DNA of 64,000 nt, from assembly GCA_965228885.1 (NCBI GenBank), contig OZ245841.1, positions 94,240 to 158,239 of the forward strand, read 5' to 3'. The notes beneath the pieces are model-generated. The model was not told the origin of the DNA and searched no databases. It saw only the letters and a program-made list of their open reading frames with translations. The number at the start of each line of letters is the position of its first letter. The first letter of the stretch is position 1. The stretch comes from Rickettsiales bacterium. GTDB taxonomy: Bacteria > Pseudomonadota > Alphaproteobacteria > Rickettsiales > CANDYO01. A program made the position numbers and the translations under genes. Positions 1-64,000 of this stretch are shown here, one piece after another.

Positions 1-9564: not shown

Positions 9565-10632
9565 CTATAGCGAGCTTTCAGATAATTTTCTTGCTTCATC
9601 TTCTGTGCTTAAAGCTGAAATTAACTCATCTAACTCTCCACCATCAGTAATTTCAGTTATTTTATATAGAGTTAAATTGATTCTATGATCTGTTACTCTT
9701 CCTTGAGGATAGTTATAGGTGCGAATACGCTCAGAGCGATCACCGCTACCAACTTGACCTTTACGATCAGCTGCACGCTCATTCTCAAGTCTGCGTTTTT
9801 CTTCTTCATAAAGCCGGGAGCGAAGAATTTTCAAGGCCTTAGCTCTGTTTTTATGCTGAGATTTTTCATCCTGTTGAGTTACAACAATTCCTGTAGGAAT
9901 ATGAACAATACGCACTGCACTATCTGTGGTGTTAACACTTTGTCCACCTGGACCACTTGATCTATAAACATCAATACGCAAATCTTTTTCTTCTATTTCA
10001 ATATCCACATCTTCTGCTTCAGGCAGGACTGCTACCGTAGCCGCTGAAGTGTGAATACGTCCACTAGATTCTGTTTCAGGAACCCTTTGCACTCTATGCA
10101 CGCCCGACTCAAATTTTAACTTAGAGAACACACCTTTTCCTGATACTAAAACTGAAGCCTCTTTAACTCCACCAACTCCTGTATCATAAAAAGACATGAT
10201 TTCAAATTTCCAACCTTTCTTCTCACAATAACGTTGATACATTCTGAACAACACACCACCAAACAAAGCAGCTTCATCGCCCCCGGTACCTGCTCTTATT
10301 TCAATAATCGCATTTTTATCATCATCTTTATCTTTAGGTAATAGTGAAAGTTTTACATCTTTTTCTAATTTAGGTAGTTTTTCTTTTAATTCTTCAAGCT
10401 CAAATTCTGCTAATTCTTTCATCTCAGGATCCTCAAGCAAGACTTCTAATTCTTTTATAGAATTCACCACTTCTAAATAATGATTCACCTTTTCAATAAT
10501 GGGCCCAAGATCTGCATATTCTTTAGATAATTGAATATATTCCTCACGCCCCAATGAATCCACATCATTGAGTTTTTTTGCAATTTCTTCATATTTTAAA
10601 ATGATTTTAGTTAAATTATCAGAAAAGCTCAT
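9565..10632 (-). CDS. prfA: peptide chain release factor 1
   Basis: '[24 protein letters not shown]' (GGQ motif) and '[26 protein letters not shown]' (RF1-type PxT region). The ORF track extends to 10740. The start at ATG 10632 ('MSFSDNL...', 355 aa) is chosen by alignment to the usual RF1 N-terminus. Confidence 0.93.
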
Positions 10633-10807
10633 ATTATTTAAACCTGTGTATATACCATTACTCATTTCTTTAAGTGACAAATATATACTGCTACTTTGCT
10701 GAAGGCAATATAAATGATCTAGCATATGACTGATAGACAATATTCTTGTATATTTTACTTCACTTTATATCTATACTCAAATCTATCTGAAGTTAATAAT
10801 TAGGAAC

Positions 10808-11776
10808 TTGGCAATGCAAAGAACTATCTCTATATTATTGTTATTCTTGAGTATCTCAGCCTCAGCTAGAGAACAGATACGAATTGTTGGTTCAGCCACT
10901 TTATATCCTTTTATTACCATAGCTGCAGAAAAATTCGGTAAGACATCTGACCATACTCCAGTAGTGGAAGCCACAGGAACTGGAGGTGGATTTAGACTTT
11001 TATGCTCAGGAAATTCTCTAAAATACCCAGATATAGTTAATGCATCAAGACCCATAAAACCAAGCGAAGAAAAATTCTGTAAAAAAAACTCCGTGAATAA
11101 TATAAAAAAAATTACTCTTGGATATGACGGAATTATTCTTGCTCAATCTATTGAAGCTAAAAAGTTAGACTTAAGCCCTAAGCATATATTTTTAGCTATA
11201 GCTAAAAAAATCCCGTTTAACGGAAAAATGATTGATAACCCATACAAAACTTGGAAAGAAATTGATCCATCTCTACCTGACCATAACATTGAAATTTATG
11301 GGCCATCTTTTACTTCTGGAACTAGAGACACCTTTGTTGAGTTAATAATGCATAATTTCTGTGCTTCTTCTGATGAAATATCTCAAATTCTTCCTAATAA
11401 AAAAGAACGCCTGATTACTTGTGGGACAATGCGCGAAGATGGTCCTTATATTGATATGTCTGAAAATTATAATTTAATCATACAAAAACTACTTAACAAT
11501 GAACATGCCCTAGGAATTATTAGCTTTAGCTTGCTAGAAGAACATCCTAAAATAAAAGCTGCTGACATATCTCATGTTACTCCAAGCAAAGATTCAATAA
11601 CAAGCGGTGAATATATTCTTTCTCGCCCATTATTTTTATATATCAATTTAGATCATAAAAAGTTCCTACCTGATTTAGATAAATTTATAAACTATATTAC
11701 TAGCCCTATATCTATAGGACCAAATGGATATCTAACCAAAAAAGGACTATTAACAAAAGAGACTGCTAATCTATAG
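10808..11776 (+). CDS. pstS: phosphate ABC transporter substrate-binding protein (PstS family)
   Basis: 322 aa with a signal peptide. 'IRIVGSATLYPF' and 'ATGTGGGF' motifs. No pstCAB genes adjacent. Confidence 0.8.
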   Translation: MAMQRTISILLLFLSISASAREQIRIVGSATLYPFITIAAEKFGKTSDHTPVVEATGTGGGFRLLCSGNSLKYPDIVNASRPIKPSEEKFCKKNSVNNIKKITLGYDGIILAQSIEAKKLDLSPKHIFLAIAKKIPFNGKMIDNPYKTWKEIDPSLPDHNIEIYGPSFTSGTRDTFVELIMHNFCASSDEISQILPNKKERLITCGTMREDGPYIDMSENYNLIIQKLLNNEHALGIISFSLLEEHPKIKAADISHVTPSKDSITSGEYILSRPLFLYINLDHKKFLPDLDKFINYITSPISIGPNGYLTKKGLLTKETANL

Positions 11777-11888
11777 CTTCTTCATTTATTTTGACATTTT
11801 CACCGTTCTTCTGTATAAAAAACACCAGCATCATCGCATCATCTAGATTTTACTACGTTTATAAAGAAGAATTCTGCATCTATTATAA

Positions 11889-12086
11889 CTGATCTTAGGA
11901 GAAAGTCCTTTATATGCCGCAGCTAGAAATAATGACTGTGAAATTATGAAGGTTTTGATAGATCATGGAATTAGCAGTCAAAACACTAACTGGCTTGACA
12001 AGACAGCTATTGACTACACCACTGAATGCAAGTTCTTAAGCAACTACAACGATAAAATATTCCCATTGGAAGAAACATTGTTTTAA
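11889..12086 (+). pseudogene. ankyrin-repeat gene remnant (truncated, no start codon)
   Basis: The frame open from 11889 reads 'LILGESPLYAAARNNDCEIMKVLIDHGISSQNTNWLDKTAIDYTTEC...F*'. It fits the ANK consensus (G-x-[ST]PL-x-xAA...E-x-x-K-x-L-x-x-G...) but has no upstream Met or 5' part. Confidence 0.45.
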
Positions 12087-14743
12087 AACTCTCTGGCTAA
12101 ATGGGCATATTCACAATAACCTGAACTCTTCTTGTTTGTATAATGATATGGAGTTGATATATCTTGATATTGCTTAATTAAAGCATGAATATATTCTTCT
12201 GTCTGTTTTATAATTTCCTCATCAGATATATCTATCTCTAAAACTTCAACAGGATCCTCTCCACCAGATAACTGTAAATAAGTTAACGACGCTAAATTCT
12301 GGTGTTTTCTTTGAAATTTAAATCCTCCATTTTTACCAATTACACCTTCTAATAACAACTGTAAACTATTGCCAGAAGTAATTGCTTTATTAGTTGGCAT
12401 ACGCCCCGTCTTATAATCAATAATATGTAATGAATTATTTGCAGATACTTCAATTCTATCTGCTCTAGCAATTAGAGTAAATTCATTACCGATTGGCATT
12501 CTTCCATATTCTTCTAAATAAGCTATATTCGATAAGTTTTCATTAGCAATAAACCATTTTGCTATACGAACAAATCTTTGCCAATATATCAATTGTAATT
12601 TAGAACCAGTTAAATTTAACTCCATCAAAGCCTGTTTACCGCTATTTAATAAAGTTTCTAGATCTGATTTAATATGTTTATAGTGATAAATTTCTATTGC
12701 TCTATGAATAAAAATTCCAAAATCTAAAGCAGATAGTGATTTAACAATAGGAGGTAATTTTTTAAGTTTAAGAATCAAGTCCACATAAATGTGATAGGGA
12801 TTAAAAACTAATTTATCAATTTGAGTTACAGACAGTTGAGTTGGACGATGTTCTATCGCTGGCCTTGGAGACACTTCATAAGTCTCCTGAAGCCCACTAT
12901 CTTCTACAGATTCAGCAAAAGAAAATTCTTCAATATTAATTAAGGTTAACATTCTAAGCAACCAACGAGATGGCGTTGTTATAACACCCGAATCTTTTTC
13001 CGATCTAGTAAGAACAATCTGTGGATTTTGTACGAAACACTGAAAGTCATACGCCTCTTCACCTATAGCCTGTTCTGGAGAAGGCAAGCCTATCTTCTCA
13101 AGCAAACTATTATTAAAACAGGGGTCAAGTGGTATTCTTGATGGCCATATTCCTTCATTAAGACCTGCTAGAATAACAAGATCCGCTCTATGCAATCTGG
13201 CATCTATTGGTTTTAACAATGTGATTTTATGGTTAGAAACTTCAGGTCTATAATATGCAGACTGTATGAAATGCTGAAAAACCTGAGGATAGTTCCTAGG
13301 AGCAATATTTCCTAAATTCCCAGAACTTTCTAAAATTTGATCTAAATATAACTTAAACTCCTCTGCATCAGCCCCTTCCCATAATGGGAACCTAGCAACT
13401 TCTTGGGCAAAATTTAAATGAAATTCAAATAATTCTTTAAAGCTTATTGATCTATAAGAAAAGATCTCTTTAAAACTCCTAAAACATTCAAGCAAAAAAT
13501 TAAAATTCTCATCCTCAGATAAAACAGAAAAAATATTATTTCCATAAAAATTTTTATCTCTTATAAGAAGCTCTATTTCTGATACTACTGCTTGATCAAC
13601 ATTGGCTAATTTATATTTTAACAATGCTAGACTTGAAGATAAAGAAAAATTTTCTAAAACTATATTTAAACAAAGTTCTAACCATATTCCTGTATCACTA
13701 TGTTTTAAAGGATAATCTCTAATTATATTTACATCTAAATTGCTTTGCTTCAAATTCAGAATTATTTTAACCATTAAAGCATCATCTGCTGTAACTACCA
13801 TCGCTGTTTTATAAGATCTGTTTTGTAGCAAACTTACTATAGATTTCGCCTCATGATGCAAGTCATTGCATTTTAAATATTGAATACCATCTATACTTTC
13901 TTTAGCAAGACTATACCAATTAACACATGATTTTGAAGGTTTTAAAGCATGAGAAATTAAGTTTGATTGTTTTTTAGTGTACTGACAAAAATTTGTCACA
14001 GCTTGTGGATCAACATTCAATTGACTGAGAATTTGTTTAAAATTATATTGAGCATGAGTAACATCCACATTCTCCCAGTCATTCATTGTAAAATTTGAAT
14101 CTATACCATAGAACACCAAATAACTTTTTTTCATTAATTGTATTATGCTAGGAGTATTATAAGAAATACCTGCCATAATTACAGTTTTATTAGAAAAGCT
14201 ATTACTTAATTTCTCTATTAAAAGATTATTATATCCTACCTTAGTTAGGTTATCTTCTTGTCTCCATAATGCTATAAACTCCTTCAATATTATGAACAGC
14301 TCTTGCTGATGATTGCTTAAATCTTCATCTATCAGCTTTAGTATTGTACTCAAGTCAACTTTACTAAACTCAATACTCTGAATCAAATTAGCAAAATATT
14401 CTGCCAAAGGAGTTATAGATGATAAATCTTTAAACTTAGGAAGGTTCATTTTAAAAATAACTTCGCTAACCTTAGCTACCAACCCTATTCTGCTTAATAC
14501 TGTAGATTGTTTTTTAAAAGTAACTAAATCAGTTAAATCACTAACTGAATGTATATTAAGTTTTTTATAACCCAATTCAAAAAAAACATTTTTTAAACTA
14601 GAACAAGCATTCTTAGTAGGAAGTAATATTATTACATCTTTAGTATTGCAAGTTGCAAATAAGCTATTTATAATTCCATCAGCTAACACTTGAAAAAAAT
14701 CCTCATTTGCAGGAATATTATATATATTAGGGCTCGCTACCAT
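12083..14743 (-). CDS. addB: double-strand break repair protein AddB (alphaproteobacterial type, PD-(D/E)XK nuclease C-terminus)
   Basis: Long ORF. N-terminus '...NIYNIPANEDFFQVLADG', C-terminal nuclease motif 'ARADRIEVSANNSLHIIDYKTGRMP'. The ORF track runs to 14893, but that extension overlaps znuA. The likely start is one of the ATGs at 14764, 14755, 14752 or 14743. Confidence 0.75.
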   Translation of the reverse strand: MVASPNIYNIPANEDFFQVLADGIINSLFATCNTKDVIILLPTKNACSSLKNVFFELGYKKLNIHSVSDLTDLVTFKKQSTVLSRIGLVAKVSEVIFKMNLPKFKDLSSITPLAEYFANLIQSIEFSKVDLSTILKLIDEDLSNHQQELFIILKEFIALWRQEDNLTKVGYNNLLIEKLSNSFSNKTVIMAGISYNTPSIIQLMKKSYLVFYGIDSNFTMNDWENVDVTHAQYNFKQILSQLNVDPQAVTNFCQYTKKQSNLISHALKPSKSCVNWYSLAKESIDGIQYLKCNDLHHEAKSIVSLLQNRSYKTAMVVTADDALMVKIILNLKQSNLDVNIIRDYPLKHSDTGIWLELCLNIVLENFSLSSSLALLKYKLANVDQAVVSEIELLIRDKNFYGNNIFSVLSEDENFNFLLECFRSFKEIFSYRSISFKELFEFHLNFAQEVARFPLWEGADAEEFKLYLDQILESSGNLGNIAPRNYPQVFQHFIQSAYYRPEVSNHKITLLKPIDARLHRADLVILAGLNEGIWPSRIPLDPCFNNSLLEKIGLPSPEQAIGEEAYDFQCFVQNPQIVLTRSEKDSGVITTPSRWLLRMLTLINIEEFSFAESVEDSGLQETYEVSPRPAIEHRPTQLSVTQIDKLVFNPYHIYVDLILKLKKLPPIVKSLSALDFGIFIHRAIEIYHYKHIKSDLETLLNSGKQALMELNLTGSKLQLIYWQRFVRIAKWFIANENLSNIAYLEEYGRMPIGNEFTLIARADRIEVSANNSLHIIDYKTGRMPTNKAITSGNSLQLLLEGVIGKNGGFKFQRKHQNLASLTYLQLSGGEDPVEVLEIDISDEEIIKQTEEYIHALIKQYQDISTPYHYTNKKSSGYCEYAHLAREF

Positions 14744-15614
14744 GCTTCGCATCATTATATTCATGATCGTTCTATTTCCACTTAGCTTATTAGCTGGAAA
14801 TAAAAAAATCGTAGTGTCCATCCGTCCTTTGCAATCCATTGTGGCCAATATAATGGGAGACCAGGAAGAGATAGATTTAATAATAGACCACAATGAATCT
14901 TTGCATAATTATCAATTAAAACCAACAAAAATCCGTAATATTTATAGTAACAACCTTATTATTATAATGAGTAGAAACTTTGAAGTATTTATGGATAGAA
15001 TACTAGAGAATTTGAGCGCTCAAAATAAAGTTATTGAAGTTGCAAACCTTCCAGGAGTGGAATTACTTTTAAATAACGAACATAACCGATATGGATTGAA
15101 ATATGATTACCATCTATGGTTGGATGTTGATCAAGTTAGAGCAATAGCTAGAGGATTAACTGATATTCTAATAAAAGAATATCCTTCAAATAAAAATATC
15201 TATAAAAATAACCTGTCTCAATTTGAGCTAAAACTAACTGCACTAAATAAAAGAATAATCAAAAAACTAAAACATGCACATAATAAAGATTTTATGGTCA
15301 CTCATAATGCTTATTCTTATTTTACCAAACAATATCATTTAAATAATCCAACGGCAATAACTATTGACCACGACCACAATATAGGAGCCCGCAGTTTTCT
15401 TGAAATGCAAAATTTAATTAAAGAGAATAAAATTCAATGCATTTTTGAAGAACCACAATTTGACTCCCAAATTATTCTTAAACTACAAGAAAAATCTAAT
15501 ATAAGGATTGGCAAACTAGACGCTGAATGGGGGCCAGATAATGCATCAACCAAAGACGCTTACTTTGCTATGATGGATTCATTAGCTGATAGCTTTAGTG
15601 AATGCTTAAAATAA
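14742..15614 (+). CDS. znuA: zinc/manganese ABC transporter substrate-binding protein (ZnuA/TroA family)
   Basis: 290 aa. Signal peptide 'MLRIIIFMIVLFPLSLLAG'. 'YDYHLWLDV' and 'VTHNAYSYF' motifs. Confidence 0.8.
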   Translation: MLRIIIFMIVLFPLSLLAGNKKIVVSIRPLQSIVANIMGDQEEIDLIIDHNESLHNYQLKPTKIRNIYSNNLIIIMSRNFEVFMDRILENLSAQNKVIEVANLPGVELLLNNEHNRYGLKYDYHLWLDVDQVRAIARGLTDILIKEYPSNKNIYKNNLSQFELKLTALNKRIIKKLKHAHNKDFMVTHNAYSYFTKQYHLNNPTAITIDHDHNIGARSFLEMQNLIKENKIQCIFEEPQFDSQIILKLQEKSNIRIGKLDAEWGPDNASTKDAYFAMMDSLADSFSECLK

Positions 15615-15626
15615 AAAGCTCTTTAT

Positions 15627-15902
15627 TTATCTTTTTTTGTATTCTTCTTTAGTATAGGTTTTAAGACAAAGAGCATGAAGAGAACTAGCTAAGGCATCTT
15701 TTAAGGAACTATAAATTAATTTATGTCTCTGCACTGAAGGTAAACCATCAAAACTTTCTGAAACTATAGTAATTGTTGCATGAGTCAATCCACCAGTAGG
15801 ATTTTCAATATGTTCAGCATGAGCATGACTATCATCCCTAATATCAATGAAAGATGGATTTAAATATTCTAATCTTTGTTTTATTTCACTAGACTTTAAC
15901 AT
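15627..15902 (-). CDS. bolA: BolA family protein
   Basis: 91 aa. 'DDSHAHAEH' and 'VQRHKLIYSSL' are typical of BolA. Confidence 0.8.
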   Translation of the reverse strand: MLKSSEIKQRLEYLNPSFIDIRDDSHAHAEHIENPTGGLTHATITIVSESFDGLPSVQRHKLIYSSLKDALASSLHALCLKTYTKEEYKKR

Positions 15903-15911
15903 GTTTTATCC

Positions 15912-16862
15912 TTATAAATTATTTGTTCCACCAGATAGGCAAGTGAGAACAGGTTTTTCTCCTAAAGTTAAATTACAACTTGTTCCAAGTGATAGCGGAG
16001 AATTGCAGTTACTATTATGACCAATAATAGGCAATGACAACACAGGAATATCAAGCAACTTAGAGAAATTTTCTATAGCCATTGTACATAAATTTTTTCC
16101 ATCTTTCTCTAACTCTGGAGTTATCTCACCAAAAATAAGAGCTTTTGCTCTTTTAAAAACTCCTGCTTGATGTAAGTGATTAAGCATGCGATCAATTTGA
16201 TACCCCTTTTCTCCAACATCCTCAAGAAAAATAATTTTATCTTTAGTATTAATTTGCCAAGAAGTTGCTAAGGATGTTTGCACTAAACATAAGTTACCCC
16301 CTGTAATTGCTCCATCAATATTTTTAGCCTTCTTAGCATTGTCATTTAGAGGAGTAAGTTGATTGTAGTTTATATTTACTTGCTCACCAAAAAGAACTGG
16401 CTTTAATTCATCTAATAACTTGGGGTTTCTAATAATTTGACTAATCACAGCACAATGAATGCTGTTCCAATTCCATTTGTTTTCTACAAATAAATGCAGA
16501 GCCGTAATATCACTAAATCCCATAAGTAACTTTGGAACATTAGGAACTTCTATTTTTTCTAAAAAAGGAATAAGTTTTGCAGCTCCATATCCACCTCTAA
16601 TAGCCCATACTGCCTTACTATCTGTATTAGTAAAGGCATTAATAATGTGCTTAGCTCTGTATTCAAGACTATTAGCTGAAAATGGGTCTTTTTCTAAATC
16701 TATTAAATCATCTGGTATTCGAGCTATAAGCCCTATACTTTTAAGAATTTTCTTAGATCTTTGGTAATATTCTAGTAAATTGTCAACTGGAACAGCAGAA
16801 GAAGGTGCTATTATATCTACTACATCTCCTGGTTTTAAAAAGTTCCAAGATTTATTTACCAT
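15912..16862 (-). CDS. ldcA: LD-carboxypeptidase (peptidase S66)
   Basis: 316 aa. Nucleophile motif 'MGFSDITALH', 'FLEDVGEKGYQIDRMLNHL', and 'GHNSN' for the catalytic His region. Confidence 0.8.
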   Translation of the reverse strand: MVNKSWNFLKPGDVVDIIAPSSAVPVDNLLEYYQRSKKILKSIGLIARIPDDLIDLEKDPFSANSLEYRAKHIINAFTNTDSKAVWAIRGGYGAAKLIPFLEKIEVPNVPKLLMGFSDITALHLFVENKWNWNSIHCAVISQIIRNPKLLDELKPVLFGEQVNINYNQLTPLNDNAKKAKNIDGAITGGNLCLVQTSLATSWQINTKDKIIFLEDVGEKGYQIDRMLNHLHQAGVFKRAKALIFGEITPELEKDGKNLCTMAIENFSKLLDIPVLSLPIIGHNSNCNSPLSLGTSCNLTLGEKPVLTCLSGGTNNL

Positions 16863-16880
16863 TAAAACCTACAATAAAAA

Positions 16881-16900
16881 AAAGGCGCATATGCGCCTTT
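16881..16900 (-). terminator. rho-independent terminator after rplM-rpsI (palindromic, potentially bidirectional)
   Basis: Perfect palindrome 'aaaggcgcatatgcgccttt' (GC core ggcgc/gcgcc) flanked by A-runs and T-runs on both sides. It starts 14 nt downstream of the rpsI stop. Confidence 0.65.
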
Positions 16901-16913
16901 TTAAAAAAATATA

Positions 16914-17367
<454 letters not shown>

Positions 17368-17372
17368 ATATA

Positions 17373-17843
17373 CTAACCTTTCTTATTTTTAGAGCTCATG
17401 CTTGCAAAATCTAGTACAGATGGCTTCTGAGCTTCATGAGGATGTGATGGGCCTGCATAAACATATAAATTTGATAAACGCTGTCTACCCATAGGACCTT
17501 TTGCCAACATTCTTTCTACAGCTTTTTCTACTACTCTTTGTGGATTTTTTCCAGCGAGAATTTTACCAGCTGTTGTCTCTTTAATTCCACCGAAATAACC
17601 TGTATGACGATAATAAAATTTACCATCTTTTAAAGCTGCTTTATGTCCACTTAAGTAAATTTTATCAGCATTAATAATAATTACATTATCTCCACAATCT
17701 TGGCTTGGTGTGTAACTTGGTTTATCTTTACCAGATAAAATCATCGCCACTTTTGCAGCCAGCCTACCAAGAACTACGTCTGTAGCATCGATTACTAACC
17801 ATTTTTTTTCTACTTCTGATGCTTTCATTGAGTAAGTTTTCAT
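17373..17843 (-). CDS. rplM: 50S ribosomal protein L13
   Basis: '[17 protein letters not shown]' N-terminus. Conserved rplM-rpsI gene order. Confidence 0.97.
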
Positions 17844-18122
17844 TTTATCTTACCACTATCCTATTTAAAAGTTGATATAAGAAGATCTTAAAATATGACA
17901 AGTTACCACTATTTGTCAACAATAATATTGTACAAAAGTATTTTTAATTTTTAACGCTCATCATTATCAAAAACAAAGCTTAATAAATGAAATTATACCA
18001 ACCCTAAACATAATATCAATAAACTAACATACGAAAAAATTGCATCTACATAAAAACCTTTATAATTCCCTAGAAAACCACCCTTTAGTTTTATTCTACA
18101 AACTGCAATTTAATACAATAAC

Positions 18123-19799
18123 TTATAAATCTACATCTCTTTCTAGTCTAGTAATCCCTACTCTCGAAACATTATCTGCTAATTCTTTGTATTTCATATA
18201 TAATGAATTACTAGGAAGAGTCCCCTTTTCTGAAGGTTTTTCTCCAGCAAAATGAATAATAAATGGCATTACTTTTACACTATAATCAAAAACTGGAATA
18301 TAATTCCACCGCCTGGAAATAAATTTGATCTTACCTTGGTAAATCTTATTAAACATATCTTGATTAGGCATCAAAAAACATTTATCACTTTTTAGAGCCT
18401 TATAAGGAGTATGATGATTACCCTCTAAATAATTAGAATATTTATTTGTTAGATAAGACGAATTTTTAATTTCCCTCATAAGGCTTAAATTATGAACTAC
18501 CACACCTATATTAACGTACTTGTACTCAAAATCACAAGAATCCTTTCTATTAACAATTATATCTTCTGTTGAAGCCGCAAAAATATTACCTTCAAAGTTC
18601 ATATTCTGTAGGTCATATAAATCTCTTAAAACAATCAAATCAACATCTAAATATACTATAGAATCTAAATTTACAAGAACATCCTCAACTGTAAATCTTT
18701 GAATCTGATTTCTCATTTCATGTCCAAAAATACTTTTCTTATCTTTATAAAAAAGATCTGAAGGAGCATGAATAAAATGAACTTTATATTCTCCAAGATC
18801 TTGCAAAGAACTAAGTATAAGCTTATTGTTTTCTGACAATGGACTTTCTTCATCAGTTACAAAATATAAATTATAATCAGTATTCAAATCTGCATTTAAT
18901 AAAATGGAAGCAATAGCTGTTTTAGCATAACGAATATAAGTTGGATTATTATCTATTGTAAAAAGAACATCAGTAGTTCTTCTATTAGAAAAATTAACTA
19001 GAGACATAGCTTTTTTCTTAAGATTGTGAGCTTCTAATAGATTGTAATTATATTTATTATCACTTGAGAACTTACCTATAGAGTGCATTAAGCTCATCCT
19101 GTACAAGGCACGACTTGCTATATTAATATCCTTAGATTCTGACAATTTATTTAATAAAATATACTCTTCAAATTCAGAAGACTCTATCTTAAAATCTCTT
19201 CCTGTAACCATAGACAACAAAGCCTCATGATACTCTTTTCTATACATTCCTTCCAATGCTAAACTTTCGTACCTTATTGCCCTATATATAGAAGAAGCAT
19301 CTTTTTGTTCTGTCTCTATTTGCGCAAGACAATGATACCCCTCGGATATCTCAACTAAATCAATCCCATCACTAACCATACTAGAGCATTTTTTTTTCTT
19401 ATAATCTTTTATCTCTTGGTTGTTATCTGAATTGCGACTTTCTAAAAGTCTATCTTTTCTCTCTAAAGAATCAATCCTGCCAAGTAAATGATTCGTAAAA
19501 TGGTTTAATGATTCTGTATTTGCAACTAACTTATTTATATTATTCTCAAAATTTTTATATTCTTGCTCAAGGTCAGACCTCAAAACCTTCTGCGCATCTC
19601 TAACCTCTTTATATTCTTGCTCAAGATCGGATCTCAAAATCTTCTGCGCATTTCTAACCTCAACATTTAATTCTTTTGTATAATTTAATTCTTTTATATA
19701 AATATTAACCGTGAAACAAAGTATTAACAAAAGAATAGCCACCACAATAAAAGATATCGCCTTATATCTGTAGTTTTTTATAAATCTATAAATTGACAT
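18123..19799 (-). CDS. signal-anchored glycosyltransferase family 8 protein with coiled-coil stalk
   Basis: GT8 motifs 'IVYLDVDLIVLRDL' (DxD), 'YVNIGVVVHNLSLMR', 'PNQDMFNKIY' and 'FIIHFAGEKP'. N-terminal helix 'ISFIVVAILLLILCFTV'. The start is moved to ATG 19799, which is preceded by 'AAGAGGGAG'. The ORF-track start at 19880 would overlap the upstream gene. Confidence 0.75.
   Translation of the reverse strand: MSIYRFIKNYRYKAISFIVVAILLLILCFTVNIYIKELNYTKELNVEVRNAQKILRSDLEQEYKEVRDAQKVLRSDLEQEYKNFENNINKLVANTESLNHFTNHLLGRIDSLERKDRLLESRNSDNNQEIKDYKKKKCSSMVSDGIDLVEISEGYHCLAQIETEQKDASSIYRAIRYESLALEGMYRKEYHEALLSMVTGRDFKIESSEFEEYILLNKLSESKDINIASRALYRMSLMHSIGKFSSDNKYNYNLLEAHNLKKKAMSLVNFSNRRTTDVLFTIDNNPTYIRYAKTAIASILLNADLNTDYNLYFVTDEESPLSENNKLILSSLQDLGEYKVHFIHAPSDLFYKDKKSIFGHEMRNQIQRFTVEDVLVNLDSIVYLDVDLIVLRDLYDLQNMNFEGNIFAASTEDIIVNRKDSCDFEYKYVNIGVVVHNLSLMREIKNSSYLTNKYSNYLEGNHHTPYKALKSDKCFLMPNQDMFNKIYQGKIKFISRRWNYIPVFDYSVKVMPFIIHFAGEKPSEKGTLPSNSLYMKYKELADNVSRVGITRLERDVDL
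19556..19663 (-). repeat. 2 x 54-bp imperfect tandem repeat (18-codon unit) inside the GT8 stalk
   Basis: Units 19556..19609 and 19610..19663 differ at 7 of 54 positions. They encode 'EVRNAQKILRSDLEQEYK' and 'EVRDAQKVLRSDLEQEYK'. Confidence 0.85.
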
Positions 19800-19834
19800 A
19801 AAGGGCTCCCTCTTTAAGTTAATTGCACAATATC

Positions 19835-29195: not shown

Positions 29196-29516
29196 ATGTT
29201 ATTAAAAGATATAGAATCTTATATTGAAAACAATATTGACAAATCAGAACACGATTTAATGTCCGATGTAAAATACGTATGTAAATCTTGCTCTCTAATT
29301 ACTGAGTCCTTGCAAAAAGGTTGCGATGTAATGCAAATGCCTAATGGAGATATTATTATCACGGAGCTGAAAGCAGTTACTTTTCACTATACTTGGGACG
29401 CTAAAAAATCTGCTCTAGTTAGAAGCCAATCTGGTAACAAAATTAAAAAAGGCAAACCCAAAAAAGTTACTAATACCTACAAAGAAGAAGCCGTAAAAAC
29501 TGAAGAATTAGCTTAG
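29196..29516 (+). CDS. small hypothetical protein with a lysine-rich tail
   Basis: 106-codon ORF. 'AAGGAAATATT' lies upstream of the ATG. Contains 'CKSC...GC' cysteines. No family recognised. Confidence 0.4.
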   Translation: MLLKDIESYIENNIDKSEHDLMSDVKYVCKSCSLITESLQKGCDVMQMPNGDIIITELKAVTFHYTWDAKKSALVRSQSGNKIKKGKPKKVTNTYKEEAVKTEELA

Positions 29517-29520
29517 TTAT

Positions 29521-31185
29521 TTAAGTAAACTTTAGGCTTGAGAGAAACTTATCTACCTCGTTCTGCAGCATCTCTGATTGTTTCAGCAAATCTTTTGCCG
29601 AAGAAGCCATTTGGCTTGAAGCCTCACCAGCATGATTAGAAGAATCAGCCACTTTTTCTACTCCTGAAGTAACAGAATTAGACATAACAGATACTTCAGA
29701 GATACTCTCAGCAATGTACGAACTGGCTTTATTTTGCTTCTCAACAGAAGATACTATCGAAGCTGAATTATGATTAATTGTTTTCACTGACTCAGTAATT
29801 TCCTGAATAGATGTAACTGCTTTATTTGTTGAAGATTGAATGCCTGATATCTGAAAGTTAATCTGCTCAGTAGCCTTAGAAGTTTGAGTAGCTAATGCCT
29901 TCACTTCATTAGCTACAACTGCAAAACCTTTTCCCATATCACCTGCTCTAGCAGCCTCAATAGTTGCATTTAAAGCCAAAAGATCTATTTGAGATGTTAT
30001 ACCATTAATAATATCAATAATACCACTCACTGCATTAGCTTTTGTTTCTAAATCAGCAACCATTGTGTTTACTTGATCCGCCTGCTCAACTACCTTGCCT
30101 GCATATCCAAGAGAATTATTAACCTGGATAGTTATTTCATTCACCTCGTTGGTAAATTCACTAGTGGCCTTGGACACTCCCTCCATACTAGTACTAGCCT
30201 TAACTGAAGTGGAGGATAACAATTCTGTTTCCTCTTGAGTACGAGCTGACAATTGCTTAAGCTCCAAAGCAGTAGCATCCATTTTCTTAACAGATAATGC
30301 CACAGTATCAACAATACCTTTTACACTAGTTTCAAATTGACGTGAAAATGTTAACATAGCATTATGTCTATCTTCTTCTGCTTTTTGAGCTTGTTGCTTA
30401 GCCTGCTCCTCAAGCTCTTCTTTTTTTATTCCAGTTAGACGAAACACCTCTAATGCCTTAGCTATATTTCCTATTTCATCTTCTCTTTTGATAAATGGTA
30501 CTTCTTCAACTCGATTATCATTGGCAATAATATTCATTACCTCAATTAGTCTTGTAAGAGGCTTAAGCAAAGATGAATGAAGAAATGTCGATACTAGAAT
30601 AATTATTATAACTAAAGCAGATACGAATAATACGGGCTTTATAGCAACTCCCCTTACCCATTCGTCTTTTTCTTTATTAGAGGTGCTAATAAATTCAATA
30701 AGCTGATCTCTCAACAACTTAGATGATACATCAACGCTATCAGAGGCTCTCTTAAGAGAATCAAGATCTTTAGAAAAGTCCCCTTTTCCTAAAGAATCTA
30801 CAAGTAACTGAACTTTTTCTATAAAAACCGTAAAATCATTGTCTAAATTGATAATACTTTGCTTGATTTTTTTAGGAAGAACAGAGGTCATATCCTGAAA
30901 ATTAATTTTCTCATTCTCCTTTAAAAGACCTGACAATTCTTTTTGTACAACTTTAATAATACTTTCTTTATCTGCATAGTCAGATATACCTGCCCATATT
31001 TTTTCCTGAATTAACAATCTATGATCATTCTTGTTAGAATATACTCTAGCAATATGTTCAGAATTCTGCACTTCTTTAATCAAGGAAATATAATCTTTTA
31101 AATGCATTGTATAAATAAAAATTACCATTAGCATTAATACTACTGATATACCCGCCGCCAAAAAGAATTTTGTCTGTAATCTCAT
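29521..31185 (-). CDS. methyl-accepting chemotaxis protein (2 TM, HAMP, MCP signalling domain)
   Basis: Highly conserved hairpin tip '[31 protein letters not shown]'. TM1 '[19 protein letters not shown]', TM2 '[18 protein letters not shown]', and HAMP '[15 protein letters not shown]...[12 protein letters not shown]'. Confidence 0.9.
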
Positions 31186-31415
31186 GATTCATACCTTAAT
31201 TAAATTATTTTTATAATTAACCTAATTTACAGACCATATCATCAAATCATTTATAATTAGTAAATATTATCAACAATTTATTTTAAAAACTCTAATTTAC
31301 AGAGAAAATTACCGCCAACTCAAAAAGAAAGGTTCAAAACTATTCTCTTTATAATTAGATAATGATCCTCTATAATCAAACCAAATGAACCTACAATATA
31401 AAACACTAGACAACT

Positions 31416-32639
31416 ATGCAAAAGCGAACAGTATATAAAACCATTGTAATAATAATGCTATTAGTAATTATAGCATTTCTTGGAAAATATGGATATAAGT
31501 CATATTATAATATAAAATTTAACTCTGCTATAAGCAAAGCAGCTAAAATAGCCCCTTCCATCTGGGATGATAAATATAGTAATTCGATTATAAAAGATAA
31601 ATATAAGGTTGTAATAATCACTAATAACGGAGGTGAATTCAGCTATTCTGAATATTTTAAATATGCCGCTGAAAAAATGGGATGGGAAGTAAAAATATAT
31701 TATAACCAAACGCTTGGAAATGAACCGGAAATTTTAGAGTTTGATCCAGATTTTATAATATTCTCTCAATTTTCTGAAACCACTCCAGATATAAACACTA
31801 AAATCATTGCTCACAAATCTAAAAAATATCTTCTCAGCTTTTCATCTATAGATGCTATTAGGAACCGCTTCAAATGGATATCTATAAGAGACCCTTACAA
31901 ACCTACTAATAGTTTCAAGAAGTTAGTTTCCATGGTTGATGGAATACTCACTATTGCTCCAGAACTACACTTCTATCAGGAAATGTTTAACAAACTAAAT
32001 AAACCATTTTATGGATTACAAATCTTACCATTGGTGCCTAAATTCAATAACGAGCCAACAGAACCAAAGAACTTAATGTGGCTTAGTGGCGGATGGGATA
32101 AATTTAGATCATCCGATAACTACAAACAGTTTATCAACTATTTAAGTGAAAATGTACCAATGAGAGTGTTTGGCCATTATAATTCTTCATCTTATTTAAA
32201 ACCTCGTATTTATGGAGGATATATTGCTCCAGGAATTGAGAATATATCTGCTATACGAAACAATGGAATCTATCTCCTTACTCATAGCGACCTTCATTTT
32301 AAAGGAGGAGAAACAAATATGAGAGGATTTGAAGCATCTGCTGCCAATGCTGTAGTAATTTCAGATAAACATCCTTTCATTGTAAAGAATTTTGGAGATA
32401 GCTTCTTATATTTTGATCACGACAAAGATGCAAAAACTATGTATAACCAAGTTAAATCTCATATAGATTGGATAAGGAGCAATCCAGAAAAAGCACAGAT
32501 AAAAGCAGCAAAAGCTCATCAAATTTTTCTTGATAAATTCACTATCGAAAGAGACTTAATCAGAATTGCTAAAATGCATGAACACATTATAGTCGAAGAA
32601 AATAAATCTATGAATCTGTTATATCCTCTAGGATATTAA
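31416..32639 (+). CDS. CgeB-like glycosyltransferase family protein, paralogue 2 of 3
   Basis: 407 aa. Anchor 'TIVIIMLLVIIAFLG'. 'IKDKYKVVIITNNGGE', 'GWEVKIY', 'DPDFIIF', 'MRGFEASAANAVVISDKHPFIVKNFGDSFLYF'. Confidence 0.55.
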   Translation: MQKRTVYKTIVIIMLLVIIAFLGKYGYKSYYNIKFNSAISKAAKIAPSIWDDKYSNSIIKDKYKVVIITNNGGEFSYSEYFKYAAEKMGWEVKIYYNQTLGNEPEILEFDPDFIIFSQFSETTPDINTKIIAHKSKKYLLSFSSIDAIRNRFKWISIRDPYKPTNSFKKLVSMVDGILTIAPELHFYQEMFNKLNKPFYGLQILPLVPKFNNEPTEPKNLMWLSGGWDKFRSSDNYKQFINYLSENVPMRVFGHYNSSSYLKPRIYGGYIAPGIENISAIRNNGIYLLTHSDLHFKGGETNMRGFEASAANAVVISDKHPFIVKNFGDSFLYFDHDKDAKTMYNQVKSHIDWIRSNPEKAQIKAAKAHQIFLDKFTIERDLIRIAKMHEHIIVEENKSMNLLYPLGY

Positions 32640-32653
32640 TTAGGAAAGAATAA

Positions 32654-33862
32654 ATGACCAAAAAATATAAAATACTTACTATCGTCATCACATTATTAAC
32701 AATAGGTGGACTTGGAAAATATGGTTATAAACTTTATTTGGATTATAAATTAGACGTCGCTTTAGCAAAAGCAAGCAAGACACCTCCTGAATTTTGGGAT
32801 AATAAATATAAAAACTCTATTATAAAAGATAAATATAGAGTTGTTATTATTACCAATAATGGTGGTGAACGTAGCTATGCTGATTATTTTAAATATTCAG
32901 CAGAAAGAAGAGGATGGGAAGTCGAAATATACTTTAATCAAACTTTAGGACATGAAGATGATATTCTAGCTTTTGACCCAGATTTTATTTTATTTTCTCC
33001 TTACGCCAACAATAGTGAACTAGACATGAGAATTTATGCACATAGATCTAAAAAATATGTTTTAGCATTATCACCTATTGAATTAATGGTTGGAGATAAA
33101 TTAAAAAAATACAACCCATATATTCCATCTGATAAGTCTTTCAGAAAACTATTATCTTTCGCCCATGGAGTCTTAACTGCTTCAAAGGAGGTAGATTTTT
33201 ATCGAGTTATTTTTGACAAAGCTAAAAAACCTTTCAATGGCTTACAAATACTTCCATTAGCCCCAAAACTTGATAACGAACCCGCCGAACCAAAGAGCCT
33301 AATGTGGATGAGTGGAGGATGGGATAAATTCCGCTCATCTAAAACTTATAAAAAATTCATCAAAATGCTTGGAAATACAACTCCTTTAAAAGTATATGGT
33401 CATTATTACGCTGCATCATTTCTCCAGCCAGGAATATATGATGGATATATCCCCTCATCTCTAGACGTTTTTAATACTATTAGAAAACATGGTATATACT
33501 TATTAAGTCATTCTCAACAACATATTAATGCAATAATTCCAACTCTTAGAGTTTTTGAAGCCACAGCAGCAAATGCTGTTATAATTTCAGATAAACATCC
33601 TTTTGTTATAGAGCATTTTGGCGACAGCATTTTATATTTTGATCAAAATGCTGATAGTATAAGCATGTATAACCAAGTTAAATCTCATATAGATTGGATA
33701 AAAAACAACCCAAAAGAAGCTAAGCTGAAAGCAACACAAGCTCATCAAATTTTTCTTGATAAATTCACTCTAGATCAAGATCTAGTGAGAATAGCTAAAA
33801 TGCATGAATATGTCATAGCTCAAGAAAAAGAAATGAATCTTAAATATCCTCCTGCTTATTGA
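32654..33862 (+). CDS. CgeB-like glycosyltransferase family protein, paralogue 3 of 3 (tandem copy)
   Basis: 402 aa, collinear with 31416..32639 over its full length. 'LRVFEATAANAVIISDKHPFVIEHFGDSILYF'. Begins 14 nt after the previous stop. Confidence 0.55.
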   Translation: MTKKYKILTIVITLLTIGGLGKYGYKLYLDYKLDVALAKASKTPPEFWDNKYKNSIIKDKYRVVIITNNGGERSYADYFKYSAERRGWEVEIYFNQTLGHEDDILAFDPDFILFSPYANNSELDMRIYAHRSKKYVLALSPIELMVGDKLKKYNPYIPSDKSFRKLLSFAHGVLTASKEVDFYRVIFDKAKKPFNGLQILPLAPKLDNEPAEPKSLMWMSGGWDKFRSSKTYKKFIKMLGNTTPLKVYGHYYAASFLQPGIYDGYIPSSLDVFNTIRKHGIYLLSHSQQHINAIIPTLRVFEATAANAVIISDKHPFVIEHFGDSILYFDQNADSISMYNQVKSHIDWIKNNPKEAKLKATQAHQIFLDKFTLDQDLVRIAKMHEYVIAQEKEMNLKYPPAY

Positions 33863-34647
33863 GAAGAAAAAAATCTTTGCATTCTTAAAAATGCATCTTT
33901 AACATCATAGTTACTATGCCCTATTCCTTCATAAATAACTATATCTTTTGGGTCTTTTGCTTCAAAAAATATCTTCTCTGAATGAGAGTGAGGAACCACC
34001 TTATCTGCAGTTCCATGAATTATAAATAACGGCTGGTTTATTTTTGCAATATTACTCAATACTTTAAAATTATCCTTAGTAAGATATTGAGTAAACATGA
34101 AGGGATAAATCTCACCTGCCCTATCAGCAATTGAAGTATAAGGAGTAATTAAAAACAAACCTTTGAAATTATATTTAACTGACATTTCTGTAGCAATTCC
34201 ACTACCTAAAGACTCTCCAATGATAATAGTATCTGAAAGATTATATCCCTTAAATTGTATATAAGATATAGCAGCCTCAGCGTCTAGATAAAGCCCTTTT
34301 TCTGTTGGAAAATCAGCACTTCTACCAAAACCTCTCCATGCTGGTATAATGAAGCCATACCCCATATCTGATAATTGCCTTAATTTATCTACTCTATTCT
34401 CTAAGTTGCCAGCGTTACCATGTAAGAAAATTATCATATCCTTATTATTATCTGGCTTTCTAAACCATGCTTGTAATTTTATATTGTCCTTAGTAACTAA
34501 CGTTATTTCCTCTGCCTTATCTATTTTATAATAACCTAATTCATACTTTTGTTTCACAGGGTGATACATCATATTACGCTGATTAATATATAACACAGCT
34601 AAAATAATCAAATATACCAACCCAATTAGCACTAATATTCTTTTCAT
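33856..34647 (-). CDS. alpha/beta hydrolase (BEM46/ABHD13-like)
   Basis: N-terminal TM helix, 'IFLHGNAGN', nucleophile elbow 'IIGESLGSG', 'IIHGTADKVV', and 'GHSNY' for the catalytic His. Confidence 0.75.
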   Translation of the reverse strand: MKRILVLIGLVYLIILAVLYINQRNMMYHPVKQKYELGYYKIDKAEEITLVTKDNIKLQAWFRKPDNNKDMIIFLHGNAGNLENRVDKLRQLSDMGYGFIIPAWRGFGRSADFPTEKGLYLDAEAAISYIQFKGYNLSDTIIIGESLGSGIATEMSVKYNFKGLFLITPYTSIADRAGEIYPFMFTQYLTKDNFKVLSNIAKINQPLFIIHGTADKVVPHSHSEKIFFEAKDPKDIVIYEGIGHSNYDVKDAFLRMQRFFSSQ

Positions 34648-34648
34648 G

Positions 34649-35932
34649 TTATAACTCCTCTTGAAACTTTGCTAAAAATTGCTTTATTACTTTTTTAACC
34701 ATCTTAGCTGCCTGGGCTTCTGCAGAAACATTCTCTTTTGCCCAACCTTTAATCCATTCTTCTGCTAACATCCATAAGTTCTGATCTGGACAAAGGATTT
34801 TGCCAATTCCCTCCACCATAATCATACTCTTTTGTAAAAATAATAGCTGGAGCTGTGTTTCCATTTGAAAATCTTCAGTCACTTTAAAAAGCTTACCCAG
34901 CAATTTAGCAATTGATATATCTTGTGGAGACAAACTCATAATTGGCTCACCTATTGATCTACAACTTTGAGCAAAAAGCTCTGCACTATGCTCACTGCTT
35001 ACATAACCAGCTTGATGATGAATCTTAGCAATTAATTCATAATCTTTATTTAAAAATCCATGTAAAATCTGAGCTACATAAATACGATTGTTATAATCTA
35101 ATCTACCCATTATTCCAAAATCTAACAGAATGATTTGTCCTTGCTTATTAATCATAATATTCCCCTGGTGTAAATCAGCGTGGAAGAAACCATTAACAAA
35201 AGCCTGTGAGAAAAACATTACTGCAAAATTAGTAGCAAGAGTTTCTAAATCAATTTTAAACTCCAGTAATTTATCTCTTTCGTATATAGAAACAGCATCA
35301 ACCCATTCCATAGTAAAAACTTTATTGCTTGTACGCAGCCAATTGACTTTAGGAATATGGACATATTCAAGCTTATTATTATCAGCTAATTCACTGGCTG
35401 CTGCTGCTTCAAAGCTTAAGTCTAGCTCAAATTTAAAACTATTCTCAATAGTTCCAACCACCTCAATAAGTTTTAACCTTTTATATTGAGGAAATATTTT
35501 ATCTACAATTTTTGCTACAAAATAGAAAAAATGAACTTCTTTTAAAAGAACCTTATCTATATTAGGACGCCTAACTTTTACTGCTACAACCTCACCATCT
35601 AAAGTTATAGCTTTATGAACTTGAGCAATGGAAGCTGCTGCCACTGGAACTTCAGCAAATTCTTTATATAATTGGTCTATTTCTTGCCCAAATTCATTAA
35701 CTATAATCTTTTTTACCTTAGCGAAAGAAAATGGTGGAAGCTGGTCTCTTAAATAATTAAATGACTCTGCCATTTTAGAACCAACCAAATCAGGACGAGT
35801 TGATAAAAATTGGCCCAACTTGATAAAAGCAGGACCTAATTCTTCTAAAGAAGAAGCTATGTTTTTACGATTCTTTAAGAAAATATATCCTATATAAATC
35901 AATCGCCAGAAATGTCTTAAAGTTTTATACAT
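34649..35932 (-). CDS. ubiB: ubiquinone biosynthesis regulatory kinase-like protein UbiB (ABC1 family)
   Basis: 'LGPAFIKLGQFLSTRPDL', 'ASIAQVHKA', 'FFHADLHQGNIM', 'ILLDFGIMG'. Sits immediately downstream of ubiE, as is usual. Confidence 0.85.
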   Translation of the reverse strand: MYKTLRHFWRLIYIGYIFLKNRKNIASSLEELGPAFIKLGQFLSTRPDLVGSKMAESFNYLRDQLPPFSFAKVKKIIVNEFGQEIDQLYKEFAEVPVAAASIAQVHKAITLDGEVVAVKVRRPNIDKVLLKEVHFFYFVAKIVDKIFPQYKRLKLIEVVGTIENSFKFELDLSFEAAAASELADNNKLEYVHIPKVNWLRTSNKVFTMEWVDAVSIYERDKLLEFKIDLETLATNFAVMFFSQAFVNGFFHADLHQGNIMINKQGQIILLDFGIMGRLDYNNRIYVAQILHGFLNKDYELIAKIHHQAGYVSSEHSAELFAQSCRSIGEPIMSLSPQDISIAKLLGKLFKVTEDFQMETQLQLLFLQKSMIMVEGIGKILCPDQNLWMLAEEWIKGWAKENVSAEAQAAKMVKKVIKQFLAKFQEEL

Positions 35933-35934
35933 AA

Positions 35935-36669
35935 CTATATTTTATATCCTGTATATAAAGCCACTACGCCATTAGTTAAATTTTGAAATTTGCTTAATTG
36001 AAAACCAGTTTTCTTCATCATCCTAACAAATTCTTCTTGAGCTGGGAAAGTGCGAATACTTTCCACCAAATATTTATATGATTCACCATCATTAGCAATT
36101 AAATCGCCAATCTTAGGAATAATATTAAATGAGTAAAAATCATATATTTTAGCCATAGCATTATTGCTCACTCTAGCAAATTCTAAGCAGACAAATTTTC
36201 CACCTGGACTCAACACTCGATGCGCTTCCTGTAAAACTTTTCTAACATTAGTTACATTACGGATACCAAAAGCAATAGTATAATAATCAAAACTATTATC
36301 TTCAAAAGGTAAATCTTCAGCATTACAACAAGAAAACTTTAAACCTTTGTAAATATTATTGTCAAATAACTTATCTCTCCCAGTACTCAACATATTAAAA
36401 TTAATATCACATATAGTTATATCAGGAGTCTTACTTTTACTATAATAACGCTTAGCAATATCACCAGTACCAGAAGCCATGTCTAATAGTGATTTATTTG
36501 GATTTAATTCTTCAATCAACTTAGATTTCCATAAACGATGGATCCCTAAACTCATCGCATCATTCATAATATCATATTTATGGGCAACAGATGAGAAGAC
36601 CTGTTCCACCAATGACTGTTTATCATCCAAATCAACTTTCTTAAAACCAAAGTTCACTTTACTATTCAT
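35935..36669 (-). CDS. ubiE: ubiquinone/menaquinone biosynthesis C-methyltransferase
   Basis: 'VFSSVAHKYDIMNDAMSLGIHRLWK', 'LLDMASGTGDIA', 'LSPGGKFVCLEF'. Confidence 0.9.
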   Translation of the reverse strand: MNSKVNFGFKKVDLDDKQSLVEQVFSSVAHKYDIMNDAMSLGIHRLWKSKLIEELNPNKSLLDMASGTGDIAKRYYSKSKTPDITICDINFNMLSTGRDKLFDNNIYKGLKFSCCNAEDLPFEDNSFDYYTIAFGIRNVTNVRKVLQEAHRVLSPGGKFVCLEFARVSNNAMAKIYDFYSFNIIPKIGDLIANDGESYKYLVESIRTFPAQEEFVRMMKKTGFQLSKFQNLTNGVVALYTGYKI

Positions 36670-36768
36670 GATTTGCTCTGTTTGTTTATTGAAGCCAACA
36701 AAGAGTATACCAACATAGGGTATATAAGGAAATTTAAAATGATAGCAAAAGAAAAATAGTTTGTTTTT

Positions 36769-36845
36769 TGGTGGGGCTGGCGAGATTCGAACTCACGGCC
36801 TCAAGATTAGGAGTCCTGCGCTCTATCCTGCTGAGCTACAGCCCC
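36769..36845 (-). tRNA. tRNA-Arg (anticodon CCU), CCA encoded
   Basis: The reverse complement folds as a cloverleaf: acceptor GGGGCTG/CAGCCCC, D arm GCTC-AGCAGGATA-GAGC, anticodon arm CAGGA-CTCCTAA-TCTTG, T arm GTGAG-TTCGAAT-CTCGC, then A-CCA. 77 nt. Confidence 0.9.
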
Positions 36846-36915
36846 GATACGATAAAACATACAGAATTAATATAAAAAAAAGACCTCTAAAATTAGAAGC
36901 CTTCTAAATTTTTAT

Positions 36916-37425
36916 TTAAGCCTTCTTAGCTGCTGGAGGAGGAGCTAAAAATATCTTTTTTGCATCTTCCGCCTCACTATCCGTACGAGCAATATTCACA
37001 TAGATAGTAGCAGATAAATCAGCATGTAATGCTATATTAACTTCATGAACCCCAACATATTTTATAGGTTTATCTAAAACCACATTGGAATATGAAATTT
37101 CTTGAGAAAATGTTTCTGATGCAATACTTGCAATATCTCTTGGTGAAACTGACCCAAATAATCTCCCGTCTTTACCTGCTTGACAAATGATGGTAATAAA
37201 ATTCTTATCAATTATCGCATAAATTCCTTGAGCTTTATCTAAATCTTTAGCACTCTGAGCTTGGATCTTTGCTTTACGATCTAAAAAGAATTTTTGATTA
37301 GCATCAGTAGCTCTTAAAGCTTTTTTTCTAGGAATCAAAAAATTGCGTGCATAACCAGGCTTAACTGAAATTACCGCGCCCATTTCTCCTAAATGTTTAA
37401 CTCTTTCTAATAAAATAACTTCCAT
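36916..37425 (-). CDS. rplI: 50S ribosomal protein L9
   Basis: 'MEVILLERVKHLGEMGAVISVKPGYARNFLIP' N-terminus. Confidence 0.95.
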   Translation of the reverse strand: MEVILLERVKHLGEMGAVISVKPGYARNFLIPRKKALRATDANQKFFLDRKAKIQAQSAKDLDKAQGIYAIIDKNFITIICQAGKDGRLFGSVSPRDIASIASETFSQEISYSNVVLDKPIKYVGVHEVNIALHADLSATIYVNIARTDSEAEDAKKIFLAPPPAAKKA

Positions 37426-37453
37426 TTCTTTCCTCTAACTTCAAGTCTTAAAT

Positions 37454-37705
37454 TTATACATCAGAATATGGCAACATGGCCAAAACCCTAGCTGTTTTTA
37501 TAGCTTGAACTAATTTTCTATGCTTAGACGCACAAACACCAGTAATTCTTCTTGGCAAAATTCTACCTCTAGCAGAAATAAATCTTTGCATTAATTTTGT
37601 ATCTTTATAATCAATCTCAGGTGCTGCACTTCCTGTTAAAGGACACCCCTTATTAAAACGTCTAAAAAAAACTTTCTTTTTCATGTCCGGCGTAGATGCT
37701 TTCAT
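37454..37705 (-). CDS. rpsR: 30S ribosomal protein S18
   Basis: '[50 protein letters not shown]'. The start could instead be the internal Met 21 nt downstream. Confidence 0.95.
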
Positions 37706-37708
37706 CGA

Positions 37709-38083
37709 TTATTCTCCCTTATCTACTTTAGCGTCTTCAACTACAGCATCTTCATTAGAAGAAGGTCTAGCTATAGGAGCAGATGGATTTTTACTAATTT
37801 TTTCAACTTTAACTGTTACATGCCTTAAAATATCTTCACTTAAAGCTAACTTTGCTTCCATTTCTTTAACAGCTCCATAAGGTGAATCTATAGCTAACAT
37901 AGTATAATAGGCCTTATTAGACTTCTTAATAGGGTAAGCTAAATCTCTTAATCCCCATTGCTCTATTTTAACAATAGTCCCACCATTATCAGTTAAAATC
38001 TTGCTAAAATTAGCTGTGAATTTTTCTACATCGTTTAAAGACACTTCTTGTCTTGTAATAAATATTGTCTCGTAAAGAGGCAT
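37709..38083 (-). CDS. rpsF: 30S ribosomal protein S6
   Basis: 'MPLYETIFITRQ...' N-terminus. GGAG lies 11 nt upstream of ATG 38083. The ORF track starts 15 nt earlier. Confidence 0.95.
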   Translation of the reverse strand: MPLYETIFITRQEVSLNDVEKFTANFSKILTDNGGTIVKIEQWGLRDLAYPIKKSNKAYYTMLAIDSPYGAVKEMEAKLALSEDILRHVTVKVEKISKNPSAPIARPSSNEDAVVEDAKVDKGE

Positions 38084-38221
38084 AGAGAAACACTCCAAAT
38101 ATTAATTCTAAAAAATAGACAATACATTTTTTAAAAAATTTTGCAAGCAAAGATTTACTATTCAAGTATTTTTTTTAATAGCAACTCTTATTCTATAGTG
38201 AACCCCATAATTTTATTGGTT

Positions 38222-39001
38222 TTAATAATAAAAAATAAAGTTACAATTGAAATAAAAATAGTTATAGAAAGAATAATTCCTATATTGTTGGAATGACCCT
38301 TGGTAAAAATATCCCACCACTTGAAGACCTATGGCTGTAAAAACAAGACGCATAATACCAATAATTGATGATGTCTTTGCTTTTACATGCTTTTTAAAGT
38401 TAATACATATAGGGTAAATCAACATAATTGGGATTATAGTTCCTATACTATAAAAAGCAAAAGACAAAGCTATTAATAATGGACTTTTAACATCCAATAC
38501 CATCATTAATAAAAAAAAACAACTAATCCTACAATAGATAAATAATAAGAATACATTAGCATCATATATTTTGATTTTAATATAGAAACATATCCAGATA
38601 AAAAAGACTCATTCTTAGAATTATCTAATTGATAACTTGGCACAAAAAATACAGTCATACACAAAACCACTAGCCCTAAAATTAAAAGAGCCATAAAATT
38701 TCCCTGTCAGTGATAATATATAGTTATAACACTTCCAATAATGGGGGCCACTGCTATAGAAACGCTAACCAACCCATTTAATAAGGCATATAAAAATAAT
38801 TAGCTTACGACCATATCTGTCCGCTAATCCCCCGATAAAGAATAAACTCAAACAAAAACCTATTAAATTTATCGAAAGTAATCCTTCTACCAAGAAAGGG
38901 GATAAATTAAATTGAGTTTGTAATTCTGGAAAGATGGGTGTGAATAAATCTATTTCCGCCCCACCTAAGATATCCATAAACATAATTGTTACCATAAGCA
39001 T
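38222..39001 (-). pseudogene. degraded MFS (Bcr/CflA-like) transporter gene
   Basis: Three consecutive same-strand ORF fragments in different frames (38765..39001, 38506..38694, 38222..38506). The first carries the MFS loop motif 'GGLADRYGRKLII'. All are hydrophobic. The total span is far shorter than an intact ~400-aa transporter. Confidence 0.65.
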
Positions 39002-39067
39002 GCAACTAGCAAATGTCCACTTTATAAACTTTACTCCTGGTTAATATAACAAGTTTTAAGCTCTTAA

Positions 39068-39697
39068 TTATCTTATAGAAAGAATATCTAGTATTTTCTG
39101 ACTTGGAATAGCACCTTCACGTAGTATTTTTGTGTCCTCTGTTGTAAGATCTACAATTGTTGAAGCAATGCCAATTTCTGTTGCTCCTTTATCTATTACG
39201 ATATCAATTTTATTATCAAATTCAGCCAGAACCTGATAAGCATCAACAGCACTTTGAGTGTTGCTAATATTAGCACTTGTTCCTACCAAAGGCCTGCCGA
39301 CTGCCTGAAGAATTTTTAATGCCGGAATACTATTTGGCATCCTAATACCAACAGTTCCAATTGCTTGATTAACATTTTTAGCCAGATTGCTATGTATTTT
39401 TGTTTTTAGGACTATAGTAATAGGACCAGGAAATAATATAAGAGCTAATTTCTTCGCCCTATCATCAAACTCAACTATTCTTTTTGCTTGATAAACATCC
39501 CCCACTAATACAGGCAGAGGTTTATCATTAGCCCTGCGCTTTACTTCATAAATTTTTTCAACAGCTTGAGGGTTACCAGCATCAGCAGCAAGTGCATATA
39601 CTGTTTCTGTAGGGAATGCCACAACTCCACCATCATCAATAACTCTAACTATTTTTTTTAAGGCGTAATCATTTAATTCACGAATAACTTCTGCCAT
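39068..39697 (-). CDS. tsaC: L-threonylcarbamoyladenylate synthase (TsaC/YrdC family)
   Basis: 209 aa. 'VAFPTETVYALAADAGN', 'GTSANISN'. Confidence 0.85.
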   Translation of the reverse strand: MAEVIRELNDYALKKIVRVIDDGGVVAFPTETVYALAADAGNPQAVEKIYEVKRRANDKPLPVLVGDVYQAKRIVEFDDRAKKLALILFPGPITIVLKTKIHSNLAKNVNQAIGTVGIRMPNSIPALKILQAVGRPLVGTSANISNTQSAVDAYQVLAEFDNKIDIVIDKGATEIGIASTIVDLTTEDTKILREGAIPSQKILDILSIR

Positions 39698-39728
39698 AAG
39701 ATATATAAGTCCTCTAATTCACTACTAT

Positions 39729-41519
39729 TTAAAAATTTTTTACTTGGGCTTCTGTTAACACTTCATTAGCAATTTTAATTGCTAATGAAGGAAATCCACC
39801 ATGTTCAATAATTCCACAAAAAGCATATTCAGGCCTTACTAAAGGAGCATATGCCACAAATATACCATGATTCCTAATTTTTTTCATCACATTTTCTTTA
39901 CTTAAGTCATCATTCTTATACCTTTTAGAAATCACCTGACAAGTACCCGTTTTCCCAGCCATTGCTAAGTTAGGATCAATTATTCTATGTCGATAAGCAG
40001 TTCCACCTGGAGCATTAACAGCCATCTCCATCCCTTTTTGCACTATTTTCAATTCACTATCAAGTCCTAAAGAAGAAAATTCTTTGTTTTCCAAAGAATT
40101 AATAAAACTAGGGACCATTTGTTTCCCAGAAGCAATCCTAGTTACCATAGTTAAGATTTGTATTGGAGTGGCCTCAACATATCCCTGCCCTATTACTGTA
40201 TTAATAGTGTCAGCTAAAGTCCAATTACTACCTATGACCATTTTTTTCCAATCTGCATCAGGAATAATCCCCTCCTGCTCTCTTGGTAATTCACCATTAA
40301 GTAATTGACTTCCATACCCCAGCTGACGAGCAGTGTCAGCTATAGGCTGAACACCTATTATTCTAGCAATATTCCAAAAATAAACATTGCATGACCCCGC
40401 GATGGCCTGATAGAGATTTATTTTTCCATGCCCCGTACTTTTCCAACATCGAAAGACACGATCACCAACAACATGATACCCTGGGCAAGTAAAAGTAGTA
40501 TCTGGATTGAAGCCTTGCTTTAATGCAGCAACTGCTGCATTAATTTTAAAACCAGATCCAGGAGGATAAGTAAGAGAGACCACTCTATTAATTAATGGCA
40601 ATTCTGGATCATTAAGCAGTTTATTCCAATTTGAAGTAGAAATACCATTATTAAACAAATTAAGATTAAACTCCGGCTTAGAAACTGCAGCAATAATATC
40701 CCCATTAGAAATCTTAGATGCTAAAATTACTCCCGTTTGATCGCCTAATAGTTTATCAATCTTTCTCTGAAGATTAATATCCAGGGAAATCTTAATGTCT
40801 TTCCCCGGCGCGCTAGCTAAAGTTGAAACTTCTTTGATTATCTTTCCTCTAGCGTTTACTTCTATTTTTTGTACACCAGTTATACCTTGCAATAACTTTT
40901 CTTGAGTTTTTTCAACACCATTTTTTCCAATCTTTAAGTTTGGGTATAATGTCATTGAATGCTTTGTGATATCTTTATCTGAAGCACTACCTAAATACCC
41001 TATAATATGACTAGCTATACTTCCATATGGGTATAACCTGCTAAAACCAGTTTTTATTGAAGCCCCTTGTAGATCATAAATATTAACTTCTAATGCAACA
41101 AGCTCTGTCCATGCAAGATTGTCTTTTATTAATAAAACCTCTCCCACAGACAGGCCGTTGATCCGATTAAATAATTCATCTTCATCTTCAACACCTAAAT
41201 CTAAAATTTTTCCTATTGCTGTAACAACTTGATAATTTTTATTAGCATCATTTATTCCAACTTTCTCAAAAACCAAAGAATAATTAGGCTCATTAGAAGC
41301 AAGTATAATATTATTTCTATCAAAAATTTTCCCTCTTGAAGCTGGTATAAGCTCAGATCTAATTCTGTTCTTGTCTGCTAATTTTGCAAATTTTTTATTG
41401 CTGATGATTTGCAAATAAAACATTCTGCTAAACAAGCCAACAAGCAATGTTGACTTACAAGCTCCTAATACTAGAGACCTTCTAATAAATCTATCTTTCT
41501 GAGTGTGTTTCTTACTCAT
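39729..41519 (-). CDS. mrdA: penicillin-binding protein 2 (elongasome transpeptidase)
   Basis: SxxK 'PPGSGFK', SxN 'AGSCNVYF', KTG 'AGKTGTCQV'. N-terminal anchor. Follows mreD. Confidence 0.9.
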   Translation of the reverse strand: MSKKHTQKDRFIRRSLVLGACKSTLLVGLFSRMFYLQIISNKKFAKLADKNRIRSELIPASRGKIFDRNNIILASNEPNYSLVFEKVGINDANKNYQVVTAIGKILDLGVEDEDELFNRINGLSVGEVLLIKDNLAWTELVALEVNIYDLQGASIKTGFSRLYPYGSIASHIIGYLGSASDKDITKHSMTLYPNLKIGKNGVEKTQEKLLQGITGVQKIEVNARGKIIKEVSTLASAPGKDIKISLDINLQRKIDKLLGDQTGVILASKISNGDIIAAVSKPEFNLNLFNNGISTSNWNKLLNDPELPLINRVVSLTYPPGSGFKINAAVAALKQGFNPDTTFTCPGYHVVGDRVFRCWKSTGHGKINLYQAIAGSCNVYFWNIARIIGVQPIADTARQLGYGSQLLNGELPREQEGIIPDADWKKMVIGSNWTLADTINTVIGQGYVEATPIQILTMVTRIASGKQMVPSFINSLENKEFSSLGLDSELKIVQKGMEMAVNAPGGTAYRHRIIDPNLAMAGKTGTCQVISKRYKNDDLSKENVMKKIRNHGIFVAYAPLVRPEYAFCGIIEHGGFPSLAIKIANEVLTEAQVKNF

Positions 41520-42045
41520 TCGACAAGGCCTTCAAGTTATTTAATTTAACCAGACCCCAATGAACAGGAACGTATACAAAAACAGTAATTAACCACTGAC
41601 TAAGAATAACACTGAGTTTATATGCGTGGATATCAATACTAAAGTGAACTAACATCGATGGCATAAATAATATTATGCTTAAGAAAAAAATAAAACCAGC
41701 CCATATTACAATGAAGTTATTATTAATAATATATTGTCTCTGAGATCTAACCATCACCTGGAATAACAACAAACATATCGCACTTATTCCAACAGTATTA
41801 TTCTCCATAATGTCTTTAAACAACCCTAATAATAACACTGCAATATAAGGCAAATTTTGAGGTTGATAAATAGACCAAAAATAAATTACCATCGGCGTAA
41901 AAAAAGGAATCAACATAGATATATTACTTATCTTATATGGAAGAATAGAAGCAAAAATACTGAGTAAAACTGTTATTACAGGAATGATTTCAAACTGTAT
42001 ATTAGAAAACAAGCGAGAAAACTTCTTGACAAATTTTTTAATCAT
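41512..42045 (-). CDS. mreD: rod shape-determining protein MreD
   Basis: 177-aa polytopic membrane protein. 'MVIYFWSIYQPQNLPYIAVLLLGLFKDIMENNTVGISAI' fits the MreD pattern. 8-nt overlap with mrdA. Confidence 0.6.
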   Translation of the reverse strand: MIKKFVKKFSRLFSNIQFEIIPVITVLLSIFASILPYKISNISMLIPFFTPMVIYFWSIYQPQNLPYIAVLLLGLFKDIMENNTVGISAICLLLFQVMVRSQRQYIINNNFIVIWAGFIFFLSIILFMPSMLVHFSIDIHAYKLSVILSQWLITVFVYVPVHWGLVKLNNLKALSNE

Positions 42046-42863
42046 TTATAATTCCATACATAACTACCTTAGAACTTAATATAGCCAACAATGACAATAT
42101 AGATAATATCTTTTATACCAATAAACACCTATCTTTTCCACTCAATTATTAAAGGCACTGCTGCAAATAAAATAAAATTTTTCTATCCCTGAAACTGATG
42201 CATCATTTCCACCTAAAGTTAGGTCTTAAGTATCAAAGTATTATAATGACCATCCTAATAAAAGTTTATAAAAATCTACATGATCGTCACCGAGAACTGC
42301 TTCATCTTGTGTTATCCCCATTAGAAGTGTAGCTTCTGTTATCCTCATAACCTAATATAAGCACTATTGCAAATAGACTTCAAATTTGAAATTACGACAC
42401 CTTAAAAAAATTCATGGCTCAACTCCTTTAACATAGGGTTACAAATTATACTTAGAATGCTTTTATTTTCAAAAGCTACAAATTATTTGTCTGTGCCTGT
42501 AGAAATCTCATTTTTAAATAAGACTTAAGAGAAGATATTGAAACTTGAGATATTTTATTTTTATCTTTTAGAAAAAATCAATTTTCATAAAAATATCAGC
42601 CGTAAGATATTAAGCCTAGGTTGTTTTTATATTTTAATAAATATGTTGTCGCTATGCTTCAGATATGATAAAGAAGTTATATTTAGAACTTAAATGTACA
42701 TAAATATATTTAGAAATTTATAAAGTGTACTATATTATAGTAATTATTTATTACATATTGAATGTCATTAGTAAACTATATAGTATTTTACGCTGATCTA
42801 TTATAATGAATAACTTTCGCCAGGAGTATTATTATACTCCTTAATATAAATGTTAATGAGCTT

Positions 42864-44108
42864 GTGTCAGTGCGTATAAATATTAGTCCAATTTTAGCCC
42901 CATTAATTACAACGGTCTTATTTATATTAGGAAATGGATATTTAACAACTTTTATTTCCATAAAAATGAAAGATTTTGGACATAGCGAACAAACAATTGG
43001 AGTAGTGTCCTCTGCATATTATATTGGTTTAGTTGTAGGAGCTCTACAAATAACAAAACTTATTGCAAGAATAGGGCATCTTAGAGTATTTACCATTTTT
43101 GTTGGCTTATTTAATGCTGTATGTTTACTCCATATACTTAGTGATAATGTTTACTTATGGTTTATATTAAGACTTATAGCTGGAGTTGCTCTATCTGGAT
43201 TCTATATAACAGTAGAAAGTTGGCTTTTAAATTGTAGTTCTTGCTCTAAAAGAGGCACAACATTAGCATTATACATGGTTGCGCTTTCTTCTGCACAAGC
43301 TTTTAGTCAATTATTGCTTCAGAAATATAACGTTACTAGTTTACTACCATTTATTATTATAACTACTTTTGTTTCTCTTTCAATAATTCCTGTTGCCATG
43401 GTAAGAAATAGAAAAGCCCAAGATCATGAACCAGAATTGGTTAGCATGTCTATTTTAGCTAAAGTAGCTTCTTCTAGCATAGCTATTTGTATAGTGAGTG
43501 GATTATTTTTAAGTGTCATTTATAGTTTACTACCAGTATTTTTTAGTGAATTAACTGGGAGCCCTGAATATACATCATATTTAATGTTTATAACTCTTAT
43601 AGGAGGAATGACATTGCAATATCCAATTGGCTTGTTATCAGACAACTTTGATCGACGTAAAGTTATATTAGGTGTTAGTTTAATTATAGGAGGGTTATTT
43701 GTATTTACTGGGTTTATAGGACAGGATAACTTATCAATCACTAGTTTATTAGTAACATATTTCTTTATAGGTGGAATGAGCTTTACTTTCTACCCAATAG
43801 CTTTGAGCATGGTTTATGATAATTTACGTAGTGCTAATGTAACATCAGTTAGTCAAAATTTATCTATTGTAGAAGGAATGGGCGCTATTACAGGTCCAAT
43901 TCTTGCTTCCATATTTATATATTTCTTAGGTGACAAAGGCTTACCAATATATTTTTCTACAATTGCTATATGTTTAATAATCGTTCTAATGTATCGTATC
44001 TCTCAAAAAGAAAGAGTTAGTAATAATAATTTCATGATAGCTGTTCATACAACTCCAATGATAGCTGAGCTTGATCCAAGAAGCGATGAAGAAAACGAAA
44101 ATCTATAG
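42864..44108 (+). CDS. MFS transporter
   Basis: 414 aa with about 12 hydrophobic helices. 'LIARIGHLRVF' loop 2-3 region. GTG start. Confidence 0.8.
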   Translation: MSVRINISPILAPLITTVLFILGNGYLTTFISIKMKDFGHSEQTIGVVSSAYYIGLVVGALQITKLIARIGHLRVFTIFVGLFNAVCLLHILSDNVYLWFILRLIAGVALSGFYITVESWLLNCSSCSKRGTTLALYMVALSSAQAFSQLLLQKYNVTSLLPFIIITTFVSLSIIPVAMVRNRKAQDHEPELVSMSILAKVASSSIAICIVSGLFLSVIYSLLPVFFSELTGSPEYTSYLMFITLIGGMTLQYPIGLLSDNFDRRKVILGVSLIIGGLFVFTGFIGQDNLSITSLLVTYFFIGGMSFTFYPIALSMVYDNLRSANVTSVSQNLSIVEGMGAITGPILASIFIYFLGDKGLPIYFSTIAICLIIVLMYRISQKERVSNNNFMIAVHTTPMIAELDPRSDEENENL

Positions 44109-44406
44109 GACAAAACTCTCTCTAGAGAAAGGTATAAATTAGAATATTTAGTCTGATTTTTTTACACTATGTTACTAATTTATTCTTTCAGATAAACATT
44201 CTTTATCTACAAAGCAACCTTTATTGACAAAAGGCACTCAAGGAAAAATGAACAATCTTACAACTAAAATACTAGCACTCTAAAAACAACCAAAATTTAA
44301 ACTGCATTCATATTTATATCACCCCCTGACTTAAAGGCTTTAAAAATATCAGTATTTTGTCTATTATAGACTAAAGATTAATGAAACCTTATTTTATAAT
44401 TAAACT

Positions 44407-46593
44407 ATGTCATATTTGAAATTAATAAAAAGCTCGATTTGTTTAGGACTATCCATATTTTTTGCTACAGCTATATTAAGCTACAATGAAATGGACCCTT
44501 CCTTTAATAGAGCCACCAATGCTGACCCCACAAACTTTGCTGGAACCCCAGGCGCATATTTTTCTAGTTCTGTTCTTCAATTATTTGGTCTAGCAAGTTC
44601 TTTTATAGTTTTAATACCATTATGCTGGAGCTTCGTTTATTTTTATCATGAAAAAATCTCACTATGGTTTCTAAGAATATTATCAGTCCTAATTGTCTTA
44701 AACTCCGTATCTTTGAGTCTAAGTTTTTTTCATCTAACTACCGCCCATTTTAAATATACCGGAGGTGCTGTAGGGCTATTATGGCTAGAATTCCTTACAT
44801 CATATTTTTCTAAAGAAATAATATTATTTTCAAGCATAACTATTTTTATAATAAGCCTATATTTTGCTCTGGCTTTATCTAAAGAAAACTGGTTCTCAAT
44901 ATTTAGATTTATTACACAAATATTCTCTTATTGTTTTAAAGTAATTATAAGAATAGGAAAAATTATTATTGCTAAGTTCAATAAAGCAAATAAAGAAGAT
45001 CAACCATTTAAAACTAAAATATCTACTGCTATAAAAACTCCTTCTCAACCTAAAAAAGAAGAAATAATTACTCCACGAAAAGTTATAAATAATCCTATTG
45101 CTAATGGGTTTATTTTACCTTCATCAAATTTATTAAAAGATTTTCCAGTTAATACTGACAAGATCAATCAAAATAATTCTGCAATTAAAAAAAATAAAGG
45201 AGAATTATTACAAGTGTTATCAGATTTTGGAGTAAGAGGAGACGTAACTGGAGCTTCTTCTGGTCCAGTAGTAACTTTATATGAACTTGAACCGGCAGCT
45301 GGAACTAAATCCTCTAGAATTATTGGATTATCTGATGATATTTCTCGTTCTATGGGATCAACATCTGCAAGAATTGCTGTTATTCCTGGACGCAATGCTA
45401 TAGGAATTGAACTCCCTAACAAACAACGAGAAACTGTTTATTTAAAAGAATTACTAGAATCAACTGAGTATAAAAATAAGAATTATGAACTACCAATTAT
45501 CTTAGGAAAAGATATATCAGGGAATGTTATTGTTACCGATTTAGCTAGAATGCCTCATTTATTAGTGGCAGGAACTACTGGCTCTGGTAAATCTGTTGCG
45601 ATAAACACCATGATTCTTTCTTTACTTTACGCTCTACCTCCCGACCAATGTAAATTTATAATGGTTGACCCTAAAATGCTAGAGCTTTCGGTTTACGATG
45701 GAATTCCTCACTTGCTAACCAATGTGGTTACCGAACCTGGAAAAGCTGTAGTCGCACTAAAATGGGTCGTAAAAGAAATGGAAAATCGTTATCGATTAAT
45801 GTCTAATTTAAATGTTAGAAACATTCATAATTATAACGATAAAATCAAAGAAGCAATTAATAATGGTGAGATAATTCAACGCAAGGTTCAAACTGGATTC
45901 GACTCTGAAACTGGACAACCTAAAATAGAACAAGTTCCATTAGATATGAAAACATTACCTTTTATTGTGGTTATTGTTGATGAAATGGCAGATTTAATGT
46001 TAGTTGCAGGAAAAGATATTGAAACTTCCATTCAACGCTTAGCTCAAATGGCGAGGGCTGCAGGAATTCATCTTATTATGGCCACCCAACGTCCGTCCGT
46101 GGATGTTATCACCGGCGTTATAAAAGCTAATTTTCCAACTAGAATAAGCTTCCAAGTTACTTCTAAGATTGATAGCAGAACCATATTAGGAGAGCAAGGG
46201 GCAGAACAATTGCTTGGCAAAGGGGATATGCTTTTTATGGCTGGTGGAAGTAAAATCACACGTATTCATGGACCATTCATAGCTGATAATGAAGTGGAAA
46301 AGGTAGTATCATACCTTAAAACCCAAGGCACACCAGATTATATGACAGCTATCACTTCAGAAGATGAAACTAGCAATGACTATAATGAAAGGAACAAACA
46401 AAATCCTGATCAAGATGAATTATATCAAGAAGCCATAAGAATTATCCAACATGAAGGGAAGGCCTCAACTAGTTTTATACAACGCTGCCTTAAAATAGGC
46501 TATAATAGGGCAGCTAATATCATAGAACAAATGGAAAAAGATGGCTTGGTGAGCAAACCCAATCATACAGGAAAACGAGAAATATTGATATAG
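44407..46593 (+). CDS. ftsK: DNA translocase FtsK
   Basis: N-terminal TM helices. Walker A 'VAGTTGSGKSVAINTM', Walker B 'IVVIVDEMADLM'. Gamma domain 'ASTSFIQRCLKIGYNRAANIIEQMEKDGLVS'. Confidence 0.95.
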   Translation: MSYLKLIKSSICLGLSIFFATAILSYNEMDPSFNRATNADPTNFAGTPGAYFSSSVLQLFGLASSFIVLIPLCWSFVYFYHEKISLWFLRILSVLIVLNSVSLSLSFFHLTTAHFKYTGGAVGLLWLEFLTSYFSKEIILFSSITIFIISLYFALALSKENWFSIFRFITQIFSYCFKVIIRIGKIIIAKFNKANKEDQPFKTKISTAIKTPSQPKKEEIITPRKVINNPIANGFILPSSNLLKDFPVNTDKINQNNSAIKKNKGELLQVLSDFGVRGDVTGASSGPVVTLYELEPAAGTKSSRIIGLSDDISRSMGSTSARIAVIPGRNAIGIELPNKQRETVYLKELLESTEYKNKNYELPIILGKDISGNVIVTDLARMPHLLVAGTTGSGKSVAINTMILSLLYALPPDQCKFIMVDPKMLELSVYDGIPHLLTNVVTEPGKAVVALKWVVKEMENRYRLMSNLNVRNIHNYNDKIKEAINNGEIIQRKVQTGFDSETGQPKIEQVPLDMKTLPFIVVIVDEMADLMLVAGKDIETSIQRLAQMARAAGIHLIMATQRPSVDVITGVIKANFPTRISFQVTSKIDSRTILGEQGAEQLLGKGDMLFMAGGSKITRIHGPFIADNEVEKVVSYLKTQGTPDYMTAITSEDETSNDYNERNKQNPDQDELYQEAIRIIQHEGKASTSFIQRCLKIGYNRAANIIEQMEKDGLVSKPNHTGKREILI

Positions 46594-46594
46594 A

Positions 46595-47383
46595 TCAAGA
46601 GCGCATAAGCCTAACAATATTTGTAAAAATAAAGCATCCCAAGGATATCATAACAATTGTAGGGCCACTAGGTAAATCCAATCCGATAGCTAAAGAAATT
46701 CCCCCTGCCACTGAAATACACCCTATTATTATCGAATATACAATCATTTGCAAAGGACTCCTGCTAATACTTAAAGAGCTAGCAGCAGGAATAATTAGCA
46801 TTGCTGTAATTAACAACACCCCTACAATTTTAAAAGATATGGCTATAAATAAAGCTAAAATCAATGTGAAGCATAGTTTAATAAGTCTACTATTTCCCCC
46901 TTCAACTTGAAGCAATTCTTCACTCACGCAAAACAAAATTAATTTTGTCCAACTGAAATAAATCCATAGTAATACAATACATATGCATATACTCAATAAA
47001 TAGATATCCTTTATATTAATCACCAAAATATCACCGAAGAGATAACCCATTAAATCCATTTTTAATTTACTATAAGAAGCTAAAATAATGGCTAAAGAAA
47101 GAGCTGAGTACGATAAGATCCCTAAAGTTGTATCGCTAGAATAACGAAATTTATTATGGTTAAAAACCAGCGCAAAAATAATGGCGATTAACGCTACTGC
47201 CAAGGGCAAATTAATGTTAAATAAAATTCCAATAGTGACTCCCAATAATGCACTATGAGACAACGCATCACCGAAATAAGCCATATTTTTCCATAGAACA
47301 AAAGATCCTAAGATTCCAGCAATGATTGCTATTCCAACCCCACCTATGATTGCATTTATTAAAAAAGGTTCAAAAGATTCCAT
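46595..47383 (-). CDS. znuB: zinc/manganese ABC transporter permease (ABC-3 family)
   Basis: 262-aa polytopic protein. 'FGDALSHSALLGV', 'DLMGYLFGDIL'. Confidence 0.85.
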   Translation of the reverse strand: MESFEPFLINAIIGGVGIAIIAGILGSFVLWKNMAYFGDALSHSALLGVTIGILFNINLPLAVALIAIIFALVFNHNKFRYSSDTTLGILSYSALSLAIILASYSKLKMDLMGYLFGDILVINIKDIYLLSICICIVLLWIYFSWTKLILFCVSEELLQVEGGNSRLIKLCFTLILALFIAISFKIVGVLLITAMLIIPAASSLSISRSPLQMIVYSIIIGCISVAGGISLAIGLDLPSGPTIVMISLGCFIFTNIVRLMRS

Positions 47384-47662
47384 TTATTTAAAATTATCCG
47401 CATAAGAACGTTTGATAAATTTTTTACTTTGAGGCTCCATTACTTCATAACCATAGTCATTTGCATTAGCAAATTCTATTGCTGCTTGTTTAGTTGGAAA
47501 TTTAATTTTTACTTCCTGAAGCATATCACTTGAAGAAGTCCAGCCCATAACAGGTTCAATTTTTTTATCTTCTTGCGGTATGAATTCTAATAACCACTCT
47601 TTGCTACCTGCCACTCCAGACTGCATAGCAGTTTTTGTAGGTTTATAAATACGAGCTTGCAT
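47384..47662 (-). CDS. ETC complex I subunit conserved region protein (NDUFS4-like)
   Basis: 'ARIYKPTKTAMQSG', 'PVMGWTSSSDM'. ATG 47662 is preceded by 'GAGAGGAGAAAC'. The ORF track starts 48 nt earlier. Confidence 0.75.
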   Translation of the reverse strand: MQARIYKPTKTAMQSGVAGSKEWLLEFIPQEDKKIEPVMGWTSSSDMLQEVKIKFPTKQAAIEFANANDYGYEVMEPQSKKFIKRSYADNFK

Positions 47663-47730
47663 AAAGTTTCTCCTCTCTTTATACTCAAGAATATATCCTT
47701 TATACCACATTTATGCAAGGGAATCTAAAT

Positions 47731-47976
47731 ATGAACAATGACAATAAAAAAATTACTGATTTAAGTTTTGAAGAAGCATTAGCCGAATTAGAAAAAATTG
47801 TAGCAAAGCTTGAAAGCGGAAAAGAAAGCCTAGAAACTGCTATTAATGATTATGAATATGGCAATGCTTTGCGTGAATATTGTGAAAAAAGACTTGAAGA
47901 GGCTAAGTTAAAAATTGAAAAAATCGTTAGAAAAGAAGATGGCTCTATTACCACAGAACCTCAAGAAATTGTTTAA
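47731..47976 (+). CDS. xseB: exodeoxyribonuclease VII small subunit
   Basis: 'LSFEEALAELEKIVAKLESGKESLETAINDYEYGNAL'. An alternative start is ATG 47713. Confidence 0.85.
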   Translation: MNNDNKKITDLSFEEALAELEKIVAKLESGKESLETAINDYEYGNALREYCEKRLEEAKLKIEKIVRKEDGSITTEPQEIV

Positions 47977-48091
47977 TATTGGCAAATATTAGCTATTGTT
48001 TTTATCTTTTTTGATATTATATTATGAAGATTCGCTTCATCTAAAAACCTTTAGTTGGAGGTTTTAATACTAAAATATCAAGGAGATTAAT

Positions 48092-48970
48092 ATGATACAA
48101 GAAGAAGAAAAACATAAAAATAATCCAACCTCTACAGTCAAAGGAGAATCTTTAAGTCGAGCAACGGAATCCACTATAGATGGCACGCCAGCTCTTACTC
48201 CTGATCCTAAGGGAGAACAGCTAACTAATACTGATGAAAGCGTCATTAAAATTGATGCAGACGAAGGTTCTAAATTAGATGATAAAGATAAAAGAGAGCA
48301 AGGAGATGAGAACGATGGAAACCTTCGTGAAACTGAAGAATCACACCCAGATAATATAGAAGGAAGCAAAAAATTAGAAACTGATCTTAAAGAAGAACCT
48401 CTTGATGGATATGAAGATACCCCCGTGCAACTACTTGCAAATGCCTTTTCATATGCCGCTCTTCCAGCTGGAATACAATTACCACAAATGGTATGGGAGC
48501 AAATTAAGGAAAAGGCTCCAGATTCTATAAAAAACTTGTTGCCTGAAAAGATTGAATTTTCTCCAGAAATGCAGTTTGTAGGTGGTGTGGTTACTGGAAA
48601 AACCATTAACACAACACTTCATTATGCTAACGATCAACTCAGCGGAAATAACAAAGATAAATCTTTCTTAGATTATTACTCATGGAAAGACCTTAATATT
48701 TCAAGCACTATGGAAAGCTTTACTTCTGCTGTAGGAAAATCATATATAGCACGTTATACAATAGATCTGGTCAAGTTAAATTTAGAACCTAGCGCAGCAG
48801 ATGCATTGACAGCAATAATGTCATATTGCAAAGTAGCATTTCCTATGACATTTGCAGCCGGCTTAGCAATTACTACCGCACCACCAGCAATTGAACTAGG
48901 AGTTAACCTAATAAATACAATGACTTCATTAGCAGGATTATCTTCTTCTAATGATGATGTAGATCTTTAA
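48092..48970 (+). CDS. hypothetical protein: acidic disordered N-terminal half, hydrophobic Ala-rich C-terminal region (ORFan)
   Basis: 292-codon ORF. 'AAGGAGATTAAT' lies upstream of the ATG. No known motif recognised. Confidence 0.5.
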   Translation: MIQEEEKHKNNPTSTVKGESLSRATESTIDGTPALTPDPKGEQLTNTDESVIKIDADEGSKLDDKDKREQGDENDGNLRETEESHPDNIEGSKKLETDLKEEPLDGYEDTPVQLLANAFSYAALPAGIQLPQMVWEQIKEKAPDSIKNLLPEKIEFSPEMQFVGGVVTGKTINTTLHYANDQLSGNNKDKSFLDYYSWKDLNISSTMESFTSAVGKSYIARYTIDLVKLNLEPSAADALTAIMSYCKVAFPMTFAAGLAITTAPPAIELGVNLINTMTSLAGLSSSNDDVDL

Positions 48971-49089
48971 CTAAACTTGTGGATATTATTTTTACATAAG
49001 ATAATATTCACTTATAATTTTTTACTTTGAAAGCATAAATTTAAGATATATACTGTATTACAATAGGTTAATAAATATCAGTACAATCA

Positions 49090-49377
49090 ATGAGCAGCAT
49101 TACTAAAAATACACTTGCTAAAACCATTCTTTATGAAACAGGCATTCCTGTATCTATTGCTGAAGATATTGTGGATGATATTTTTACTAGCATAATAGAT
49201 GGGTCTGCCAAAGATGATTCAGTGAAAATTGCTAATTTTGGCAGCTTCTCCGTAAAAAATAAAAAATCAAGAATGGGCAGAAACCTAAACACCCATGAAG
49301 ATGTAATGATTAAACCTCGTAAAGTGGTAGGATTTCAAGCCTCCGCTAAATTAAAGCAGGCCATCAATGAAAGCTGA
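49090..49377 (+). CDS. ihfA: integration host factor subunit alpha (HU/IHF family)
   Basis: 'IANFGSFSVKNKKSRMGRNLNTHEDVMIKPRKVVGFQAS'. Followed by a MerR gene, as in many alphaproteobacteria. Confidence 0.75.
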   Translation: MSSITKNTLAKTILYETGIPVSIAEDIVDDIFTSIIDGSAKDDSVKIANFGSFSVKNKKSRMGRNLNTHEDVMIKPRKVVGFQASAKLKQAINES

Positions 49378-49684
49378 AAAAGCCTTACGAACCATCGGAG
49401 AAGTTTCTAAGATTTTATCCGTACCAAGTCATGTTATTAGATTCTGGGAAGAAAATTTCCCCCAATTAAAACCAGTAAAATATAACGGTCGCCGTTACTA
49501 TTCTCAAAAAGATATAAACCTGCTAAAAAAAATAAAAGATCTTTTATATAATCAAGAATATTCAATAAAAGGCGCAGCTGTATATCTCAAATCTCCTATA
49601 AGCAAATTAGAGATTCCTTCACTAGAAGAAACAATGGAAAAACTTATAAAAGCAAGAGAAAAACTTAACCAACTTCTGAACTAA
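49367..49684 (+). CDS. MerR family transcriptional regulator
   Basis: HTH 'LRTIGEVSKILSVPSHVIRFWEENF', 'GRRYYSQKDINLL'. Confidence 0.75.
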   Translation: MKAEKALRTIGEVSKILSVPSHVIRFWEENFPQLKPVKYNGRRYYSQKDINLLKKIKDLLYNQEYSIKGAAVYLKSPISKLEIPSLEETMEKLIKAREKLNQLLN

Positions 49685-49687
49685 GCT

Positions 49688-50143
49688 TTAGAAGCCACTA
49701 CGTGGCTTAACTGCTTCTGGCTCTTTATTATCATTAAACCTACCCACATTGCTGAATAATTGCTGAGCGGTACTAATATCATTACCCTTAGTAGAAGTGT
49801 ATTCAGAGACCAAACGTACTTTGTTAGCATCTTTCTCATTATACTTATAAACAGCATCTACCAAATTATTCTTGAATGTTATTGATATAATATTTTGCTC
49901 TATAACGGTGTCTGGTAAAAATGCAATAGTCTCTTTTTTGGTAGTAATGTAATACCAAGTTTCCTGACCAAAGTCTGAAACAACTGTGGGACTACCTAAT
50001 AAATCTTCAACATCTTCTTTATTTTTAGCTTTTTCTAGGGATTGAATCTCGCCTTCTTTAAATAAATGACCAGAAACATGAATTGTTTTAATACAAGAGC
50101 TACAACAAAAAGTTAAAAAAATTAGGAAAAATATTCTTATCAT
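49688..50143 (-). CDS. bamE: outer membrane protein assembly factor BamE (SmpA/OmlA lipoprotein)
   Basis: Lipobox 'CCSSC'. 'KEDVEDLLGSPTVVSDFGQETWYY'. Confidence 0.7.
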   Translation of the reverse strand: MIRIFFLIFLTFCCSSCIKTIHVSGHLFKEGEIQSLEKAKNKEDVEDLLGSPTVVSDFGQETWYYITTKKETIAFLPDTVIEQNIISITFKNNLVDAVYKYNEKDANKVRLVSEYTSTKGNDISTAQQLFSNVGRFNDNKEPEAVKPRSGF

Positions 50144-50320
50144 GATTGAGTATTTACAATTTTAGACTAGATTTCATTTGAAAAGTATATTATAGAGTAT
50201 TATATCGCAAGCACAATTATTTTATTTACAGTAAATAATTTAAATTATTTCAATTTACAAGAAATTATGTTAAGTTGTGCAGTTATAGAAATAGATGCAA
50301 AATAAATAGGTTAAAAGAAA

Positions 50321-50524
50321 ATGGCAGTACCAAAGAAGAAAATATCAAAATCTAAAAGAGACCAACGTCGCTCTCACCACGCTTTAAAGTCAGCTAACAT
50401 TACTGTAGATCCAACAACTGGTGAATTCAAACTATCTCATCATATCTCATTAAAAGATGGATATTATAAAGGTCGTCAAGTGATAACTCCTAAGGTTAAA
50501 AACACTGAAGCTGAGACAGAATAA
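50321..50524 (+). CDS. rpmF: 50S ribosomal protein L32
   Basis: '[22 protein letters not shown]'. Confidence 0.95.
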
Positions 50525-50562
50525 CTCATTAAAGATATATGGGTTGAGGGGTCGAGATCGTT

Positions 50563-51627
50563 ATGAATAGTAAGAAAATTATAGTGGCACTGGATGCAAT
50601 GGGGGGGGATTATGCTCCTTTATCTGTGATTGAAGGTGCTAATATTGCTCTTATTAATCAACGGACAAAAGATCCAAATATCTCAATCGAATATCATATT
50701 TTTGGTAACAAAGAAACTTTAGATCCCATCCTTAATAAGTACCAAGAGCTTAAAGCTGCCTCTTTAATTACTCATTCTGAAAATAAAATAGCTTCTGATG
50801 ATAAACCTTCTTATGCTATGCGTAATAGCAAAAACACTAGCATGGGAATGGCAATTACAGCTGTAAAACAACAACAGGCTCACGCAATAGTGTCTTCAGG
50901 AAATACTGGAGCATTAATGGCCGTTGCAAAATTGTCTCTTCGTACATTACCTGGAATTGATAGGCCTGCCATAATTGGATTACTCCCGACAGACACCCAC
51001 AAAATAGTATCTTTAGACCTAGGCGCAAATGCTGAATGCGAACCATCTAATTTAGTACAATTTGCTATAATGGGAGATGCTTTTGCAAAAGTGATCCTTG
51101 GAAAAACCAAACCTAGTATTGGCTTGCTTAACATAGGATCGGAAGAAATCAAAGGCAATGAAACCATTAAAACTGCAGCACAAAACTTGCATAACCAAGA
51201 CTGTTTGAATTTTACTGGCTATATAGAAGCTGATGATATTACCAGAGGTGTTGTTGATGTGGTGGTGGCAGATGGATTCTCAGGGAATATCGCCATAAAA
51301 ATGGCTGAAGGCACAGCTTATATGTGTAAAACACTCATGGAAAACGCGTTCAAAAGCAGCTTTATATCTAAAATTGGTTATTTACTATCTAAAAAAGCCC
51401 TTAAATCCACTTTTAAGAGAATTGACGGAAGATATTATAATGGAGCTATGCTAGTGGGGTTAAATGGAATAGTGGTAAAAAGCCATGGAGGAGCTGATCC
51501 TATTGCTTTTGCTAATGCAATTGGTGTGGCGGTGGAATTAAGCGCAAATAATATTAACAAAAAAATTATCCAAGAAATTGATATTGTTCAGCAGCATCTT
51601 TCTCGCTCTAAATCTTACCCTATATAA
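50563..51627 (+). CDS. plsX: phosphate acyltransferase PlsX
   Basis: 'IVALDAMGGDYAP', 'VSSGNTGALMA', 'VVADGFSGNIAIK'. rpmF-plsX linkage. Confidence 0.95.
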   Translation: MNSKKIIVALDAMGGDYAPLSVIEGANIALINQRTKDPNISIEYHIFGNKETLDPILNKYQELKAASLITHSENKIASDDKPSYAMRNSKNTSMGMAITAVKQQQAHAIVSSGNTGALMAVAKLSLRTLPGIDRPAIIGLLPTDTHKIVSLDLGANAECEPSNLVQFAIMGDAFAKVILGKTKPSIGLLNIGSEEIKGNETIKTAAQNLHNQDCLNFTGYIEADDITRGVVDVVVADGFSGNIAIKMAEGTAYMCKTLMENAFKSSFISKIGYLLSKKALKSTFKRIDGRYYNGAMLVGLNGIVVKSHGGADPIAFANAIGVAVELSANNINKKIIQEIDIVQQHLSRSKSYPI

Positions 51628-51674
51628 AAATTATATTTAGTAAGCAACGTAGATTTCTATAGATAGAGGCAATA

Positions 51675-52238
51675 TTGATAAAAAATAAATTAGACTCTAA
51701 TCTAAATAAAAAATATACCCCCCTAGTATCTTCTTGGTTTAATACATTACTTGGACCAATGCTAGCCATCGCAGATAAAGAAAAGTTATATCTATTAGAA
51801 TTTTCTGAACGTCGTAACTTAGAGCAAAGAATTGAAGCGTTAAAAACAAAACTTCAAGCAAATATTATTTCCGATTGCTGCCCTCCTATAGAATCTATCG
51901 AGATTGAAATAGAAGCTTATCTCGCAGGCAAGTTAAAAACATTTAATACCCCTTTTTCTACCACAGGCACTCTTTTCCAGAAAACATCCTGGGAAGCATT
52001 AATGAAAATTCCCTATGGAGAAACAAAAAGCTACTTAGAGCAAGCTAATATGATTAATCGTCCTTCAGCACATAGAGCAGTTGCTAACGCTAATGGATCT
52101 AATAACTTAGCAATTATTATTCCCTGTCATCGCATACTTAGGAATGATGGAAATCTTGGTGGTTATGCTGGTGGGATAGATAGAAAAAAATGGCTAATTG
52201 AACATGAAAAGAAGAATAAAAATACAATAGTTTCTTGA
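51675..52238 (+). CDS. ogt: methylated-DNA--protein-cysteine methyltransferase
   Basis: Active site 'IIIPCHRILRNDG', 'IPYGETKSYLEQA'. Probable TTG start. Confidence 0.85.
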   Translation: MIKNKLDSNLNKKYTPLVSSWFNTLLGPMLAIADKEKLYLLEFSERRNLEQRIEALKTKLQANIISDCCPPIESIEIEIEAYLAGKLKTFNTPFSTTGTLFQKTSWEALMKIPYGETKSYLEQANMINRPSAHRAVANANGSNNLAIIIPCHRILRNDGNLGGYAGGIDRKKWLIEHEKKNKNTIVS

Positions 52239-52330
52239 TTTATAGACGCCTAACTTTATTCTAATACTTTACAAAAGATAAACTCTACTATAGATTACTT
52301 ATGTGATTTAATTAATATATCGGAATTTCT

Positions 52331-52792
52331 ATGGCACAAAAACCAAAATTAATTGATACTTTAGATTTACATAAAAACAGACCACTTTCGCCACATTTAT
52401 CTATATATAAAATGCAGCTTACCTCTGCTCTTTCAATATTACATAGAATTACAGGAGCCTATCTATATATTGGCCTAGCCGTGTTCACCTGGGTGGTTTT
52501 TGCCACCGTTTATTTCCCATATATGATTATAGAAATTGGTGAATATATTTATAGCAACATTCTGATAGCTGGACTATTTAAATTTATGCTTCTTGGTTGG
52601 ACATTCTCTCTTTTTTATCATCAACTGAATGGAATAAGGCATTTATTTTGGGATGCAGGGAAAGGTTTCGAATTAAAAACCACCTATTTTTCTGGTAAAA
52701 TGGTCCTAGGATTGTCAGTTTTACTAACCATTGTGTGTTGGTTTATGGTATGCAGCTACACGTCACCTGTTGACATCATAGAGGTAAAATAA
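52331..52792 (+). CDS. sdhC: succinate dehydrogenase cytochrome b556 subunit
   Basis: 'RPLSPHLSIYKMQLTSALSILHRITG'. First gene of sdhCDAB. Confidence 0.85.
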   Translation: MAQKPKLIDTLDLHKNRPLSPHLSIYKMQLTSALSILHRITGAYLYIGLAVFTWVVFATVYFPYMIIEIGEYIYSNILIAGLFKFMLLGWTFSLFYHQLNGIRHLFWDAGKGFELKTTYFSGKMVLGLSVLLTIVCWFMVCSYTSPVDIIEVK

Positions 52793-52794
52793 AT

Positions 52795-53199
52795 ATGAAT
52801 AGCAATAATTTTCAATCTCCATTATCTAAAGCAAAAGGCTTAGGAGCTTCTAGAACAGGAACAATAAGTTGGTGGGCCCAAAGAGTGTCTGCTGTCGCCT
52901 TAATACCTCTAGTAATATGGTTCGCATATTTCATGATTAAGGCAGCAGAATATCAAGAATTAGAAGTGATTACTTCATTATTTACTTCTCCATTTTCTAC
53001 ATTGCTTCTATCTCTATTTATAGGAGTGGGTTTATATCATGGAAATTTAGGAATGAAGGAAATCATTGAAGATTATGTCCATTGTCATGTTATAAAAACA
53101 AGTTTAATCTTGTTTCTTAAATTCTTCAGTTTTGTAACTGCTATTTCTGGAATCTGCGCTATACTCGCTATTCACTTATCAACATTTAGCTTTAATTAA
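52795..53199 (+). CDS. sdhD: succinate dehydrogenase membrane anchor subunit
   Basis: 134 aa with 3 TM helices. '[14 protein letters not shown]', '[16 protein letters not shown]'. Confidence 0.8.
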
Positions 53200-53210
53200 A
53201 AGAGACACTC

Positions 53211-55007
53211 ATGGTATCAAATAGTTATAAAATAATTGATCACTACTATGATGTAGTGGTAGTAGGAGCAGGAGGAGCAGGATTGCGTGCTGCTTTTGGT
53301 ATGGCAGAAGCAGGGCTTAATACTGCTTGTATTTCTAAAGTATTCCCTACTCGTAGCCATACAGTGGCAGCTCAAGGTGGAATGAGTGCTGCTCTTGCTA
53401 ATATGGGAGAAGATGATTGGCGTTGGCATATGTATGACACCATCAAAGGATCAGACTGGCTTGGCGATCAAGATGCTATTGAATATATGTGTAAAAATGC
53501 TGCCCAAGCTGTGATAGAACTTGAGCATTATGGAGTTCCATTTTCCCGTACAGCTGAAGGAAAAATATATCAACGTCCATTTGGCGGAATGACTACTCAC
53601 TATGGAGAAGGAAAAGCAGCACAACGAACTTGTGCAGCTGCAGATAGAACCGGCCATGCAATCTTACATACTCTATATCAACAAGCTTTAAAGCATCAAG
53701 CAAAGTTCTTTATTGAATATATAGCTTTAGATTTGATTATGGATAGTGACGGAGAATGCGTTGGAGTAATGGCATGGAATTTAGATGATGGAACCATTCA
53801 TCGTTTCAGAGCTCACAAAGTTGTCTTGGCTACCGGTGGATATGGAAGAGCTTACTTCTCTTGTACCTCTGCCCATACTTGCACTGGTGATGGAAATGCA
53901 ATGGCCCTACGTGCAGGACTTCCAGTTCAAGACATGGAATTTGTTCAATTTCATCCCACAGGAATTTATGGAGCTGGATGCCTAATAACCGAAGGATGTA
54001 GAGGCGAAGGAGGCTATTTACTTAACAGTAAAGGTGAAAGATTTATGGAGAGATATGCTCCATCTGCAAAAGATTTAGCATCCCGAGATGTTGTATCCAG
54101 AGCAATGACCATTGAAATTAGAGAAGGACGAGGCTGTGGTCCAAAGAAAGATCATATCCACTTAAATTTAAGCCATTTAGACCCAGAAGTGCTTCATGAA
54201 AGACTTCCTGGAATTTCTGAAACAGCAAAAATATTTGCCGGAATTGATGTAACCAAAGCTCCTATTCCAGTTATACCTACGGTTCATTATAATATGGGAG
54301 GTGTGGCAACTAATTATCATACTGAAGTAGTTACTATAAAAGATGGTAATCCTGACCACGTTGTTCCTGGTCTTATGTCAATTGGTGAAGGTGCATGCGT
54401 TTCTGTTCATGGAGCAAACCGCTTAGGATCAAATTCATTATTAGATTTAGTAGTATTTGGTAGAGCGGCCGCACTTAGAGCTGCGGACACTATAAAACCT
54501 GGCATGCCTCATAAAGCACTTCCAGAAAACGCTGGAGAAGAAGCTATTGCAAGATTAGACAAAGTGCGCTTTTCTAAAGGTAAGTTATCTACTGCACATA
54601 TTCGTGATGATATGCAGCATGTGATGCAGAATCATGCAGCAGTGTTTAGAACTGAAGAAAGTTTAGCTGAAGGTGTAAAGCTAATCGATAAAGTATTTAA
54701 AAGCGCAGATGATATTGGCATTAGCGACAGAGGAATGGTTTGGAACAGCGACTTAGTTGAAGCTTTAGAATTACAGAATTTATTAGACCAAGCTGTAGTA
54801 ACCATGCATTGCGCACATAATCGTAAAGAAAGCCGTGGGGCACATGCTAGAGAAGATTTCTCAGAACGTGATGATAAAAAATGGATGAAACATACAGTTT
54901 CTTGGATAGACAGTAAAGGTAAAGTAAAAATTGATTACCGTCCCGTTCATCAATACACCTTAACAAATGAAGTAAAAGTAGTACCACCAAAAAAGAGGGT
55001 ATATTAA
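53211..55007 (+). CDS. sdhA: succinate dehydrogenase flavoprotein subunit
   Basis: '[14 protein letters not shown]' and '[10 protein letters not shown]' (FAD-linked His). '[19 protein letters not shown]'. Confidence 0.98.
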
Positions 55008-55008
55008 A

Positions 55009-55794
55009 ATGGTTGAATTAAGATTGCCTCCAAACTCAAGAATTGATAAGAAAAGCGGAAAAACTTATAAAACTAGTAAAAACGCAAAAAAAACTAAAAT
55101 CTTTAATATTTATCGCTTTGATCCAGAGGATGGACAAAAACCTAGAATAGACAACTTCGAAGTGGACCTGGACAATTGTTCAATGGTATTGGATGCTTTA
55201 ATAAAAGCAAAATCGGAACATGATGCTAGTCTAACTTTCCGCCGCTCATGCCGCGAAGGAATTTGTGGTAGTTGTGCAATGAATATTGATGGAACGAATA
55301 CTTTAGCCTGTATTAAAGAAATTTGTGATGATAAAAAAGAGGTTAATATTTATCCCCTTCCCCATATGGCGGTTATAAAAGATTTGGTTGTGGATATGAA
55401 TCATTTCTATGCCCAATATGAATCAATTGAGCCATGGATGAAGAATGATACCCCTCCACCTGATACTTCAGAAAGATTACAATCCCCAGTGGAGAGAGAA
55501 AAGCTAGACGGATTATATGAATGCGTATTATGCGCTTGTTGTAGTACAAGTTGTCCAAGCTACTGGTGGAATGGAGATAAATATTTAGGACCTGCATCAT
55601 TGCTTCAAGCTAATCGTTGGCTACAAGATAGCAGAGATGATGCAAAAGGAGAACGCTTAGATGCATTAGAAGACGCATTTAAATTATATCGCTGTCATAC
55701 AATTATGAACTGTACTAAAACTTGCCCTAAGGGCCTAAACCCTGCCAAAGCTATTGGTGAAATTAAACAAATGATGTTGGAAAGAAAATTATGA
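55009..55794 (+). CDS. sdhB: succinate dehydrogenase iron-sulfur subunit
   Basis: Three Cys clusters: '[15 protein letters not shown]', '[13 protein letters not shown]', '[17 protein letters not shown]'. Confidence 0.97.
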
Positions 55795-56237
55795 CTATAG
55801 AAGTAAAAATCAAACAATTAGCTCATGGTAAAAACATGAAATTGCCTCATTATGCAACTTCTCATAGTGCTGGAATGGATCTAATGGCCGCTATTGATGG
55901 GGATATTACCTTGAAAGTAAACCAACGTGTGTTAGTTCCCACTGGAATATCTATTGCATTACCTGACGGATACGAAGCTCAAATTAGACCAAGGTCTGGA
56001 CTAGCGTTTAAAAATGGAATCACTGTTTTAAATACACCAGGAACAATTGATGCTGATTATCGTGGAGAAATTGGAGTGGTTTTAATTAATCTGGGAGATA
56101 AAGATTTTGTTATTTCTAGAGACATGAGAATTGCTCAGATGATTATTGCACCATATATTCAAGCAAAATTCAATGAAGTTGAAGATTTAGATAATACAAC
56201 AAGAGGAAAAGGTGGCTTTGGATCAACCGGAGTTTAA
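55791..56237 (+). CDS. dut: dUTP diphosphatase
   Basis: 'SAGMDL', '[33 protein letters not shown]', '[10 protein letters not shown]'. Confidence 0.95.
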
Positions 56238-56307
56238 TCCAAAACCAAAATTATATTTATGGTTTAAGGATATATTGATACCTAACTTCAATACGAATCA
56301 ATAATTT

Positions 56308-57207
56308 ATGAAATATAAAGTCGGCACACGCGATAGCAAATTGGCGCTAACCCAAACAGAATTAGTTTGCGAATCATTAATTAAGAGCAATCCTGATTTA
56401 TCTTATAATCAATTCGAAATTGTAAAAATAAAAACAATTGGTGATAAGATTCTAAATAAAAGTCTCTCTGAAATAGGGGGGAAAAATTTATTTATCAAAG
56501 AAATTGAAGAGGCCTTATTAGATAACAGAATAGATTTTGCTGTACATTCTTTAAAGGACATGACTGCTAATCTTCACCCAAAAGCAACTATTGCCACTTG
56601 CTTAAAAAGAGAAGACCCTCGTGATGCTTTTATATCTCATAATTACAAGACTTTAGATGAACTCCCTAAAGGATCTACCGTGGGAACGTCTTCTATACGC
56701 AGAGCATCCATAGCTTTACATTATAGACCGGATTTAAAAATCGTACCATTTAGAGGCAACATCTTAACTAGAATAGAGAAATTAAAACAAAACCAGGTGG
56801 ACGCCACATTCTTAGCAATGGCTGGAATAAGAAGATTAAACATTGAAGAATCTCTATATTCTCCTTTACAAATTAAAGAGTTTCTACCAGCTATTTCTCA
56901 AGGAATCATTGGAGTGGAGTGTAGAAAAAACGATAAAAATATTTACAAGCTTCTTCGCAGCATTAATCATCCTGAAACAGAAATTTGTACAACGGCAGAA
57001 AGAGCATTCTTAGAATGCCTTGAAGCTGACTGTTCAGTACCTATAGCCGCTTATGCCACTCTAAAGGATGATCAAATAAACCTCGATTGTTTAGTTATTA
57101 ACTCCAAAGGAAAAATATTTCGTGACAAAGCAAGAGGTTCTACTAAAGATGCCCATAAAATAGGACATGAAATGGGCATTAAACTTAAACCATTTCTAAT
57201 ATCATGA
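56308..57207 (+). CDS. hemC: hydroxymethylbilane synthase (porphobilinogen deaminase)
   Basis: 'KVGTRDSKLALTQT', 'VHSLKDM', 'GTSSIRR', 'DCSVPIAAYA'. Confidence 0.93.
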   Translation: MKYKVGTRDSKLALTQTELVCESLIKSNPDLSYNQFEIVKIKTIGDKILNKSLSEIGGKNLFIKEIEEALLDNRIDFAVHSLKDMTANLHPKATIATCLKREDPRDAFISHNYKTLDELPKGSTVGTSSIRRASIALHYRPDLKIVPFRGNILTRIEKLKQNQVDATFLAMAGIRRLNIEESLYSPLQIKEFLPAISQGIIGVECRKNDKNIYKLLRSINHPETEICTTAERAFLECLEADCSVPIAAYATLKDDQINLDCLVINSKGKIFRDKARGSTKDAHKIGHEMGIKLKPFLIS

Positions 57208-57887
57208 AAATCCTTATTACAAGGCCCATCGATGAAGCAATTATATTAGCTAAAGAGTTAACTAATTTTGGACACCATCCTGTTATTAATCCTTTACTTG
57301 AAATTGAATTATTTCAGAACATAAACTTTAAGAATTTTGATAAATATGAAGCTATTATAATTACTAGCAAAAATGCTATTAAAGCAATCGTAAATGCAGA
57401 TAAAAAATTAAAACTATTTGTAATTGGTGAACACAGCACTGAATTTGCAAGGTCTTTGGGATTTATAAATAGTATTTACGCAGGAGCAAATATTGAAGAA
57501 TTAAAAAATTTCATTCAACCATATAGTAATTTATTATATTTATCTGGAGTAGATATTAGCGATGACTTAAGTTCTTTAAATAAAAAAATTACTAGGTTGG
57601 AAGTATATAAAGCAAAAATAATTGAATCTGCTTCTAATGAGTTTATTGAATTTATTCAATCAGATAATTTAAAATTATGTCTCTTTTTCTCCAAAAGAAC
57701 AGCCCAAATATTCTTAAACCACATTAAAAAATACAAATTAGAATCATATTGTGATAGAATAATTTCATTATCCTTAAGTGATAATATTAATAATAGCTTG
57801 AAAGGTCTTAATCTACATTCTTATTATGTATCAAAAGATCCGTCTCTCAAGAGTATAATGAACTCAATAGACAAAATATGCAAATGA
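57204..57887 (+). CDS. hemD: uroporphyrinogen-III synthase
   Basis: 'MKILITRPIDEAIILAKELTNFGHHPVINPLLEI'. 4-nt overlap with hemC. Weakly conserved family, so the call leans on position. Confidence 0.7.
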   Translation: MKILITRPIDEAIILAKELTNFGHHPVINPLLEIELFQNINFKNFDKYEAIIITSKNAIKAIVNADKKLKLFVIGEHSTEFARSLGFINSIYAGANIEELKNFIQPYSNLLYLSGVDISDDLSSLNKKITRLEVYKAKIIESASNEFIEFIQSDNLKLCLFFSKRTAQIFLNHIKKYKLESYCDRIISLSLSDNINNSLKGLNLHSYYVSKDPSLKSIMNSIDKICK

Positions 57888-58684
57888 CTGATAAACAAAG
57901 CAAAGCAAAAACAAAATCTCCTAATCGTAAATTATGGCTAGTATCCATAATGTTGATATTAGGGATAGGAATTCTTGTGGCGCTTTACATTAATTTTCAA
58001 CTTAACTATAAAGTTGATGACATTAATCAAAAAATTTCTAAATTAGGATCTAATCAAAAAAGAATTTCTGAGCTCTCTAAAACCTCAGCCCCAATAAAAA
58101 AAGATATTGCAAGCACAAAAGAAACAATAAGCATTAAACCTAAAGAAGAAGTAACTCTATCGGATCCATATCTAGCGCTATATGACTTCATCCACAACTT
58201 CTACAAAGTAAAATCCAGCGCTGAAAAAGGAAATGATTTTACACCTCAATTATTAGTTTTAAAAAGCTATATAATTCACTCTGATGAATTAAAACAGCGT
58301 CTTGATAAGTTAATTGATTTAGCCCCACATAATAAACCAGTGAATTACTTCAAAGCAGCTTTTAAGGATATAGTCGTAACTTTATATCAACAACCTAATA
58401 ACTCTAATTTTCTTGATATACATCATTATGTTTTTATTAGGCCTATAGGGGAAAGAGCTATAGAAAATGGTGGATTAGATAAACAAGTTGTTTTAATTGA
58501 ACAAGCATTAATGGAAAATGACCTACAAAAAGCTGAAAACCACCTAAACAATCTTCCTAAAGATATAAAATCTTTAAATCAATTTAAATTAAATATAAAG
58601 AATCAATTAATTATTCATGATGAATTGATTAAAGTAGAAGAAATATTATTAAACAAACAAAATAAAAATATGGTGAGCAAATAA
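57878..58684 (+). CDS. Mic60/mitofilin-like membrane protein (alphaproteobacterial 'alphaMIC60' candidate)
   Basis: 268 aa. One N-terminal TM helix 'LWLVSIMLILGIGILVALYI' and a coiled-coil middle. The C-terminal 'VVLIEQALMENDLQKAENHLNNLPKDIKSLNQFKLNIKNQL' fits the mitofilin-domain pattern. Sits between hemD and a hemY-like gene. Confidence 0.5.
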   Translation: MQMTDKQSKAKTKSPNRKLWLVSIMLILGIGILVALYINFQLNYKVDDINQKISKLGSNQKRISELSKTSAPIKKDIASTKETISIKPKEEVTLSDPYLALYDFIHNFYKVKSSAEKGNDFTPQLLVLKSYIIHSDELKQRLDKLIDLAPHNKPVNYFKAAFKDIVVTLYQQPNNSNFLDIHHYVFIRPIGERAIENGGLDKQVVLIEQALMENDLQKAENHLNNLPKDIKSLNQFKLNIKNQLIIHDELIKVEEILLNKQNKNMVSK

Positions 58685-59866
58685 ATGCGTATAATACTTT
58701 TTACCTTATGCTTATTAGTACTATTAAGCTCTATATGGATATCACTGGGCAATGAAAGTAATATTATTATCGAATGGCTTGGATATCACGTGGAAATATC
58801 TACAATATTTGCTACAATATTCTTACTTATTACCCTCATAATATTATTCTTAATAATTTACTTTCTTATTTTTCTAAAAAACATCCCTAGCTCTTTAAGA
58901 AAACATTACTATGAAAAACAAAATCATGACAATTTATTATTACTTCTAGACTGCTTCTCTTCACTACATAGCGAAGACTTAACTTTAGTAAAAAAGAATA
59001 TCAAAAAACTTCATGCCAATAAAAATCATTCACAAATACAAGAATTAAACCATATTGTATCTTTGCTTATAACAAAATTCTATGAACTAACTAATAGCGA
59101 TAACTTAGAAGAATCATATCAAAAGTTAATTCAATATCAATCCTATAAACTTATTGGATTAAAAGGACTTATAGCTCTAAGAATACAAAAGAAATGCTAT
59201 CATGAAGCGTTAGCTTATGCTGAGAAAGCTTTTTTAATTAATCCTAAATCTTCTTGGTTATTAAGTTATTTGATAGAAATTTACACAGCATTAGACCTCT
59301 ATGAAAAAGCAGAATATATTATACATGAATATTTTAGATATAAGTTTGTTAATAAAAAAGATTACAAAGCTATGTTAACTAAAAATCTTCTAGAGCATGC
59401 AAATTATTTGATTACTAATTTACAAAAAGATAAAGCTATATCCCTATTAGAAAAAGCTTTAAAACTACAACCTTCTTATTATGAAGCAGTGGCTACTCTA
59501 GCAAGGCTTTATTCTCAAAATAACGATAAGAAATTAGCCTATAAAATAATACAAAAAGCATGGATAAACCTACCATCTATAATGCTGGCACATTTAATAG
59601 TAAATATATCTCAAGATGAAACAATAAATAAAAAGGTTCAATTGCTAGAAAATCTAATTGATAAAAAACCAGATGCAAAAGAAGGCTATATCGTGCTAGC
59701 CGAACTTTATATAAAAGAAGATATGCTTGCTCAAGGCAGAGCTGTGATGGACCAATTACTAGCCCTACATGCCCCTGATTCTGAAACCTGCAAATTAATG
59801 GCCTTAATCGAAGCCAAAGCACATAATAACCATTCTATAATTATTAATTGGCTACATAGACTATGA
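58685..59866 (+). CDS. HemY-like protein (two N-terminal TM helices + TPR)
   Basis: 393 aa. TM helices 'IILFTLCLLVLLSSIWI' and 'IFATIFLLITLIILFLIIYFLIF'. TPR-like 'AEKAFLINPKSSW' and 'LEKALKLQPSYYEAVATLARLY'. Confidence 0.65.
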   Translation: MRIILFTLCLLVLLSSIWISLGNESNIIIEWLGYHVEISTIFATIFLLITLIILFLIIYFLIFLKNIPSSLRKHYYEKQNHDNLLLLLDCFSSLHSEDLTLVKKNIKKLHANKNHSQIQELNHIVSLLITKFYELTNSDNLEESYQKLIQYQSYKLIGLKGLIALRIQKKCYHEALAYAEKAFLINPKSSWLLSYLIEIYTALDLYEKAEYIIHEYFRYKFVNKKDYKAMLTKNLLEHANYLITNLQKDKAISLLEKALKLQPSYYEAVATLARLYSQNNDKKLAYKIIQKAWINLPSIMLAHLIVNISQDETINKKVQLLENLIDKKPDAKEGYIVLAELYIKEDMLAQGRAVMDQLLALHAPDSETCKLMALIEAKAHNNHSIIINWLHRL

Positions 59867-60549
59867 ATCACATATTAGGATATAATTTTATAAATCCAAT
59901 TTTTCTTAAACATGCCTTAACTCATCCAAGCTTATGCGCGCATAACAAATCAAATTTAACAAGTTATGAGCGTCTAGAGTTTCTAGGCGACTCTGCATTA
60001 AGTTTAGTTATATCTGAGTTTCTTATAAATAAATTTCCTGAAGAAGACGAAGGAAGTCTAGCAAAGAGAAGATCATATCTGGTATCTGGAGAAATACTGA
60101 CACAAATTGCTCTTAAGTTAAACCTAGGCAAGATGATAATAATGACATACGCCGAAGATAAATCTGGAGGGCGTAGAAATTCTCATAACCTTGAAAATGT
60201 ATTAGAGGCTATTCTAGGAGCAATTTATTTAGATGGAGGGTTAGATTCCGTAAAACCAATTATATTTAACTTATGGCATGACATCCTTGATAAAATGGTA
60301 GAAGTTCCTATTGACCCTAAAAGTAAACTACAAGAAGAGTTACAAAAATTAGGACTCCCCCTTCCTAAATATGAACTAATCAGCTCTACGGGCCCTGAAC
60401 ATAAACTTACTTTTAGAGTCAAGTTAAAAATACCAGGATTCAATGAATGTATTGGAAAAGGAAACTCAAAGAAACAAGCAGAAAAAGAAGCCGCATCACT
60501 ATTATTATTACAAATGGAAAAACAAGCATGCAAAAAGCAGCCTTTATAG
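59863..60549 (+). CDS. rnc: ribonuclease III
   Basis: Signature 'SYERLEFLGDSAL'. dsRBD 'GPEHKLTFRVKLKIPG...GKGNSKKQAEKEAA'. Confidence 0.95.
   Translation: MNHILGYNFINPIFLKHALTHPSLCAHNKSNLTSYERLEFLGDSALSLVISEFLINKFPEEDEGSLAKRRSYLVSGEILTQIALKLNLGKMIIMTYAEDKSGGRRNSHNLENVLEAILGAIYLDGGLDSVKPIIFNLWHDILDKMVEVPIDPKSKLQEELQKLGLPLPKYELISSTGPEHKLTFRVKLKIPGFNECIGKGNSKKQAEKEAASLLLLQMEKQACKKQPL

Positions 60550-64000: not shown

Follow-up and report, generated by a model that had tools for sequence, protein, structure and literature searches.

CgeB/YkvP of Bacillus subtilis has a C-terminal nucleotide-sugar-binding half that matches the Pfam family PF13524 (Glyco_trans_1_2, CgeB/YkvP-like), and carries an R-x-F-E-A motif in place of the E-x7-E motif of GT4 glycosyltransferases. 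CgeB has 317 aa, has been described with no membrane anchor, and shares an operon with the gene for its substrate CgeA (PMC13577073). PF13524 proteins are also predicted glycosyltransferases of the lipooligosaccharide outer-core loci of Acinetobacter baumannii, where they are named GtrOC2, GtrOC17 and GtrOC21 (PMC4172580). In terms of structure, the enzymes that best match the proteins studied here are the GT4-type retaining glycosyltransferases MshA, PimA, GlgM and GtfC, together with SenB. As for the evolution of duplicated genes, gene conversion in the classical cases, such as the duplicated tuf genes, homogenises whole genes and results in concerted evolution. We found, in the genome of an uncultured Rickettsiales bacterium, a tandem pair of CgeB-like genes (named A and B) that bears on both subjects. 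Taken as a whole, the pair is probably an ancient, co-transcribed and membrane-anchored GT-B pair with a role in surface glycans, in which a few short-patch conversions have left tracts of identical DNA.

The window, that is, the whole stretch of DNA that was analysed, comprises 64,000 nucleotides of this genome (named W), and its coordinates are used throughout. Gene A (31416..32639, 407 aa) and gene B (32654..33862, 402 aa) both lie on the forward strand, and each is predicted to encode an N-terminal membrane-anchor helix followed by a GT-B glycosyltransferase with a PF13524 C-terminal domain. The 14-nt spacer on the same strand (32640..32653, TTAGGAAAGAATAA) carries a Shine-Dalgarno-like AGGAAAG, which implies that A and B are co-transcribed. 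The gap between the two genes is 8–14 nt in every relative with the pair. The two proteins align collinearly over their full length in BLASTP (227/403 identities, 56%, E 1e-172), and the codon-aligned nucleotide identity is 67.1%. The open reading frames and this alignment agree with the initial annotation of the locus, which had described tandem diverged paralogues of 407 and 402 aa placed 14 nt apart. The divergent MCP gene that it had placed beside the pair is also present (29521..31185, reverse strand, 554 aa), with HAMP and MCPsignal domains in Pfam. This MCP-A neighbourhood is kept in L008, L009, L013, L016 and L017 (L0xx denotes relative lineages or assemblies). According to Pfam, the genes flanking the A-B pair encode the MCP and an alpha/beta hydrolase. 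In W, the pair is surrounded by unrelated housekeeping genes and lies outside any glycan locus.

The C-terminal domain had been ascribed to the CgeB/Glyco_trans_1_2 pattern, and the Pfam search supports this. PF13524 is matched above its curated gathering threshold (25 bits, whole-protein score) by both proteins, B with 33.7 bits and A, marginally, with 25.9 bits, as well as by 40 of 40 relatives (best E 2.2e-13). On the other hand, DUF3880 has no match in A or B (E≤1) or in the 40 relatives (E≤0.1). PF00534 (Glycos_transf_1) is weakly matched in just two of the 40 relatives (E about 0.07), a scan of NCBIfam gave no match, and the only matches of a profile search in PDB sequences were spurious ones to ribosomal L20 (E>0.01). 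A profile search of 1.84 billion representatives, whose entries are without annotation, found 1063 relatives (247 at E≤1e-30), and shows the A/B family as a branch of a larger superfamily. We found no paper on the Rickettsiales family of A and B in the literature.

The AF2 model of gene B (pLDDT 95, pTM 0.91) consists of a helix at residues 2–40, N-domain strands at 62–198, a C-domain at 215–329 and a C-terminal helical tail at 335–393. Foldseek with this model found 94 PDB chains at E≤0.001, and the best 50 of the 94 are glycosyltransferases. The matches cover both GT-B domains and include MshA (3c4q, E 5.7e-9), SenB, GlgM, GtfC and PimA. From the modelling, A and B are predicted GT-B folds: an anchor helix precedes the two Rossmann-like halves, and a helical tail closes the C-terminus. 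The N-terminal ~200 aa had been reported as matching nothing recognisable. Since the whole soluble part is GT-B in the AlphaFold model, this region can be assigned, with AF2 and Foldseek, to the anchor helix (~2–40) and the N-terminal Rossmann half. Among the family-invariant residues, both A and B retain, for instance, NGGE in the loop that follows the first strand, GGWDKFRS behind the first strand of the C-domain, and R299-x-F-E302-A. Of the two Glu residues of the GT4 E-x7-E, inspection shows the second (E302) alone to be invariant across the family. The position eight residues before E302 is Ile in B, while A has a Glu seven residues upstream instead.

A and B resemble CgeB/YkvP in the PF13524 match of the C-terminal half, in the R-x-F-E-A motif and in the layout of the model, as CgeB also has an N-domain, a C-domain and a C-terminal helical tail (PMC13577073). 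However, A and B are 402–407 aa in length, have an N-terminal hydrophobic anchor, lack a neighbouring CgeA-type partner and belong to a non-sporulating Rickettsiales bacterium, whereas CgeB belongs to a spore-crust operon. Their size, their anchor and their flanking MCP and alpha/beta hydrolase genes are not those of CgeB orthologues. The best Foldseek matches (MshA, PimA, GlgM, GtfC and SenB; E 5.7e-9 to 1e-6, TM-score about 0.45–0.58) represent a second point of comparison. They share with A and B the Gly-rich loop after the first strand and the basic loop after the first C-domain strand. However, the sequence identity is only 10–15%, the first Glu of E-x7-E is unconserved in the A/B family, and these enzymes, soluble or peripheral, have no anchor helix. 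The Acinetobacter GtrOC proteins, which are likened to A and B by their Pfam domain alone, provide a precedent in lipooligosaccharide core assembly. With these comparisons, a hitherto uncharacterised, membrane-anchored subfamily of CgeB-like glycosyltransferases of the GT-B type receives a fold and a plausible function. Its members are widespread among the Rickettsiales that live as symbionts of protists and algae, and their usual annotation is 'hypothetical' or a generic 'glycosyltransferase'.

The tandem A-B pair is found in at least seven other Rickettsiales assemblies (L001, L008, L009–L011, L012, L014, L015 and L017), and the duplication is ancient. A orthologues and B orthologues form separate clades, and the nucleotide identity between A and B is 0.64–0.67 in each of seven genomes. 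The separate old clades and the constant A/B identity across genomes show independent evolution of the two genes at the whole-gene level, and rule out whole-gene concerted evolution. The dN/dS values between orthologues (0.07–0.16; 0.09–0.10 for gene A) indicate purifying selection on both copies, so that pseudogenisation is also ruled out.

Within these diverged genes, we found several runs of perfectly identical DNA, all on the forward strand. A 37-nt tract (A 32439..32475 = B 33665..33701) encodes MYNQVKSHIDWI in the first helix of the C-terminal tail, and a 32-nt tract (A 32512..32543 = B 33738..33769) encodes (K/Q)AHQIFLDKFT in the second tail helix. Both runs had been noticed in the initial annotation, and the longer one lies exactly where it had been placed. 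Shorter identical runs of 22 nt (A 32356..32377 = B 33582..33603) and 19 nt (A 31587..31605 = B 32819..32837) encode (V/I)ISDKHPF and IIKDKY, respectively. Between the 37-nt and 32-nt tracts lie 36 nt in which A and B often differ, so that conversion would have to have occurred at least twice to produce both, which weighs against it. In the 37-nt tract, gene A of W has TCT (Ser) and GAT (Asp), as in the B copies, while its closest orthologues have ACT (Thr) and GAA (Glu). In the 19-nt run, an ATT (Ile) codon is unique to the A and B copies of W; A orthologues have TCT at this position, and B orthologues have ACT, CCT or GTC.

Short-patch gene conversion is, judging from these comparisons, the best explanation of the identical tracts. 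A competing reading requires no conversion at all: the tracts would be the product of protein constraint on the C-terminal helices, AT-biased codon usage and chance. In favour of this reading, the protein segments encoded by the tracts (MYxQVKxHxDWI and AHQIFLxKFT) are the best conserved of the family, the A/B identity is raised in the 3' third of all seven genomes (0.71–0.92 in 30-codon windows), and cross-genome pairs reach identical runs of 20–25 nt. However, the tracts are longer than expected, as had been implied at the outset, in three nulls that keep the site-specific constraint or the codon usage (P 0.0008–0.003 for the longest run and ≤3e-5 for the second). Resampling of codon columns from cross-genome A/B pairs gave P(longest≥37) = 0.0008 and P(second≥32) < 2e-5. 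A null built from the closest relatives only gave 0.003 and 3e-5, and a codon-usage null gave 0.0016 for the longest run, with the second run reached in 0/30000 replicates. The two longest runs shared within one genome are 37 and 32 nt in W and 29 and 28 nt in L014, whereas none of the 42 cross-genome pairs of an A and a B copy exceeds 25 nt.

The synonymous sites point in the same direction. In W, synonymous-codon identity at positions with the same amino acid is 0.80 (51/64) in the 3' third versus 0.54 (82/152) in the 5' part (Fisher P = 0.0004). The excess of this 0.80 over the 0.65 of cross-genome pairs in the 3' third reaches only P = 0.035, which is a point in favour of no conversion. 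For the 3' third, W and L014 have an A/B dS of 0.71 and 0.85, respectively, as compared with 1.6–3.4 in the other genomes and 1.0–1.9 in cross-genome pairs. W and L014, which are independent lineages, share both the 3' excess and the lowered dS, while the five others do not. States shared exclusively within one genome are about 1.8 times as frequent as those shared across genomes (31 in 3 cells versus 34 in 6). The fraction of derived states equal to the paralogue state, measured gene-wide, is 0.67 for gene A of W versus 0.45–0.65 in the other lineages, with a background homoplasy of about 50%. This test does not discriminate in favour of conversion, because homoplasy is high at AT-biased sites with few possible states. 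In absolute terms, the conversion signal is small, amounting to roughly ten extra identical synonymous sites.

Among the A and B orthologues, the synonymous sites within the tracts vary, and some non-synonymous differences occur as well. Protein constraint alone is therefore insufficient for perfect DNA identity. The tracts are lineage-specific and absent from the orthologous pairs of the relatives, which favours conversion over constraint alone. We regard the absence of any conversion as rather unlikely. The initial annotation had offered either ongoing gene conversion or very strong constraint on the C-terminal helix. Constraint is evident at the protein level and fails as the sole cause of the identity, while conversion is favoured by tracts that exceed the nulls and are specific to the lineage. 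The word 'ongoing' has to be dropped, as the 98.5%-identical strain L017 already carries the tracts, with one synonymous change in A. W and L017 differ at 7 positions of A and 12 of B; these are isolated and dispersed sites, none of which is conversion-like.

A few conversion events between A and B, each of 40 nt or less, probably left the identical tracts. These events would be younger than the divergence of W from the closest relatives sampled (dS between orthologues about 0.8–1.1) and older than its split from L017. They lie at sites where protein conservation already keeps the DNA about 75–80% identical and so supplies microhomology. Like the conversion between tuf-type paralogues, the process would be intragenomic and non-reciprocal, with same-genome identity above cross-genome identity and with shared lineage-specific states. 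Unlike the tuf genes, A and B stay 33% divergent, and only patches of about 20–40 nt are affected. Conversion has touched no more than a few patches, none longer than 40 nt, the copies being otherwise independent.

A related rearrangement is found in a sister lineage. L013 and L016 have a single 404-aa gene in the syntenic slot of the A-B pair, with an A-like N-terminus, a B-like body and a switch at the GKYGYK patch. This chimera of the A anchor and the B body probably arose by deletion between the GKYGYK-coding patches, through the same recombination tendency as the conversions. An assembly artefact in L013 was rejected: the chimera is present in four contigs, the same single gene occupies this slot in the diverged L016 (P0004), and the patch shared at the junction measures only about 20 nt. 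The locus offers a small, well-controlled example of gene conversion on a micro scale, and of the fusion of paralogues, in a reduced genome, in which cross-genome paralogue pairs serve as an internal null. It is a sound and fairly ordinary example of paralogue evolution, and does not overturn the current understanding.

We infer from the model that A and B are probably active NDP-sugar-dependent enzymes at the cytoplasmic face of the inner membrane. They may transfer sugars, different or successive ones, to an acceptor close to the membrane that becomes part of a surface glycoconjugate (LPS-core, O-antigen-like or similar). The surface-glycan role is suggested by distant relatives whose genes are clustered with those of other glycosyltransferases, of methyltransferases and of an acyltransferase. 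In L002, the family glycosyltransferase is followed by four GT32-like DXD transferases. The cluster of L003 contains Acyl_transf_3, two methyltransferases, two PF13524 glycosyltransferases, one GT4 and three GT90 enzymes, and that of L005 contains GT11, GT90 and the family glycosyltransferase. In L014 and L015, a Caps_synth/Gly_transf_sug glycosyltransferase is encoded directly upstream of A-B. The multi-glycosyltransferase clusters of L002, L003 and L005 parallel the Acinetobacter lipooligosaccharide loci with their several glycosyltransferase families, in contrast to the pair of W. In intracellular bacteria, surface glycans shape host recognition, and the sugars added by A and B are of interest.

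Alternatively, A and B could be protein O-glycosyltransferases that modify an envelope or secreted protein, possibly in connection with the MCP, as CgeB modifies Thr112 of CgeA. GT90 enzymes, which include protein O-glycosyltransferases, co-cluster with the family in L003 and L005. Foldseek finds GtfC and SdgB-type protein glycosyltransferases among the structural neighbours of B, but these neighbours span small-molecule, lipid and protein acceptors. A, B and CgeB have a Pfam family and a three-part layout in common, and a weak UDP-Glc-dependent activity of CgeB on CgeA has been reported (PMC13577073). However, no candidate substrate gene travels with the pair. In support of a connection with the MCP, an MCP gene adjoins family members in several arrangements: it is divergent in the clade of the window, forms an MCP-PhaC-(GT32)-A-B series in L001 and L015, and in L002 lies directly upstream in the same direction with overlapping stop and start codons. 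Against a connection with the MCP, the MCP of L002 is only 29% identical to that of the window, and in the cytoplasmic part only, so the linkage may be coincidental. A protein acceptor is doubtful on this evidence, and the addition of sugars to a surface glycoconjugate remains our preferred reading.

The topology of the anchor allows for a more speculative idea. Both flanks of the anchor helix are positive, with a mean K+R of 2.75 on the N-terminal side versus 3.15 on the C-terminal side and a net charge of 3.6 versus 1.7. In 64/80 family members, it is the N-terminal side that has the higher net charge, which, taken literally, would place the catalytic domain outside the cytoplasm. The presence of an MCP gene beside family members in different arrangements hints at a possible coupling to a chemoreceptor-type sensor. 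With an N-in topology and an outward GT-B domain, the family might then serve in signal-linked, possibly extracytoplasmic surface remodelling. We consider this a long shot; if true, such a system would be unprecedented for CgeB-like enzymes.

The intergenic stretch from which the MCP gene and gene A diverge (31186..31415) is a probable promoter region on the basis of consensus matches only, with sigma-70-like matches at 31188–31217 and 31348–31376. Selection on the DNA itself, for instance as the target of an sRNA or RNA-binding regulator, an internal promoter or a structure element, would fit the identity of all synonymous sites over 37 and 32 nt and the retention of both tracts in L017 bar the one change in A, but is very improbable, since the same positions are free to vary synonymously among the A and B orthologues, neither tract recurs on either strand of the window when up to three mismatches are allowed, and the promoter-like (29 versus 19.0 expected) and terminator-like (4 versus 1.2) signals of this AT-rich region are only consensus matches, none of which falls on the 37-nt or 32-nt tract.

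A and B are not the sole members of the family in the window. A third paralogue (named C), found by tblastn and as an open reading frame, is encoded at 4172..5332 on the forward strand. It has 386 aa, is ~30–32% identical to A and B, matches PF13524 with 31.4 bits, and has the same architecture and motifs as A and B.

We found two open reading frames on the + strand, gene A (31416..32639, 407 aa) and gene B (32654..33862, 402 aa), 14 nt apart, exactly where the initial annotation had placed them. The spacer, TTAGGAAAGAATAA, includes a Shine-Dalgarno-like AGGAAAG. Aligned along their whole length, the two proteins share 56% identity (227/403, E 1e-172), and the codon-aligned DNA is 67.1% identical. 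The divergent neighbour of A (29521..31185, - strand), reported as a methyl-accepting chemotaxis protein (MCP), does carry Pfam HAMP and MCPsignal domains. In the window's clade, the pair is flanked by genes unrelated to it: MCP, DUF2671, nth and folK on one side, and alpha/beta hydrolase, ubiB and ubiE on the other. The 3' end of B overlaps that of the convergent alpha/beta-hydrolase gene (33856..34647, - strand) by 7 nt (33856..33862), as it does at four loci of related Rickettsiales assemblies (L008, L013, L016 and L017).

The C-terminal ~140 residues of both proteins match PF13524 (Glyco_trans_1_2, CgeB/YkvP-like), with 25.9 bits for A and 33.7 bits for B (curated cut-off, 25 bits), and all 40 aligned relatives match it too (best E 2.2e-13). 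By Pfam, the proteins are thus CgeB-like, A only marginally so, without being orthologues of CgeB. DUF3880, the other Pfam family proposed for checking, is matched by none of the 40 relatives, and an NCBIfam scan and a PDB sequence search with the proteins gave no match. An AlphaFold2 model of B, made from the 40-sequence alignment, is very confident (pLDDT 95.0, pTM 0.91). It comprises a long N-terminal helix (residues 2-40) whose initial part is a hydrophobic anchor, two alpha/beta domains (strands within residues 62-198 and 215-329) and three C-terminal helices (residues 335-393). The uncharged span of the anchor has a mean length of 17 residues and is flanked on either side by basic residues. 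A Foldseek search of the PDB with this model retrieved 94 chains (E≤0.001), of which the best 50 are glycosyltransferases. GT-B enzymes head the list, among them MshA (E 5.7e-9), SenB, GlgM, GtfC, PimA and sucrose-phosphate synthase, with alignments that cover both domains. The previously unrecognised N-terminal ~200 aa thus form, in the model, a membrane anchor and one Rossmann half, the N-terminal (acceptor-side) one, of a complete GT-B fold. Residues invariant in the family, and common to the A and B clades, include G71-E72 in the NGGE loop following the first strand, W223-D224 and R227 in the GGWDKFRS segment that follows strand one of the C-domain, and R299, E302 and A303 in the R-x-F-E-A motif. 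Unlike the canonical GT4 E-x7-E, only the second Glu is kept in the A/B family.

A database search yielded 92 relatives, and those with names are Rickettsiales: Candidatus Phycorickettsia trachydisci (two unlinked copies), Rickettsiaceae MAGs and Rickettsiales MAGs. The A and B proteins of the window are nearly identical to those of MAG GCA_025210695.1. In a neighbour-joining tree, the A-clade and B-clade split well before the divergence of the sampled genomes. The tandem A-B arrangement also occurs in L001, L008, L009-L011, L012, L014, L015 and L017, where the genes are 8-14 nt apart. Across the seven genomes compared, the nucleotide identity of A with B stays within 0.64-0.67. The separate clades and this constant identity fit an old duplication whose copies have evolved independently, and argue against concerted evolution of A and B. 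Both copies are kept by selection, since orthologue dN/dS is 0.07-0.16 for each. When 1.84 billion representative proteins were searched with a profile, 1063 relatives emerged (247 at E≤1e-30), with full-length matches near the top and then mainly C-domain matches. In one protein of the representative library (P0100, 1202 aa), the complete family module occupies residues 390-744, so a fused, multi-domain form of the enzyme exists somewhere.

Direct comparison recovered the two long identical tracts of the initial annotation, 37 nt (32439-32475 in A, 33665-33701 in B) and 32 nt (32512-32543 and 33738-33769), and two shorter perfect runs of 22 nt (32356-32377 and 33582-33603) and 19 nt (31587-31605 and 32819-32837), all on the + strand. 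Neither long tract occurs elsewhere in the window, even with up to three mismatches permitted. The protein segments encoded by the tracts, MYNQVKSHIDWI and AHQIFLDKFT, are the most conserved ones and lie in the first two tail helices. A/B identity of the 3' third is elevated in every genome and reflects protein constraint; the perfect DNA identity of the tracts is lineage-specific. The longest and second-longest aligned exact A/B runs within one genome are 37 and 32 nt in the window's genome (W), 29 and 28 nt in L014, 23 and 20 nt in L008, 23 and 17 nt in L009, 21 and 20 nt in L012, 18 and 17 nt in L015, and 14 and 14 nt in L001. Comparisons of A from one genome with B from another are a fair control, because the path length back to the duplication is equal, and none of the 42 exceeds 25 nt. 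The tracts are indeed longer than expected under three nulls. When codon columns were resampled from all cross-genome pairs, the probability of a longest run ≥37 nt was 0.0008 and that of a second run ≥32 nt was <2e-5; with the closest relatives only, these were 0.003 and 3e-5. When synonymous codons were redrawn from the window's codon usage, they were 0.0016 and 0 of 30000.

We then compared codons at positions with the same amino acid in A and B. In W, 51/64 (0.80) are identical in the 3' third, compared with 82/152 (0.54) in the 5' part (Fisher P = 0.0004). The 3' third of the other genomes gives 0.49-0.63, except L014 (0.79), and within-clade cross-genome pairs give 0.65 (P = 0.035 against the W 3' third). 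For the 3' third, A/B dS is lowest in W (0.71) and L014 (0.85), compared with 1.6-3.4 in other genomes and 1.0-1.9 in cross-genome pairs. Within the 37-nt tract, A of W has TCT (Ser) and GAT (Asp) as in B copies, whereas A of L008 and L009 has ACT (Thr) and GAA (Glu). In the 19-nt run, ATT (Ile) is found in A and B of W alone; other A copies have TCT, and other B copies ACT, CCT or GTC. A state shared exclusively by one A and one B occurs about 1.8 times as often within a genome as between genomes (31 in three cells vs. 34 in six). Gene-wide, the fraction of lineage-specific changes matching the paralogue state is 0.67 for A of W, which does not set it apart from the background of 0.45-0.65 in other lineages. 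The identical tracts are best explained by short-patch gene conversion on a small scale: the absolute excess of A/B identity amounts to just ten or so synonymous sites. Between the two long tracts lie 36 nt in which A and B differ at many sites, and each tract therefore requires an event of its own.

The tracts are much younger than the split between W and L008, its nearest pair-bearing relative, since orthologue dS between these is 0.76-1.11. Ongoing conversion had been suggested as one of two readings, and comparison with a close strain does not demonstrate it. The MAG locus L017, which shares 98.5% identity with the window over 7.1 kb, retains the 32-, 22- and 19-nt runs intact, while its 37-nt run is broken by one synonymous AAC/AAT difference in A. 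Within A and B, the two strains differ at 19 sites, all of them single and scattered. Thus, the events are older than the W/L017 split.

Independent evidence of A/B recombination comes from a chimeric gene. At L013 (P0003, four contigs) and the diverged, separately assembled L016 (P0004), one 404-aa gene (L013 6001-7215; L016 4001-5215) occupies the syntenic slot between the MCP and hydrolase genes in place of a pair. Its first ~36 codons, from the anchor helix to GK(F/Q)GYK, are A-like and the rest is B-like, codons 0-315 having a nucleotide identity of 0.80-0.82 to B copies vs. 0.62-0.64 to A. The junction falls at the short GKYGYK-coding patch, where A and B are identical over ~20 nt in L008. 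The single gene arose by deletion through recombination of tandem copies and was inherited by this sub-lineage, which is nearer W than L009 is. The enzyme type and the paralogue dynamics are both of already known kinds; the pair itself is new and well documented here.

The gene context of distant relatives tells more about function than that of the window's clade. In L014 and L015, a Caps_synth/Gly_transf_sug (DXD) transferase (555-559 aa) lies directly upstream of A-B. Glycosyltransferase arrays surround family members in distant Rickettsiales MAGs: a member followed by four GT32-like DXD transferases (L002 5983-11966), a co-directional array of an acyltransferase, two methyltransferases, two PF13524 proteins, a GT4 and three GT90 genes (L003 1242-13089), and a member with GT11 and GT90 (L005 2903-7209). 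These arrays look like uncharacterised surface-glycan loci of intracellular bacteria. PF13524 proteins are predicted glycosyltransferases in Acinetobacter LOS outer-core loci (PMC4172580), and CgeB, the family namesake, is a putative transferase that depends on UDP-sugars and has the spore-crust protein CgeA as its acceptor (PMC13577073). We infer that both A and B are active transferases dependent on nucleotide sugars, predicted to be tethered to the inner membrane. Given the clusters of the relatives and these precedents, the two would serve distinct steps in surface glycoconjugate assembly; a protein acceptor is a live alternative.

MCP genes lie beside family glycosyltransferases in several arrangements, divergent in the window's clade and as MCP-PhaC-(GT32)-A-B in L001 (MCP at 1197-2855) and L015 (1-1156). 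In L002, the MCP gene (4364-5983) is directly upstream of the family member and co-directional, with overlapping stop and start. This MCP is 29% identical to that of the window, in the cytoplasmic part only, and the linkage may therefore be coincidental. A class-I-like PHA synthase gene (PhaC_N + Abhydrolase_1, 584-591 aa) is the divergent neighbour of A-B, or of GT32-A-B where all three genes are present, in more distant relatives (L001 2936-4705; L012 61-1815; L014 96-1871; L015 1230-2996), and is absent from this position in the window's clade.

A third paralogue, C (4172..5332, + strand, 386 aa), lies 26 kb from the pair. Its identity to A and B is about 30-32%; it shares their anchor and motifs and matches PF13524 with 31.4 bits. 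Its neighbours include the cell-wall enzymes alr (73..1152), Peptidase_M15_4 (5928..6719) and an SLT lytic transglycosylase (7334..8098), as well as an RDD protein (6722..7333). Two nearby ORFs are without a Pfam match at E≤0.01. One encodes a Lys-, Glu- and Ser-rich protein of 536 aa (1396..3006, - strand). The other, divergent from C (3160..4080, - strand), encodes 306 aa with an N-terminal hydrophobic segment and the motif GAGFWLWKPY...YADSSG, which may be transferase-like.
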